Of a DNA stretch of 64,000 nucleotides, positions 1 to 64,000 are shown piece after piece. Source of the DNA: an uncultured virus (IMG/VR IMGVR_UViG_3300000304_000038) (Duplodnaviria > Heunggongvirae > Uroviricota > Caudoviricetes); IMG/VR virus record IMGVR_UViG_3300000304_000038. One strand, written 5' to 3'. A program made the translations under genes and the position numbers. Positions within the stretch are counted from its first letter, which is position 1. Each line of letters begins with the position of its first letter. The notes below the pieces were generated by a model. That model had not been told where the DNA came from. It was given only the letters and a program-made list of their open reading frames with translations, and made no database searches.

Positions 1-251
1 GGCGGGTGCATCTTCAACAATTATATTATCCTCTTTTTCAAACTTGGTGTCAACCGGAATTTGTTCCTTCTCAAAAGGAATTTTGTACTCAGTTCCACCA
101 AGTTCGCATAGAGCAAATTGAATGAACAAATCAGAGAGGTCTTTTCTCGATTGCGGCGGAACAGTAGCAAGTGGCATCATGTGTTCATACGCATAATTCA
201 ACACTCGCCGCAACTGGGTAAGACTTATATAGATTCCATCCTCTACGGACA

Positions 252-881
252 TTATCGCCTCATTGGGGCATACTGCGCCGCAAGCTCCTGAGTGAACTCA
301 CAATAGATAGTAGGTAGACCGAACCGGCGAGGATTGGTAAAACTATCTCCCTTGGAAGGGTCATACTCGATATGCTCACAGACGGCAATGATGCGAGGAT
401 TATCCGCAAAGGCAACGGCCAAATCACTCATTTTCTGGAGCAGCTTGTACGAGAACTTGTGCTTGTCCCAATAGACAGAAAGCTCGTCAGAGTCCATCTT
501 CGCCGCATTGGCCTGTGCCCTGTCCATGAGCTGTTGAAAGCCCTTGGTAGTCGCGGTGTTGACATAACGCCACTCAGAAATCTTCTCACCGTTCTTGAAG
601 AGGCCATCTTCAGTGACGATATAGGTGTCCTTTGCAAGAATCTTATCAAAAAGGTCATAGTCAAGCCGCATAAGCCCACCACTCACATACTCGGGGTCAG
701 CGGAATGAACAGTCACAATAGGAACCTCGATGCTTACCATGCAATGAGTGTCGGTAAAAATAAGATGACCGCTATCAAGAACAGGCCAACGAAGATTGTC
801 ATTGGTCGTGCGGTCCATCTTCTTCTTGTCCTTACAGTGTGCGATAAGCGCCTTCCACTGCTTACCCGTAAAAGTGTTCAT
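252..881 (-). CDS. hypothetical phage protein
   Basis: 209 aa ORF with AAAGGA SD and an upstream TTTACA-18-TATAAT promoter. Confidence 0.65.
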   Translation of the reverse strand: MNTFTGKQWKALIAHCKDKKKMDRTTNDNLRWPVLDSGHLIFTDTHCMVSIEVPIVTVHSADPEYVSGGLMRLDYDLFDKILAKDTYIVTEDGLFKNGEKISEWRYVNTATTKGFQQLMDRAQANAAKMDSDELSVYWDKHKFSYKLLQKMSDLAVAFADNPRIIAVCEHIEYDPSKGDSFTNPRRFGLPTIYCEFTQELAAQYAPMRR

Positions 882-1006
882 TTAATCTTTCCTTTCTCTT
901 GGTTGCTAAAGCAATTATAGCAAATCCAAAAGCAAGTTGTAAAGAGACAAAAAAGACCGCATAGCCAAGGATTTTCATATCTACTGGGCTATGCGGCTAT
1001 AGAAAA

Positions 1007-1085
1007 GGAGGATATACCAAAAAGAGTTTATAACATTTAGCAGATGTTTCCGTAATCAGCGAAGTAACTCTTTTTCCATCACTCC
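1007..1085 (-). ncRNA. Y-RNA-like ncRNA, minimal form (orphan copy 5)
   Basis: Minus strand GGAG-UGAUGG-AAAAAGAG-UUACUUC...CUCUUUUU-GGUAUAUC-CUCC; same stem/motif architecture as the four units next to the Ro60 gene. Confidence 0.7.
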
Positions 1086-1096
1086 AGAACTATCTA

Positions 1097-1170
1097 TGGC
1101 TCCAGACTCAGGTTCCGCCCCTGAAATTATTGGTTAACGGCCAATCGTGATACTATTTCACCAGTCTGGA
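1097..1170 (-). tRNA. tRNA-Asn(GUU), non-canonical
   Basis: Cloverleaf: UCCAGAC/GUCUGGA acceptor, GUGA/UCAC D stem, AUUGG/CCAAU anticodon stem with loop CCGUUAA, UCAGG/CCUGA T stem, encoded CCA; T loop is GGCGGAA. Confidence 0.8.
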
Positions 1171-1174
1171 ATTT

Positions 1175-1747
1175 TCAAAGTTTTTTCCATTCTTCATCCG
1201 AATAACTATTAATATCTTTTTTATTAGTTGGAAGACCATTTTTCTTTGCATTTTTTCTTACAGCATAATCTGTAACATTATATTCTAACGCAATAGATTT
1301 GAAAGTTTGTGTTCTAATAAGTTTTTTTAATTCTTCTCTCTCGGGTAAAATAGGATGACCTTTTCCACCCTCGGAATTAGAACCTGTTTGTATTTTTTTA
1401 AATCTTTTTTTATTTTTTAGCAAAGCCTTAAAAGAACTTAAATATTCTTCCTTATCTGGTTCTACCGCATAAGGAAAACTACATATATTTTCGTGATGCA
1501 CAATTCTGTGACAATTACCACATAGCATAACACATTTTTTAGCCTCTTGAAAAGTTCTTTCTTTAGACTGTGTTAACCCATTTTCTGATATACCAAACTC
1601 TTTGGTAGATGGATCTATATGATGAAAATCATAAACATATTCAGGATATTCTTTACCACACAACGCACAATGATTTCCAAAAGATTTTACTAAGGATATT
1701 TTAACTCTTTTTCGGAATTCTATAACAGCAGTTGACTTTTTAGACAA
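1175..1747 (-). CDS. HNH endonuclease (free-standing, tRNA-adjacent)
   Basis: CxxC...FHHIDP...CVMLCGNCHRIVH motif; AT-rich island. Confidence 0.85.
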   Translation of the reverse strand: MSKKSTAVIEFRKRVKISLVKSFGNHCALCGKEYPEYVYDFHHIDPSTKEFGISENGLTQSKERTFQEAKKCVMLCGNCHRIVHHENICSFPYAVEPDKEEYLSSFKALLKNKKRFKKIQTGSNSEGGKGHPILPEREELKKLIRTQTFKSIALEYNVTDYAVRKNAKKNGLPTNKKDINSYSDEEWKKL

Positions 1748-1835
1748 TTTTTACCTCCGTTTGGTTGCATAATATTTATTAATATATAAGTATTATACCT
1801 ATATATTAATCAAAATAAGCCCAACTGCTATTTTT

Positions 1836-2294
1836 TTATCTTACACTATCCAGTTGCTCGTTGTCAAGAAAAATTTGACCACCAGCAAAAACTTTCGTCA
1901 TATAATCCTCTACGATGAATACCGGATAGTGCTCTTGCACATACTCTTCAAAGACCTTCTTCTCCTCTTGAGAGCACTTGTCACGACTCCAAGAGAGAAA
2001 GAAAGTATGATATCTGATATGCGGACAGAGCCTACAAAGCTCCTCGTCCTTTTGCGAGTGTTCAAGCTTGCCACAAACAGTACAGTAAGAGGCAAACACC
2101 GTTGTCCATTCCTCTTGAATCACCCCCGACATCCAGTTGTCTGGATAGCGAGTCTTGATAACACAATTCCTATACTCGTGCTTGTGGTCAGCCTTCTTTG
2201 GGGCCTTCTTCTTTTTCTTCTTCTTGTGCCTTGGCGGCTCTTCTGGAACCGCCGCATACTTATGCTTTAGACTATCCTCTTTCCAAGTTCCCAT
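1836..2294 (-). CDS. hypothetical protein
   Basis: 152 aa ORF, Lys-rich N-terminus, CxxC. Confidence 0.55.
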   Translation of the reverse strand: MGTWKEDSLKHKYAAVPEEPPRHKKKKKKKAPKKADHKHEYRNCVIKTRYPDNWMSGVIQEEWTTVFASYCTVCGKLEHSQKDEELCRLCPHIRYHTFFLSWSRDKCSQEEKKVFEEYVQEHYPVFIVEDYMTKVFAGGQIFLDNEQLDSVR

Positions 2295-2488
2295 CTGGTT
2301 CAGCGCTCCCTAACCTTTTGCCACAAAAAGGACAAAACGAAATACCGTGTACGGAATCGTCAAAATAGTTGTGATTGATAACGCACCAGACCCACTCTGA
2401 GTGCAAACCATTGAAGATTGCGGTCTCCACAGAATAGCCTTCTAGCATTTTTCGACACTTGTGTTCTTTGAAATCTTCAATACGCATT

Positions 2489-3139
2489 TTACTCACAATT
2501 GCCCGCACCGAGGGGGATACAGATACCCTCATACTTATCAATGGTGATATTATGACTCTCAAGAAGATTCATGGTATCAACCATCTCTTCAATATCCTTC
2601 AGAGTGAACTCATACGCATGACCATCTGCCTCGATGCTAATGGTCCCACATAGGGCATCAACCGCAAGGCTCAGAGGGATATGGCTCTTTGCCGTTCTAT
2701 AGCGACGATTCAGACCGTCCCAAGAAGGCTTACCAAACTCACAATCAATCTGCACGACCCCATCACGGCAATCTTGTGTGATGTGTATATCATCAAGCCA
2801 AGAAGAATCCGAATTTCCTCCCTTGAACTTGGTAAGAAAATCCTCCCAAAAGACAGAATCCTTGAATTCAGAGATACTATGATACGTCTGAGTATCAACG
2901 ATTACGCCTTGAGTTGAATAGCCTCTCTTCTCCTTGTTGATTCTTACACATTCAGATTCATAGGTTACGACATAAATGGTATTATAGTTATAATCAACTT
3001 CCACATCAGTATAACGCTCTGTGCGGCAACCAACCTCCATTTCATCGAAAGAGCAGAGAGACGTGTAATAAAGGTGACAACAAGGACTCGTCTCGACCAT
3101 ATACCAAACGTCACGAATAGTCTGCGGCTCAGTCACCAT
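2489..3139 (-). CDS. hypothetical protein
   Basis: 216 aa ORF in operon with neighbours. Confidence 0.55.
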   Translation of the reverse strand: MVTEPQTIRDVWYMVETSPCCHLYYTSLCSFDEMEVGCRTERYTDVEVDYNYNTIYVVTYESECVRINKEKRGYSTQGVIVDTQTYHSISEFKDSVFWEDFLTKFKGGNSDSSWLDDIHITQDCRDGVVQIDCEFGKPSWDGLNRRYRTAKSHIPLSLAVDALCGTISIEADGHAYEFTLKDIEEMVDTMNLLESHNITIDKYEGICIPLGAGNCE

Positions 3140-3500
3140 CGTTGTAAATCATCTCCCTCACAGTAAAATCATCGAACTCTTCCTCAATCTTCTCGCAACA
3201 ATCATTGGTGAGATAGGCGATCGCCTCGTCCCCGCCCCAGTAGCCGTGGACTGTCTTCTCATAAGTATCAACCCAGATATTCGGACCGCCGCAAGCCACC
3301 ATGATGCGGACACCCATCAGGCCATAACCCATGCGCCAGATGAAGTCGGTATTATAGGTATCGTCAAAGTAATAGGTACCCTCTTCATCGTCCTCATGCT
3401 CGAGCTCATAGAAGCCAGTATCCTTGATTTCCTCAAGAGTATCAGCGATTCGCCGCACCATCTTGTTGAAGTTGTCCTGAAACTCTTCCTGATAGGTCAT
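3129..3500 (-). CDS. hypothetical acidic protein
   Basis: ATG at 3500 after AAAGGA SD and TTTACA-18-TATACT promoter. Confidence 0.65.
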   Translation of the reverse strand: MTYQEEFQDNFNKMVRRIADTLEEIKDTGFYELEHEDDEEGTYYFDDTYNTDFIWRMGYGLMGVRIMVACGGPNIWVDTYEKTVHGYWGGDEAIAYLTNDCCEKIEEEFDDFTVREMIYNDGD

Positions 3501-3846
3501 TAGTTTTCCTTTCTCTCTCTTGGACAAGTATAGTATACACCATCCAAGAGCAAGTTGTAAAGAAAAAAGAGAAGACATAAGTCTCCCCTGATTTTTTTAT
3601 ATGTGGGCGCTCGCAAGGATGGAGGTCAAGTCCATCCCGCTCGTCTTTGTTCCCCTTATTACGGTCTACTTATCTCTACAAAGTGGAGACCCCAACCTCT
3701 TTTTTGCGTAGTGAGAGATACGCAGAGGCAAGTGTTTGCGGGAACCGTAGCTATCCTAGGACGGTCCGGCAATCCTTGTATCCATAGCAGACTAGTGGCT
3801 CTCACACCGAAACTGTCTGCATTGAAATCTCAATCAAATAGGCTCT

Positions 3847-4126
3847 TAGCCCCCCTCGGATTCGAACCGAGACTGAACGCATTTTCTTACCACACCATAT
3901 CGCTATGGCCGCACAAGGCGTTGTAGTCTGGACTATGCCTTTACCATATCCTATTGGACTTAGGTAGGTGGTATCTAGTCTCTACACATTTAGGATTACT
4001 CCATTTAGCACGGCGTTGTCTCAGAGAGAGTTTCGCCGTTTTAGCCACCATTCACTTAGTAGTTTCCAAATCTAAGTGCTCAAGTTTTACCCGAGTGCGC
4101 TTCCTCTGCCGTTGGGATACGGGGCC
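3847..4126 (-). tRNA. tRNA-Leu(CAA), intron-containing (exons 4093-4126 and 3847-3885)
   Basis: Spliced: GGCCCCG UA UCCC AACGGCAG AGGA A GCGCA CUCAAAA UGCGU UCAGU CUCGG UUCGAAU CCGAG GGGGGCU A; short variable loop. Confidence 0.85.
3886..4092 (-). mobile_element. group I intron in the tRNA-Leu anticodon (207 nt, no ORF)
   Basis: Core motifs GUAGAGACUAG and AAGGCAUAGUCC (P7), ACGGCG/CGCCGU pairing, terminal G. Confidence 0.85.
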
Positions 4127-4285
4127 TAAGAACCTATTCAACTAAAGATGCGGTTTGTAGGCTGCTACCGGAACCGCGCCAGTCTCGAAAGGTGCCTACT
4201 TCCTCTTATTTCTATCCTCCATTTAGTTATGGCTTGAAATAAGAACCAGGTCAACCTTAAAAAGGTAGGAGGATGGTCACGTAAA

Positions 4286-4591
4286 TTAAGCAATCTTCTC
4301 TTCAAACCCAGAATCAACAAACGGATTCGGCTGAACGTGAAACACCTCGTCAGAGAAGTGGAACTCCCCGTCCTTGTCAATGATATAACAGTGAGCACCA
4401 TTGTGCTTGCCGTCATAAGCACCAACGCCCATCACCGCAAAAGGATTCTTACAGTCGGTATCGCACTCGTCGCAAACCAAATCTCCCGGAAAGCAAGGAA
4501 TACCGTTACGGTCAGGCGGAACGATGATGTGCGGCTGACCAGCCGCATCCTCAAGCGTGCAGTAGTTGAAGGTGTAACCAGAGACGTTCAT
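4286..4591 (-). CDS. hypothetical protein
   Basis: ATG 4591 with SD and TTGACT-18-TATAAT promoter. Confidence 0.6.
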   Translation of the reverse strand: MNVSGYTFNYCTLEDAAGQPHIIVPPDRNGIPCFPGDLVCDECDTDCKNPFAVMGVGAYDGKHNGAHCYIIDKDGEFHFSDEVFHVQPNPFVDSGFEEKIA

Positions 4592-4840
4592 CAAGTTCCT
4601 TTCTCTCTCTTGGACAAATATATTATAGCATAATCCAAAAGCAGAAGTCAAATGTAAAACTGAGGAGGTTGCGTGTCTCTCCTCGCATCCTTGTTTTCGG
4701 CACAAGGTATAAGCCTCTCCTCCCACGGGATAAACAAAGCCCTAGTTTATGGCACAGGTCATAAGCCGCAAGGCAGGAAAACGTCCCGTCCTTGCACTAA
4801 ATATTATACGATTTTGCGGCATCTCTTGGCAAGAAAAAAA

Positions 4841-5386
4841 TTACCAATCCCACCACATGATTACTCGAACGTCCGCAGAATCATAATAACCATAAAGACC
4901 GACGAAGTGCCAGATGGCATTGATGAAATCCTTGAAACTACGCCGCACACCAGCTACCTTGAACTCGTGGCCGTCGCAATCAACATCCTTCTCCCACTTG
5001 GGATACTTCTTCTTGTTGCTGACAGCGACCTCCAGCTCTGCCAAGGTGTACCAAGTCTCGCCGAAGCACCAGAATCCATCCTCAGCATCGTCTCGCTTAA
5101 ACTTGTCATGCTCATTCTTGACCTCGCCGCTTATATCGATGGGGAGTCCTCGTGCATAGTCAAAGACGCTATTATAGTTTCCGCCCTCTAGAACGGAGAA
5201 CAACTCATAGTCACGACCTATCCAAGGTTGCGCATAGCGCCATGCGGGGATGGCCTTGTCTAGGATGTGCGGCTTCTTGGTATCGCTAGGAATGTAGCGA
5301 TTGTATCGCACCTTGACAGGTACGATGTTCCACTTCTGACTCTTTCGGTCACGCACCTCTACAAATACGGTAATGTCCTTACCCAT
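4841..5386 (-). CDS. hypothetical phage protein
   Basis: 181 aa ORF with AAAGGAGG SD. Confidence 0.7.
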   Translation of the reverse strand: MGKDITVFVEVRDRKSQKWNIVPVKVRYNRYIPSDTKKPHILDKAIPAWRYAQPWIGRDYELFSVLEGGNYNSVFDYARGLPIDISGEVKNEHDKFKRDDAEDGFWCFGETWYTLAELEVAVSNKKKYPKWEKDVDCDGHEFKVAGVRRSFKDFINAIWHFVGLYGYYDSADVRVIMWWDW

Positions 5387-5436
5387 AAAAACCTCCTTTC
5401 GTTTTCCTCTCTAAAGAGAGTATAGCAAAGAAAGGG

Positions 5437-6027
5437 CTAGATGGCAAGGGCCAATTCTCTCTCTTGGCACATTTCGTCATACTCATTTGGAGGAACCACC
5501 GCAACGACAAGGATACCTCGCCGCATAGTGGTACCATCGACCGAGAAGTATCGCCGCAATTGCATGAGACAATCCTTCTGGCCCTCCATTACGATATCCT
5601 GATAGGACTTTCCGTCATGGTTTGCGATACCGAGATAGCTCACGTCAGCGTCTTGGTCACAGCTTGCATCCACCAGAAGGCCATAAGGCTCGTCACTAAT
5701 ATCCGCCGCAAAGTATCTGATGAAGCTATAGATGATATCGGATGGATTCGTCAACATAGTGCAGGACAGCTCCGTGCGGAGATGTCCGTAGTTGGAGAAC
5801 ACCGTCTTCTCGATGAATTCGCTCTCCTCCATAGGCTCTATATCTATGTCCACGGTAACGTCCTCGTATTCATCATCATCCGAGGACTCCGTGAGAAAGT
5901 CCATAGTCGCTATAGCAGTAAGCTTGTCCTTTAGGTCCGGCTCAGACATGTATTGGTCGGCCTCAACGTAAAACATGAATTTCTTGCGGCCAATATTTAC
6001 AGTTGCAGCATAAAACTTTAGAGCCAT
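5437..6027 (-). CDS. hypothetical protein
   Basis: ATG 6027 after GAAGG SD, downstream of the N gap. Confidence 0.6.
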   Translation of the reverse strand: MALKFYAATVNIGRKKFMFYVEADQYMSEPDLKDKLTAIATMDFLTESSDDDEYEDVTVDIDIEPMEESEFIEKTVFSNYGHLRTELSCTMLTNPSDIIYSFIRYFAADISDEPYGLLVDASCDQDADVSYLGIANHDGKSYQDIVMEGQKDCLMQLRRYFSVDGTTMRRGILVVAVVPPNEYDEMCQERELALAI

Positions 6028-6098
6028 AGACCTTCCCTTCGATATATCTATACAAAAATGGCGCTTTCTCTTCCAACTGGGCCAAGAGAAAGCATAAG

Positions 6099-6191
6099 NN
6101 NNNNNNNNNNNNNNNNNNNNNNNNNNNNNNNNNNNNNNNNNNNNNNNNNNNNNNNNNNNNNNNNNNNNNNNNNNNNNNNNNNNNNNNNNNN
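6099..6191. other. assembly gap (run of N)
   Basis: 93 N bases. Confidence 0.99.
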
Positions 6192-6281
6192 AGGCCCCGG
6201 TAGATACAGGTATCCGCCGCAAAAGAGCAGTGGTTCAGACCCAGCACCTAGAATATAAGCCGAACTTACTCTCTTGGAAAA

Positions 6282-6647
6282 CTAAATAATATCATAGAGA
6301 TTGTCGATGTAGTTCTTGAGACGCTTTGCAATGTCCGCCTTGGTGTTACCCTTGCGACTATTGGAAAGCAGAGACTCGTAGATATCGTTATAGATATCGT
6401 CTACCTCGCTCTTGATGGCCCACTGATAGTTGGCAAGATTGTCACCAATCAGACCATCGCAATTGAGCTGAGTCACACCAGAGGAGAGATCTTCGATGAT
6501 ATCGTCATAGATTTCGTCATAGAACATCTCCTTTAGCGCTTCCCTCGTGATATTGATACCGAGAGAGTCAAGATACTCTTGGAAGGTAGCCGTGTCGTGC
6601 GCATATCGCTTCTTCCCATCGACCTCGTATTCAATAACAGCAGCCAT
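6282..6647 (-). CDS. hypothetical protein
   Basis: 121 aa ORF, AAAGGAG SD. Confidence 0.65.
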   Translation of the reverse strand: MAAVIEYEVDGKKRYAHDTATFQEYLDSLGINITREALKEMFYDEIYDDIIEDLSSGVTQLNCDGLIGDNLANYQWAIKSEVDDIYNDIYESLLSNSRKGNTKADIAKRLKNYIDNLYDII

Positions 6648-6691
6648 ACTATCTCCTTTCCGTTGCTAGAGATAGTATAGCATAAAAAAGG

Positions 6692-7132
6692 TTAGTTGAA
6701 AAGGAATTTATCGAATCGACCAAAATCCCAAAGCAGCTTATCAAAGAGGTCGTAGGAGTTGCGGCGAGAGGGCTTTTCCTTTTGCTTCTTCTCCTCATGC
6801 TTCTCCCCATCAATAGGCTTGGAAGTCCTCATAGCCTGCTTCTCTATGCGAGTCTGCTCCAGTTGCTTGCGGAGTCTCTCGTTCTCTTCTTCTAGACGCT
6901 TGACGCGGCCTTCGATGGAGTTGTCCTCAATCTCGTGGCTCTTCTGCTGAGACTCGACTTCCTGCTGGATTTCCTTTAGCAGCTTGTCAAGATCAAGATT
7001 GTCAACGTCAAGATTGTCTCGTTTGATGTCAAGGTCGATACCATCGGTGTCATTTGCCTTGACGCCAAAGGACAGCTTGCCGTCCTCTCCAACCACTGCC
7101 GACATGTTCAGGGTAAAACCATAATCTGCCAT
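6692..7132 (-). CDS. hypothetical coiled-coil protein
   Basis: 146 aa ORF, AAGGAG SD. Confidence 0.65.
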   Translation of the reverse strand: MADYGFTLNMSAVVGEDGKLSFGVKANDTDGIDLDIKRDNLDVDNLDLDKLLKEIQQEVESQQKSHEIEDNSIEGRVKRLEEENERLRKQLEQTRIEKQAMRTSKPIDGEKHEEKKQKEKPSRRNSYDLFDKLLWDFGRFDKFLFN

Positions 7133-7150
7133 GATACTCCTTCTTTCTCT

Positions 7151-7549
7151 CTATTCTCCTTGTTTCTCGTTGGATGGCGGTGTGAACAGCTCGAACTCCT
7201 CTGTGCTCGTCTGAATCACGACCGCACTATCTCCATATAGGTCAATATACTCGTTCGGATTGTCCCTATCAATGATAACCAGACGATTCTGGTAGTTCTC
7301 CACAGAGAAATGACCATTTAGCCGCATTATCTCCTCGCCACCACTGTAGACGGTTACGATTTGCGGCCTGTTATCATCTCGTCCAAAAGTCTTGAAGAAG
7401 CTTCGGCGAGCCAACTCTCCCGTCTGGGTACCGAATATCCAGATACCGAACATAATGAGAACAAGACAGACGGCAAATAGGATCAACTTGCGGCGGCGAT
7501 CAAAGATAGTTCCCCCAATCTTCGCCGCAAACTCTTTTATCTTATCCAT
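7151..7549 (-). CDS. membrane-anchored hypothetical protein
   Basis: N-terminal hydrophobic helix after basic residues. Confidence 0.65.
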   Translation of the reverse strand: MDKIKEFAAKIGGTIFDRRRKLILFAVCLVLIMFGIWIFGTQTGELARRSFFKTFGRDDNRPQIVTVYSGGEEIMRLNGHFSVENYQNRLVIIDRDNPNEYIDLYGDSAVVIQTSTEEFELFTPPSNEKQGE

Positions 7550-7574
7550 CTATCTTGTTCCTTTCTGTTGGGTT

Positions 7575-7826
7575 TTACATTGATTCGTGAAACGTGCGAG
7601 ATATAACCTCGTCTTGTTGTTGTTTGGTTAGTGCATTGAACCTTGTCGCATAACCACTCACACGTATAGTCAACTGAGGATATTTCTCAGGATGTTTTTG
7701 AGCTTCTATAAGAGTATCTCTGGAGAACACGTTCACATTGATATGCTGTCCTCCATATTCTCCATTGAAATATCCATCTAATAAATTGATTAGATTGTTT
7801 ATTCTATTGTCAGAAGGTGTAGCCAA
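7575..7826 (-). CDS. grcA: autonomous glycyl radical cofactor (GrcA/YfiD-like)
   Basis: GGQHINVNV...[15 protein letters not shown]...[12 protein letters not shown], the C-terminal glycyl-radical domain of pyruvate formate-lyase. Confidence 0.9.
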
Positions 7827-7850
7827 ATCAGCCTCACCTCCTTTTCTATA

Positions 7851-8573
7851 TTACCATCGAGTATAATAATCAGTAGTTCCCGCAGCGCATCCCGAATCAG
7901 CAACAACGCAGGTTCCTTTAGACCCTTGGAATACGGTGCCTTGTGCCATATCAGAAGCAGCAACAATATAGCGGCCCTGAGAATCACGATAGAACCCCTC
8001 AGAGTCCACTGTCCATTCGGGAGTGCGGTAGTGATAGAGAACATTGCTGCTATAATAGGTCTCTCGCCTACCATTATAGTAATTCACGCCACTTTGTCTG
8101 GTTAGTCCACTGGTATTGCCACCGCAATAAGCTCCACCGCCAGAACTACTCCCACTATTGCTATAACTGATAGTCCTAGCACGAGCCGCTGCCTCCTCTG
8201 CTTCCTTCTTTTTCTGGTTGGCCGCGTCTCTCATAGCGGCCAATTCGTCAATCTTAGCCTGAACGTCAGAGATATAGGTAAAACTGTCATAGTCCACGCT
8301 ATAGTCTCCATCAACGTATCTCCCAAGAGAGTCAAGCTCAGAGACAATACCCCGTAGCTCCTCAATCTTTGCCGCATAATCTGTTGCCCACTGCTCCGCA
8401 CTCAGATAGTTCTCCTGATATGCCTCACAGTTCTCTTGGGAAATGTTGTATGCGGTGATGTTCGTTGCGGCCGATTCCACCAGAGAGTCAGCCTTGGCAA
8501 TGGTCGGATACGCAACAAAGGCCACTCCGCCGCAAATCAGCAGAGCAGCCGCAAACTTCTTAGAACTAAAAAT
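7851..8573 (-). CDS. secreted coiled-coil protein with C-terminal 3D/RlpA-like (lytic transglycosylase-like) domain
   Basis: Signal-peptide-like N-terminus if started at ATT 8573; ETYY...IVAASD...GTV...VADSG C-terminus. Confidence 0.55.
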   Translation of the reverse strand: MFSSKKFAAALLICGGVAFVAYPTIAKADSLVESAATNITAYNISQENCEAYQENYLSAEQWATDYAAKIEELRGIVSELDSLGRYVDGDYSVDYDSFTYISDVQAKIDELAAMRDAANQKKKEAEEAAARARTISYSNSGSSSGGGAYCGGNTSGLTRQSGVNYYNGRRETYYSSNVLYHYRTPEWTVDSEGFYRDSQGRYIVAASDMAQGTVFQGSKGTCVVADSGCAAGTTDYYTRW

Positions 8574-8575
8574 AA

Positions 8576-9343
8576 CTATCTCCTTAGAACGTCAGCAGCG
8601 AACCCCCATTGAGGCGTGTAAGTCGTTCCATAATATGAAATCCATTCGTCTAGAGTCCATGTGAGAACTCTGCCTCCACTGCTATGCCGCACAATCCACT
8701 GTCCGTTCTCTTGGACTATAAGACCGATATGACCCCATCTTCTACCCGCAGAAGTGTGGGTATGGGATGGTACGGCGATTATCATTCCGGGCATGATATC
8801 GTCTCTATTGGAGCTTGTGGCATACTTCCAATAGTAATCACAAGCGTTGAGAGACGGATAGGGGTAGCCCGCTCTAGAATAAATTCTTGAGGTCCAAGCA
8901 GCACAGAAACCCGCTGGTGAGCTAGGAACGCTATAAGAGACGTTCGCTATGGCCTCACCCTTGGCCCAGACCTCAGCTCTGTAGGCTTTCTCAGCCTCTA
9001 TCTCTTCTATCTGTTGTTCGATTCCTTGCAGAGTGACCAGAAGATTTTCCAGCGACTCTTGGTCAACGACAATCCTCATGGAGTTATAACCTCGCGGCAG
9101 AAGGTATTCGTACCCCCTATCAATTATATCCTGATGAAGATTGTCTATCTCAACTCGCAAACTCTCGGTAGATTCAGTTCCCTCCGTCATATCTATCAAA
9201 GTAACGAACGCGGTATCTATATCGTCTTCTATTATCGTGACAGCCGGAAGGCAATCCACCCCAGAGATTGCGTAAGCGGTATTAGGAATCAATATGGTCA
9301 GAACCACTAATAGAATCCAAGATAGTCTTCTTATGCTTTTCAA
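8576..9343 (-). CDS. secreted CHAP/NlpC-like cell-wall hydrolase
   Basis: Signal peptide; GFCAAW (Cys) and WGHIGLI (His) motifs. Confidence 0.7.
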   Translation of the reverse strand: MKSIRRLSWILLVVLTILIPNTAYAISGVDCLPAVTIIEDDIDTAFVTLIDMTEGTESTESLRVEIDNLHQDIIDRGYEYLLPRGYNSMRIVVDQESLENLLVTLQGIEQQIEEIEAEKAYRAEVWAKGEAIANVSYSVPSSPAGFCAAWTSRIYSRAGYPYPSLNACDYYWKYATSSNRDDIMPGMIIAVPSHTHTSAGRRWGHIGLIVQENGQWIVRHSSGGRVLTWTLDEWISYYGTTYTPQWGFAADVLRR

Positions 9344-9422
9344 AAAGAATCACCTCCGAAAAACATAGATACCACTTATATACTGTTTTTCAGAGTGAAC
9401 TTTTTCCTATGATTTGACCATT

Positions 9423-10238
9423 TTAGGCTTTGCGGTCAAACTGAATGTTCTTTTCCAACATCGCCTCGGACAGGTCAAGAGCCTGAACGCACTTGGTACA
9501 AGCCGCACCCTCGCTCAGACAACGAAGCCGACAGTTCAGCTTGGTCTTTCCAAGAGTGGGTAGAATGGTACGGCAATAGTAGTTGAAAGGTACCCACTCG
9601 TTTATCTCCTGCATGTCCCCGCCCCAATCCTTCTTCTCGAACCAGATGCGATATAGGACCGCAAGCTTCTTGAAGTCATAGGACTTGTCGTGGCCGCAAT
9701 TGAATTCCGCAACATCGAAATACTTTGATATCTCATCCATGTCTCTTGGCATATATATCTGAATAGTCTCGTTGAAAGAGGGATGCGTCATGGGAACCGT
9801 GTTCAGGACGGTTCTAATTTTGATGCCATTGGCCGCACAATATCGCCGCACGTTCTCCATGTTATAGGTAAGGTCATCGCTGATATAGACCTCGGACACA
9901 TGCAGCTCCTCGACATAGGACTGAAGGTCACGAAACGAGCAACACGGGTTGTCCTCTGAGAAGAAGTATCTATGTTCCTTCTCATGGAGCTTGCCGGTAA
10001 GTGCCAAGTCAGAACTCTTCAGCCTGAAGCAAACGTTGTCAAACAGGGCGCCAAGGGCATCAGCCGTCTTGATGTCAAGACCATTGCGGTATTCGATGTT
10101 TATCTGCTTGTCCTTGAATTCCTTCACGAATGCGATAAGGTCATTGAAGTTCTGATTTGTCGGGTCAAAATAGATTTGAAACTCACTCGCAACGTCGTTC
10201 AACTCGAAATGATTCTTGAATGGAATCGCTAGTCGCAT
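9423..10238 (-). CDS. hypothetical protein, possibly U32-like, with a Cys-rich C-terminus
   Basis: ATG 10238 after GAGGT; CxxxC...CxxC tail; family assignment tentative. Confidence 0.45.
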   Translation of the reverse strand: MRLAIPFKNHFELNDVASEFQIYFDPTNQNFNDLIAFVKEFKDKQINIEYRNGLDIKTADALGALFDNVCFRLKSSDLALTGKLHEKEHRYFFSEDNPCCSFRDLQSYVEELHVSEVYISDDLTYNMENVRRYCAANGIKIRTVLNTVPMTHPSFNETIQIYMPRDMDEISKYFDVAEFNCGHDKSYDFKKLAVLYRIWFEKKDWGGDMQEINEWVPFNYYCRTILPTLGKTKLNCRLRCLSEGAACTKCVQALDLSEAMLEKNIQFDRKA

Positions 10239-10748
10239 ACCTCGATATCGCCCACCTTTCCTCGCATCCATGTGTCAAGCTGTGAGAACTCTACCCCATA
10301 CTCCGCAAGAAGGTTGTCCACCCTCTCTCTCGGAACGGGATTCCGTAGGCTCTCCTTGTAGAGGAGGTCGATTCTGTCCTCCAGCTCTTCGGCAAACATT
10401 CCTAGAACCGTATAGCTATACGGGTCAGTGATATCTAAAATAGACATGATTTCCTTTCTGCTTATTGCTACTCAAACTCGCAATTCTCGCAGTAGGTGTA
10501 ATAGTCATTCTCTGCCTCGAAGAACTTGTCCAGTCCGTCCCAAGCATCCGCAAGAAGCGAGTAGATGGCGGGTTCAACATCCTCGTCCAAATCGTCATTA
10601 GGCGTATATCCAGCCTTATACATTTCGACAAGCCCACCAAGAGCATCTGTCTTGTTGATAAACTCTACAATTGTCATTTTTACCATTTTCCTTTCTATTG
10701 GATTCTAGCTTTAGCTTATTATACCCTTTTGCCCATATTTTAGTCAAG

Positions 10749-10780
10749 AAAAAAGGGGAGCCACGGTTGGGTGGCTCCCC
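10749..10780 (-). terminator. intrinsic terminator of the Y RNA-Ro60 operon
   Basis: GGGGAGCCAC-CCAACC-GUGGCUCCCC-UUUUUU. Confidence 0.85.
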
Positions 10781-10795
10781 CGACAGAAAGGAAAA

Positions 10796-12262
10796 CTAGA
10801 TATAGGAGTAGTCGTTGATAAGATCAATGAGCGAGATACCCTGCTCCTTCATGCGAATCATATCAAAGACCTTCTCGTTGAGAGCGGTCATAAGAGTGAT
10901 ACGGCCGGAGTTGGGGCTTGCCACCTGAGTATGATAGTTGCCAAGGTCGTAGGAATAGATGTGCGTACCATTGTGAGCCGCAAGATACTTGTTCACTACG
11001 GTAACGGTAGTGACATCATAACGATGGCCCCACCAATCGGACGGACGAGCAGCCATAACCTGCATGTCAGAGATAAGAAAGATGCGGCCAAAGTCTCGAC
11101 CGCTCTTAGAGAGAACGTCGAAGGCAGGAACGATTTCCGTACCGTACCCGAGATCGTCGTTGTCCTGCATCTTGCGAATGAGGTCGAACATGTTGGACTT
11201 GAAGCTCACATCGAATGCCCTAGCATAGTTTCCGAACTTCACGAAGTAGGAATCAGGGTTGGCATAGAGGATAGCTGCCGCATACACAGCTCCCGCCTCC
11301 TTGATGGAGATACGAGAGTTCTCGGAGATTGGAGACTCCATAGAACCAGAAACGTCCAGAACGATTGCGGTCGAACCCTCGAACTGAGGCATGTTGGACA
11401 CGGAAAGACGGAACGCCTTGTCCAGAGCCGACATGATGCACACGGGAGCAAAGTCGCAGAACTTGTACGCGGTGTAAATCTGGTAGGGGAACACGAGAGA
11501 CTTCTCGATGGCCTCCTTGTTCACAATCTGCGGACAGACGTACTCCTCAATCCACTCCACGGAGGGAGCAGCCGCAATAATGTTGTTCAGGTTGCGAATG
11601 AGGGCAAGGTACCCGAGCTTGTGAGACTCAACCATATCGCGCCAGTTCTCGTCACGAGCCTCCTTGGAGCCAGCGTTGGAGATACGGTTCTCCCACGTAT
11701 CAGCAGCCGCAAGGGTACCATGCTTGTAGGCATCAATGGCCGCAGAGTGAGCGTGGGTGATGTTGATAAGGTCAAAGAGATTGTACTCCTTGCCATTCAT
11801 CTTATACTTGGAAATCTGATACTCCCCAAGAGAGGAAAGATAGTCACCGGCCCCACGGACGAGAGCGTGAGAACGCTTGGAACCAAGAGACTGAACAGCA
11901 GCGAACACCTCTGCCACACCATCGGGACGGCGGAAGTAGTGCTTGTAGAAGTCACGCTTGGTCTCGAACTGATAGTTGTTCAGCATGGCCGCAGTGAACT
12001 CGGATATGGAGCGTAATCCAAGCTCGTTGCGAGCATAGCAAGCAGCCTTGGCCGCAAAGACAGGACCATGCTTCTCAATCATCCTCTTGGTGAGGTCGAA
12101 GTAGCGGTTCATCTGGTCCTCGGCAGACTCATAGAAGCCGTCCTGCATCAGCGAGGAGAAGATGAAGTTGACCCACTCCTCCTCAAGAGACTTCTCGTAG
12201 AGTTCAGCTCCCTCATAGGATTCGGCCATTGCGGGCGTGGACTTCACGTTGAACTTGGACAT
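10796..12262 (-). CDS. rsr: Ro60/Rsr (TROVE + vWA) RNA-binding protein
   Basis: FYE...YARNELGLRS, DTWE, LGYLALIRNLNNI TROVE motifs; vWA MIDAS LDVSGSM, GT, ISDMQ. Confidence 0.92.
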   Translation of the reverse strand: MSKFNVKSTPAMAESYEGAELYEKSLEEEWVNFIFSSLMQDGFYESAEDQMNRYFDLTKRMIEKHGPVFAAKAACYARNELGLRSISEFTAAMLNNYQFETKRDFYKHYFRRPDGVAEVFAAVQSLGSKRSHALVRGAGDYLSSLGEYQISKYKMNGKEYNLFDLINITHAHSAAIDAYKHGTLAAADTWENRISNAGSKEARDENWRDMVESHKLGYLALIRNLNNIIAAAPSVEWIEEYVCPQIVNKEAIEKSLVFPYQIYTAYKFCDFAPVCIMSALDKAFRLSVSNMPQFEGSTAIVLDVSGSMESPISENSRISIKEAGAVYAAAILYANPDSYFVKFGNYARAFDVSFKSNMFDLIRKMQDNDDLGYGTEIVPAFDVLSKSGRDFGRIFLISDMQVMAARPSDWWGHRYDVTTVTVVNKYLAAHNGTHIYSYDLGNYHTQVASPNSGRITLMTALNEKVFDMIRMKEQGISLIDLINDYSYI

Positions 12263-12274
12263 ATAGAACTCCTT

Positions 12275-12363
12275 TCAGGAAACAATGAGCAGAGGGTTGG
12301 GCGATAAAAAGGATGGCATCGCAATACTTGAAATGTATGAAGTAACTCTGCCCCCATCACTGA
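12275..12363 (-). ncRNA. Y-RNA-like unit 4 (no tRNA-like domain)
   Basis: UCAG-UGAUGG-GGGCAGAG-UUACUUC...CUCUGCUC...UUUC-CUGA; 3' end abuts the Ro60 SD. Confidence 0.75.
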
Positions 12364-12382
12364 TTATATACGAAAAAAGACT

Positions 12383-12474
12383 GGCGGAAATACAAGTTGC
12401 GGGAAAAAATCTGTAAACCACAATATCCCAAAATAATATCTGTTATAAGAAGTAACCGCAACTACCATCACGCC
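12383..12474 (-). ncRNA. Y-RNA-like unit 3 (no tRNA-like domain)
   Basis: GGCG-UGAUGG-UAGUUGCGG-UUACUUC...CCGCAACU...UUUC-CGCC. Confidence 0.75.
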
Positions 12475-12531
12475 GCATGTCTCCTTTTATCCCACCCAGC
12501 AATGCCGAATGGGAGGAAAGGGGACACGAAA

Positions 12532-12667
12532 AAACGAGGAAATATTTAGAAGAGTGCTATAACCTGCTCTACCAACTGAGCTACCTCGCCTCACGGCAAG
12601 GGTTGGACTCGAACCAACGACACGGGGTTTTCCATACCGAAGTAACTCTTCTGACCGTCACTCGTTT
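12532..12667 (-). ncRNA. yrlA: YrlA-type Y RNA unit 2 (permuted tRNA-like domain)
   Basis: Terminal stem motif, then T arm GUUGG-UUCGAGU-CCAAC, closed acceptor-like hairpin CUUGCC-GUGA-GGCGAG, D arm UAGCUCAGUUGGUAGAGC. Confidence 0.85.
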
Positions 12668-12681
12668 CGACTGTTCTAGAT

Positions 12682-12832
12682 AAGACAAGGAAGTTAGCAA
12701 GCGGAGTTTCAAAAAATACCGCCGTTTTACCAGTTCCTACTACCCGCCCCTTCCGGGGCAGAGAGGGAATTGAACCCTCAACTGCGACCCACCAAATTTT
12801 ATGAAGTAACTCACACTTCCATCACTTGTCTT
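12682..12832 (-). ncRNA. yrlA: YrlA-type Y RNA unit 1 (permuted tRNA-like domain)
   Basis: AAGACAAG-UGAUGG...GAGUUACUUC, T arm GAGGG-UUCAAUU-CCCUC, closed acceptor-like hairpin CUGCCCC-GGAA-GGGGCGG, degenerate D arm. Confidence 0.8.
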
Positions 12833-12838
12833 TGTTTT

Positions 12839-12868
12839 ATTATACCCAATCTCTTGGGAATTAGTCAA
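12839..12868 (-). promoter_or_regulatory. sigma-70-type promoter for the Y RNA-Ro60 operon
   Basis: TTGACT-18 nt-TATAAT, about 7 nt upstream of Y RNA unit 1. Confidence 0.75.
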
Positions 12869-13173
12869 GAAAAATCTTTGGCTAATTTTGAATTTTTCTT
12901 GTGCGGGCGGGCGTGATTCGCGCCGCATTGCCCGCGACTATTATATTACACTATCGGATGCTTTATGCCAAGGAATTTTTTGGAAAGATTCAAAAATACG
13001 AGGGAGCCTCCTTGTAGACGAGAACCGTACCACCACCAAAGTAGTCTACCATAGCCTGAAAGCTATCTCGCACATCTTGAAGATACTCCATGTCGGTAAT
13101 GTCCTCAGAGACGAAGTAGGAACCACGGGTGGTGTGCGCAACAACAACGTAATGATAACCCATAAAGACTCTC

Positions 13174-13857
13174 CTAACCATGAAAACCAGAATAATCAAG
13201 AATCACTATGCGGCCCTGCTTATCAACGCCGCAATTCCTAGATATGATATCATCATCAATCTCATGCTCTCGAAGGATGCGGCCAAGCTCTACCGTATCA
13301 TCGAAGCCCCAGCATTCGACAAACATACTCATAAGAATGTCGCTGAACGTGTTATCGTGAGTGTCATCCTTGTATCGCCGCACCTTGTTCTTAGAGTCAT
13401 CACTGGCCTTATAACAGAAGTGAGGCTGTACCCTGTCAGACACGTAGATGGGGACCATGCCATAGAAGCCCTCGAAGGTCGTGGCCGCAAACATCTTCTC
13501 GAATCCGTTGGTCTCTTGGACCATATCTATATACTTCTGGGCCTCCAACTCGCAATAGTTGTACTCCCATTCCTCTACCTCACCCTTGTCCTCTAGGATG
13601 AAACGCTGCTGGTCCGCATCATAACACGCCTCGCCGTGAATGGGAATCTTGATTACGTAATCGTCAACCCCTTCGAGCGCAATCACGAGTTTGGAGGCAC
13701 CCGCGCGACACCATTCGACAGCGTTGAGAGAGCTGATGTGGTCATAGTTATACTCATCACAACAGTCTACCCAGAGTTCATCGTCAAGCTCGTAATCATA
13801 AAATGACACATTGGTAAGAATATCACAAAAAAGTTTATACACATCTTGCCGATTCAA
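13174..13857 (-). CDS. protein-kinase-like fold protein
   Basis: GASKLV, VIKIP, conserved E, DD..SRNCG and ILDYSG resemble kinase subdomains I, II, III, VIb, VII. Confidence 0.65.
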   Translation of the reverse strand: MNRQDVYKLFCDILTNVSFYDYELDDELWVDCCDEYNYDHISSLNAVEWCRAGASKLVIALEGVDDYVIKIPIHGEACYDADQQRFILEDKGEVEEWEYNYCELEAQKYIDMVQETNGFEKMFAATTFEGFYGMVPIYVSDRVQPHFCYKASDDSKNKVRRYKDDTHDNTFSDILMSMFVECWGFDDTVELGRILREHEIDDDIISRNCGVDKQGRIVILDYSGFHG

Positions 13858-13941
13858 CTTGGCATCACTCCTTTCCTATGATATAATCCTACCTTGTACG
13901 CATATAAGTTGAAAATAGTTTTATTTAGGGAGGTGCGGCGA

Positions 13942-14313
13942 ATGTACGTTACACTACGTTGTCAGAAATGCGACAACATAGACTGTCCAATAGCGCGGTT
14001 GTATGTGCCGTATGACTCACTCGAAGGATGCACGAGAGAGGTATCGGAAGACCTCGCCGCACAATACACCCATGCTATCGAGGAAGTCCTCCCCTTCGCA
14101 AAAACAAGCTCACAGTTTGATTCCGTCGAGAGAATCTTGAACGGAGTCTATCAATCCAATATCGGACGAAAGTTGGACGTGCGGGGTAAGGCTCTGCCGC
14201 AACGGGAATGTCCCACAGAGTCCAAAGACACTCCGGCTCATACGGAACATACGTCACAGTCTCCCCATCAGGAGTCAGAACAAATACGTAAAATAGATAT
14301 CCTTCATCTATGA
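13942..14313 (+). CDS. hypothetical Cys-rich protein
   Basis: GGGAGGT SD then ATG; CxxC..C; overlaps a convergent ORF. Confidence 0.45.
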   Translation: MYVTLRCQKCDNIDCPIARLYVPYDSLEGCTREVSEDLAAQYTHAIEEVLPFAKTSSQFDSVERILNGVYQSNIGRKLDVRGKALPQRECPTESKDTPAHTEHTSQSPHQESEQIRKIDILHL

Positions 14314-15492
14314 TGCGAACCTCATAGACCTCGTTCTTATAGAACTGAAAAGGGGGCAGCACGTCAATCTTGTCATACAGCTCGTCCTCTCCGATATAAC
14401 GTGCAAGCCCCCTATAGACCTCCTTACAGAACATCAATCGGCTCCCAAGTGTCGAGAAGCTCGCTCTTGCCCATGCGGGACTGGTCCACTATGCGCTTGG
14501 ACTTGTCGTAGGTCCAGACGGTATAGCGGTTGGTCTCCATGAGGAAGACGGTGATATCGCTCTTCGCATCGCTCTTCTTGTTACGAGCAGGGCCATTGTA
14601 GCAGACTACCATCAATACTCCTCTCGACTTCTGGCGCAAGCCATGAAATCATCATAGTCCTTGATGCGGCGATTGGTTTCAGGAAAGTTCATGTCCCACT
14701 CAGCCGCAAGAGACTTGAAATTCTGATACACTCTTGGAAAGGTGGTATCACAATGAACGTACTTGTGGTCAGTCAGATAGACAACGAACTGGTCATACGG
14801 AAGCCGCATGATGCACACTCGATAATATGCACCATACCCATCCTTGTGCCAGTGGAACTGTCCCTTGACGGTCGGATAAGTCTCCAGCATCAATACTCCT
14901 TGACATCATCGTAGTTGTCGGAAGAAACCATAATCATATCGTCGTTGTCAACGTCCTTCAGAAACGCACCATACTCGTCCACATAATCGACAACGCAGAC
15001 ACGTCCCATATACAGCACGTACTGTCCCTCACGAATCATACAGTCTCCTTTCGACTCTTCCCCTCTGTCTATAGATATTATAACACCCCCTCGCCGCAGA
15101 TGGCAAGGTGGTATTTTTTTAGCTGTACGCTCTCAGAAGGTCATGGATTGTCCAGCGAATAGTAGCATCCTTTGTGGTCTCGATGCAATACACCGCATTT
15201 CCGTACTGCCACTTCTCGAAGTCCTTCTCATTGGGCTTGTATGGAAGCTCGTTACCAGAGATAGTGGAGTAGTAGCGAAAACGGCTATGGTCAAAAAGGT
15301 CTACCACCATTCCAGAATACCTCCAATAGTATAAGCGAAACCACATACGAGAACGGCCCCAATGATGATGCCGCCAGCTATCCCGAACGTCAGGAGATAG
15401 CCGAGACCGATGACCACCAAGAGAACGACGCAACAGAGCAGAAGGAACTTGATGAAGTTTATCATCTTGCGCTCAAAGCTTCTACGACTCAA
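14075..15492 (-). other. cluster of short hypothetical ORFs (14075-14437, 14424-about 14610, 14612-14893, about 14890-15039, 15119-about 15310, 15301-15492)
   Basis: Tandem short minus-strand ORFs with overlapping start/stop codons and SD sequences. Confidence 0.5.
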
Positions 15493-15504
15493 TCCATACC
15501 TCCC

Positions 15505-16458
15505 TTACAATCCCAGATAGTCTCGCACCTTTTGGTTGATAAGGTTGCGGACGTTACCAAAGTTTACAGTTACCTTCATCTTCTTCTTCAGAACGAAGTC
15601 AACGAGATTGTCTTCGATTACAGAAGTCACGACCTCGTTCATGGTGCGGCCAATGAGAGCCTTGTCGTTGGTCCACTCGTCAACGCCCATCGCCACCATG
15701 ACCTTCGCCTGAGCCTTGGAAATCTCAGATACGGTACAGAACTGCTCAACGAACTCTCGCTCGGTCTCACCGTTTGCCTGAGCGATGTTAGCCTTGGACT
15801 TGCGGCTCTTATTGTCGAGATAGTCCTGACGAACCATCTTGCCAATAAAAGGATGACCATATTTATCTCGATAGTCATAGTTATAAATAACTATTCCCTC
15901 ACCAAACTGATTCGCCGGAAGATTATAATTATTTTTATCCATCAAAGAAACTATATCAGATAAAGATGGGTGAGACAAAACAGCTATTGGTGTTAGCGTT
16001 TTATCGTAAAAGGACTTCAGCATATGCTCATAATCTGGATAGGGTATATAGATTCCTTTTTCTGCGTCAAAAATTGCAAAAATAAAGAAACCTCCATCTA
16101 GATAATTTTTGATGGAACCTACGAACTTAGGTGTTTCAGAAACATGTCCAATAAACTCACCGTATACGATAAGTCCTTCATTGTCTAAACAAAATTGTCT
16201 AAGAGCTGCAATCTGTGTATCCTGAGAATCCATAATATATCTACAGAAATTAGCGTTATCATTCTCCATATCTATCTCTCGTTTACGAGAACCGCAGTGA
16301 ATTTGACCTTGACTAGCCCACACCAAACTTGATGTTCCATCAATTTTTGGAAAGATATAAATCGTATCAGAATCAAGAAAATCAAAAATGTTTACTTTCC
16401 TATCACATAACTTCTCAACATGCGTAAAAGATCTATACTCTACATTTTTGACTGTCAC
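15505..16458 (-). CDS. ATP-dependent RNA ligase (Rnl2-like)
   Basis: Nucleotidyltransferase motifs PKIDGT (I), GSRKR (Ia), YGEF (III), FFIFAI (IIIa), EGIV (IV), IGKMV (V). Confidence 0.8.
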   Translation of the reverse strand: MTVKNVEYRSFTHVEKLCDRKVNIFDFLDSDTIYIFPKIDGTSSLVWASQGQIHCGSRKREIDMENDNANFCRYIMDSQDTQIAALRQFCLDNEGLIVYGEFIGHVSETPKFVGSIKNYLDGGFFIFAIFDAEKGIYIPYPDYEHMLKSFYDKTLTPIAVLSHPSLSDIVSLMDKNNYNLPANQFGEGIVIYNYDYRDKYGHPFIGKMVRQDYLDNKSRKSKANIAQANGETEREFVEQFCTVSEISKAQAKVMVAMGVDEWTNDKALIGRTMNEVVTSVIEDNLVDFVLKKKMKVTVNFGNVRNLINQKVRDYLGL

Positions 16459-17212
16459 TTTTTACCTCTTTCAATATTTCTTTTATTCGTTCTTCTATAA
16501 TATTATATTCTAAATAGGATATTCTATATAATGGAATTTGGTTTTTAGCACAATATTCTGTTTTTATTCTATCTCTTTCTTGTTGTGCGTAATAATCATC
16601 TTTATGATTCTCATACCACGTTCCTTTTGTACCATAATGCTGTTTACCATCATATTCTATACAACAATTGTAGTCTGGAAGATAAAAATCAAATCTAAGA
16701 GGTCTAATTTTCTTACAATCTGAAAAACTATATTGTGGTATATATTTTATCCCTTGTTTTTGTAGCTCTTCTTCAACTTTTACTTCTCCTAATGACGTAT
16801 GACAAACTCCACAAGATTGAGTATGACCAGTTTTTAGATTGTTTGCACGGACTTCTCGAAAACGTCCGCAATCACATTGACAAAGCCACAGCTGATGTTT
16901 GTTATTACAAACACTTCCTAGATACTTTACAACAACTAAATACCCAAACCTTCTACCTAATAAATTATCTACAACCGGTCTACCTTTTTCATCTCTAACA
17001 TGTCCGTGTTTTCTACTACATTCTTTACAGCGAAATTGTGGATTTTTAGCTCTTTTTACGCCCTCTATAGTAGCTATAAAAGTATTTGTCTTACATTCTC
17101 CACATAAAAACCTAGCTCTACGTCTACTATTATTAGAAGGGACTTCTTCAATAAAAATAGTCCCTTTATCATTCATAACTTGTCCATAAGAATATTGTAT
17201 CGCTTTAGTCAT
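16433..17212 (-). CDS. free-standing putative homing endonuclease (CxCDCG repeat + PD-(D/E)xK-like domain)
   Basis: GRRFGYLVV...CQCDCG...SCG, then LRFDFY...IEYDGKQHY; AT-rich. Confidence 0.75.
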   Translation of the reverse strand: MTKAIQYSYGQVMNDKGTIFIEEVPSNNSRRRARFLCGECKTNTFIATIEGVKRAKNPQFRCKECSRKHGHVRDEKGRPVVDNLLGRRFGYLVVVKYLGSVCNNKHQLWLCQCDCGRFREVRANNLKTGHTQSCGVCHTSLGEVKVEEELQKQGIKYIPQYSFSDCKKIRPLRFDFYLPDYNCCIEYDGKQHYGTKGTWYENHKDDYYAQQERDRIKTEYCAKNQIPLYRISYLEYNIIEERIKEILKEVKSDSQKCRV

Positions 17213-17357
17213 TACGAATACCTTTTTCAACCATTAGACGAATAAATTCACTAATATTAGTTATTCGTAACTCACAAGCCTTATCAACCCACCGTTTATA
17301 CATTTCTTCATTTAGCTTTAGATTCAAAGAGATTTTTCCATTTTTAGCTTTGGGCAT
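17205..17357 (-). CDS. small ribbon-helix-helix-like protein
   Basis: 50 aa MPKAKNGKISLNLKLNEEMYKRWVDKACELRITNISEFIRLMVEKGIRND; AAAGGA SD; ATGACTAA overlap with the endonuclease start. Confidence 0.6.
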   Translation of the reverse strand: MPKAKNGKISLNLKLNEEMYKRWVDKACELRITNISEFIRLMVEKGIRND

Positions 17358-17672
17358 ATCTATATATCCTTTCTCTTATATTACTTTACCCCTATATTAC
17401 TATATAAAATATAGATTATCTTATTTATATAGATATACCCAAAAATATTCAGTTATATACTAAGCTTTACTATCAGTTCTCCCTCCAGAATCTCTCAAAT
17501 CCTCTATATGAATCATACTAGTCTCCTCTCTTTTGGACAAAGCCATTATAGCCTACCCAATAGAGAGTTGACAATGGGGGATTTGCGGCGAAGGGAAGAA
17601 TATATTGTTGCCATCTTTGGCCGCAAAATGCTATAATATAGTCAACACAGGGAACGACAGAAAGGAAAACAC

Positions 17673-18029
17673 ATGAACTTCACTGCCTATTGCAACGAGG
17701 TCTTCTCGTATGCTTGCGAGTACATTGATGACAACTATCTCCACTACAACGATGTTGACGAGCTGATTGACGAGTGCCGCCTCGCCGTCACCGGAAACGA
17801 CAACGGCTCCTATTACATGAACTCCAACCGTGCGAAGGACGAGGCTTCCGAGGTCGAGGATAACATCATGGACGAGATTATTCTCTATTATGGCAGCGAG
17901 TTCGTTGCCTCTCTCCTTCTTCACGACTGGGAGGGTATGGATGTTGTCATTCGAGACTATGCCTTCGACAACAAGCTCGGAGAGATTGAGGAGTATGCCC
18001 GTCAGCGTATGGAGGAGGAGGAGGAGTAG
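17673..18029 (+). CDS. very acidic hypothetical protein
   Basis: TTGCCA-18-TATAAT promoter, AAAGGA SD, D/E-rich. Confidence 0.7.
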   Translation: MNFTAYCNEVFSYACEYIDDNYLHYNDVDELIDECRLAVTGNDNGSYYMNSNRAKDEASEVEDNIMDEIILYYGSEFVASLLLHDWEGMDVVIRDYAFDNKLGEIEEYARQRMEEEEE

Positions 18030-18110
18030 ATGTTCGAGGATATCTGCATAGTTATTTGCTTCCTGTTCTACCTTGCCTATATTGTCTATCTTGTGTACGT
18101 ATTCAGATAG

Positions 18111-18148
18111 CAAAAAAAAGCCCCTGCCTTGCGGCGGGGGCTTTTTTT
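18111..18148. terminator. bidirectional intrinsic terminator
   Basis: A-tract GCCCCTGCC-TTGC-GGCGGGGGC T-tract between convergent genes. Confidence 0.75.
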
Positions 18149-18986
18149 ATTTGAATTTCTGAAACCACATCTTTTCTATGATATCCCGCAGCTCTTTCAC
18201 TTCGTAGGGAAAGTGGTACAGGCAGCAGCAATCATAGTGATGGTCCGCCCTGCTTGGGTTGTGATATGGGAAGAAGTCATAGTGAAAGTGTCCGTGGAAC
18301 CAAGAGTCATAGTCAAGAGTCTCCGCAAGAGCCTGAAGATACTTCTCACCGACTGTTGGAACCATGCGTGGTTCGCCTCCTCCATGCGGCGAGGCGATCT
18401 CCGTGAAATAGGCAGGACAGTCATGGGAGAGAACGAGGTCGAAATGGTCTTCGTTATCAGCGAGAAGCTTGTAGAGAGCCGTGGTGTTGATTGCCTCCTG
18501 CGGCCACCACGTCTTGCCGATGATGCGGTAGAACTGCTCTCGGAAGGCTCGACTCGTGTAACTCGGCTTTCTCTCGGGAAAGCAGATACTATCAATGTCG
18601 TGAGAGTCCGCTCCCGGAATGAGAAGACAGTGATAGCCCGCAATGTCCGCGATGCATGGCTCGTCAACGATATACTGGTTGTGATAAGACTTGCCGTTTA
18701 CCGAAAGTCTCTTCATCTTTGGGCAATTATAGATTGTCGATGCCATAGAAGAATAGTCAAGGCTCTCCGCAAAATCATAATTATCATGGTTGCCAAACAT
18801 GTATATCACATTGAAGGGCTTCATGGCAAGGCTCTTGGCTACGAACTCAGTTGTCTTGTCGGCACCGGGCCAGCCGATTCCCGTGTCGCCTAGAATGATT
18901 ACCGTGTCGTTCTCGTCAAGCTCCCGAAACTCTGGGAACTTCTTGTATGAGAACGCACTCGCATTGTCTCCGTGGGTATCGCTCAA
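18147..18986 (-). CDS. calcineurin-like metallophosphoesterase (5' end frameshifted, see findings)
   Basis: DTHG, GD, GNHD, SH, GHFH motifs. Confidence 0.85.
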   Translation of the reverse strand: MSDTHGDNASAFSYKKFPEFRELDENDTVIILGDTGIGWPGADKTTEFVAKSLAMKPFNVIYMFGNHDNYDFAESLDYSSMASTIYNCPKMKRLSVNGKSYHNQYIVDEPCIADIAGYHCLLIPGADSHDIDSICFPERKPSYTSRAFREQFYRIIGKTWWPQEAINTTALYKLLADNEDHFDLVLSHDCPAYFTEIASPHGGGEPRMVPTVGEKYLQALAETLDYDSWFHGHFHYDFFPYHNPSRADHHYDCCCLYHFPYEVKELRDIIEKMWFQKFK

Positions 18987-19259
18987 CCACGGACAATAAG
19001 TCGAGACTTATTATCCATATTTGGCATCACTCCTTTCTATTCACTAAAAGTGAGTTTTAGTCCATTAGAGCTACCAAAAAAGATGGTGCAAATCCAAAAA
19101 GCCGCTGCCCAGTTCCAAGAGAACTCAAAGCCAATGAGAAGTGAAATTACCCACCACCCAAGGGCCGCAAGGAAGAAACCAAAGACAGCCATGAGAATAA
19201 TATAAAACACTATCTGACTAATGTCTTCGATACGCCACCTATTGAAAATGGAAGGCTTG

Positions 19260-19727
19260 TTAGTCATCTACTACCTCGTCCCATAGTTCATCATCGCCAT
19301 CAAAGTCAATGCAATCAAGAACCTCAAACAGGTCATCCTCGTCAAGGTCCGCAACAAAGTATTGCGGCCACTCTTCATCATCCCAATCAGTCAGGATAAT
19401 CTGAATACCCTTCCTATCATCGCTCACACGGCTCTTGAGTGTGTAGCGATATCTGCGGTCACAGTTGTAACACCCCTTGGGAGTTCCAAATTCCATCTCG
19501 GTTCCCGCAAGACCTGTCTTTTTATCAAAGTACACTCGATAGGTAGATGCACCGTTATACATCTCATAGATGATATGGCTGAAATAGTCAGGGTCGATAT
19601 CCTGATTGAACGGGTTGAAATCGTCATACATCTCTACACAGTGCATGAAAAAATACAGTTGGGGTCGTGACATTCGGGCGTCTGCAAAACGGGCAACCAC
19701 TAGCTTCTCTGGTTTCATTGTCGGCAT
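19260..19727 (-). CDS. hypothetical protein
   Basis: 155 aa ORF, AAAGGAG SD. Confidence 0.6.
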   Translation of the reverse strand: MPTMKPEKLVVARFADARMSRPQLYFFMHCVEMYDDFNPFNQDIDPDYFSHIIYEMYNGASTYRVYFDKKTGLAGTEMEFGTPKGCYNCDRRYRYTLKSRVSDDRKGIQIILTDWDDEEWPQYFVADLDEDDLFEVLDCIDFDGDDELWDEVVDD

Positions 19728-19738
19728 TAGAGTCTCCT

Positions 19739-20200
19739 TTACTTGTCGGTCAGCAGATAATTGATGGTGTCCCTCCCAAGAGAGACATTGGCGATGGTCT
19801 TTAATACCCTCTCGGTATGCCCCTGCTCGCTTCTCTCAATTACGCGCTGGAAGCATATCTGAAGATTGATGTCAGGATTGTCTTGGTCGGTACCGATGCT
19901 AATCATATACTTCGGGTGATTGTCATAGATGTCATAGTTATCCCAGTCGGTCAGCATCAGCCGCACACAATAGTTTCCATCGCTCCTGTGGATATTATCA
20001 TTATACTCGTCCTCGGGAACCCTGTCAATCGTCGCAAAGGACACGTTCTCGAAGGCATCAACAAGAGAGCCGAACGCTTCGGGGTCTTCGGCATGTCGTT
20101 CGTCAAAACAGGTGATGGCCGCATACACTATTCCAATAGCCTCGGCGGTCGTGGTATTCGTCAGGTCCATCGCCTGATACGTCTTGTCAAAAATGTTCAT
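19739..20200 (-). CDS. hypothetical protein
   Basis: SD plus TTGACT-18-TATAAT promoter. Confidence 0.65.
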   Translation of the reverse strand: MNIFDKTYQAMDLTNTTTAEAIGIVYAAITCFDERHAEDPEAFGSLVDAFENVSFATIDRVPEDEYNDNIHRSDGNYCVRLMLTDWDNYDIYDNHPKYMISIGTDQDNPDINLQICFQRVIERSEQGHTERVLKTIANVSLGRDTINYLLTDK

Positions 20201-20403
20201 CTGATTCCTTTCTACTCCTCTTGGACGAACTCATTATAAGATATCCAATAGAGCGAAGTCAAGTGGGATTTGCGGCGAATCGTTGACGAATTTTGTGTCT
20301 GTGCGGCCATGAGAGCCTTTTCTGCGGCCGCAAATAACTATTGCCTACTGGGATGTTCGTGGTGTATAATTAGTTAGACAGAGAGGCGGAGAAAGGAGAA
20401 AAA

Positions 20404-22397
20404 ATGGCCTCGTTTGATAAGATGGCAAATCGCCGCGAGATTGTCAAGGAGAACATCGCCGAGTTTCTTGAGACTCAGGGGTTCGATGTTGTCTCGGAGA
20501 AGACTATGGTGAATGGGGTGAGCGACCACGAGTATGAGGTAACGGTATACGTGAACGCGCACACCGTTGTTGACGTTCATCGCCTTGGGGCTGGGAACGT
20601 TTCCATTTCCAAGACGTTCAAGACGGAGAAGATGGCAATCAAGACCTCAGAGGAAGTCAAGAGGTTCATCATCGCCGCAATCAAGTTCATCGTGAAGGAG
20701 GATATGTAATGATTGAGTCCGACAAGATTCTGGATAGGCTTCAATACATCTATCTTGTTGATGGGGCTGGAGCCGTCCCGAACGTCACCAAGTATTCTAA
20801 TGGTTTCGTATTCTCCTTTGCGACGATGGGCCGCAAGTTCAGGATTGCTCTGGATGATGAATATGGTGATATTGAGATTGAGGTGACTTCTGACTGGGAT
20901 AACACTAGAATGAGCCACAGGGAAGAGAACATCGAGGATATGACCTATCAAGAGATTGCGGCGCTTGCTTGGGACTGGGTCGTTGACTTTCAGAAGGTAT
21001 GCACCCTATTCGAAGACAATGCCGATAACATCTGGTAGAAAGGAAAAAAGATGAACATCAAGGACATTATTCACATCATGGATAAGTTTGCTTGCTATGG
21101 CCGCAGAAAAGATTATGAGGTCGAGTATCATATTTCCTCCAACAAGGACTTCTATGTGTATATGACAACCAAGAACTATAAGGTTGATGTAAGCTTCCAC
21201 CAGCACGGTGACGATAGCACCCGAGTTAGCATTGACGTGTCCAGAGGTCTTGTGACTATGACTTGGGGCGTATACGACAACACCATTGCTGACACCATTG
21301 ACTTCGCATACATCATGGCAAACGCCGCTTGCCTCATTGAAAGCTTCAACCTCATTCCAGAGACGGTCTATGACCCGCCCAAGAGAGAGATTGAGGTAGA
21401 GGATAGAGACTGGTGGGACTAATGGCCGCAAAGACAAAGGTATACATCGACCCTGACTTCGACTATGATGGAGAGGTCGATGTTGACTACTACGAAGAGA
21501 AATATCCAATAGAGAAGAAGAGATATATGCTCTATGGGGAATCTGTGGTAGGTGGTCTCAACTGGGATTTGCGGACCATGACGGACAAGTGGAAGAGATT
21601 TGGTTATACGAAGCTGGAGCCTATAATCCGAGCACAGAGACAACTCATTGAAGACTTGCAGGAGGGATTCTAGTGTTCACGAAACGGTATGTTCCCAAGA
21701 GGTGGTGGTAACATGAACAAGTATGTGGTAAAGGCATCGCTCGTGCTTCTTGGAGAGATTTTCGCAGGGTTACTTGTAGCATTTCTGTTGTGTGCGGTCC
21801 TTCTGTATGCACCTGTGCAATTTATTCTGGGTATCTTCTTTTTCTTGGCGGCGATTGCTATCATACATTTTATGATTACTCTCATATTGGCCGCAAAGGA
21901 TAGTGTCATGCGTAGAGCAAGAGAATATGCTAGAGAGGATGGGTTCAATGTTTGATATGTTCAAGGATTGGTTTGATGATTTGAGTGACATGCAAGCCTT
22001 CTTGTTCATCTTTGTAATCGTGCTGATGTCGCTAGGATTCATCGTGCTATTGGCCGTAATCTCTCCTGCTGCACTTCTCGTCTTTGGCATCATTCTTCTG
22101 GTAGTTTGTCTTACAGCGTTTATATCTTTTGGTATCTTGATGATGGTTAGGGAGTGATACATAATGACGTTTGCGGCGTATGCGGAAAACGGCATCTTCT
22201 ATGCATTCGTGGAACCTTCCATTGACCCTGACTATTGGTGTGTGACTTGCGTGAAGAACGACGAGCATACCTCTCATGTATTGGGTAGGGCCAAGAGAGA
22301 CATGAAGGAGGAAGTATTAGTAAACTGGATTTGGAAGAAGATGGCTAGCAAGGTTGCGGCCAATGGTATCTCTAGGATGGAGAAGATTCATAGTTAG
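20404..22397 (+). other. operon of short hypothetical genes (20404-20709, 20709-21038, 21051-21422, 21422-21673, two membrane proteins about 21713-22157, 22164-22397)
   Basis: TTGCCT..TATAAT promoter at about 20341-20370, coupled ORFs, terminator GCGGCC-AACAA-GGCCGC-T6 at about 22409-22431. Confidence 0.6.
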
Positions 22398-22624
22398 TTT
22401 GAGAAAAAGCGGCCAACAAGGCCGCTTTTTTCTTAGCCAGATTGTATATTTTCAAGAATGGTTGGGTAGAATAAGGGTGGAACAAAAATTTCTGTACTGT
22501 CCTACTTTTTTTTACCTATATCGACTGGTTGATAGCTGTACTGTCCTACAAAATATATGACAATGTATTTTTCTTATTCTTTCTTTGTTTATTATTGTAA
22601 CCTGAAAAAAACAAGGAGGTAATT

Positions 22625-23644
22625 ATGTGCTTTTTTCATTATGCCGTACAATTTCGTATTGATTGGGTAACTGATAAAGAGTATGAACCTATGGCTTATG
22701 CCGCATTATCAGATTTTTCCAAGATGAAAAAGAAACTAGTCGATGATATTGGGTGTATTACACAGGAAGAAAAAAATAAGATACTACGGGAAGTGTTGGG
22801 ATATTCAAAAACAAAAGTCTCAAAGATAGTAGAGAATTTTATCAAACATAATATTATAGAGATAGATGCTGATGATAGAATCTGGATAAAAGAATTTGAG
22901 CCGCAAAAAGGTATTCAATATTTTGGTTTGACGAGAGATACTATCCAATACTTCTATGATACTTTTGGAAAAGAATCTTTGATACTTAGAGCCTATATAT
23001 TTCTAGGTAGCAAATGGAAAATGCACGAAAACCTAGGAATTTTTCCGCAAGGATTTTGTTTTACACTTGGTGGCACCAGCAAGATGAGTTTATTGAGGAG
23101 TTTAGGATACAAGAGTAGTGGTCAATCCACAAAACAGCGACTCATAGATGGGTTAGATATCTTGCAAGAAGAAGGAATAGTTGATATCATGGGGCCGCAT
23201 GTTATCACCTTTGGTAATGCGATAAAAGTCAACAATGTTTATACATTATCATATCTCAAAGTAATACAGAACAAAAGACCTAAAGATTTCTTTTTTGAAA
23301 TACCAGAGGATATTCTTTCAAGACATATCGAAGAAAAGAATGAAAACAATCTCGGACCGCACAGAGAAGTAACAACAGAGAGATTTGCTCCCTATCTGCC
23401 AAAATTTAGAAACTACTATGTTGACCAAGACAGCCCGCAATACGACTTCGTTCATAATCTCTCTGCTCTTGGAGAGGATACTGTTCTTGTATTGTATCAC
23501 GATATGGGAGATGAGAATCTGATAAAATTACTCAGGGATTTCCCGCAACAGATGGGCATGGACCCCGGCAAGATAATGTTCAGCACGCTAAGCAATCAGG
23601 ATGATGACGTGGATGATATCTGGTCTGTGGAGCCATACGATTAG
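22625..23644 (+). CDS. hypothetical protein, possible tandem winged-helix replication initiator
   Basis: 339 aa, AAGGAGG SD, two HTH-like segments (LGYSKTKVSK; LGYKS...LDILQEEGIV); preceded by an AT-rich tract and a 14-bp direct repeat. Confidence 0.4.
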   Translation: MCFFHYAVQFRIDWVTDKEYEPMAYAALSDFSKMKKKLVDDIGCITQEEKNKILREVLGYSKTKVSKIVENFIKHNIIEIDADDRIWIKEFEPQKGIQYFGLTRDTIQYFYDTFGKESLILRAYIFLGSKWKMHENLGIFPQGFCFTLGGTSKMSLLRSLGYKSSGQSTKQRLIDGLDILQEEGIVDIMGPHVITFGNAIKVNNVYTLSYLKVIQNKRPKDFFFEIPEDILSRHIEEKNENNLGPHREVTTERFAPYLPKFRNYYVDQDSPQYDFVHNLSALGEDTVLVLYHDMGDENLIKLLRDFPQQMGMDPGKIMFSTLSNQDDDVDDIWSVEPYD

Positions 23645-24948
23645 AGATTGAACAAACAGCCACTTTAGTAAGACAAAGTGGCTGTTTTTATGAGAATACA
23701 CTTTAGTATAATAAAGTGATATGGATATACAAGACTGGCATTTATAGTATTCGATATGGCCGCACCTAGTATTCAATACTAGATGGAATGGTATCGGATA
23801 TTGGATAAGGTGGTATTAGGTGCTGGATAAGATGATGTTGAACACTAGAGTGTAGCATAGGTGTGTCTAGGTGTGGCAAAGTGGTTGATATCAAAGTGAT
23901 ATCACATTGATACCATAATGGTATATATTTGTTATTTTATTATCGTTTCTCGATAATTTTATCGCTGTATGGGGTTGAACTAAGACATGTTGTATGAGAA
24001 ATGCATGCAAAGGTGTGCAATTTGCGCATGACAAGGTGTGAGTTGAATGAGGGGAGAGAAAAATTGGGCAGATTGCGGTTATGTGTGTGGTGAAGCTGGA
24101 TTTGAGTGTATGGGGTCTCTGGCTCGCATTATACCATAACTCCCACACAGCTGTCCAGAAAAAATTTTTCAAGATGCCACAGAATTTTCATTTCTGTTCA
24201 TAGACTATGGGAGTCTCGGGTGACGATTTTCATTTTTGCGACAGGCAAGGAACAATTTTGATTTTCATTTTTGCAAAACCGCAGGTCAGAGTGGGTGTCC
24301 ATTCTCATTTTCATTTGCAATGGCCGCAAAGCCTATATACCTCTATTGTACCCTCTTGGACATGGCCGCAAACAGATTGCCCTATGCCGTGGGCAAATTT
24401 GACAAAAGATACCCCTATGGAATACAATTAGAAAAAAACCTATGCGATATAGCATTTTGCTATATTTTTATACCAAAATGCGACATGGCAGAATGATATA
24501 TCGTAGTTAGAGCATGTTTGCTCCGCTCTGTCGCTTGTGCTCCATCGCTACGCGCTCGCCGGTTGCTGGCGCAACCGTCTCGTTCCAAGAGAAGGTGAAT
24601 GAGTGGGGGAGAAGCAGCATATATGCCTTCTATGCGGCGAAAGCCTATATCTATGGCCGCACACCTCATTTTGCTCTATTGGAGAGATTATGTATGTGTT
24701 TTATATACTGGTGCTCTATACTATGTTTCACGTGAAACATATATATACTAATACGATTGCATCTCTCTTGGAAAAAACATGGCAGGTGCGGCGAAAGTCG
24801 CTTGGCAACAGAGGATGTGTCGTGCTATAATGGTATCGTCCAAGGGGGAGGCATGGCACATGGAACCTGCGGAAGGTGCCGCCGCCAAGTCAACCCTTTG
24901 TCCATATATACCAGAATAATGAAAATAAATACGACAGAGAGGAAGAGA

Positions 24949-25293
24949 ATGGCTACTCAGATTGAGCTGTATCGCCGCATTCGTGAGGTCATGGCCGATG
25001 ATGCGGAGGTAGTGGCTATGTGTGATAAGCACATCAAGCCATACGAGGACAGGGCGTCTCGCAGCGCTGGCCGCACGGAATGGGTGCGGGAGGCCATCAA
25101 GCGACTCTCCAGCCGAGGTGTCACTCGTTTCTCTGCCCGCATGGTGAAGGAGGAGTGCGGCGGGGTGTATGATGGCAAGGCCCTCTCCATTCAGGGTGTG
25201 TCCCGCTCTCTTGGACGATTGGTCGAGGCAGGATATATCGCAAAGGATGATGTGCTTGAGAAGGGCGAGCCTACCATGTACGTGGTGCTGTAG
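24949..25293 (+). CDS. small winged-helix-like DNA-binding protein
   Basis: SIQGVSRSLGRLVEAGYI...MYVV pattern. Confidence 0.55.
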   Translation: MATQIELYRRIREVMADDAEVVAMCDKHIKPYEDRASRSAGRTEWVREAIKRLSSRGVTRFSARMVKEECGGVYDGKALSIQGVSRSLGRLVEAGYIAKDDVLEKGEPTMYVVL

Positions 25294-25638
25294 ATGATTC
25301 GCCTATAAAAAGATACCAGTTTCCTCTCTCTTTTGGCCCCATTGGCGGGATTTTTCTCGCTGATGGGGCGTTTTTTTGTGGGATATAATATAAAAAATTG
25401 AACTATTTGAACTTTTTTGCGGCCTTTTGGCAGGAAAAATCGCAATCTTGTGCGGAAAAAGCCTATGGCCGCAGGAAAACGCGGGAAAAATTTATAAAAA
25501 TAAAAAATAAAATTGAATTTTTTATGCGGCTGGGTTTCGGGATTTCCATGCGGAGAGAGCCTATAGGCCCCGTGTTCCGAAAAAATCGCCTATACGGGTG
25601 CGCGAAAAAATAACAGAGATTCTCGGGTTTCACGGTAT

Positions 25639-25700
25639 CGAACATATGTTCGGTATGCGGGCAAAAAAATAGAACATTTGTTCGCCAGAACACGTGTTCG
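25639..25700. promoter_or_regulatory. three clustered LexA (SOS)-box-like sites
   Basis: CGAACATATGTTCG, AGAACATTTGTTCG, AGAACACGTGTTCG. Confidence 0.6.
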
Positions 25701-26151
25701 GGTATGGGGGTAGGGGTGGTGGTTATACACCTGTCTTGACCTCCCCCGCAAACGCGGCAAGTAGTCGGCTCGTCTCTCCCTCCGCCCCCGGATATTGTCC
25801 GGGCGTCTCGGGTACCGCTTGACAACTACTATACACGACTCGGGCAGTTGAATAGTCGGCGTGGGGCGTCTCCACAATCTCCACACAAACTGAGATCGCC
25901 GGAACCTTGGGGCATGGATGCCGCAATCATGTCTCTCTTGGATATGCGGGGTTGCCTCTCTCGGGCGCTCTCGGCCTCTCTCCCGTTCGTTGGCGTGGCG
26001 TCGGTAGTCTAGTGCCAGCTCCGCCATTCTAGGGGCTTAGAATCGCTCTCAGGGCTTAGTTGTAATTTTGATGTTAGGTCGCAAAAAAACGCCCCGCCTA
26101 GGGGCTTTGTGCCAGCCTAGGCGGAACGTATCAATTTTGGAATTTGTGAGG

Positions 26152-26616
26152 TTACGCGGGAATGTAGACGAACCCGTTACCGGAACCCTTGTGGGCCTTG
26201 TGCCACGTCTTAGCGGCGGACTTGTCAAGGACGCTCGCGCCGCCCATGCCGACGCCGGTGCGGAGAATGGTCGCAGCGGCCTGCGTCGTGACCTTGCCGC
26301 TCGCGCCGACGGGCAGACCATCCACGCACTCAGCTACCATCGCAGCGGTGACGCCATCGGGGTGCTGCGCAAGGAACGGCGAGACGCGCTCGGTGAAAAT
26401 GCGCTCGTTGCGGCGCTTGGTCGCGGAATCGCCCGTCTTGGGCTTGGGGGCCACGGACTTGAGCAGCTTGTCGATGACGGTCGCGGCGGCGTCGGGGTCG
26501 ATACCGGCGTCGGTAAACTCGGAATCAAGGTCGGCGGTAGCGATGACGGCAAGGACGTCGCGGCGAGTCGGCTCGGTGTTGAGGGTGATGTTCTCCATTG
26601 TGTAAGTTCCTTTCAT
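26152..26616 (-). CDS. hypothetical protein
   Basis: GC-rich ORF with AAAGGA SD (likely start about 26598). Confidence 0.65.
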   Translation of the reverse strand: MKGTYTMENITLNTEPTRRDVLAVIATADLDSEFTDAGIDPDAAATVIDKLLKSVAPKPKTGDSATKRRNERIFTERVSPFLAQHPDGVTAAMVAECVDGLPVGASGKVTTQAAATILRTGVGMGGASVLDKSAAKTWHKAHKGSGNGFVYIPA

Positions 26617-26757
26617 TCCTATGATTGTTAGAAAAATGGTCGGGTTCCTGTATTGCTATGGTCGGGGCGGGCTTGTATCTCCTCTCTCTCGTGCCCTCCC
26701 GTCTTGCTAAAGCAAGTGTACCACACTTTTGCGTGGTTCACAATTACTTCACAATTG

Positions 26758-27507
26758 CTACTTTGCCATGCTAGACTTGGGGATATAATGCCCGCTTGCC
26801 TTGGCGTAGTTCATCGCGGCCCTGTACCCATTGCCCAGCTTATCCGGCGTCTTGTAGTGCCGGAATCGCAGCGCGTCAAGAATAGCCGCTTCGTGCTTGG
26901 CATCGTCTAGGGCTGTATGGCGCTCGGTAAGCTCCAAATCATCCGTTAGATACTTGATGATAGTATCCACGTTCGTCTTAGCGATACCGGTATCGCCGTA
27001 AAACCCATGCTCGTAGCACCACTCGTTATAACGCTTGGTGCCGGTGATAAGCTGCGCAAGCGGCCATATGTCGCGCCACTCGGCCATGCCATAGGGCAGA
27101 AAATACCGGCATACGTCGCTTGTAATGTCGGCAATGCTCGCGTTGAGCGTGTCGCGGTCGAACTTTGCATTATAGGCCCACACCTCAGTGACCCCATGCG
27201 CGCGACAATCCGCAAGGAACTGTCGGCGCATGTCTGCAAAGTTCATGGGTTCCCACTCGCCGCCCGCCATCGTGCCCGCCCTGTATTGCGGCAGCTTGTC
27301 GGCATAGTACGCCGAATCCATCAGGCGGCTCAGGTGGTAGTAGTCCGTAACGGCAATGCTACGCTCTACGTAAGTCTCGGGGCTATACTTGTCCTTGATT
27401 ACGTAGCCGAAATCGTAGACGCGCATAGCGGACCCCATCACCTTGTCCAGCCCTCGCACGACGGGAGCGGCCTCCGTGTCAATCACGGCAATTATTCGCT
27501 TGTTCAA
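26758..27507 (-). CDS. DEDDh-family 3'-5' exonuclease
   Basis: VIDTEA (ExoI), AYNAKFD (ExoII), HTALDDA (ExoIII); TTG start after AAGGGGG. Confidence 0.85.
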   Translation of the reverse strand: MNKRIIAVIDTEAAPVVRGLDKVMGSAMRVYDFGYVIKDKYSPETYVERSIAVTDYYHLSRLMDSAYYADKLPQYRAGTMAGGEWEPMNFADMRRQFLADCRAHGVTEVWAYNAKFDRDTLNASIADITSDVCRYFLPYGMAEWRDIWPLAQLITGTKRYNEWCYEHGFYGDTGIAKTNVDTIIKYLTDDLELTERHTALDDAKHEAAILDALRFRHYKTPDKLGNGYRAAMNYAKASGHYIPKSSMAK

Positions 27508-28425
27508 TAGTACCCCCTTCACTCTTTGCCACGTTGGCGTGGCCCCACGGGCGCGCCTCTCGCTCCCGCTGATAAGAATATTAGCACTCTCGGAACGGTA
27601 AGCCTCGGTAAACTTCTCTCTCCATAGTTCCTCCATAGATACCATTTTGCGGTCCGTGTCAATAGGTAATCGGTGAGCGGTACGGGCCTGTATCAAAGTT
27701 TTGATAGTTCAAAACATGATAGCTTGTCCAGTAGACGCGGAATAGGCTATCTACCTGCGATTTTGCGGGATACAATTGCCGCAATTGTTCAATCTCTTAT
27801 CCCTTCTCTTGGATAACTTACAATTGCGGGGATTCTGTGGATTGTCGGTGAACGGTATTGACCGGGAACGTTCTCATATGGTATAATAAAGTGACTGTAT
27901 TTTTTTATTATAAAAATTTTTAGTAAAAAAATGTACCTAACTGTAGCTGAATAAATAACGGTTCCTCTTTGTCTCTCCTCGGGTATTGCCCTCGGCTCGG
28001 CTACCGGTTGATTATTAGTATACGGATTGACGGACGGAATGCAACCCTCAAAACAAAAAATTTTGGTAGAACACTAGTTCGTATTTACGAACAAAAAAAA
28101 CGGGGGAACCTTTCGGCTCCCCCTCGGGCTGTCTAGCGTCCCCAGACGTTGAACCCCCACCCCCAGACGTAGCGGCCCTGCTCGTCCAGCACCTCCACGC
28201 ACCAAAGATCGCGGTCGATGTCCTCCAAAACGGACGTGACCAGTAACGCCGCGTCCTTGGCGGTATTCTTGTCCCGAAACTCTCGGCTGTCCATGATATC
28301 GAACAACTCGGTAACGGACTCGCGGCGGTAGGTTTGAACGGTGAACATGGTGCCTCCTCTAGGAACGTCCTTGGGGCCTTTCCCCTCGTGACACGAGAAT
28401 GATACCATGAACCCCGCGCAGCTGT

Positions 28426-28878
28426 CTAGTGCTTGATAGCCTTCTTACACAATCGCTCCACAACCTTCTCGACCTCGGCAAAGTCTCGCACCAGATAGGC
28501 GCGCGCTCCCCAGCGATCTACGTTACCCTGTTCATCGTCAATGAGAATACCGCCCTTGTCCCGCACGCATGACCTCTTGGGCGTCCCGTACTTGACCAAA
28601 TGAACCTCGCAGACCTCGGGAAAATGACGCATAATCCACGCCCTCTTGGCCTGTCTCACACGGGCGTCAAACGCGGCGCTAGACCCCTTGGCAAGCCATG
28701 AGACAACGCCCACGGCGTACCCTGCGCGTCTAAGACGCTTTATCAGCTTGGTGACGTCTCCCAGCGGCTCGGCGTCCGCGTAAAGCGTCTCGTCACCTGC
28801 TCTAAGCCTCTCCAGCCAGTCGCTAGGTTGGTATAGGTTCGCAATGGTGCCGTCCATATCAAAGTAAACTGTGGGCAA
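28426..28878 (-). CDS. HAD-superfamily 5'(3')-nucleotidase-like phosphatase
   Basis: YFDMDGT, VVS, K, LIDD motifs. Confidence 0.8.
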   Translation of the reverse strand: MPTVYFDMDGTIANLYQPSDWLERLRAGDETLYADAEPLGDVTKLIKRLRRAGYAVGVVSWLAKGSSAAFDARVRQAKRAWIMRHFPEVCEVHLVKYGTPKRSCVRDKGGILIDDEQGNVDRWGARAYLVRDFAEVEKVVERLCKKAIKH

Positions 28879-28889
28879 CTCTCCACCTC

Positions 28890-31805
28890 CTAGAGCTCGC
28901 GGCCACACCACGGGCAATAGTTTAGATATATATTACACTCCCCGGCGTCGTAGCCACATTGCGCATAGGCTACGACATTGAGGTAGGCGTCTCCTGCCTT
29001 GTCGTACTCAATGCGATATTCCGCTCCTTCGCTGACGTAGCTTTCTCCTGTGTTTCGTTCGGCGTTCTTGTCGCACCAGTCGCACATTTTATTCCCCTTT
29101 CAGAATAGCAGCCGCAATGATACACCCCGCTGTGATACCCGTCAAGGCCCAGTCGCGTACCTTGTCCGGTCGTGGCCTTTCCAACTTGACGTTGCGGTAT
29201 ACGGCGATAAGGTTTGCAATCATGTAGCACCCCTGTCCAACAAAGTAGTTGGCGCCGATTGTCACCTGTCCTGCGACCGTGAGCGCAAGCGCCACGTATT
29301 GCATGTTTTCGATTGTCTTCTGTCGCATGTTACCACCTGTCTTTCAGATTGTCAATACGTCGCACGGTGAGCGGCCCCGCGTTGTACTCACGCCCGGAAC
29401 TAAGCACTCGCATGAGTCCACGCACATTGTAGCACTTGTGTCCGGCGCTGTCCAGAAAATTGAGAACGTCCGCGATGCAGCTGTAGCGCACAAACTTGCC
29501 CGTGCGGATGTTGGTAATCTTGTAGTGGCGATATACCGTGGTGCCCATGTCTCTTCCTCTCTCTTGGAATAGGGGGCGGGCTTTCCCCGCCCCCGGTACT
29601 TGCTTAGTCCTCTATATCCTCGGGAAAAATGTAGTCCTCCTCCTCCTCGGGGTAGTAGTATGTGAGTTCATCAATATATGCAATCACGTTCTCGGTACTA
29701 GTCGGGTTCTCCATAACGTCGAACATTGTCGGTCCCCTTTCTCGTAGGCTGCACTTGCTGATTACTAATATACACGTTTGCGGGGCTAGGGTACGCGAGA
29801 ATATCGTCTCCATACTCTCTTCACATCTCGGGGTCGAACGTGTGTTCGTATTTTTTTAGGACGGACCTGTAGATTCATTTACCGGACTCCCCACGGCACA
29901 ATTAGAATATACCAAACTCTAAGACTGATTGCAAGCAATTTTTTGAAAAAAAATAGGCCCCCTTGCGGGGGCCGTCGATCTTAGTCTTTGGGGGGCCAAA
30001 TCTCTACGACTGTCAAGCCGTCCGTTCTTGCGCCGCTCTCTATCTTGCGAATCTTGTAGTTGGAATATCCCCACTTGAACCGAATATCATAGGCGTGGGC
30101 GATATGCGTGCCGATATAGTTGCCGTACCAGTCGTACACGCGCCACTCGCACTCACCCATCAGAACGCCTTGCAAGTCCTTGACTGTCATCGCAAGCCCC
30201 TTTCTTTGTTTGCCTTGCTTGCTAAAGCAAGTGTACCACGAACACGCGGGGCAAGGCAAGAACTATTTTCTCGCCACATTTTCTCCATATTTTTTTCGAC
30301 CTTCTCCATCCTAATAATAATAATAGGATAGGCGAGAAACTTTGTCAAGTGACTTTTTTCTTCTTCACAGAAAAAACATAGAAAAATCTACGCCACTTCC
30401 ATTGTACCAAAAAACGGGTATCTTTGTCAAGTGCTTCACAGAATATTTACAAACCCAAAAACCCGAACATCAGTTCGGCATAGGGGTAAAGTAAAGCCCC
30501 ACCGCAGCGGGGCTAATACTCTAATCCTCTCTCGTGATATTAGCAAAGCAACGTGTACGCTCGTAATAGGCGTTGGCGGCGTTCTTAGCGTCCTCTAGGG
30601 ACTTGTAGCGCCTTGCCTTGGGGATGTTGTAGCCGTTCTCGTCAAACTCATACTCACCGCAAAAGTAGACCACGTACATGTTAGCCCCTCTCGTGTTCGG
30701 GTTCCTTGTGACAACTAAAGTATCGCATACTCTAATACAGCTGTCAAGAACTATTTTCTCTCCATAGGTTCTTCATATTTTTTTAAACAGACTTCGGGAT
30801 TCATTGACGGGACTCTTCACCGTACAACTATATTAAAGCAGAACATCCCCGCCCAGTCAACACCTGAGCGGGGATATTTTTTTCTTTACATTCCCTTCAC
30901 ATTACGGAACTTGCTGCGCTTCTTGCTGTCCCAGAAATAGGAATACCTGAAACCCTCTTCGTAAAGCCCGCCCTGCTTAATCCAGTTGAGCGTGAGGATA
31001 GAACCGGCCCCAGCTCCAAAAGCAAACGCAAGGGTAATAAGGGCCGCACAAGTGAACGCATCGAACATGATAGACTTCCTTTCTGTCGTTGCCTGACAAG
31101 AATATTATTACACTCGTGCGGCCCAGCCGTCAAGCTCTACTCACAATCTTCACAAAGCACGAACGTGTAATCTCCGTTAAGCTCGTCTACGTAAACGTCC
31201 TTTATCTTCGACTTGGGCGAGAACTTCAATCCCAGCTCTTCTTGCTTTGTCTTATCCCAGTCTGTCACCCGTCCCCGTTCGTCTGTGCAAATGTCCAGAT
31301 AGCCATCAGCATCGGGGGCTGTGAGATAGAACATAGAGTAGTCGGGTAGCAGAACCGCTGCCATCTGCTCTAGAGTAGGAAAATCAAACTCCGTACCAAA
31401 CGGTCCCACGAAAACCTTTCGAAACATTATCCACCAACTTTCGTTTTGAAAACTTAACCTTGGGAGTCTCTTAGAATAACTTTCGTTTCGAAAATCCTAG
31501 GGCGGGAGTCTCGATAGACCATTTTCATTTTTATTGCGAGACCCCCGCCGTTTTCGTTTTTGATTCCTCTAATCTTCGTTTGGATAGATTAGTTCTACTC
31601 GTTCCGCGTTATCTGTGTCTAGGGGAACGATTGCAAAAGAAACTGAGGGGTTGTCAATTTTGGCAAGTCTGTCACGCACGTAGTTGTTAGCGCTTCCATA
31701 GTCCAAAAAGATACGCCAGTCGGAAAAACACGGACGGCTACCATCTTCATATTGTTCATACAGCGGATTGTTGAGTTTTTCATAATCCGCAACGAGATAC
31801 TTCAT
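28890..31805 (-). other. series of short minus-strand early-type genes, several with their own promoter and terminator
   Basis: ORFs 28890-29087, 29089-29328, 29330-29548, 29604-about 29727, 29981-about 30190, 30886-31068, 31137-31427, 31569-about 31805. Confidence 0.5.
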
Positions 31806-31879
31806 TGTAATATAGTCCTTCCTAGAAAATAGGAATAAGAATAGGGGCGGGGACTCAGCCCCGCCCATTCTGCTTCTGT

Positions 31880-32365
31880 TTACTTCATGCGGTACAGATA
31901 AATGAACACCTTGCCGCACGTCATAATGTTCATGGAGTCAAACATGTTGGCCTCTTCCAGAACCTCAAAAGCGTGCAGCTTCTCAGCCTCCCAGTAGACG
32001 AAACCATAGCGGCGATGCTTCTTAGCCCCAGCGGCTTCCAGAATGTCCGTTCGGCTCTTGAACGTATCGGTCGGTGCCGTGGCGAGAATGTCCGCAATGA
32101 GTCGCGTCACGCTCTCAGCCTTGCTGCTGTCCTCCCACCAGTGCCTCGCGGTCCAGCGATACTTCTGCGAATTGTAGTTATCAAAATACAGCTTGTCCAG
32201 CTCTTCCGTGGTGAGCTTGGGATTGACGATACTTGCGGCCTTGATAAAATCGTCGTAGGCGTTAGTAGTCTCGTTGTGACTCTCCAGCTTCTCACGCTCT
32301 CCCGCCACGTACTCGTTGAAAATCTCACGTGCGCGGACCATGTAGTCGTTCTTCTTACCAGCCAT
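31880..32365 (-). CDS. hypothetical protein
   Basis: 161 aa ORF, AAAGGGG SD. Confidence 0.65.
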   Translation of the reverse strand: MAGKKNDYMVRAREIFNEYVAGEREKLESHNETTNAYDDFIKAASIVNPKLTTEELDKLYFDNYNSQKYRWTARHWWEDSSKAESVTRLIADILATAPTDTFKSRTDILEAAGAKKHRRYGFVYWEAEKLHAFEVLEEANMFDSMNIMTCGKVFIYLYRMK

Positions 32366-32910
32366 CCTAGACCCCTTTCGGTCGTAGTGCTCGCGGCCCC
32401 TTGCCGCTCGCTGTGACTACCATTATGCACATAGCATCGACCGCCGCAACCCCCATTTTTCCCTCCACACTTCCTCCACAATTTTCTCTCTTGTCCTTTC
32501 TCTTGGAACATGTATAATAGAGCGCGTCCGTTGGAATGGTCCAAAAGATAGGAGTGTCTTATATGGTAGAGTTCATGTTGTTCGTTGTTGGTGTTTGCTT
32601 CGCTGTTTTCTTCGTTGGAGTCTGTTGGGCGTTCATTCTTCTAGGTTGTCTCTTGGAGTTTGTGCGCTGCGTTCTCACGTTTCATTTTGTGGATATGCCT
32701 AAGCGCTTGCAATGTCGCGCAGCCGAGTTGAAAAAATTGGGCTATGACTTGTCTCAATCATGTGAGGAATGCTTCTATGATGAAAATGACAATCCCCCGT
32801 ATTGTGAGTAGATCGCTTATAGGCCCCGTGTTATGAGCTTGTGCCCTATAGGGCGGAGACCCCAGCGGCTCCGCCCCTTCTCTTCTCATACGCTACGCTC
32901 TACCTATCAT

Positions 32911-32972
32911 TAGGTGCCTAACTACTAGGCACCTAACTACTAGGCACCTAACTATTTAGTTAGGTGCCTAGT
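32911..32972. repeat. three tandem 15-bp repeats plus one inverted copy (TAGGYRCCTAACTA)
   Basis: taggtgcctaactac taggcacctaactac taggcacctaactat ... tagttaggtgcctagt. Confidence 0.85.
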
Positions 32973-33376
32973 GAACTAATTCAGTTGTTAGCGTGGTCTA
33001 ACTTTTCCCCCTTCCGTGCGGCGAACAGATAGGCCCAACTCTAGCGCCACCCCCCCCTAACACGCAAGGACTAAATAAACGCAACTATAAGGTACCTTGC
33101 AAAACATAGGTGTTTGGAAACGTTTCCAAGGTTGCAAGGATTATATATCCTGCATAAGAAAAGCAACCAACCCCATGCCCGCATACCCCGATCTACCTGC
33201 GGTTTCACAAGTTCTGCATAACTTAGAAAACGTCGCTTGTCCGCACGTTATTATGTGATACCTTTATCTCACCTTGAGAACTGCATAACCGCCAGCCACG
33301 GTCCCTCGCGTAGGGGATACGCCCGCTGCCACGCGCGGCCCGCGTGGCGTTTCATGTACAATATGGAGGTATGATT

Positions 33377-33898
33377 ATGGCTATTGTAATTCTCCCCGAC
33401 TCAACTCGTTTCGACTTGCTCGATGATATGGCGCGCGAGGTGTACGGCATCGCAGACCCCGACGCTCTTCTCGATAGCACGACCGACGCCTACCGTTGGA
33501 GGTGGGCGATGGACGAGCTCACCCAGCAGATGACCGAGGATGAATTTCGTTCTGCACTCGATTACATCGCAAGGGCGCATGACGTAGACGTTATAGAGCT
33601 CGATCCGGTAGCGTATACAATCATGGACTCTCTCGGTTGCACTGTAGACGCTGCGCTCGGTTTGCGCGAGTGGATATTCGACGCGACGCCGGATGATATG
33701 CGCTCGCTTGAACAGCTGCGCGCGGACCTTGAACAGTTTGGCGCATGGTATCCCGATGATGACGCGCTCAAGGATGATTGGTATACCTACTTTAACGGGA
33801 CGCTTTATGAGCAGACGGCATTTGATGAGAAGCCGGTCCCGTGTGACGCGGACGTTTGGTTTGATATGAGCTATGGCTACTTTATTATGTGGCATTAG
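33377..33898 (+). CDS. acidic hypothetical protein
   Basis: GGAGGT SD. Confidence 0.6.
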   Translation: MAIVILPDSTRFDLLDDMAREVYGIADPDALLDSTTDAYRWRWAMDELTQQMTEDEFRSALDYIARAHDVDVIELDPVAYTIMDSLGCTVDAALGLREWIFDATPDDMRSLEQLRADLEQFGAWYPDDDALKDDWYTYFNGTLYEQTAFDEKPVPCDADVWFDMSYGYFIMWH

Positions 33899-33988
33899 TA
33901 GCGCATGGCAGACGTTCTAACGGCCCGGGCCATCCGGCCCGGGCTACCATACCAGACAAGGCCCTAAAGGGCCGGAGGAGGGTTTGCA

Positions 33989-34336
33989 ATGGCTACTAGC
34001 TACACAATCGCTCGTGGGACCGCGTGGTACGTTTCGACCGCCACGCTGACCGAGGTCCGCGAGGTCGTGAGAATCGACCGCCACCGCAAGGCCGATAGCA
34101 GCGTGTCGGTCGCTATCATCACCGCCGACGGTGAGAAGATCGCAGAGTCGGGCCGCTATTTTCATGGTTGCGCTATGCCGTATGATTTCGAGGACGTTTC
34201 AAGCTTTATTGAGGAGTGCGAGAACGCGGCCCGCGCCGTCACGGCGGATCCGCGCGGGCGTTTCTTGTGCTACCCCGAGCACTTCAAGACGGACACAGAC
34301 GGGACGCTCGCGCTGCTCGCAAGGCTCACCAGATAA
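33989..34336 (+). CDS. hypothetical protein
   Basis: GGAGG SD, downstream hairpin terminator. Confidence 0.6.
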   Translation: MATSYTIARGTAWYVSTATLTEVREVVRIDRHRKADSSVSVAIITADGEKIAESGRYFHGCAMPYDFEDVSSFIEECENAARAVTADPRGRFLCYPEHFKTDTDGTLALLARLTR

Positions 34337-34562
34337 AGAACTAAACTATAGGGGACCGGTGACGGTCCCCTATTTTATGCTCTCCAATATAAGATGTGCA
34401 ACTAGTGGGGATAGGTGACGCGCCGTCACGTGGCGGGGGAGGTTTAGGGACGTTTTGTTTGGGTTTGTGGATTTTCTGGCCCCCCACATCCAACACACAC
34501 TAAAATCAAAATTCTAGAAACACTCACACTAAAATCAAAATTCCCGTGCCAGAATCAAGAAC

Positions 34563-34847
34563 CTAATAGGCGTATATTACGATTGCCTCTTCGTACCCGT
34601 TCTTCTCTATGTGCTCTTCGGCCTCTCTTTCGTCCAAATTCAGCCTTTCCATCAAGTCCTGCACGCAATCGTCATAATCGTCATAGAACATATCGTCTTC
34701 CCAATAGAGAAAAGGCTCATAGGCAACCTGCCAGTCTCGCCGCATGACCATCTGTTCATCGTATCTCCATTCGCTTAGAGCAGAAACGAAAATTTCAGCA
34801 CTAGGATGCTTTTTCCTCTCCTCTTGGAGAGCCTCTAGAATATCCAT
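34563..34847 (-). CDS. acidic hypothetical protein
   Basis: 94 aa ORF, GGAG SD. Confidence 0.55.
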   Translation of the reverse strand: MDILEALQEERKKHPSAEIFVSALSEWRYDEQMVMRRDWQVAYEPFLYWEDDMFYDDYDDCVQDLMERLNLDEREAEEHIEKNGYEEAIVIYAY

Positions 34848-34866
34848 ATATCTCCAATCTGTTTGA

Positions 34867-35176
34867 GTAGAAAATCGAAGCTTTAGCTGAGATTTTCTAC
34901 CTAGCTATGCCTACACAAGCTATAGACGAATTATTACAGCTCACCGGCTCCTTGCAAACCCTTGCGGGAAATTCGTCTCGGCTTCCTCTCCGTTGTATCA
35001 CGACAGGGCCAACCAACCCGTTCCTATCTCAGTCGTTCCACCTACCTGCGGCCCTGCCAGACAATCATCCTCTGAATCATGCCGATGACCGCATAGCGAT
35101 GGCAACCCGATTATTCGACTCGCACCCTTTGGTGGGTTCCTTAGACCTCCTGACGGAAGCGCCGACCGGGAACGGC
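34867..35176 (-). ncRNA. structured ncRNA candidate (about 310 nt)
   Basis: TTGACA-17-TATCCT promoter at 35183-35211; several long complementary pairs; no convincing ORF. Confidence 0.45.
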
Positions 35177-35365
35177 AATTTTAGGATATTCTATTTTCTA
35201 ATCTATGTCAACGAGAATTTTTGACTTGGTGGCATATTTTTGCCGCAAAGGTTTCATTGGTCTCTCCAGATTTGCGGCGGGTCTCTTCTCAAAGATTACT
35301 CGCTGCGCTTTGTCTCCCAAGCCCAATAGCAACCCAGCAGGAACAGGTTCACAAGCAGATGCATT

Positions 35366-35614
35366 CTAACTCCTTTCTCTAAGAACGGTATTCGCCGCGC
35401 TTGCGGCCATGTGTGCGTTTACCTCGTCAAGATAGTCGATAATATCTTCCGTGATGAAGTCCGCATATGTGCTCTTTCTGATTTGGTCCGCAATCCAGTC
35501 CTCCCATTCCTGATACTCCGCATCATCGTTGGGGGCACAGCACGCATCGTGAAGCTTGTATACCTCATCCTGCAAGGTTTCAATCTTCTCTGCTATCTCC
35601 ATAGGTCTCACCAT
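35366..35614 (-). CDS. hypothetical protein
   Basis: SD and TATAAT promoter upstream. Confidence 0.55.
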   Translation of the reverse strand: MVRPMEIAEKIETLQDEVYKLHDACCAPNDDAEYQEWEDWIADQIRKSTYADFITEDIIDYLDEVNAHMAASAANTVLRERS

Positions 35615-35829
35615 TCCTAATCCTTTCTCTTGGACCTTTGTTGAGTATATTATACCCAATTTTGGTTCACCTGTCTAGATGACATTTCCTCTACTATTTT
35701 TTGATGATTATTCAAATCATAGGGCATTCGCCGCAAATAAATCATCTTATTTTTTCAACAATGAATATGTCCAGACTTTTTTGGGTATAACTGTATTAGT
35801 GGATTTTGACAACTTGGAAGGAGGAATTC

Positions 35830-36939
35830 TTGAAGTTAGACTATAAGTTGCGGACGGTCGAGGAGAGAAAGCAACTCGTCCAAGAGATACTGGACAGCGG
35901 AGAATACCTTACCCAGCAGCAGATTGGTTTTATGGCCGACTATCTGTTGTTCGTCATGGATGGTCGTGGAAATACCGTGCGGGAAAAGAAGAAGAGCTAT
36001 CCGATAGTGACGAAGAATAGGGACGTTACCGTGAACAAGCGTCAGGTCTCGTTCGAGGAGACTGTATCTCGTCTTCAGAACGGCGAGGACGGACTCTATT
36101 CCATGATTATAAACGACAAGGACGTAATCATGGACATGCGGGCACCCATCACTGAGGAGGACTTGAACACGATTCCCGACTTGCGGAACAAGATGGAGGC
36201 AATAGAGAGTCTGAAGAAGATGTTCGAGAACGCAACGGGAAAGAGAAAATATTCCCTAAAGCGCCAGATTATCTCGATGTATAAGGAACTCTATACGCTC
36301 AAAGCATCTTTCACGGGACAGTCCCCGAAGGCTCGAATAAACTCTCAGGTGCGGTCGATGATACACATGCCGATTCCAGACAATATCTATCTTGACGAGA
36401 ACGGTGTGCCGCAATCAGATGGCTTCATATCTCTTATCAAACCAGAGCACGTCTCCTTTCTTCTCAAATACTATCAACTTCTGAAACAGGAGTCTTGGGA
36501 GGAGCTTCAATCCGATATGCGGTGGCTGCTCATGGACTTAGAGGATACAGTTGTACGGGCGCTGCTACCAGAACACGAGCTTCTCTACGATCTCTTGGTG
36601 TGGGAGATTGACGGATGCACGGGAGCCGAGATAGCCGAAAAGATGGCAGACAAGTATGGTGTGGTTCATTCGGAGCAATATTTCTCAACGCTGTGGTGCC
36701 GCAAGATTCCAAAGATGATTGCCGAACAGGCTCAGAAGGACTGGCTTATCTGGCATTGGAGATACGAAGACCCTGAGAACGCTCAGTGGAAGATGTGTAA
36801 CACTTGCGGCCAAGTCAAGCCCGCACATTATCTCTTCTTCCACAAGAACACTTCCAAGGACGGCTTTTACTCCAAGTGCCGTGACTGTCGTTCGAAGAAG
36901 ACCAAGCGAAAAGAGGTGGATATGAGTGACTCAGGTTAG
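35830..36939 (+). CDS. hypothetical protein with HTH-like segment and C-terminal Zn finger (first gene of late operon)
   Basis: TTG after AAGGAGG; CNTC...CRDC. Confidence 0.7.
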   Translation: MKLDYKLRTVEERKQLVQEILDSGEYLTQQQIGFMADYLLFVMDGRGNTVREKKKSYPIVTKNRDVTVNKRQVSFEETVSRLQNGEDGLYSMIINDKDVIMDMRAPITEEDLNTIPDLRNKMEAIESLKKMFENATGKRKYSLKRQIISMYKELYTLKASFTGQSPKARINSQVRSMIHMPIPDNIYLDENGVPQSDGFISLIKPEHVSFLLKYYQLLKQESWEELQSDMRWLLMDLEDTVVRALLPEHELLYDLLVWEIDGCTGAEIAEKMADKYGVVHSEQYFSTLWCRKIPKMIAEQAQKDWLIWHWRYEDPENAQWKMCNTCGQVKPAHYLFFHKNTSKDGFYSKCRDCRSKKTKRKEVDMSDSG

Positions 36940-38392
36940 AAAGCGACCAAAGGTAACATACAACAAGTATTGTACTTGTGAGCGTTGCGGCCGTAGGATG
37001 ATAGAGACGAAGTTCTATACGGATAAGAAGGGTGAGAGATATCTTATCTGCAAGGACTGTCTCACTCGAAACATAGATAACAAGAAGCAAAGCACATTTG
37101 ACTGGATACTGAAGATATTCGACGTTCCTTTCGTGAAGAATATGTGGCTAGACTTATGCAAGAGGTCCTATCAGAGAGACCCCGACAGATTTGGTCCCGG
37201 TTCTGTCATAGGAAACTACCTCAAAGTTATGAAGACCAGCGCTTATATAGGATATGGTTACAATGACGCGGAACTCGCCTCAAGAGATTATAATGTCAGA
37301 AATGGGTACCAGCCAGACCCAAAAGAGGAGAAGTTCATCGAAGAGGCAAAGAAGAAGCTTGAGGACGAGAATCTGGACCCAGACGAGAGAGAGCGTTTGG
37401 AACAGCTCATTCAACCAAATCTGTATGCGGACACTGCCACTCTTGAGGAGAAGATACCTCCATCCAACCATGAGATGTATTACTCGAAAGAGGCTAGAGA
37501 GAGGCAGGAGAGGAAGAAAGAGGAGAGGGAGCGAGCCAAAAGAGAAAAGGAGGCAAGGAAGAATGGAGTGCTCCTGTCTGATGAACAGACTGAGGACGCA
37601 TCCTCCGCAGACCTCTTGGACTATGAGGCTGCTCTTGCGGCCGAAGGTGTCGAGATTCATTCCAAAGATGATGTTCAGAAATTCTTAGACACCTTGAACC
37701 AAGACCGTGCCCTGACCCAAGAGAAACGAATCTCTGACTCTCTCACCGAAGACGATGTGAACATGCTCTCTGTAAAATGGGGTAGCGACTATCGTCCAAG
37801 CGAGTGGTTGCGGCTTGAGGAGATGTATCGTAAATACACCAATGAGTTCGAGATGAATGTTGACCGTGAGGAAGTCTTGAAGATGATGTGCAAGACCTCA
37901 CTCAAGATGGACCAAGCGTTGGATGAAGGGAATATCGCTGATTATACAAAACTCCAGTCTGCGTTTGATGCTCTCCGCAAGTCTGGCAAGTTCACAGAGG
38001 CACAGAACAAGGACAAGCAAGACAAGTATCTTGACTCTGTTGGAGAACTTGTGGCGGCGGTCGAGAAGCAGGGTGGCGTCATCCCCCAGTTCGATTATAA
38101 GTTCGAGACTACTCAGGACAAGGTTGATTTCACGCTGAAGGACATGCAATCCTATACCTATAATCTGGTCCGCAATGAGATGGGCCTTGGAAACCTCATT
38201 GAGACTTACATTCAGAAGCTCGACCAAGCGAATGCCCAAGGGACCATGCAATCCCTTACGGATGGTCTTGTTACGAGTCGTGCGGAAGAAGAGGCCGCAG
38301 GAGAGTTGGCCGCAGAGCAGTATAGCAATGAGTTCGATAATAAGATTCAGGCAGAGATGGATGCCATGTTTGCGGATATGGATGGTGAGTGA
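36926..38392 (+). CDS. Zn-finger protein, possible terminase small subunit
   Basis: CERC...CKDC; directly upstream of the large terminase; function inferred from position. Confidence 0.5.
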   Translation: MTQVRKRPKVTYNKYCTCERCGRRMIETKFYTDKKGERYLICKDCLTRNIDNKKQSTFDWILKIFDVPFVKNMWLDLCKRSYQRDPDRFGPGSVIGNYLKVMKTSAYIGYGYNDAELASRDYNVRNGYQPDPKEEKFIEEAKKKLEDENLDPDERERLEQLIQPNLYADTATLEEKIPPSNHEMYYSKEARERQERKKEERERAKREKEARKNGVLLSDEQTEDASSADLLDYEAALAAEGVEIHSKDDVQKFLDTLNQDRALTQEKRISDSLTEDDVNMLSVKWGSDYRPSEWLRLEEMYRKYTNEFEMNVDREEVLKMMCKTSLKMDQALDEGNIADYTKLQSAFDALRKSGKFTEAQNKDKQDKYLDSVGELVAAVEKQGGVIPQFDYKFETTQDKVDFTLKDMQSYTYNLVRNEMGLGNLIETYIQKLDQANAQGTMQSLTDGLVTSRAEEEAAGELAAEQYSNEFDNKIQAEMDAMFADMDGE

Positions 38393-38393
38393 C

Positions 38394-41300
38394 ATGTCTC
38401 TAGATGCGTTACTATCAAAGGATGCTCATATCGAGAATCCCGTTGTGTACGAGGAGATTACCCCTGATATCATCCAGAAAGACTTGGGTGCTTTGCGGAA
38501 GGTCATTGCCTATTGGAGAGTCTATCCCGACAAGTTCGTTGACTATCTGTGCTCTCTGAATCCCAACAATACCTTCAAGTTCTTCTTTTATCAGAGATTG
38601 TATTTGCGGGCGATGCTTAGATACAAGCATTGTTATCTTGTTTGTCCAAGAGGCTTTTCGAAGTCTTTTTTGGCGGTATTAGCTCTAATGCTAAAATGTA
38701 TCCTATATCCCGGCTCTAGTGTGTTTGTAGTATCTGGTGGTAATTGTCTTTGCTACCCCCATCAGTAATGATGGTGCTAAAAGTGCGGAACTAAGCGGGA
38801 AAGTCTGAGATGATAACCCGAACCGAAGGCTAGTCTAAGACTAGTCAGGGGCAGAGCATAGAAGGTGAAAAGATATAATCCTTCCACGAGTCCGCACCTC
38901 CTTTTTCCTAAAGGATGAAGAGTTATGCCCGTCTTGCGAGAATATGAATCGTAAGAGAGTAAGGATAAAAAGCCTTACTTTATCAAGATAAAGTGAAGGA
39001 ACAATCAGCAGGAATTCTAAGTAGTAAGCTTGGAGAGCTATGCAGACTTATTCCTGCATTAGAGAGAGAAATTATATGGGATACAAGAAAGAGTAATACC
39101 GCTCGTACTAGAGATACGAGAGATAGTGCGGTCTACACTTTCAAGAATGGTTCTTCCCTTGAAAATATTGCCATGACAGAGAAGACCCGAGGCCGAAGAT
39201 TTCAATCTGGCCTCATGGAAGAGGCTGCGACGCTAGACCAAGATATGCTAAATGAAGTGATTCTCCCTACATTAGTCGTACAAAGAACCATAAATGGGAT
39301 CGCAGACGAAAATGAGGTATCAAACCAGTCTCAGATATTCATCACATCTGCTGGCTATAAGAATACGTTTGCATACGAGAAGCTATTACAGTTCCTCTGT
39401 GAGAGCGTTGTGCGGCCAAATGAATCTATCGTGCTTGGAGATACGTGGCGTATTCCAGTCTACGAAAAACTTCAGCCACGAAACTTTATTGAGCAGCTAC
39501 GTATGGACGGTAAATCAATTGATTGTGCCGTAAAAGTTTTTAGAACGGGGAAGCCTAAGTCAAATAGGATATGGTAATCCCGTGGGAAAGCATTGAGATT
39601 ATTTTCAGGGAAGGAGTATAAAAATAAGCAAGGGAATTTATTGTTTTAGGAATAAAGAGAATGATAAATGTTATATTGGACAATCTACTAATATAGAATC
39701 AAGATATAAAGCGCATCTGCGGAATTACAAAAATAGAAATAGTAAAGAGTATCATAGTAAATTCTATAGGGCTTTGAGAAAATATACTCCTGATAATTTT
39801 ATATTTATGATATTGATTCAAGATGACTCTTTTTCCAAAAAAGATTTGAATACATTGGAAAAATATTTTATTAGTATAAATAATAGCTTTTGTAATGGGT
39901 ACAATAGTACCGAAGGGGGAGATTCTTACGGATACGGTGTATCCAGAATACTATCTTCACAAGATGTATTGGATATAAAAAATAGAATTATAAATTCTAC
40001 TGATTCATTTATTCAAATAGCCAAAGATTATAATGTTTCAGATTCTCTAATAGCTATGATAAATAATGGAAGAATCTGGAACAATTCTTCTGAATATATA
40101 TATCCTCTTAGAGTAAATGCTCATTTTAGAAATATAGGAGGAACTAATCCAAATTCAAAACTTTCAGATGAACAAGTTATGGATATTCGAAAACAATTTG
40201 TAGATAATACTCTTCCTGAATTATATAAGAAGTTAGAAGGAATTATTTCTTTTAGCGAGCTAAAGAAAATATTATACGGGAGTCAATTCAAACATCTTCC
40301 TATTTATCGTAAATATAAAAAACAGTGGGAACTCAATGGAACCTGTATCGACTATCCTAGTTTATAGGAGTAGATTATTCGTAATCGAAACAGACTTTTT
40401 TCTTATAGAAAATAAAATATAGTCAGTGCGTATGGAAACATACGAGTAACATGACGTTCAACGAGGCATCTTTCGACAGAGAGTTTGAGAGTAAGTGGGC
40501 CGGTGCGGTTGAGGGTGCCTTCTTTGACCTCGAACAATTCAACAAACATAGGGTCATCGAAATTCCAGAGAGTGAGCCTAATGGCCGCAACAGTGACAGG
40601 GCTTACTATGTCCTTGGGGTTGACGTTGGCCGACTAAATTGTACCACAGAAGTCATTGTTATGAAGGTGACTCCTGCTCCTACTGGGGCAGCTATCAAGC
40701 AGATAGTGAATCTGTATAGCTTTGACGAGGAACACTTCAGAGCACAGGCAATCAAAATCAAGAGAATCTTCAAAGAGTTCAAATGCAAGATTGCGGTTAT
40801 CGATGGAAATGGGTTATATAATTAGCTCATGTAAAATCTTCTAAATTGCTGGGATATCCTATTCAAGGACAATCAGCAGCCAATCTAACTAATATCAATC
40901 TAAAAACCTTTATTGGAGGTTTGTATTTATTATGAGAAAACTTATTTATAACCATAGATATGAATTCAAATATCCATATTATGTTGAAGAAAATGGAAAA
41001 ATTTGGAGTGAACGTACTCATAAGTATATGGCGATTTCTTTGGATAAAAACGGATACGAAAAAGTTTGTCTAATGGCAAAAGATGGACACAGGCATAGGT
41101 TTTCTGTCCATCGCCTTGTGCTAGAAAATTTTTGTCCAAGAGAAGATATGGCTAATTTACAGGTGAACCACAAGGATGGGAATAAGCGAAATAACAATTT
41201 AGATAACTTAGAATGGTGTACCTGTCAAGAAAATATTGATCATGCAGTAAGAATGAATCTTAGAGCAGACCAAAGAGGTGAAAACAATCCCTGCCATAAA

Positions 41301-42139
41301 ATAACTGAACAGCAAGCTAAAGAAATTATTGATTTGCTATTATCCAAAGAATATACTCAATCAGAAATTAGTAGGATGTATGGTTTATCGGATGATTATG
41401 CAGGGAACATCAAGAGGAAAAAATTGTGGAAATATCTTACAGAAGATATTGATTTTAGTTAGTAGGTTCAACGACTATGGCATATGCCAGTACATTCAAG
41501 TGAATGGAAACAGAAGAATAAGGAAGATATAGTCTAATCTATATAGTAATATATAGCAGTATTTTTATACGCATATCTTAGTAGCGACAAGATATGGAAT
41601 GTAATGTAGGTATTGGGCTTATAGACGAACTAGTGCTTGACCAAGAAGACCCAGATACGGGAGAGCTTCTACCCAATCTTGGTGTCTACAATGATGATGA
41701 AGGCAAATACAAGAAGTTCGAGAACGAGAATACCATCAAGGCCGCGATGTATATTATGAAGGCTAATATCAACATCAACACGGAACTCTATGCTTACACT
41801 CAGGCTCAGATGCGGTCTGGCAAGCTCAGATTTCTCATTGACGAAGATAGAGCCAAGGTAAAGCTTCAAGGTCAAACGCAGTACAAGCGTATGAACTCTG
41901 ATAAGAGAGCTGAGTATCTGCGGCCATATGTTATGACTTCGATTCTCAGAGACCAGCTAATGAATTTGGTCCAAGAGAACGAAGGTGTCAACATTATCTT
42001 GAAGCAGCTCAGCAAGACAATCAAGAAGGACAAGTTCTCCGCTCTCATTTATGCGCTCTATTGGCCGATGCAAGAGGAGCGGAACAAGAAGAAGAAGCGT
42101 TTCGACGCCTCTAAGATGATGCTGTTCACTCGCTCATAG
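38394..42139 (+). CDS. terL: terminase large subunit, 4 exons (38394-38741, 38996-39511, 40454-40814, 41607-42139; 585 aa spliced)
   Basis: Walker A PRGFSKS, Walker B-like GLMEEA, coupling ITSAG, RNase H-like GVDVG, DGNGLG, KDKFSA; exon lengths sum to 1758 nt. Confidence 0.9.
38742..38995 (+). mobile_element. group I intron terL-I1 (254 nt, no ORF)
   Basis: P1 GGUGGU/GCUACC with U-G; P7 GCAUAG/UUAUGC; terminal G; splicing gives SGG-KEQ. Confidence 0.85.
39512..40453 (+). mobile_element. group I intron terL-I2 (942 nt) with GIY-YIG ORF
   Basis: P1 ACGGU/GCCGU; AUCGACUAU and AAAUAUAGUC; splicing gives MDG-TFNEASF. Confidence 0.88.
39624..40367 (+). CDS. intron-encoded GIY-YIG homing endonuclease
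   Basis: GIYCFRNKENDKCYIGQS...R...H...GYN..GG; frame begins at ATA after AAGGAG SD. Confidence 0.85.
   Translation: MSKGIYCFRNKENDKCYIGQSTNIESRYKAHLRNYKNRNSKEYHSKFYRALRKYTPDNFIFMILIQDDSFSKKDLNTLEKYFISINNSFCNGYNSTEGGDSYGYGVSRILSSQDVLDIKNRIINSTDSFIQIAKDYNVSDSLIAMINNGRIWNNSSEYIYPLRVNAHFRNIGGTNPNSKLSDEQVMDIRKQFVDNTLPELYKKLEGIISFSELKKILYGSQFKHLPIYRKYKKQWELNGTCIDYPSL
40815..41606 (+). mobile_element. group I intron terL-I3 (792 nt) with HNH ORF
   Basis: P1 AUGGGU/GCUCAU; AAUUGCUGGG, AAUCAGCAG, UUCAACGACUA, AAGAUAUAGUCU; splicing gives DGNG-LGIGLID. Confidence 0.88.
40932..41462 (+). CDS. intron-encoded HNH homing endonuclease
   Basis: VHRLV...VNHKDGNKRNNNLDNLEWCT..EN. Confidence 0.9.
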   Translation: MRKLIYNHRYEFKYPYYVEENGKIWSERTHKYMAISLDKNGYEKVCLMAKDGHRHRFSVHRLVLENFCPREDMANLQVNHKDGNKRNNNLDNLEWCTCQENIDHAVRMNLRADQRGENNPCHKITEQQAKEIIDLLLSKEYTQSEISRMYGLSDDYAGNIKRKKLWKYLTEDIDFS

Positions 42140-42224
42140 GTGCGGGCAAAAGCTAGTTATTATGTTTTGTTCTTTTTGATAGTTATTGATTGTACGTTTT
42201 TATACAAAAAGGGGGTAGTCCGCA

Positions 42225-42584
42225 ATGCGTTCGTCAGTAGGGGAGGTAAAGATATTCAATGTGCTGACCGATTGCGGGCTACCCTTTGAAGAAGAATATG
42301 AGTTTGCGGATTTGGTCTCCTCAAACGGGAGACATCTCCGCTTTGATTTTGCGGTCTTTGATAAGAGTGGCCGCATAGCATTTCTGATAGAGTTTCAAGG
42401 GAAGCAACACTATATTCCAATCAAGGCTTTTGGCGGCGAGAAGGGCTTTCACAAGCAGAGAGCCAACGACCGCAAGAAGCGAGAATATTGTTTGAAGCAT
42501 GGATATAACTTGGTCTCGATACCCTATTGGGACGAGAGTAAGATATCCTATGATTATATCATGCAAGCCGCAGGATATAGGTAA
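42225..42584 (+). CDS. small PD-(D/E)xK-like endonuclease
   Basis: SxGE...LRFDFAV...IEFQGKQHY...D.KK.EYC...IPY. Confidence 0.7.
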   Translation: MRSSVGEVKIFNVLTDCGLPFEEEYEFADLVSSNGRHLRFDFAVFDKSGRIAFLIEFQGKQHYIPIKAFGGEKGFHKQRANDRKKREYCLKHGYNLVSIPYWDESKISYDYIMQAAGYR

Positions 42585-42594
42585 AGGAGGTGTA

Positions 42595-44187
42595 ATGGCA
42601 TACGTAAGAACAGAGAGTGGGCGCGAGAAGATCGACCCAAGCAAGGTGCAAGGTTCCAATATAGACTATAACAAGATACGGGTCGGAGCCAAGTCTCTCA
42701 GAGACGATGCCTTCTTGGAGCAGGATTTCTTTGCGGCCTCTCGTAATCGCAGATATAAGAAGAAGGATGTTCTTGATGCCATCAGCAGAAAAGACCTACC
42801 TGTTTTGCGGGCAATATCAAATTACTTCTTTGAGAAGAGCGGTATCTATGAGCGTCTTTGTAAGTATATCGCTCATTTCTATCGCTATGACTTGTTCGTG
42901 ACACCCGTTCAATATGATAAGAAGGTGCCGCAGAATAAGGTCATAGATGGTTGGTACCGAGCCTGTCTATATCTTGAGAATTCCAAGTTGAAGAAGACGT
43001 TCAACGAGATAGCTATAAAGGTTCTTCGTAATGGTTGCTACTATGGTTATCTATACCGTCAGAGTGACAAGGCTTTCTTGCAGGAGCTACCATTGAACTA
43101 CTGTCGCTCTCGTTACTCTTGGAACGGCAGACCTGCGGTCGAGTTCAATGTCAAATACTTTGATGATAAGTTTGCGGACAGTGAGTACCGTGTGCGAATA
43201 ATCAAGATGTTCCCAAAGGAAATCCAGAAGGCATACATTGATTACAAGAACGGCACTCTGCCGCAAGACTTCAACGGAGATGCACGTGGTTGGGTTCTCT
43301 TGGACCCGACTCTGACCGTGAAGTTCAATATAGACGATTCAGATATGCCGTTGTTCGTCTCTGTGGTGCCGCATCTTATGGACTTGGAAGATGCCCAAGA
43401 GATAGACAAGAAGAAGATGGCACAGCAGATTCTAAAGATTATCGTCCAGAAATTCCCATTGGACAAGAATATGGATCTGGTATTTGACTTGGACGAGATG
43501 AATGCCTTCCACCGCATGGCTGTCAACATGATTGGTGATGCGATTGGCGTTGACGTTCTATCCACACTTGCGGATGTTGACGTTCTTGACATGGCTGACA
43601 ACAACAACGTCAGTTCCGTTGACCAACTAGATAAGGTTGAGAGAACCGTTTATAACGAGTCTGGTACGTCTCAGGCTCTATTCAACAGTGAGGGCAGCGT
43701 GGCTCTTGAGAAGTCCGTTCTCAATGACGAGGCAAGCATTCTTGATTTGATTTATCAGTTCGAGGAGTTTGCGGAAAATCTTATCGCCCCTCTGAACAAG
43801 AACATCAAGAAGAAGCTTATCTATCGTGTGAATATGCTTCCTACTACAGTATATAATTACAAAGACCTGTCTGACAAGTATCGTGAACAGACTATGCTTG
43901 GATTCTCTAAGCTACTACCTGCGGTTGCTCTTGGAATACCTCAGACGGTAGTTATTGCGAACGCTATATTCGAGAATCAGATGCTAAAGTTGGACGAGGT
44001 GTTTATCCCGCCGCAGATGTCCTCTACTATGAGTGCTAACCAAGAGAAAGAGGATGAAGAGAATCAAGATGATAAGCAATCTTCTGCGGCCGATGTTATA
44101 GAACCTGCCGACAAGGGCGGCAGACCGGAATTGAAAACGGAAGAGAAGTCTGAAAAGACCGTCCGTAATATCGAAGCAGAACAGTAA
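42595..44187 (+). CDS. portal protein
   Basis: About 530 aa after terL, acidic tail with GGRP; AAAGGAGG SD; call based on size and position. Confidence 0.75.
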   Translation: MAYVRTESGREKIDPSKVQGSNIDYNKIRVGAKSLRDDAFLEQDFFAASRNRRYKKKDVLDAISRKDLPVLRAISNYFFEKSGIYERLCKYIAHFYRYDLFVTPVQYDKKVPQNKVIDGWYRACLYLENSKLKKTFNEIAIKVLRNGCYYGYLYRQSDKAFLQELPLNYCRSRYSWNGRPAVEFNVKYFDDKFADSEYRVRIIKMFPKEIQKAYIDYKNGTLPQDFNGDARGWVLLDPTLTVKFNIDDSDMPLFVSVVPHLMDLEDAQEIDKKKMAQQILKIIVQKFPLDKNMDLVFDLDEMNAFHRMAVNMIGDAIGVDVLSTLADVDVLDMADNNNVSSVDQLDKVERTVYNESGTSQALFNSEGSVALEKSVLNDEASILDLIYQFEEFAENLIAPLNKNIKKKLIYRVNMLPTTVYNYKDLSDKYREQTMLGFSKLLPAVALGIPQTVVIANAIFENQMLKLDEVFIPPQMSSTMSANQEKEDEENQDDKQSSAADVIEPADKGGRPELKTEEKSEKTVRNIEAEQ

Positions 44188-44199
44188 GGGAGGTTGTGT

Positions 44200-45579
44200 A
44201 TGCTATCTAATCGTTCTGTTGCGACGATTGACGGTCCTGAGTTCATAGACATAAAGCCGTTCAATCCGCTTATTTCAGAATGCCAGATAAAGGTATTATA
44301 TCTGGGAAAGAATCGTAATGGTTCTTATATTGATAAAAACACTGCCATTCAAATGGCTAACTCATTGCCGGGTACACCTATCGTTGGAGTTTGGCGCAAG
44401 GATATCGAGGACTTTGGAGACCACGGACACGTTATCACTATCGAAGACGGCGAGGTAAAATTCGCTTGCAAGACGGTTCCCTATGGTTTTGTTGCCCCTG
44501 ATGCAAAGGTATGGTTCCAGAAGTTCATTGATACCGACGAGTTCGGCAACGAGACCGAGCGTGAATATATGGTGACTACTGGATACCTTTGGACAGGACA
44601 ATATGAGGAAGCCATGAAGGTCATCAAAGAGGGACAGCCTCAATCGATGGAGCTTGATGATGAAACGCTAGATGGGCATTGGGCAAATGACAGTGAATCC
44701 GGCATGGACTTTTTCATTATCAATGATGCTATGTTCAGTAAACTCTGCATACTAGGAGATGATGTTGAACCTTGTTTTGAGGGCGCTTCTGTCACCTCTC
44801 CTGACTTTGCGGCTGATACTGAATTCACGCATACACTATATTCTATGATTCGAGAACTTCAAGATGCTATTGGCAACAGAGAAGGAGGGTTGAATAATAT
44901 GCCAAAGGATTTTACAGTTACCTCTGAGGGGGAGCAAGTCGAGACTGTCGAAGAGGCAGTTGAGGTAGAGGCTCCAGCCGAGGAAGTAGAGGTTGAGACT
45001 CAACCTGAACCAGAAGAGGAGACTCAGACCGAAGCTGAAGTCGAGGCTGAGGACACTGTTGCTGAAGATACGGCTTCTGGTGAGTTCGTAGAAAAGAAGA
45101 AGGAGGAGACTTCCGAGACCGAAGACAATGACGAAAAGGACGAGGAAGAGCAGACTCCTGAAGATGATGATGAAGAGGATATTGTTGACAGCAAGAAGAA
45201 GCGTTGTTCTTTAGAGAACGAGGAGGACAAGCTCGCGGCCATTGAGGCTGAGCTAGAAGAGCTTCGTGCCTTCAAGCGTTCTGTTGAGAACAAGGAGAAG
45301 GACGCTCTAATCAACAAGTATCATATGCTTTCCGACGAAGAGAAGGCAGAGGTTGTTGCGCACAAGGAGGAATATACCCTAGAGCAGATTGACGAGAAGC
45401 TTGCTCTTATCTATGTCCGCAATAACGTTGATTTCTCTACTGTTGATGGTCATCCTCAGACAGAGGAGAGTGGTGCGGCTGAGGCCGGTATCCTGAACTT
45501 CTCTCTGAACGATGGTGATAATGCGGGAGATGTTGTAGACGAGCTTCAACAGGCTCTCCGTAAAATGAAAGAGAACTAA
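44200..45579 (+). CDS. prohead protease / scaffold fusion
   Basis: NRNGS, H, QSME, LCILG..VEPCF protease motifs, then an acidic coiled-coil region. Confidence 0.75.
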   Translation: MLSNRSVATIDGPEFIDIKPFNPLISECQIKVLYLGKNRNGSYIDKNTAIQMANSLPGTPIVGVWRKDIEDFGDHGHVITIEDGEVKFACKTVPYGFVAPDAKVWFQKFIDTDEFGNETEREYMVTTGYLWTGQYEEAMKVIKEGQPQSMELDDETLDGHWANDSESGMDFFIINDAMFSKLCILGDDVEPCFEGASVTSPDFAADTEFTHTLYSMIRELQDAIGNREGGLNNMPKDFTVTSEGEQVETVEEAVEVEAPAEEVEVETQPEPEEETQTEAEVEAEDTVAEDTASGEFVEKKKEETSETEDNDEKDEEEQTPEDDDEEDIVDSKKKRCSLENEEDKLAAIEAELEELRAFKRSVENKEKDALINKYHMLSDEEKAEVVAHKEEYTLEQIDEKLALIYVRNNVDFSTVDGHPQTEESGAAEAGILNFSLNDGDNAGDVVDELQQALRKMKEN

Positions 45580-45607
45580 TTCAAAAAGAAGGAGGAAAAG
45601 ACAAGCT

Positions 45608-46126
45608 ATGGCTATTACAATTGCTGCTGCTTCTGTACTTGGTTATCGCCAAGTAGAGGACAATCACCTGTCTGCCAAGCGTGATGGTCGCGTTTACGCA
45701 CAGCTTCCCGCAGCCAGCTCTATCGAGAAGCTAGAGCAGGGCACCTTCGTAAAATACGATTACGAAAATGGGGAGGTCAACTTCACCGGTGATGGTCCTT
45801 GGATGATGGTTTACAACGAGGAGAAGCTCTATGACGAGCGTCACCAGATGCACCGTGACTATGCTATGCTAAAGTCTGACAGCTACGATGGTGTTATGAC
45901 TCCCCGTGTTCTTGGTATGGTCGCTGGAGACCTTTTCACCACCAACAACCTCGCTGATGGCGAGTATACTCTTGGTGACGAGGTTGCTCCTAACGCCACT
46001 GGTATTCTAGACAAGACCGCTGCTGCTGCTGCTAAGAGCGCTGGCACCCTTGTTTGTAAGGTTGTCAAGGAATACACTCTTCCTGATATGCAGCCCGCAG
46101 TGAAGCTACAAGTAATTCAGGCGTAA
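45608..46126 (+). CDS. head decoration / minor capsid protein
   Basis: Between scaffold and capsid genes; strong SD; high-expression codon bias. Confidence 0.6.
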   Translation: MAITIAAASVLGYRQVEDNHLSAKRDGRVYAQLPAASSIEKLEQGTFVKYDYENGEVNFTGDGPWMMVYNEEKLYDERHQMHRDYAMLKSDSYDGVMTPRVLGMVAGDLFTTNNLADGEYTLGDEVAPNATGILDKTAAAAAKSAGTLVCKVVKEYTLPDMQPAVKLQVIQA

Positions 46127-46144
46127 GAGAGGAGGAAATAGATA

Positions 46145-47179
46145 ATGGAATTCGCTAATCTAAAGAAGCTTGCTAAGGCTGCTATGCACAAGGCTCCTCT
46201 CTCCTACTCTGCCGACGAGAGCTATTCTGCTATTGAGGTAGACAATCTACTCCGTAAGGAACTCAATGAGTGGGTGCCTAACTACTATGAGTACAAGCGT
46301 CACGAGCTTGACCTATTCGAGCTAATCTCTGAGGCTATTGACGAGGTTCTTCCTCAGAAGGTTGAACAACAGTACATGCAGTTCGCTGATGTTCGTACCG
46401 TTGCTCAGGGCCAGAAGGTCGTATTCCGTCAGCGCATTACCGAGGCCGCTCGTAAGCGTGCCAAGACCTTCGTAACTCGCGTCGGTCTTGCTGGTCGTTA
46501 CGAGACCTTCATGCTTGATGGTACCGAGCTAACCGTTACTACTGATGCTATTGGTGCGGCTTATAAGCTTGGTCTAGAGGAGTTCCTCGATGGTCGTTAC
46601 ACCTTCGCTGACCTTGCTGACATTGTTCTTGAGGGTATGGACGAGTACATTTATCGTGTCATTGCCGAGGCTCTTGCCAGCTTTGTCACCCAGCTTCCTG
46701 CTGCTAACAAGGCTACTTCCAATGGCTTTGACGAGAAGCTAATGGACCGTCTACTTGCTATCTCTGATTCCTACTACAATGGCACCTCTGCCATCTACTG
46801 CACCAAGGAATTTGCCATGAACATGATTCCTTCTGAGAATCGTATGTCCAGTAGCATGAAGGACGAGCTATGGACTGGTGCTGGTCACTTTGGTACCTAC
46901 AAGGGCCACGCTGTAATCATCCTCGCTCAGTCTATGGTTGATGCCACCAACGCCGAGAAGGTAATTGATCCTTCCAACGCCTACATCATTCCTACTGGTG
47001 CCGAGAAGCCCGTCAAGCTCGCTTTTGAGGGTCAGACTCTAATCAAGAATGTTGACCAGAACCAGAACGATGATTGGTCTACTGACATCCAGACCTACAA
47101 GAAGTTTGGTATGGCAATTCTCGCCAATCCTGCTATCTGCTGGTTCAAGGATACCTCTCTCAAGAAGGAAACTGTTTGA
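46145..47179 (+). CDS. major capsid protein
   Basis: 344 aa, strong SD, high-expression codon bias, position in head module. Confidence 0.8.
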   Translation: MEFANLKKLAKAAMHKAPLSYSADESYSAIEVDNLLRKELNEWVPNYYEYKRHELDLFELISEAIDEVLPQKVEQQYMQFADVRTVAQGQKVVFRQRITEAARKRAKTFVTRVGLAGRYETFMLDGTELTVTTDAIGAAYKLGLEEFLDGRYTFADLADIVLEGMDEYIYRVIAEALASFVTQLPAANKATSNGFDEKLMDRLLAISDSYYNGTSAIYCTKEFAMNMIPSENRMSSSMKDELWTGAGHFGTYKGHAVIILAQSMVDATNAEKVIDPSNAYIIPTGAEKPVKLAFEGQTLIKNVDQNQNDDWSTDIQTYKKFGMAILANPAICWFKDTSLKKETV

Positions 47180-47827
47180 GTAGACCCTGAGCCAGAGCCT
47201 CCTGAGCCTGACACTGAGGCTGAGGTTGGGACTCTGGAGGAGTTAGACACTGCTCTGGCAGATACCAACATTGAGACCATTTATCTAACTGGTGATATCA
47301 CTTCTGATTCTCCGGTCAATGTGACTCGTGCGGTGACTCTTGATGGACGAAACCACAAGCTATCCTTTAGCAATACTGGTCAGGCCGCAAATCTAGTAGT
47401 CACTGGCAGTGGCGCGGTCGTTACAAATCTGACGGTTGAGAACACTGCTGATAACGAGGAATGGACCGGAACATATTGTGTCCAGTTCTACAACGGCACA
47501 TATGATATTTCCCATATTACCGCCACTGGCGGCAATGCTGGTATCATTGTAAACGGTTCCACGGCAACTATTGGTAAGGGCGTGGACGTATCCGGCAACG
47601 TCTTTGGAGGAATTGAAGTGTCCAAGGGTACACAGCCGGGACTTGGCGATGCTCAACTAACAATCAATTCTACCATCACCAACACGACCGAAGCTTATGG
47701 CAAGCCAACGGTTTGGATTGATGGCGAAGGTGCGACTGTAGTTGATAACACTGGTATGACCTCTACCACCGAAGTAAAGGAAGACCAGACTCAGTATTAT
47801 CTAGATGCTGGGAACGCCACTCAATAA
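47180..47827 (+). CDS. in-frame C-terminal extension of the capsid gene (beta-rich domain), candidate UGA readthrough product
   Basis: Frame stays open directly after TGA: VDPEPEPPEPDTE linker then a T/G/N-rich domain; no SD before GTG 47321. Confidence 0.65.
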   Translation, partial: VDPEPEPPEPDTEAEVGTLEELDTALADTNIETIYLTGDITSDSPVNVTRAVTLDGRNHKLSFSNTGQAANLVVTGSGAVVTNLTVENTADNEEWTGTYCVQFYNGTYDISHITATGGNAGIIVNGSTATIGKGVDVSGNVFGGIEVSKGTQPGLGDAQLTINSTITNTTEAYGKPTVWIDGEGATVVDNTGMTSTTEVKEDQTQYYLDAGNATQ

Positions 47828-47834
47828 ACTTTAG

Positions 47835-47866
47835 AGGGGGAGGGAGTTCGCTCCCTTCCCCTTTTT
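47835..47866 (+). terminator. intrinsic terminator after the capsid extension
   Basis: GGGGAGGGAG-TTCG-CTCCCTTCCCC followed by T-tract. Confidence 0.8.
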
Positions 47867-47903
47867 ATTTTTATCCAATTCGGAGTCAAAAGGAGAACAA
47901 ATT

Positions 47904-48500
47904 ATGTCTAATACTGTTGATGTTTCTATCGTTGCCGACGATACCATGATTCCTGTACGCAATCTTACTGATTATCCGGTAGCCTATCATGTTCCTTCTC
48001 TTGGAGACCTTCGTCGTGAGATTCCACCTCGCGGCGTGATTCGTGTTACGGCTGGCGAACTTCGTCAACTAAACTATGAGCTTGGTGGTTCTATTCTTCT
48101 GAGAGATTATCTAAACGTTGGCAATTCCAATCTTGCACAAGAATTTGGTGTCTCTGCTGACACTGTTGAATATAACTGGACTATGGCCGATATCGACAAG
48201 GCTCTTACCACTGACCCCATCGAGGTTCTCATGGATGCTATGGATTTCGCTCCCGAGGGTATCAAGGAGACAATCGCCAAGAGGGCTGTTGAGCTAGAGA
48301 TTTCTGATACGAATCGTCGCAAGGTCATTACCGAGGGTTCTGATTATGATATCGATACCATGATAAAGAACAAAGAGTCCATTGAAGCCAACGAGGAGCC
48401 GAAGGAAGAGAAGAAGACTACGACTCGCCGTCGCAGCTCTTCTACTGGAACCAAGACTCGTCGTGCGGCCACCACTAAAAAGACCGCAACCGCTGAGTAG
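47904..48500 (+). CDS. virion morphogenesis hypothetical protein
   Basis: 198 aa, basic C-terminal tail, AAAGGAG SD. Confidence 0.65.
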   Translation: MSNTVDVSIVADDTMIPVRNLTDYPVAYHVPSLGDLRREIPPRGVIRVTAGELRQLNYELGGSILLRDYLNVGNSNLAQEFGVSADTVEYNWTMADIDKALTTDPIEVLMDAMDFAPEGIKETIAKRAVELEISDTNRRKVITEGSDYDIDTMIKNKESIEANEEPKEEKKTTTRRRSSSTGTKTRRAATTKKTATAE

Positions 48501-48521
48501 TTAGGATTGGAGGGGTCGTGT

Positions 48522-48995
48522 ATGGGTGATTCCTCACAGTACACTACTTTTCAAGAGGTGTATGATTTCTTCCTTGCTGGCATTACCGATGACATGTTCA
48601 TGGAGCTGACCAAGGAAGATACTATGGAAATGTTAGAGGAGATTCTCTTGGCGGCTCTTCCGCATTTCGAATTTCCTCGTAAGGATATCTTTGATTTGGA
48701 TATGGAAAAGAAGCGCTTCAAATGTAAACTGACGCTAGAGGAGAAGCGTATCATCCGTTCCTATATGGTTATGGAATGGATAAATTTCCAGCTTGCTAGT
48801 GTCGAGAATGTGCGGCAAAAGTATAGTGGTTCCGATTTTAGCTTTACTTCCCAAGCATCTCATATGCAAAGACTTATCTCTTTGCGGGATGTTTATAAGA
48901 CGGAAGGCTACCATTTACAGAGGTTGTATTGTCGTAGAAAGCCAGAGAAAGGTGGATATGGGTCTACCTTTGAGCGCATTATGGATGTGAGCTAA
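48522..48995 (+). CDS. putative head-tail adaptor
   Basis: Position and size. Confidence 0.5.
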   Translation: MGDSSQYTTFQEVYDFFLAGITDDMFMELTKEDTMEMLEEILLAALPHFEFPRKDIFDLDMEKKRFKCKLTLEEKRIIRSYMVMEWINFQLASVENVRQKYSGSDFSFTSQASHMQRLISLRDVYKTEGYHLQRLYCRRKPEKGGYGSTFERIMDVS

Positions 48996-48996
48996 A

Positions 48997-49305
48997 ATGG
49001 TTTGGGAAAATTATGATAAGAAGGTAGCCGCCGCAAATCTTCACAGATTGGTAGGCCAAGTATATCGTCTTCTTCCCGCGAGAGAAGAGGGAGAAGATTG
49101 GATGAAGCCACTTGAGACTCTTATCAATGAGCTTATTGGTATGTTCAATCTTCTGCCTGATTTGCCTACAGGTCTCACTGCGGCGAGCAAGCTCGAAGGG
49201 TTATATCAAAGAGGCCAAGAGGTAGAGTTTGCAAACTATCGCCGCACCATCTTTGAGTGTTGCACCATTCTTTCCAAACTTGAACAGTCTCTCTTGGAAG
49301 AGTAG
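48997..49305 (+). CDS. hypothetical protein
   Basis: Coupled 102 aa ORF. Confidence 0.6.
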   Translation: MVWENYDKKVAAANLHRLVGQVYRLLPAREEGEDWMKPLETLINELIGMFNLLPDLPTGLTAASKLEGLYQRGQEVEFANYRRTIFECCTILSKLEQSLLEE

Positions 49306-49314
49306 GTGATAGCC

Positions 49315-50436
49315 ATGTCTATGAAAACATTGGCCGCACGCCTACAATACGCGGGGGGAGACCAGCTTGGAAGAATCAAGGAGACGAAACTACGTTCTTT
49401 GCGGGCGGCTCTGAAAAATAGCTATAATTCTCGCATGATTAGAACACCAAGACATGCGGCTTGGCCTTGTCTAATCAACAAGAACCTCCTGAAAGCTGAT
49501 TACGATAGAGAGTTCATCTCTGTTGAGTTTGCGTCTGGTCTTGATGCGGGAGATACCTTTCAATGTCTCGATGATGGTACTCATTGGATGATATATCTGC
49601 CAATCATTGACGAGGTTGCATATCTTCGTTCGGAGATTATTCGTTGCAGATATACTCTTATCATTGATGGTGTCGAATATTGGGTTTACTTTCAGGGTCC
49701 GACAGAAACAACGATTCAGTGGTTCCAAAAGGGTGGGGTTCAATATAACGAACCCAATCTCTCTGGAACCATCTATATAAAAAAGGACCAAAGGACTCTT
49801 GATTTCTTCCATCGCTTTACCAACATCAAAATCGCTGGACATACTTGGCAGGTTCAAGTAGTGGATTATATCTCTGTTCCCGGAATCATAGAACTCGAAG
49901 TGCAAGAGTATTTTGACAATGAGGCAGAGGACTTGCCCCGCATAGAGCAAGAAGGATGCCATGAGATTATTGGCGTGGAAAACGTAGAGCAAGATAAGAC
50001 CTATGGGTTCAAGATTAGAGACTCTTACTACCGTCCAGACTATCATTGGTCCGTAGAAGGCAATGATAGGGTTGAGATTTTGCGTGAGTTAGATGATGGT
50101 AGACAATGTGAGATACAGGTACACGATGGAGCCATCAGAGGGTTCAAAATCGTATATGGAAATGGTCGTTCTGGGTATAATATGGATGTTAGCATTTCCA
50201 AGAGATGCACGGGTATCATTGGCCCCAAGACTGTGTACCCCTATGATATCATCGAGTACAAGGTTCCTGTTGATGGGGAGTTCTGGTTAGATGGAAATCT
50301 TGCGGAAATCATTGATACGGAGCAACACTCTTGTCGTATAGAGATAAAGAGTTCCAAGAGTGGAGAATTCGTTCTTCATTTTAGGTCTGATAGCGGCATA
50401 GAAGTAGATATGCCTATCACAATCGAGTCTTTGTAA
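49315..50436 (+). CDS. putative head closure protein with C-terminal Ig-like repeats
   Basis: Position; two IIG...V...Y-type repeats in the C-terminal half. Confidence 0.5.
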   Translation: MSMKTLAARLQYAGGDQLGRIKETKLRSLRAALKNSYNSRMIRTPRHAAWPCLINKNLLKADYDREFISVEFASGLDAGDTFQCLDDGTHWMIYLPIIDEVAYLRSEIIRCRYTLIIDGVEYWVYFQGPTETTIQWFQKGGVQYNEPNLSGTIYIKKDQRTLDFFHRFTNIKIAGHTWQVQVVDYISVPGIIELEVQEYFDNEAEDLPRIEQEGCHEIIGVENVEQDKTYGFKIRDSYYRPDYHWSVEGNDRVEILRELDDGRQCEIQVHDGAIRGFKIVYGNGRSGYNMDVSISKRCTGIIGPKTVYPYDIIEYKVPVDGEFWLDGNLAEIIDTEQHSCRIEIKSSKSGEFVLHFRSDSGIEVDMPITIESL

Positions 50437-50448
50437 GGAGGTTATGCG

Positions 50449-51039
50449 ATGAAAATAAAATCTCCTGAAGTGGCTACCGATTTCAAATCCAGTTTCTTGT
50501 CTTGCGAAAAGGACCAAGAGCTGATATGGAAAAAGTTGTTCATTGAAAATAGACCTTATAGCGATTTGCTCAAACGTCTATTGGTAGTCAACACTTATGA
50601 TTGCTTGGATACTACCAATATGCAATATCAAGACATGATTGATAAGTATAACGTTGGTCGTTTGCGGCGAGAGAAGTATCTAAGGGTAGTTCCTCGCTTG
50701 GAGTTTGAAGAACACGAGAAGGTAAAGTCTTATATAGTTCTTAGTTTCGATGATTTTACTCCGACCTCAAATCCTGAATATAGGGATTGTGCCATTAGCT
50801 TTATGATTGTCTGTCATTTGGATGAATGGGAGCTTGATGATTACAAGCTTCGTCCTTGGCAGATTGCGGGATATATTGATGGTATATTGAATAATTGCAA
50901 GTTGACTGGAATTGGGGAGCTTTCGTTTTTGAGTGCCTCTGAGGTTCCTTTCAATGAGCATATAGCAGGAGTTTTGCTGAGATACGTGGCTACTCATAGC
51001 AATGAGGCTGACAAGAATCCAAATATGCTAGAGAAGTAG
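50449..51039 (+). CDS. putative tail completion/terminator protein
   Basis: Position; LRP..IAG.ID..L...LTGIG motif. Confidence 0.5.
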   Translation: MKIKSPEVATDFKSSFLSCEKDQELIWKKLFIENRPYSDLLKRLLVVNTYDCLDTTNMQYQDMIDKYNVGRLRREKYLRVVPRLEFEEHEKVKSYIVLSFDDFTPTSNPEYRDCAISFMIVCHLDEWELDDYKLRPWQIAGYIDGILNNCKLTGIGELSFLSASEVPFNEHIAGVLLRYVATHSNEADKNPNMLEK

Positions 51040-51046
51040 GTATCTT

Positions 51047-51880
51047 ATGGAGTATCAAGGAGACATTGGACTTTATCTATCTGGCTGTCAAGTTCCAATA
51101 AAGATGTGCGGTGTATATATAACCCCTCCAAAAGTGCGGGAAATCGTACAGTTTGGCGAGACGGATTTCTTCTCTGTCTGTCAGATGTTGGCAGATGTGA
51201 AGAAGTTCGTTGAGCCTATAAAGGAGGGCAATAGTGCGTTAGCTCAGAGGTCAGATTTTCAAATCTTTATAGGTATTTTAGTAAACGAAGAGACATCACA
51301 AGTGCGGCGAATGTTCGATTCGTTCATGCAGCTTTGTTTTGAAGATTTTATAATAGACATAACGAAGAAGTCAATCAATTTCAAGGTAGACGAGGATGGT
51401 CCTAATATAGGTCAGATAAACCCTTTCAATTTGAAAGAGTTCTCTCAGACCATACGGGAGCTATTCCTGCCTATGAAGCAAGAAGATGAAGAGATTGAAT
51501 ATAATATCGACAAGAACAATCAAGCTGCTGTTCGTATGTTGAACAAGATTATGGAGAACAGGAAGAAGCGAGCAAAGGCCGCACAAGAGCAAGCGGGCAA
51601 TCCTACTTCTATTTTTGCACAATATGTTTCCATTCTTTCTATTGGAATGGGAGTTAGTGTGAATATGTTCTATGATTATACTCCGTTTCAGCTCTATGAT
51701 GCCTTCAGTCGTTATATAGCTAAAATGAGCTATGATACCTATCAATCGATTATTACTACTCCGTTTGTCGATAGCTCTAAAATTGAGCAAGTTGACAATT
51801 GGGTTGGTGATATATATAAGCCGAAGCCAAGTGTCTATAACAGTATGGCTGATATAGGAAAACTTGGTGGCTCGGCCTAA
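51047..51880 (+). CDS. tail module hypothetical protein
   Basis: 277 aa ORF in operon. Confidence 0.6.
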   Translation: MEYQGDIGLYLSGCQVPIKMCGVYITPPKVREIVQFGETDFFSVCQMLADVKKFVEPIKEGNSALAQRSDFQIFIGILVNEETSQVRRMFDSFMQLCFEDFIIDITKKSINFKVDEDGPNIGQINPFNLKEFSQTIRELFLPMKQEDEEIEYNIDKNNQAAVRMLNKIMENRKKRAKAAQEQAGNPTSIFAQYVSILSIGMGVSVNMFYDYTPFQLYDAFSRYIAKMSYDTYQSIITTPFVDSSKIEQVDNWVGDIYKPKPSVYNSMADIGKLGGSA

Positions 51881-51977
51881 CTGGGAAAAATCACCTTTTC
51901 CGATAGGTGATTTTGATAATGAGATTGCCAAAACAAATCTAAACGACGAGAAAAAGAAAGGAAAAGGTGATTCTTAG

Positions 51978-54900
51978 ATGCGATTTGGTATTCGTGACAT
52001 TACTGATGTAGTCTTCAAGGCTCGCTCTGAAGTCCGCATTGGTAATCAGACCTTCAAGCCCGGTCAGCCAGTTCTTTATATCGACACCGCTAAGACTGCT
52101 ACCCTTGAAGGTGCTGCTACGCAAGTGTTCGCACAAGGCGGACGTGGTAATCCCCGCTTGGTAGGCTGGGAGGGTTGGGCTAGACAGCTAGTAGCTGCCT
52201 AATAAAGCGTTTGCTCTCCGATTCTGGTAACAGATGTAGTAAAAATTTTCTAATTGCTGGGACGCCTTTATTTATAGATAGAGGTAATCAGCAGCCAATT
52301 TACTGGTTCAACGACTATCGCTTACGCGAGTAGATTCTACCAAAGAATCGAAATGGAAATCTCCTATCTTGTGATAGGATGAAGATATAGTCTAATCCGT
52401 ATGTATATATAAAGATACGGCATGTGCTGGAACGCACCATTACCTTTGAACTTCCTCAAAGCGCGAAGGTAGCTGCTTAGTAATAAGCGGCATATAAAAT
52501 TTCTTGAATTGCGGGAAACTCCTAAAAAGTTTCGATTACTAAGCCAATATAGTGATATAATTGGTGGCAAGGGTAATGACCGAGGTAAAGTAACAACGTC
52601 GAAATCTTGGACAATCCGCAGGTAAGCTAGTTATTCAACATCGGAAGAAGGATACTGAAAATGAATCCAGATGCAGAAAAGCCAAAACTGACTCCTAGTC
52701 AGATAAAGCCGGGAATGAAATTCAATCATTGGACGGTATTGAAGTTTAGTCATAAAAACAAACATAGAATTCCATATTTTCTTTGTAGATGCGATTGCGG
52801 TACTGTTAGAGCTGTAAGAGGGACAGCGCTAATACAAGGAACTTCTCGCGCATGTTCTAGGTCTTGTGAAAACAATATTATAGGACAGCGTTTTGGAAGA
52901 TGGACTGTTCTAAGAGCAGATAAGAGCAGACCTCGATACTATTGGTGTCGCTGCGATTGCGGAACCGAACGGAGTGTATACCGTGGTTCTCTTATCTCTG
53001 GTCAATCTAAATCATGTGGATGTTTGACACATAATGGAACAGTCTGTGGGGTTAGAGAAGAGACAATTGAAAGATATAAATCTTGTATTGGTAAGAAATA
53101 TGGAAAATTGACAGTGTTAGAATTGAATGATGCTGGTGGATATTTTCTTTGTCAGTGCGATTGTGGAAAACAGATACAAGTTCCTAAATATAATATAGTT
53201 AGTGGAAATACTACTTCTTGCGGCTGTACTCGTGCTGAGAGCTTGAGAAAGCAGCAGCAAGAAAAATATGAAGATTGTATAGGAAAAAAGATAAATCATC
53301 TTACTATAACTAATTGCTATTATAAGAATAATAGTTTTTGGTTTACCTGTATCTGTGATTGCGGCAAAGAGTATACTAATTTAGCAACAAGAATATATAC
53401 CGGCTATATTCAATCTTGTGGTTGTTTGAAATCAAAAGCCGAAGAAGATTTTGAGAAGATTCTTCAATCTTATAACATTTCTTATATTAGAGAATATAAG
53501 ATTTCTGATTGTTGCGACAAGCAGCCTCTACCTTTTGATTTTGCCATATTGAATTCAGCCGCAGAGCTAATTGGGTTGGTTGAATTGGATGGAAAGCAAC
53601 ATTATTCAATCGGTGGATGGCAAACAGAGGAAAGACTAAAATACGTCCAGAAACATGATAAGATAAAAATTCAATACTGTCTACAAAACAATATCCCTCT
53701 CTTGGTAATTCCCTATCAATATTATGATAGTTTAGAGGAATTTTTGACTACTTCAGATTTTTGGCAAGTTATAACTAGAAACTTCAACGACTAAACACTC
53801 TATTCGGAAACGGGCAACCGATTTGAGTTAGTGAGAAACCCCTACTATGATAATAGAGGGTGATGATATAGTCTGTTCATTGTATCTCAAAAAAAATGAG
53901 ACGCTAGAGGATGCCCTTCTATCCCCAGTAAGCTTTGCTCTTCTTACTGGCGCTGGTCTTAGCAATGTTGCCTCTGCTGGTGCAAGCAACAAGGTAAAAG
54001 TCAATACTTGGTTTGACCTTCCTATCAAGACTGGCGGCGTAGTTGAGATTGACCTTGCTACTGCTGGTGACAACCATGACATCTATATCGATGATGAAGA
54101 TTATCCTGTCTATGGTACCATCCTTGATAATGCTGGTGCTCCTGTAATTTATTGCGAGAACACTGGTATCGATGGTGTTGAGCCTAACTGCAATGTCTAC
54201 ACCATTACTGCCGACAACAAGCTCGTTCTTCACTTCACTGATGCTGCCAAATATGTTGGTGCCATCATGCGTGTTGATTGCTATGTTGAGAAGACTGGTG
54301 GCGTAACTCGTATCGTGGTTGACCCTGAGAACTTCTCTGGTAACTACTACGTCGAGGCTCAGGCTCTATTCCGTGAGCAGGATTCCGGTCTTGACATGCC
54401 TGTTGTTATTTCTTTCCCGAACGTAAAGATTCAATCCAACTTCACGTTCAACATGAACAACACAGGCGATCCATCTGAACGTATTTTGCGGATGGCTGCG
54501 TAGTAATACGCTGAAAATAAACAATCTTGAATTGCTGGAAACTCCTTAGAGCTTTGAATACCTATAAGGTGATAATTTCAAAGATTGGACAATCAGCAGC
54601 TAGTATGCTAAAATCAAATTATTATATTCACTAACTTTGTTGGGAAGGATATACAAATGGAAAGAAGAATCCATGATTTTTTACCTTATATAAAAGACCT
54701 TTACACTATTACAGATGAAGGAAAAGTATATAGTGATAATACTGGTATAATGAAAACTAGAAATCGAGCTGGTTCAGAGTATCAGATTATAAACTTTATG
54801 ACTATAGATGGCAAGAAAAAATGTTTTCGTTTACACCGTCTAGTAATGATGGCTTTTAGACCAATCGAGCATCCCGAAGAATGGGAAGTCAACCATATAG

Positions 54901-55902
54901 ACGGCAATAAAAAAAATAATAATTTGTCTAATCTGGAATGGTGTACTTCGCATGACAATCAAGTACATGCTTATAAGATGGGTCTACAAAAAAGTCAAAA
55001 AGGTAAAACTAAGAAAATGAGAAGATTGAACGAGGAAGAAGTAAAAAAGATAATTCAATTACGTGCCGAAGGTTATTCCTATAATAGAATTGCAAGAAAA
55101 GTAAATACTTCTCCTTCTAATGTCGCAAAAATAGTAAAAGGCAAAACTTGGTCTAGCATACAGTTCAACGACTATTCCGAAAGGAAGTAGGAATCGAGCG
55201 ATTCCGAAGTAAGATTCCCCGCACAATTTGAAGCGGGTGATGATATAGTCTCTTCTTTGTGGAAACACAAAGTTGCTTTTGTATAAAGCAATTTTAGTTT
55301 TGCGAGCTAAAAAAAGATAAATGACGTTTACGTTTACTATGGATTGCTTCCCCGCCTATATCAAGGGTGACTACAGCCACAAGATGTTCTTCGCTATGGA
55401 CATTGTTGCGGACGAGACCATTCACCCTGATGTAGAGGAAGCTGAGGAAGAGTGCCCAGAGCTAGAGCTTACCTTCTCTGAGATTACCGCTGGTGCTTCT
55501 GACTGGGCTACCAAGGAATTCCCAGGTGACCCCAAGAAGGTAAACTTCCTTACTCTTGGTAACAATCTAAAGGCTACCATCGACCGCGCTAATGTTGATT
55601 TCTCTGGTAATCTAAAGCGCATCGATAACTGGACCGCTTTCAGTTCCAACCCTGAAGACCTTACCGGTTATTACTTCCCATTCACCATGAAGGCTGAGGA
55701 TGGTGCCAAGCTCATTCGTACCACTCGGGCCGGTATTGAGAAGACTCTCGTCTTTGGTCAGACCGGTGATGGTGAGGGCCAGATCAATATGGTTTGGGCT
55801 GTTGACGAAGATGCTCCTGTTGTCAACGTCACTCTCAAGAGCGCTGACGAATCTAAGATTCAGGTATTCAGCTTCGACTTTAGTAAGTGCAACTTCCGCT
55901 AA
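51978..55902 (+). CDS. major tail protein, 4 exons (51978-52175, 52430-52447, 53901-54476, 55324-55902; 456 aa spliced)
   Basis: Splicing gives continuous GNPRLVGWEG-ERTITF-TLEDALLSP and NNTGDPS-TFTFTMD; high-expression codon bias; product inferred from position before the tape measure gene. Confidence 0.8.
52176..52429 (+). mobile_element. group I intron mtp-I1 (254 nt, no ORF)
   Basis: P1 GGAGGGU/GCUCUCC, P10 GCGUUU/GAACGC, core AAUUGCUGGG, AAUCAGCAG, UUCAACGACUA, AAGAUAUAGUCU. Confidence 0.88.
52448..53900 (+). mobile_element. group I intron mtp-I2 (1453 nt) with endonuclease ORF
   Basis: P1 UUACCUUU/GAAGGUAG, core AAUUGCGGG, AAUCCGCAG, UUCAACGACUA, GAUAUAGUCU, terminal G. Confidence 0.88.
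52661..53794 (+). CDS. intron-encoded endonuclease: four CxCDCG repeats + PD-(D/E)xK/EDxHD-like domain
   Basis: Repeated G.K/RF..W/LTV...C.CDCG units; PFDFAI...VELDGKQHY. Confidence 0.8.
   Translation: MNPDAEKPKLTPSQIKPGMKFNHWTVLKFSHKNKHRIPYFLCRCDCGTVRAVRGTALIQGTSRACSRSCENNIIGQRFGRWTVLRADKSRPRYYWCRCDCGTERSVYRGSLISGQSKSCGCLTHNGTVCGVREETIERYKSCIGKKYGKLTVLELNDAGGYFLCQCDCGKQIQVPKYNIVSGNTTSCGCTRAESLRKQQQEKYEDCIGKKINHLTITNCYYKNNSFWFTCICDCGKEYTNLATRIYTGYIQSCGCLKSKAEEDFEKILQSYNISYIREYKISDCCDKQPLPFDFAILNSAAELIGLVELDGKQHYSIGGWQTEERLKYVQKHDKIKIQYCLQNNIPLLVIPYQYYDSLEEFLTTSDFWQVITRNFND
54477..55323 (+). mobile_element. group I intron mtp-I3 (847 nt) with HNH ORF
   Basis: P1 CCAUCU/GGAUGG, P10 AACGU/ACGUU, AAUUGCUGG, AAUCAGCAG, UUCAACGACUA, GAUAUAGUCU. 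Confidence 0.88.
54657..55190 (+). CDS. intron-encoded HNH homing endonuclease with C-terminal HTH
   Basis: LHRLV...VNHIDGNKKNNNLSNLEWCT..DN. Confidence 0.9.
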   Translation: MERRIHDFLPYIKDLYTITDEGKVYSDNTGIMKTRNRAGSEYQIINFMTIDGKKKCFRLHRLVMMAFRPIEHPEEWEVNHIDGNKKNNNLSNLEWCTSHDNQVHAYKMGLQKSQKGKTKKMRRLNEEEVKKIIQLRAEGYSYNRIARKVNTSPSNVAKIVKGKTWSSIQFNDYSERK

Positions 55903-55920
55903 TCTATTAGCAATTGCTCC

Positions 55921-55959
55921 GAGGGAGGAGAGGATTTTTCCTCTTCTCCCTCTTTTTTT
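55921..55959 (+). terminator. intrinsic terminator after the major tail gene
   Basis: GAGGGAGGAGAGGA-TT-TTCCTCTTCTCCCTC followed by T-tract. Confidence 0.75.
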
Positions 55960-55984
55960 ATAGAGATGAAAGGAGGCGCGGCGA

Positions 55985-57517
55985 TTGGACTACTTGCACT
56001 ATTACTTTAGCAACTATATAAAATCAAATGAGCAAGATTTGTCGTATATAAATAGAGGAAAACGGGTAGAACTAATATTGAGACAGATGGACCTCTTTGG
56101 TGCCAAGGTAAATCAGTTCTACAACGAGGCAGCTACCAATGAGATGGGTGAAGTCATGGATATTCTTTCTGGCGAGGCTCATGCGGCAGCTCTTGAAGAT
56201 GTCTACGTTGGTGCGTCACACACTTCGCCGCAAATAAATGGTATAGACATATCCTCTATAGCCAACATGAAAGTTGAGAACATAGCGAACAAACTTCAAA
56301 CGGACGCAAACGAACTGACCACTCTAATAAATGACTTCTACAATAGCTTGACCCAAAAGCTTGACGAGGTGTACCAGATATTAGGAAAGGGTGAGGCATA
56401 TGATACATTTGCGGCCAATGTTCTCACAGAATATTGCAACGACAACGAGATACCCAAGAGTCAAGCCGGACAGGTAATATTGCGGCAGTTCTTGAGTTCC
56501 GAGGGATTATCGAGCGTCAAAGGCCGCACCAATCTAGAGACATACATCAAAAGATTGTCTCTCTTGGCATCTTCTCTTCCGTCTTATACAGGAGGAGCGA
56601 TAGATTATGGTACGACTCGTGGAACAGAAAAAACAGCTCAAAGCTTGCCAGAATTCTTCAAGATAGTCGCACAAAAGACAAACGGTCTTTTCAGCAATAT
56701 CACAGGTAGAGTCGGTGAGATGGCCTTCGCAAAGGCTGAGGAGGAAGTGAGTTGCGAGATACAAGAACAGTTGCATGATGTGAACATATCCATAGATGAT
56801 GCAATGGGTCTCGGTTCCTCGCAAGGAAACAGTTGGCTTGAGTGCGATGTGAATATGGATGGTGCTTTTGAGATACCAGACCAACCAACGGTTCTTCAGA
56901 CGAATACCGGAGATGTTCGAATTACCGTAACAAAAGGACAGGTATCCGCTTCTTACGGCGTCAATGTGAAGGACTATAAGTTTGACTCTCATGCTAAATT
57001 CCAAAAGATACGTATAGGTACCGGTCTCAGTTTTCTGGATGCCTACCATAAGGTGTACGGAAACGATAATTTCCTATATGCCGTTGCATCAGGTCAAGCA
57101 GGCGTATCTGACATGAATGCGGACATATATTCAGAGTCGATGCTTACCGCTCTCTGGCAGGATTTGATAGCAACGACCGTGGCTGGTTCTGTTCTTGATA
57201 CTTTGGCCGGTATGCCGCAAGAGAATAATTTATTTTTGTCTGTGAACGGTAGAATTTTTACCTTGACAGACGTGATACAGCAAGTGGGACAGAGTATCAT
57301 GGGGGCGGAATCTGATATGCTGGTCTCTGGTACCGTTATGGGTATCAGTCAGAAGAAACGTCTGACAGATATGAACAAATGGGAAGGTATTGAAGGTATT
57401 CGTAATAAAGTTTTGGCTAATCAACGTAGCGAAACTGCTGGTCCCGCTGTTGCTAGTGCTTTGAGTACCGCTAAATTGAATATAAATCTAAAGATGCTGT
57501 CGGTATTGTTGAGATAA
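55985..57517 (+). CDS. hypothetical 510 aa tail-module protein
   Basis: AAAGGAGG SD, TTG start. Confidence 0.7.
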   Translation: MDYLHYYFSNYIKSNEQDLSYINRGKRVELILRQMDLFGAKVNQFYNEAATNEMGEVMDILSGEAHAAALEDVYVGASHTSPQINGIDISSIANMKVENIANKLQTDANELTTLINDFYNSLTQKLDEVYQILGKGEAYDTFAANVLTEYCNDNEIPKSQAGQVILRQFLSSEGLSSVKGRTNLETYIKRLSLLASSLPSYTGGAIDYGTTRGTEKTAQSLPEFFKIVAQKTNGLFSNITGRVGEMAFAKAEEEVSCEIQEQLHDVNISIDDAMGLGSSQGNSWLECDVNMDGAFEIPDQPTVLQTNTGDVRITVTKGQVSASYGVNVKDYKFDSHAKFQKIRIGTGLSFLDAYHKVYGNDNFLYAVASGQAGVSDMNADIYSESMLTALWQDLIATTVAGSVLDTLAGMPQENNLFLSVNGRIFTLTDVIQQVGQSIMGAESDMLVSGTVMGISQKKRLTDMNKWEGIEGIRNKVLANQRSETAGPAVASALSTAKLNINLKMLSVLLR

Positions 57518-57526
57518 GGAGATAAA

Positions 57527-58060
57527 ATGACAGGAAATTATTTACCAGAACAGCTTGCTGAAGAAAAAGAAGTAAGACTCAATATGGAGCAGGTCTGCAT
57601 GATTGAAGATTTTGCGGCCCAAGCTGCTAACGATGGTGGTTTTATGAGTCGCTATGTCTTTGAGCGAGCCATTCTTGTGTTCGCGGCGATTGTTCTATAT
57701 CCCGACCGTAAAGAAGAAATTACCGAGATGATTGGTAAGGATTATGATATTCGTGCGGCCTATCAGGTTCTCTTGGAGACAGGACTTCTCGAAGAGATGG
57801 CTAACGACTACCAGAAAGAGCTTACTTGGTTACTTTGTATTGGAGACACTTGGTTTGAAGAGGCCAAGGATTTTGAGCAGTCGGCTCGTGGTCTTCTAAG
57901 CACAATCTCTGACCTCTCAGGTGATATCGTACAGGGAGCTTTTGAGAAGCTCCAAGAGGCGGCAAATGGCGATGCAAAAATCGTTGAAGATTTTGCAAAA
58001 CAATGGGGATATGGTCGAGCCGCAAAGAAATCTGATGCTCCTGCTTTAGAATTAGTATAA
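57527..58060 (+). CDS. putative tail assembly chaperone
   Basis: Immediately upstream of the tape measure gene. Confidence 0.5.
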   Translation: MTGNYLPEQLAEEKEVRLNMEQVCMIEDFAAQAANDGGFMSRYVFERAILVFAAIVLYPDRKEEITEMIGKDYDIRAAYQVLLETGLLEEMANDYQKELTWLLCIGDTWFEEAKDFEQSARGLLSTISDLSGDIVQGAFEKLQEAANGDAKIVEDFAKQWGYGRAAKKSDAPALELV

Positions 58061-58167
58061 CAGGTCAGAACTAAATAAAAGATATAGCCCTACTTTCATT
58101 TTATGAGAGTAGGGCTTTTTTCTATTTTAGGAGATACAAGGAAATCCTCTTGAAAGGGGTGATTGAA

Positions 58168-61100
58168 ATATCTAAGTATAGTAATACCGTAGAGTATAAT
58201 CTGCGGACCAAGGTAGACACATCTGGAGTCATTCAGCTCCAAAGACAGTTTGCGGCGCTCAATACCGAGATTGCAAAACTAAGTTCTCAAAAACTTATAG
58301 ACGAGAAACAAGTTTCGCAAGCTAGAAGCGCTATTGACAAAATTCAAACCGCATTGAGTTCTTCTTTCAACTCTACTCTTGGTGTTTTTGATTTGTCTAG
58401 ATTCCAAAAGTCTTTAGATGGATTATCTTTGGGAAATCTACAAAAGACTCTTTCTAGTGTTCCAAACGGTACCAAAGCATTCAATAATATGCTTGGTACT
58501 ATTGGACAAATTGACACTCAATTCAAGAGTATTTCTTCTACGACTGACAAAATATTCAATACGTTTGGTAATACTGTGCGTTGGGGTATCACTGCAAGTA
58601 TTTTCCAATCTATGCAAAATGATTTATATAGAGCGGTAGAATATGTTCAAGAGTTGGATACTTCTCTGAATAATATTCGTATTGTGTCTGGGCAATCTGC
58701 TCAGCAGATGCGAGATTTCTCTCTATACGCAAATCAAGCCGCACAGAATCTAGGGCAGACCACTACTGCTTTTACAGATGCTGCACTTATCTTTATCCAG
58801 CAAGGTCTTGATACGGAGACTTCTAACTACCTCGCAGATCTAACGCTACGGATGGCAAACGTAACCCAACAGGATACAGCTACCGCTTCTGAGCAGATTA
58901 CATCCATTATGAATGGTTATAATATGTCGCTAGAAGAGACTAGTCAAGCAATCGACTCTTTAGCAAATGTGGCTGCGTTAGGTGCATCTGATATGGAAGA
59001 GTTGGCAACTGCTGAATCTCGTGTAGCTGCTACTGCTTCCACTCTTGGAGTTAGTCAAGAGCAACTTGCCGCACAGATTTCTACGATTATTTCTGTCACT
59101 CGTCAGGCTCCTGAGACTGTTGGTAATGCTTTACGAAGTATTTATTCTCGTATGGCTGATCTCAAATTGGGAGACACTCTAGAGGATGGTGTTGATCTAG
59201 GCCGTTTTTCCAGTGTGGTAGAAAGTGTTGGTGTAGAGGTGCTTGATGCAACAGGCAATCTCCGTAACATGGGTGATATCATAGAGGATTTGATGGTAAA
59301 ATGGCAAGACCTTTCTTCTGCACAACAGATTTCTATTGGTACGACTCTTGCTGGTAGATATCAATTGAACCCATTCCTAACTCTTATGAATAATATGGAG
59401 ATGTATAATCAGCAGCTTGAAGTCGCTACTGATTCTGCTGGTACTCTAGATAAACAGCAAGCAATCTATATGGATTCTATGGCCGCAAAACTCAATCAAC
59501 TAACGGCAGCGAGTGAAGGATTCATCAGTACACTTTTCAATCCTGATGATTGGAAGCCGGGAATTGAAATGGCTACTGATTTTGTTCAGTTGCTTACTGA
59601 TATGGTTGATTCTATTGGAGGATTGACTCCTCTTCTTACCGGTCTTGGGGCTATTCTTGCCAAAGTATTTAGTAATAATATTTCTGCGGGTATTACAAAT
59701 ATCTTACAAAATAGAGCGGGTCAGGAGATTAGTTCTAATAATGAGCGAGTAATGAGAGAAATGCTTGCTGCTGGGGCTTCTTCTGCGGCTGGAAATTTGG
59801 AAGATAATAAACTCTATTCTATGCTTTCTAACTCTGTTGATGTCAGAGGTGTAATGACGAGTGACCAGCAAGATCAATTCAATGAGGCTGTAAAGAATCT
59901 TACGGAGCTTGAGAATCAATATCAGGATGCAGTTTTACAAACTACTGCCGCAGAGGAGGAGTATAACAAAGTTCTTCTTGAACAAAATGAATTATTGAGA
60001 CAAAAAGGCGTCCAACTAAAAGATAGTAAAGATGTAGACCAAAAGGCTACGGCTCAAGAGCTTAGAGATACGGCTAAGACTTATGAAGAAATGGGCAATG
60101 CTTTGAATTTTGCGCATGAGGAGATGGGCAAGAGACTTTCTGGTGGAAAAGGTTCAAGTAATAAGACTATCGAAACCATATATGAAGATTTGGTCGGACA
60201 ACTTGGTACCAATTTAGGCGGAAATATTGGTCAGTCTGGTGCTATCAATAAAGCTTATGCAGAATATCTGAACGCGGCCAGAAGTGGTACTAGTGATTTG
60301 TCTAAAGAGACAGAGAGACTTATGTCTCTAATTGAAAAGTTGGGTGAAAGTTATTACGATACTGCCAATAAAGCTAGAGATGGTCTAGATGCTCTTCAAC
60401 AAAGAGAAAAAGTTCTAACAGGCCAAGAAGCAAAAGTTTCTGAAGCAAAACAAAATCAGAAAAATGCAGATACGTTGAGAAGTAATACTGCGGGAAATAT
60501 TCAAAGATATATGATAGACCCCTTGGAGATTCAAAAGAATAGAACTGCTATTATACAGATGGCTGGTGCTGTTGGCGAGTTAGCTTTTGCATGGCAGAGT
60601 TTCCAAAATCTTGGCTCTATTTTTGTTGATGAAGATTTAGATACAGGTGAAAAGCTTTTACAAATTCTTATGAATTTAGCTTTTGTGTTGCCTTCTCTTA
60701 TCAACGGATTCCAAACTTTAGAAAAAACACTAAAAACTTTGAAAGTTCTACAAGAAGGAGAGAGTCTTCTCTCTATGGTAGGAGCTATCAAAACTGCTAC
60801 TTCTGCCGGAGAAAAGCTTAGTGGAGTTATTACTCTAATAGGAAATGCTATTGGGGCACTTAGGAATGGCGTGATAAAGCTGATAGCTTCTGCTGGTCCT
60901 GTTGGATGGGTTATAGGTGGTATTGCAGCTATCGCGGTGGGTCTTTCTGCTGCGGCGGCTCAAGCAGAACAAGAAGCTCAAAAAATCAAAGATGCAGCGA
61001 CAGAATCACAATCTTCCTATGATAGTATAGTCTCAGCTCAAAGTCAATTTGAGACAGTGTATCAGTCCTATAAAGAGGGTGCGGCTACTGTTGACGAGCT

Positions 61101-64000
61101 AAAAGAGGCCGCAGACTCTTTGAATTCTGTTATGAACGACCAGACGCTTGTAACTCAATCTGCGGCTGGACAGTGGGATGCGTATGCGGCAAGTGTTGAA
61201 GCTGCAATGCAAGCTGAAGCTAAACAGAATTATCAAGCTCAGATGCGTGCTATGGACCAATATACGAAAGAGTATACTGGTGGTTTTATAGACGAGAATA
61301 CAGAGTATACTCCTATCGTAGGAACTAACTCTGTAGAACTTGGTAATATATATAATGAACTTGATGCGATGAATGATGTTACGTCATTTGCTCAATATGG
61401 CTTTGGAAGTCGCTCTGGACAGTTTGCTTATACTCCGGGTGCGGATATTGCTACTGCTATACAAGATTTTGAAAAAATGGAAGAGGCTTACGGCGAAGCT
61501 ATTGAAGATGCGCAGCAAAAGGTAGAAGAAGCCACGGAAGGAACTACAGAGTATACGATGGCTAGTGCCCAATTGGCAACGCTACAAGAACATCTAGCTA
61601 ATCTTCAAGACCTACGTGCCACAAGGGCAGAAGAAGAGGCTGCTTTTACCGAGGCCCAACAATCTGCTATGAGTTCTTATCTTCTTAGTGGAGAAGATGC
61701 AGATGAACTAGCATATAAGACTGGTGAGAGTATTGATGAATATCGTAGTCGTATTACTCCTATTCTTGAGAATGCTGGTTTTACTGTTACAGATGATTTG
61801 TTTGATTCTTTTATGGCTGGAATCGATTCTGCTGATATAGCAAATAAAGACGAATTGATAGCTCAAAATTCCAGAGAGATAGCTGAGAATAATTTTAGAG
61901 AACAATTTTCTGATAAATTACAACAGGAGCCTGATTTTGTTGATAATTCATCACTTGTGCAACAATTAGCTGAGCAAGGCATAGATACTCAAAAATATGG
62001 TGAACAAATCAATGATTTGCTTATTGATTCTATTATTCAACAAGTCAATAATTCTTCTTTGACCGAAGAACAACAAGCCGAATTACTTTCTAATATAGAT
62101 TGGACAGACCCAATAGAAAATATTCTTGGTAATGTTGCTAAGAGTATTGAAACTGGTTCTGTAGATTATATTTCTGCTTCTAATGTTGAGGACGATAGTA
62201 GCGAACGTCAAGCCACTCTTACCGAATTCGATATTAGTGATGAAACTTTTGATTCGTATAGAGAGTTAGTAGAAACGGAATCTGCTTTAGCTGAAACTAA
62301 TCAGGAAGTTACTGATAGTATAGAAAAAGCTAAACAAGAGTTTGGAGAGAATTCTGAAGAAGTCAAAAATCTACAAAAAGGATATGAAGATATTGATGAT
62401 ATTAGTGATGATTTAGCTACCGATTTGATTAGAACTCAAAAAGGTGTGGATAAATTATCTGAATCTTTTGAAGAAAATTATGATATATTGAGTAGAGGAG
62501 ATAAAACATCTCTTGAATACGCAGAAGCATTAGCAGAGACTAAAGATGCTTTAGCGGATGTCCTCAACGTCTCGTCTGAAGATATTTCTAATGATTTTAT
62601 CGCAAATCATCTTGAGGATATCCAATCTTTGGTCAATGGAGATGTCGAGGCTCTTGATAGATTGCGAATTGCGGCTGGGCAAGAATATGTCCTTGAACTA
62701 AATCAAACGGGGAATCTTAGTGACGAAAATCTAAATTATTTACAGCAAAAGATAACAGAAATTGGTGGTATGCAGATAGAAGTCGGGGCTAGTATCAACG
62801 ACCAAGCTTTTGTTGATTCTCTCAATAATATGTTACTCAATGGAGAACTTACTAAAGACCAAGTAAATACTATGCTCAATATGATTGGTGTTGAGCCTAA
62901 TTTTACTACGGTACCGCATGAAACTACTTTGTTCTCTACAGAGGGAATGTCTATTAGTGGAGATATCTTTGGTATTCCTTATGATATTGATTTACCATCT
63001 TTTACTATCACTGGTATGGTTGATGTTCCGCAAATCACTCCTGCTGAAGGTAGCGGTGGAACAGGTTTATATAAAAAAGCTACCAGCTATAACGGTGGGA
63101 GAGGCTTTTCTGCGCCTAAATCCAGTGGAGGCGGCGGCGGAGGCGGCGGTCGAAAAGGCGGCGGTGGCGGCGGAGGAGGTTCTGGTTCTGGCAAGTCTTA
63201 TGAGCCAAAGACCAAAGACCCCGTAGAAGACGAGCTTGACCGTTATGAGAGAGTTGATACAGAACTCGATGCTCTTGGAAATGATTTTGAAAAGATTGCA
63301 GATGAACAAGACAGACTTCTAGGAGACGATTTAGCCAAGAATATGACTAAGCAAATCGAACTTCTCAAAGAACAAATCTATTGGCAGCAACAGAAGCTTG
63401 AAATCCAAAAAGACGAGGCTGCGGAATACCGCAATCAGTTATCCTCTCAGTATGGTGTGACTTTCAACGACGAAGGCTTCATTACGAACTATGCTGATAG
63501 ATATAAAGCTTATCTCAATAATCTCAACAATCTTATCAATCAGTACAACTCAACAACTACTGAGGCCGGACAAGAGGCTCTCGATAAGCAAATCGAAGAT
63601 GCACAAGAGGCGTTTGATAAGTTCAATGAGTTGATTGATAACTACGATGATTTGATTTCCAACCAAATCAAAGATTCTGAGGCTCAAATCGAGTCTTTCT
63701 ACGACCAGATAGAAGACCTCCAGATTGAGGCTTTCAATAGAGTTGTTGAGACTGTAGATAATATCAAGGAAATCCAAGAGACTCTTGTGGACTTCAACGC
63801 GGTTTTTTCCGGCTTGGACTCCGATTCTCCGTTCAGAGAGATGGCTACTAGCCTAGAGAAGCTGAAGAAATACTGGGATGTTGGCAAAGAATCTATGGAA
63901 GATTACTATGACTCTCTTATCGCCAAGAATAACGAAGCTCTGAAGAGAACCGATTTGTCGGAAGCACAGAGAAACTGGCTACAGTATCAGAACGAAGTGC
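58168..64000 (+). CDS. tape measure protein (partial, runs off the window, more than 1900 aa)
   Basis: Open frame absent from the ORF track, consistent with no stop in the window; TP901-type core (ELDTSLNNIRIVSG...VTRQAPETVGNALRSIYSR), Ala/Gly-rich helices; start ATA 58168 or GTG 58159. Confidence 0.85.
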   Translation, partial: MSKYSNTVEYNLRTKVDTSGVIQLQRQFAALNTEIAKLSSQKLIDEKQVSQARSAIDKIQTALSSSFNSTLGVFDLSRFQKSLDGLSLGNLQKTLSSVPNGTKAFNNMLGTIGQIDTQFKSISSTTDKIFNTFGNTVRWGITASIFQSMQNDLYRAVEYVQELDTSLNNIRIVSGQSAQQMRDFSLYANQAAQNLGQTTTAFTDAALIFIQQGLDTETSNYLADLTLRMANVTQQDTATASEQITSIMNGYNMSLEETSQAIDSLANVAALGASDMEELATAESRVAATASTLGVSQEQLAAQISTIISVTRQAPETVGNALRSIYSRMADLKLGDTLEDGVDLGRFSSVVESVGVEVLDATGNLRNMGDIIEDLMVKWQDLSSAQQISIGTTLAGRYQLNPFLTLMNNMEMYNQQLEVATDSAGTLDKQQAIYMDSMAAKLNQLTAASEGFISTLFNPDDWKPGIEMATDFVQLLTDMVDSIGGLTPLLTGLGAILAKVFSNNISAGITNILQNRAGQEISSNNERVMREMLAAGASSAAGNLEDNKLYSMLSNSVDVRGVMTSDQQDQFNEAVKNLTELENQYQDAVLQTTAAEEEYNKVLLEQNELLRQKGVQLKDSKDVDQKATAQELRDTAKTYEEMGNALNFAHEEMGKRLSGGKGSSNKTIETIYEDLVGQLGTNLGGNIGQSGAINKAYAEYLNAARSGTSDLSKETERLMSLIEKLGESYYDTANKARDGLDALQQREKVLTGQEAKVSEAKQNQKNADTLRSNTAGNIQRYMIDPLEIQKNRTAIIQMAGAVGELAFAWQSFQNLGSIFVDEDLDTGEKLLQILMNLAFVLPSLINGFQTLEKTLKTLKVLQEGESLLSMVGAIKTATSAGEKLSGVITLIGNAIGALRNGVIKLIASAGPVGWVIGGIAAIAVGLSAAAAQAEQEAQKIKDAATESQSSYDSIVSAQSQFETVYQSYKEGAATVDELKEAADSLNSVMNDQTLVTQSAAGQWDAYAASVEAAMQAEAKQNYQAQMRAMDQYTKEYTGGFIDENTEYTPIVGTNSVELGNIYNELDAMNDVTSFAQYGFGSRSGQFAYTPGADIATAIQDFEKMEEAYGEAIEDAQQKVEEATEGTTEYTMASAQLATLQEHLANLQDLRATRAEEEAAFTEAQQSAMSSYLLSGEDADELAYKTGESIDEYRSRITPILENAGFTVTDDLFDSFMAGIDSADIANKDELIAQNSREIAENNFREQFSDKLQQEPDFVDNSSLVQQLAEQGIDTQKYGEQINDLLIDSIIQQVNNSSLTEEQQAELLSNIDWTDPIENILGNVAKSIETGSVDYISASNVEDDSSERQATLTEFDISDETFDSYRELVETESALAETNQEVTDSIEKAKQEFGENSEEVKNLQKGYEDIDDISDDLATDLIRTQKGVDKLSESFEENYDILSRGDKTSLEYAEALAETKDALADVLNVSSEDISNDFIANHLEDIQSLVNGDVEALDRLRIAAGQEYVLELNQTGNLSDENLNYLQQKITEIGGMQIEVGASINDQAFVDSLNNMLLNGELTKDQVNTMLNMIGVEPNFTTVPHETTLFSTEGMSISGDIFGIPYDIDLPSFTITGMVDVPQITPAEGSGGTGLYKKATSYNGGRGFSAPKSSGGGGGGGGRKGGGGGGGGSGSGKSYEPKTKDPVEDELDRYERVDTELDALGNDFEKIADEQDRLLGDDLAKNMTKQIELLKEQIYWQQQKLEIQKDEAAEYRNQLSSQYGVTFNDEGFITNYADRYKAYLNNLNNLINQYNSTTTEAGQEALDKQIEDAQEAFDKFNELIDNYDDLISNQIKDSEAQIESFYDQIEDLQIEAFNRVVETVDNIKEIQETLVDFNAVFSGLDSDSPFREMATSLEKLKKYWDVGKESMEDYYDSLIAKNNEALKRTDLSEAQRNWLQYQNEV

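What the first reader, a model, noticed from the sequence alone, without database searches (positions are those of the whole stretch)
3603..4280. Nested RNA: group I intron inside a tRNA inside a larger ornate ncRNA
The tRNA-Leu flanks pair with each other (AAUAGGUUCUUAG/CUAAGAGCCUAUU, 13 bp), so the tRNA sits on a stalk. Upstream are two tandem three-way-junction modules, each closed by a pseudoknot: AUCCUCC/GGAGGAU with UCUUAUUUC/GAAAUAAGA, and GUAGGC/GCCUAC with GCGGUU/AACCGC. Downstream are GCAGAC/GUCUGC, whose loop GUGAGAG complements the loop CUCUCAC of GCGUA/UACGC, plus GACCGU/ACGGUU, GGUCU/AGACC with CUUUGU/ACAAAG, and GGAUGGA/UCCAUCC. GOLLD RNAs of phages are known to embed tRNAs. This is either a compact relative or a new large RNA class.
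Basis: partly seen in the sequence, partly recalled or inferred. Interest (0 to 1): 0.75.

Follow-up and report, generated by a model that had tools for sequence, protein, structure and literature searches.

The report
Phage tRNA-Leu on conserved RNA stalk

Summary
A group I intron (Rfam 50.0 bits, exactly the cut-off) splits the anticodon loop of a tRNA-Leu(CAA) between C34 and A35. Six distinct copies of the unit exist in related phage contigs. In all six a ~150-nt leader is 86-95% identical, with a 53-nt block that never varies. In all six a 12-21 bp leader-trailer helix frames a tRNA-Leu(CAA). The tRNA exons themselves are only 53-74% identical in 14 of 15 pairs.

The stalk is backed by covariation: 3 of 12 pairs changed on both sides, and all cells pair. 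No other tRNA of these phages has such a stalk. In the leader one helix covaries and the rest are invariant, so the pseudoknots are plausible but unproven. The ~230 nt downstream is absent from four related genomes and folds no better than shuffles. No GOLLD or ROOL match was found.

Best reading: a pre-tRNA scaffold. The stalk serves processing (and termination in relatives). The leader is released as a stable by-product RNA, as with T4 RNAC/RNAD or MALAT1/mascRNA. It has no match in Rfam 15. Its function is untested.

The parts
4622..4651 (-). sigma-70-like promoter (TTGACT, 18 nt, TATAAT, TG extension) that would drive the 101-aa gene, the leader and the tRNA
   Evidence: 11 of 12 hexamer matches. 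Consensus match only.
4286..4591 (-). upstream gene, 101 aa, no family. Its stop codon lies directly before the leader.
   Evidence: 96% identical protein in L001. Absent upstream of the leader in L002, L006 and L007.
4147..4285 (-). conserved structured leader ('5' module'). Helices: a 4274-4268/4220-4214; hairpin 4266-4262/4258-4254; b 4245-4236/4212-4203; c 4199-4194/4162-4157; e 4183-4179/4171-4167; d 4177-4172/4155-4150. Invariant 53-nt block roughly 4231-4179.
   Evidence: 86-95% pairwise identity in 6 distinct copies. The 53-column invariant run is reached by 0 of 10000 permutations. Helix d covaries. No Rfam family.
4126..4146 (-). 5' strand of the stalk (leader side)
3829..3849 (-). 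3' strand of the stalk (trailer side). In 5 of 6 copies a run of 4-6 U follows; in the window only UAUUUGAUUG follows.
3846..4128 (-). tRNA-Leu(CAA) gene, 76 nt when spliced. Short variable loop, A73, no encoded CCA. 5' exon 4128-4093, 3' exon 3885-3846. By my own numbering G1 is 4126 and A73 is 3847.
   Evidence: ARAGORN with introns allowed. The intron-less counterpart in L001 scores 45.4 bits on Rfam tRNA.
3886..4092 (-). group I intron, 207 nt, between C34 and A35. C at -1 pairs with G in P1; the last base is G.
   Evidence: Rfam RF00028, 50.0 bits. Same site and 88-91% identity in L007 and L021. 'Leu.3Cg' type of the Williams 2020 preprint.
Not part of the conserved unit; nature open.
3558..3589 (-). 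terminator-like hairpin (9 pairs) with U-run; likely end of the transcript in the window
3532..3561 (-). promoter-like site of the next gene (3500..3129, 123 aa)

Best explanation
On the minus strand the phage carries one RNA unit with three parts.
- A strongly conserved structured leader of about 145 nt.
- A helix made from the last bases of the leader and the first bases of the trailer.
- On top of that helix, a tRNA-Leu(CAA) gene. Its anticodon loop is split between C34 and A35 by a 207-nt group I intron.

I take the tRNA to be the payload and the rest to be a scaffold for making it. The proposed steps are these.
1. The unit is transcribed with the upstream gene. In relatives it follows a tRNA cluster or a small leader RNA instead.
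2. The intron splices itself out.
3. The leader-trailer helix stacks on the acceptor stem, giving about 20-28 bp. This holds both ends together as a processing stalk.
4. The stalk is cut by a double-strand-specific RNase and/or by RNase P and RNase Z. CCA is then added, because none is encoded.
5. In relatives the stalk also acts as terminator, with an A-run, the helix, then a U-run.
6. The leader is set free as a stable ~150-nt RNA. Its 3' end is made by the cut at the tRNA. This resembles RNAC/RNAD of the T4 tRNA region, or MALAT1 upstream of mascRNA.
7. The invariant 53-nt core of the leader probably binds a conserved partner.

Shown here: the anatomy, the conservation, the covariation of the stalk and of one leader helix, and the intron and tRNA calls. 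Inferred: splicing, the enzymes, release and stability of the leader, and the partner.
For: - Six distinct copies all have leader, stalk, tRNA-Leu(CAA) and stalk.
- Stalk: 12 pairs, 100% paired, 3 with changes on both sides. The whole structure is 96.4% paired, against 36-51% when partners are slid.
- The stalk is found only on the leader-linked tRNA: 14-18 bp in 8 of 8 rows, 0-8 bp in the other 56 rows.
- G-U pairs in the stalk argue for selection on the RNA, not on a DNA inverted repeat.
- The leader is 86-95% identical with a 53-nt invariant run (0 of 10000 permutations reach it). The tRNA exons are 53-74% identical in 14 of 15 pairs and 88% in one. The neighbouring 123-aa gene is 69-73% identical at protein level.
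- Upstream context differs three ways: a gene, a small leader RNA, or tRNA-Pro. So the unit is a discrete cassette.
- A73 is present in all six and no CCA is encoded.
- A U-run follows the stalk in 5 of 6.
- L001's intron-less counterpart scores 45.4 bits as tRNA.
- Precedents: T4 RNAC and RNAD from the tRNA region (PMC3014915, passage); a leader-trailer extended acceptor stem needed for RNase P processing of MALAT1/mascRNA (PMC8457004, abstract).
Against: - No transcript ends or processing data. The runs that could be laid were contigs only, and none joins across the intron.
- The -1 base is C, not the usual U. The Williams preprint says such a change inactivates the Tetrahymena intron and that splicing of this type needs testing.
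- A long leader-trailer duplex might hinder rather than help RNase P and RNase Z. This rests on my own knowledge and was not tested.
- In the window the U-run after the stalk is weak, so the terminator role does not hold here.
- Most leader helices are invariant, so the fold is not established.
- Only six closely related copies exist. More distant relatives lack the leader (0 of 4).
Confidence: 0.5

Rival explanations
1. The leader, stalk and tRNA act as one RNA, and the tRNA is never released. The tRNA would be displayed on the stalk with its ends buried. It could serve as a decoy or sponge for a host factor that handles tRNA-Leu (a tRNA-cutting defence nuclease, a modification enzyme or LeuRS), or as a compact analogue of GOLLD with a tRNA in its linker.
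For: - The stalk buries both tRNA ends and includes A73.
- No CCA is encoded.
- The stalk is tied to the leader, not to tRNAs in general.
Against: - The tRNA keeps all features of a working tRNA: A73 and a 7-nt anticodon loop after splicing. L001's copy scores 45.4 bits.
- Its stems change by compensation at about the rate of neighbouring genes.
- No GOLLD or ROOL similarity.
Confidence: 0.15
2. The leader is a cis-regulatory sensor (riboswitch, protein- or tRNA-binding attenuator). It would set how much tRNA-Leu(CAA) is made by controlling formation of the stalk or terminator, or processing.
For: - The invariant 53-nt core suggests a specific ligand or partner.
- The leader lies directly 5' of an A-run/helix/U-run element.
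- In L002 and L006 the unit follows its own promoter and a leader hairpin with terminator.
Against: - No alternative pairing between the leader and the 5' strand of the stalk was seen.
- No match to any Rfam riboswitch or T-box at E<=10.
- In L007 the unit lies inside a tRNA cluster without its own promoter.
Confidence: 0.12
3. The leader is a nuclease-resistant cap. It would consist of two tandem knotted domains that stall a 5'-to-3' exonuclease (RNase J type) coming from the upstream mRNA, in the manner of flavivirus xrRNAs. This would protect the pre-tRNA.
For: - In both domains, a closing helix is followed within 1-2 nt by a tail that pairs back into the domain.
- The domains are in tandem.
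- The leader lies directly behind an mRNA in three of six contexts.
Against: - The resemblance is recalled topology only.
- No Rfam xrRNA hit.
- The crossing helices are unproven.
Confidence: 0.08
4. One reading: one ornate RNA of about 680 nt (3603-4280) that includes the downstream hairpins. It would be a compact GOLLD or ROOL relative, or a new large class.
For: - The downstream stretch lies in the same predicted transcript, before the terminator at 3589-3568.
- It has more perfect helices of 6 bp or more than shuffles: 10 against 4.35, reached by 9 of 500.
Against: - The downstream stretch is absent from 4 of 4 related records searched.
- At the same place the relatives have an ORF, HNH genes or nothing.
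- Contig joints place it elsewhere in relatives.
- MFE z-score is -0.36.
- No GOLLD or ROOL hit.
Confidence: 0.05
5. The leader has no function of its own. It would look conserved because this segment was recently exchanged among the phages.
For: - The upstream gene plus leader are 91% identical to L001 as one block.
- This genome region is mosaic.
Against: - The leader stays 86-95% identical in three unrelated upstream contexts, while the tRNA inside the same frame is 53-74%.
- Substitutions avoid a 53-nt block (0 of 10000 permutations).
- Changes in helix d and in the stalk are compensatory.
Confidence: 0.1

Closest known systems
GOLLD and ROOL RNAs of phages and prophages
   Same: Phage-encoded structured RNA next to tRNAs. 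In GOLLD, tRNAs sometimes lie inside the linker (preprint 10.1101/2024.12.08.627333, passages).
   Different: No covariance-model match. The conserved part is about 150 nt, against about 580 to over 800. It is restricted to a narrow phage clade.
RNAC and RNAD of the phage T4 tRNA region
   Same: Small RNAs transcribed with phage tRNAs, role unknown (PMC3014915, passage).
   Different: No sequence comparison was made here. I know of no leader-trailer stalk there (recalled).
MALAT1 / mascRNA
   Same: A structured upstream RNA whose 3' end is made by RNase P at a tRNA-like element. An A-rich leader pairs with the trailer to extend the acceptor stem, and this is needed for processing (PMC8457004, abstract).
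   Different: MALAT1 is eukaryotic. There the tRNA-like part is not a decoding tRNA. Here the stalk is 12-21 bp and the tRNA looks real.
[quoted passage not shown]
   Same: Same insertion site between positions 34 and 35. The C at -1 and G at the intron end match the Leu.3Cg type (preprint 10.1101/2020.01.27.920355, whole text).
   Different: The 72 Leu.3Cg cases reported there were all in Proteobacteria genomes. This one is in a phage whose nearest cultured relatives infect Firmicutes.
Processing stalks of rRNA operons (flanks pair and RNase III cuts)
   Same: The mature RNA sits on a long helix made of its own flanks (recalled knowledge).
   Different: No cleavage was tested. The cargo is a tRNA.
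YrlA (tRNA-like Y RNA bound by Ro60)
   Same: A tRNA-shaped module on a stem, in a phage that encodes a Ro60 homologue.
   Different: The window has its own YrlA-like hit elsewhere, at 12532-12664 and 42.1 bits. The unit here gives no YrlA hit. Its tRNA has a full anticodon arm.

Membership tests
GOLLD RNA (Rfam) | match to the family covariance model | tested here: not met
   No hit at E<=1 in the 64-kb window. None at E<=10 in window 3400-4900, L002 2480-2960 or L001 3290-3580.
GOLLD RNA (Rfam) | very large size (many over 800 nt) with a universally conserved 3' domain | tested here: not met
   Only about 150 nt plus the stalk are conserved. The downstream stretch is absent from 4 of 4 related records.
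GOLLD RNA (Rfam) | phage or prophage location near or around tRNAs | tested here: met
   Phage genes are present. The tRNA is framed by the unit.
ROOL RNA (Rfam) | match to the family covariance model | tested here: not met
Group I intron | catalytic core matching RF00028 at the gathering score | tested here: met
   50.0 bits against a cut-off of 50, E 1e-9, full model 1-253.
Group I intron | U at -1 in a G-U pair in P1, and G as the last intron base | tested here: inconclusive
   The last base is G (3886). The -1 base is C (4093), paired with G. This is the known but untested Leu.3Cg type.
Group I intron | self-splicing | not testable with these tools
   No contig joins across the intron in the four runs laid. 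Contigs cannot show absence.
tRNA-Leu | cloverleaf with a 7-nt anticodon loop, CAA anticodon and A73 | tested here: met
   ARAGORN with introns allowed. A73 in all six copies. L001's copy scores 45.4 bits on RF00005.
tRNA-Leu | long variable arm (class II shape) | tested here: not met
   The window (76 nt) and L001 (75 nt) have a 5-nt variable loop. L002, L006 (92 nt), L007 and L021 (84 nt) have a long arm.
Intrinsic terminator | helix directly followed by a U-run | tested here: inconclusive
   A U-run of 4-6 follows in 5 of 6 copies. It is weak in the window. The 'loop' is a whole tRNA, which is not the usual form. The scan tool did not call the stalk itself a terminator; its one call there (3852-3840) is a local 5-pair hairpin.
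H-type pseudoknot (two in tandem) | two crossing helices, each supported | tested here: inconclusive
   Helices a, b and e never vary. Helix c shows G-C to G-U changes only. Helix d has 2 compensatory pairs. RNAalifold gives a nested alternative.
YrlA / Y RNA | match to RF02553 or RF00019 | tested here: not met
   No hit in 3400-4900. The window's YrlA-like hit is at 12532-12664.

The most novel reading that the evidence does not exclude
The unit is a single working RNA. A real tRNA-Leu(CAA), evolving at the pace of neighbouring genes, is held permanently on the stalk of a frozen double-knotted RNA. It would act as bait or shield against a host factor that targets tRNA-Leu, or as a miniature of the tRNA-carrying GOLLD particles. 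The invariant 53-nt core would be the site of assembly or partner binding.
Probability: 0.15. Interest if true: 0.8.

Novelty: new variant of a known kind. Interest (0 to 1): 0.5.

Why it matters
Phage RNAs that travel with tRNAs (GOLLD, ROOL, T4 RNAC/RNAD) are known but unexplained. This unit is small, about 150 nt plus a stalk, and it is physically tied to one tRNA species. It comes in natural variants with and without an intron, and with three tRNA body types. That makes the link between such RNAs and tRNA production or protection testable with simple constructs. It also moves the C(-1) type of tRNA-Leu group I intron into a phage setting.

Tried and rejected
- Default ARAGORN found no tRNA. 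The intron option was needed.
- No whole genome is held for the window.
- Earlier findings of this scan: nothing by place or by sequence.
- Named phages: only 12 Pseudomonas phage records matched. The match was a 74-nt piece of the intron core.
- Pattern scans:
  - One search found nothing because I set the spacer one base too long.
  - One search gave 4 true and 4 unrelated loci.
  - One search gave 3 true loci of 7, two of them duplicates of known copies.
  - One search gave 0 true of 2.
  - Searches (downstream stretch; a leader variant seen in contigs) found nothing.
- Covariance model R1 found the leader in 0 of 4 more distant relatives. The positive control scored 196 bits.
- Downstream stretch:
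  - No copy in 4 related records.
  - No other copy in the window.
  - No similarity to the proteins encoded at that place in relatives.
- Sequencing runs: only contigs could be laid.
  - No contig joins across the intron.
  - One RNA-library contig holding the leader had depth 454.6, against 13.8 for a neighbouring contig. Per-contig depths of mixed strains cannot rank expression.
- A Y-RNA reading of the unit was dropped, because a YrlA-like hit lies next to the Ro60 gene elsewhere.
- A short ORF inside the leader (8 codons) and the 48-codon ORF in the downstream stretch were set aside. Neither has a ribosome-binding site, and neither has a conserved context.
- Literature searches listed no description of this leader.

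Full report
WHERE AND WHAT

The window is phage DNA. It encodes a portal, a sigma-like factor, an RNA ligase and HNH endonucleases. No whole genome is held. The nearest cultured relatives by portal protein are a human-gut phage (37% identity) and 140-kb Enterococcus phages (30%). Runs that hold relatives are labelled chicken or bird gut metagenomes. They hold at most 0.33 of the sampled words. The DNA run X1, when laid, covered all 30 bins.

The finding lies on the minus strand, between a 101-aa gene (4591..4286) and a 123-aa gene (3500..3129). Promoter-like sites lie at 4651-4622 and 3561-3532. A terminator-like hairpin lies at 3589-3568. The whole stretch would therefore be the 3' part of the 101-aa gene's transcript.

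THE NESTED INTRON AND tRNA

- Rfam reports Intron_gpI at 4098..3910(-). The score is 50.0 bits, exactly the gathering score, with E 1e-9.
- ARAGORN finds no tRNA in the window by default. With introns allowed it calls tRNA-Leu(CAA), 76 nt, at 4128..3846, with a 207-nt intron at 4092..3886.
- The splice reads CUC / g...g / AAAA. The base before the 5' splice site is C34, paired with G in P1. The last intron base is G.
- This is the 'Leu.3Cg' type of the Williams 2020 preprint, whose whole text I read. That paper reports 72 cases, all in Proteobacteria. It notes that splicing of this type still needs testing.
- The spliced tRNA has a 5-nt variable loop, A73 and no encoded CCA.

RELATIVES

Flanking proteins and three sequence patterns recovered the unit in viral and metagenome contigs. 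After dropping unrelated hits and two duplicates (L017 = L001, L018 = L007), six distinct copies remain: window, L001, L002, L006, L007 and L021.

All six share the same order: leader, stalk strand, tRNA-Leu(CAA), stalk strand. Five of six then have a run of 4-6 U.

The tRNA bodies are of three kinds:
- 75-76 nt with a short variable loop (window, L001).
- 92 nt with a long arm (L002, L006).
- 84 nt with the intron (L007, L021).

The intron is present in window, L007 and L021, at the same site.

Pairwise identities:
- Leader: 86-95%.
- Intron: 88-91%.
- Spliced tRNA: 53-74% in 14 of 15 pairs, and 88% for L002/L006.
- For scale, the downstream 123-aa protein is 69-73% identical. The portal of L001's phage is 68% identical.

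So the tRNA changes at about the pace of neighbouring genes, and the leader is far more constrained. Within the leader, 37 of 156 columns vary. They leave a run of 53 invariant columns, which 0 of 10000 permutations reach.

The context upstream of the leader is of three kinds: the 101-aa gene (window, L001, L021), a small leader RNA with its own promoter (L002, L006), or tRNA-Pro (L007). The unit is therefore a discrete cassette.

THE STALK

- On alignment A2, the 12 stalk pairs are paired in every sequence. Three pairs changed on both sides and one changed on one side.
- G-U pairs occur, which points to selection on the RNA.
- In a script, the contiguous leader-trailer pairing next to the acceptor stem was 14-18 bp in all 8 leader-linked rows (6 distinct). 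It was 0-8 bp in the other 56 tRNA rows. That is 50 rows if the duplicate locus is dropped.
- Those other rows include the tRNA-Leu(CAA) genes of two more distant relatives, with 2 and 4 bp.
- In the window the helix can run 4146-4126 with 3849-3829. It is shifted by one base against the standard acceptor register.

THE LEADER FOLD

Perfect helices of 7 bp or more number 3, against 0.60 expected (8 of 500 shuffles). The counts on A2 are as follows.
- The 7-bp helix a, the 10-bp helix b and a 5-bp helix e never vary.
- Helix c shows only G-C to G-U changes.
- Helix d (GCGGUU/AACCGC, with a seventh pair) has two pairs changed on both sides. Some of its unpaired cells come from a misplaced gap in L006.
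- The whole structure is 96.4% paired, against 93.5% in shuffles (0 of 500 reach it). It is 36-51% paired when partners are slid. The slid control is biased, because the structure was derived from these sequences.

RNAalifold keeps b and d in a nested fold, without a, c or e. The nested MFE is unremarkable, with z -0.46. Two contig variants of helix a seen in the runs carry C-to-U changes that would still pair with G (table 5c). The complementary strand in those contigs could not be read.

The knots are therefore plausible but unproven.

No Rfam family matches the leader at E<=10. Model R1 finds it in none of four relatives with 47-54% portal identity, while the positive control scores 196 bits.

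THE DOWNSTREAM STRETCH (3828-3600)

- All the listed hairpins exist.
- The stretch folds no better than shuffles, with z -0.36.
- It does hold more perfect helices of 6 bp or more than expected: 10 against 4.35, reached by 9 of 500 shuffles.
- It is absent from four related records, two of them at least 90% complete.
- It was not found by an 18-mer in viral contigs.
- It is not repeated in the window.
- It is unlike the proteins that relatives encode at this place.
- One DNA contig of run X1 covers 3637-3828 with 13 differences. Joints in X1 and X16 put this stretch, or the end of the stalk, directly before the 101-aa gene's promoter. So it moves independently.

I treat it as a separate, unexplained trailer, not as part of the unit.

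COMPARISON WITH GOLLD AND ROOL

Membership fails, however. There is no model match in the window at E<=1 or locally at E<=10. The conserved part is about 150 nt.

HOW IT MOST LIKELY WORKS

The tRNA looks functional, and the stalk exists only with the leader. I therefore read the unit as a pre-tRNA scaffold.
- The stalk stacks on the acceptor stem and gives about 20-28 bp of helix. This is a plausible substrate for a double-strand RNase, and a frame for RNase P and RNase Z. CCA addition would follow. In five of six copies the stalk, with its A-run and U-run, looks like a terminator.
- The leader would be released as a stable RNA. Two precedents apply. T4 makes RNAC and RNAD from its tRNA region, with roles unknown (PMC3014915, passage). 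MALAT1 needs a leader-trailer extension of the mascRNA acceptor stem for RNase P processing (PMC8457004, abstract).

All processing steps are inference. They are weighed in their own sections.

VERDICT

The leader plus stalk is a new small structured RNA tied to tRNA-Leu(CAA) in a narrow clade of gut phages. Four literature searches and Rfam 15 gave no description of it.

Noticed in passing
window 10796-12262(-), 12532-12664(-), 15505-16458(-), 18147-18986(-): An RNA-care cluster. It holds a Ro60 homologue (TROVE domain, 48.5 bits) with a YrlA-like RNA hit just upstream (42.1 bits, below the cut-off of 69, E 5.9e-6). An RNA ligase and a metallophosphoesterase lie nearby.
   Followed up: partly
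window 52191-52414(+), 55073-55272(+), 41376-41556(+): Further group I intron hits at 85.1, 45.8 and 30.1 bits. The first is followed by an HNH/homing endonuclease ORF at 52661-53794.
   Followed up: no
window 4800-4655(-); L001 2790-2935; L002 2520-2650; L021 1951-2100(-); L006 1284-1384(-): A second conserved small RNA element with its own promoter-like site (4832-4803). It is a hairpin CCUUG-loop-CAAGG with a conserved loop, followed by a terminator-like hairpin. 7 of 23 predicted pairs have compensatory changes. In L002 and L006 it lies directly 5' of the leader, in an RNA-only unit.
   Followed up: partly
L052 13683-14059(-) (record G007): A more distant relative has a 377-nt non-coding gap between tRNA-Lys and its tRNA-Leu(CAA). 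The gap is unlike the leader and has no Rfam match.
   Followed up: partly
L007 1298-1586 and L021 (as oriented): The acceptor stems of these two intron-bearing tRNAs are near mirror images: the 5' strand of one resembles the 3' strand of the other. Their T stems and variable arms differ by compensating changes. Their D loop and anticodon arm are the same.
   Followed up: no
record G007: 122844-122919(-) and 9587-10325(-): ARAGORN calls a tRNA with a four-base anticodon (tgaa), and a tRNA-Arg(CCT) with a 639-nt insert.
   Followed up: no
window 3506-3537(-), 4596-4627(-), 914-945(-): A repeated 5'-untranslated motif (TTGTCCAAGAGAGAGAAAGGAA) lies between the promoter-like site and the start codon of several small genes.
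   Followed up: no
downstream of the unit in L001 (3576-4166), L007 (from 1667), L021 (from 2155, as oriented): The site just after the stalk is a hotspot for inserted genes. L001 has a 196-aa ORF there. L007 and L021 have HNH endonuclease genes there.
   Followed up: partly
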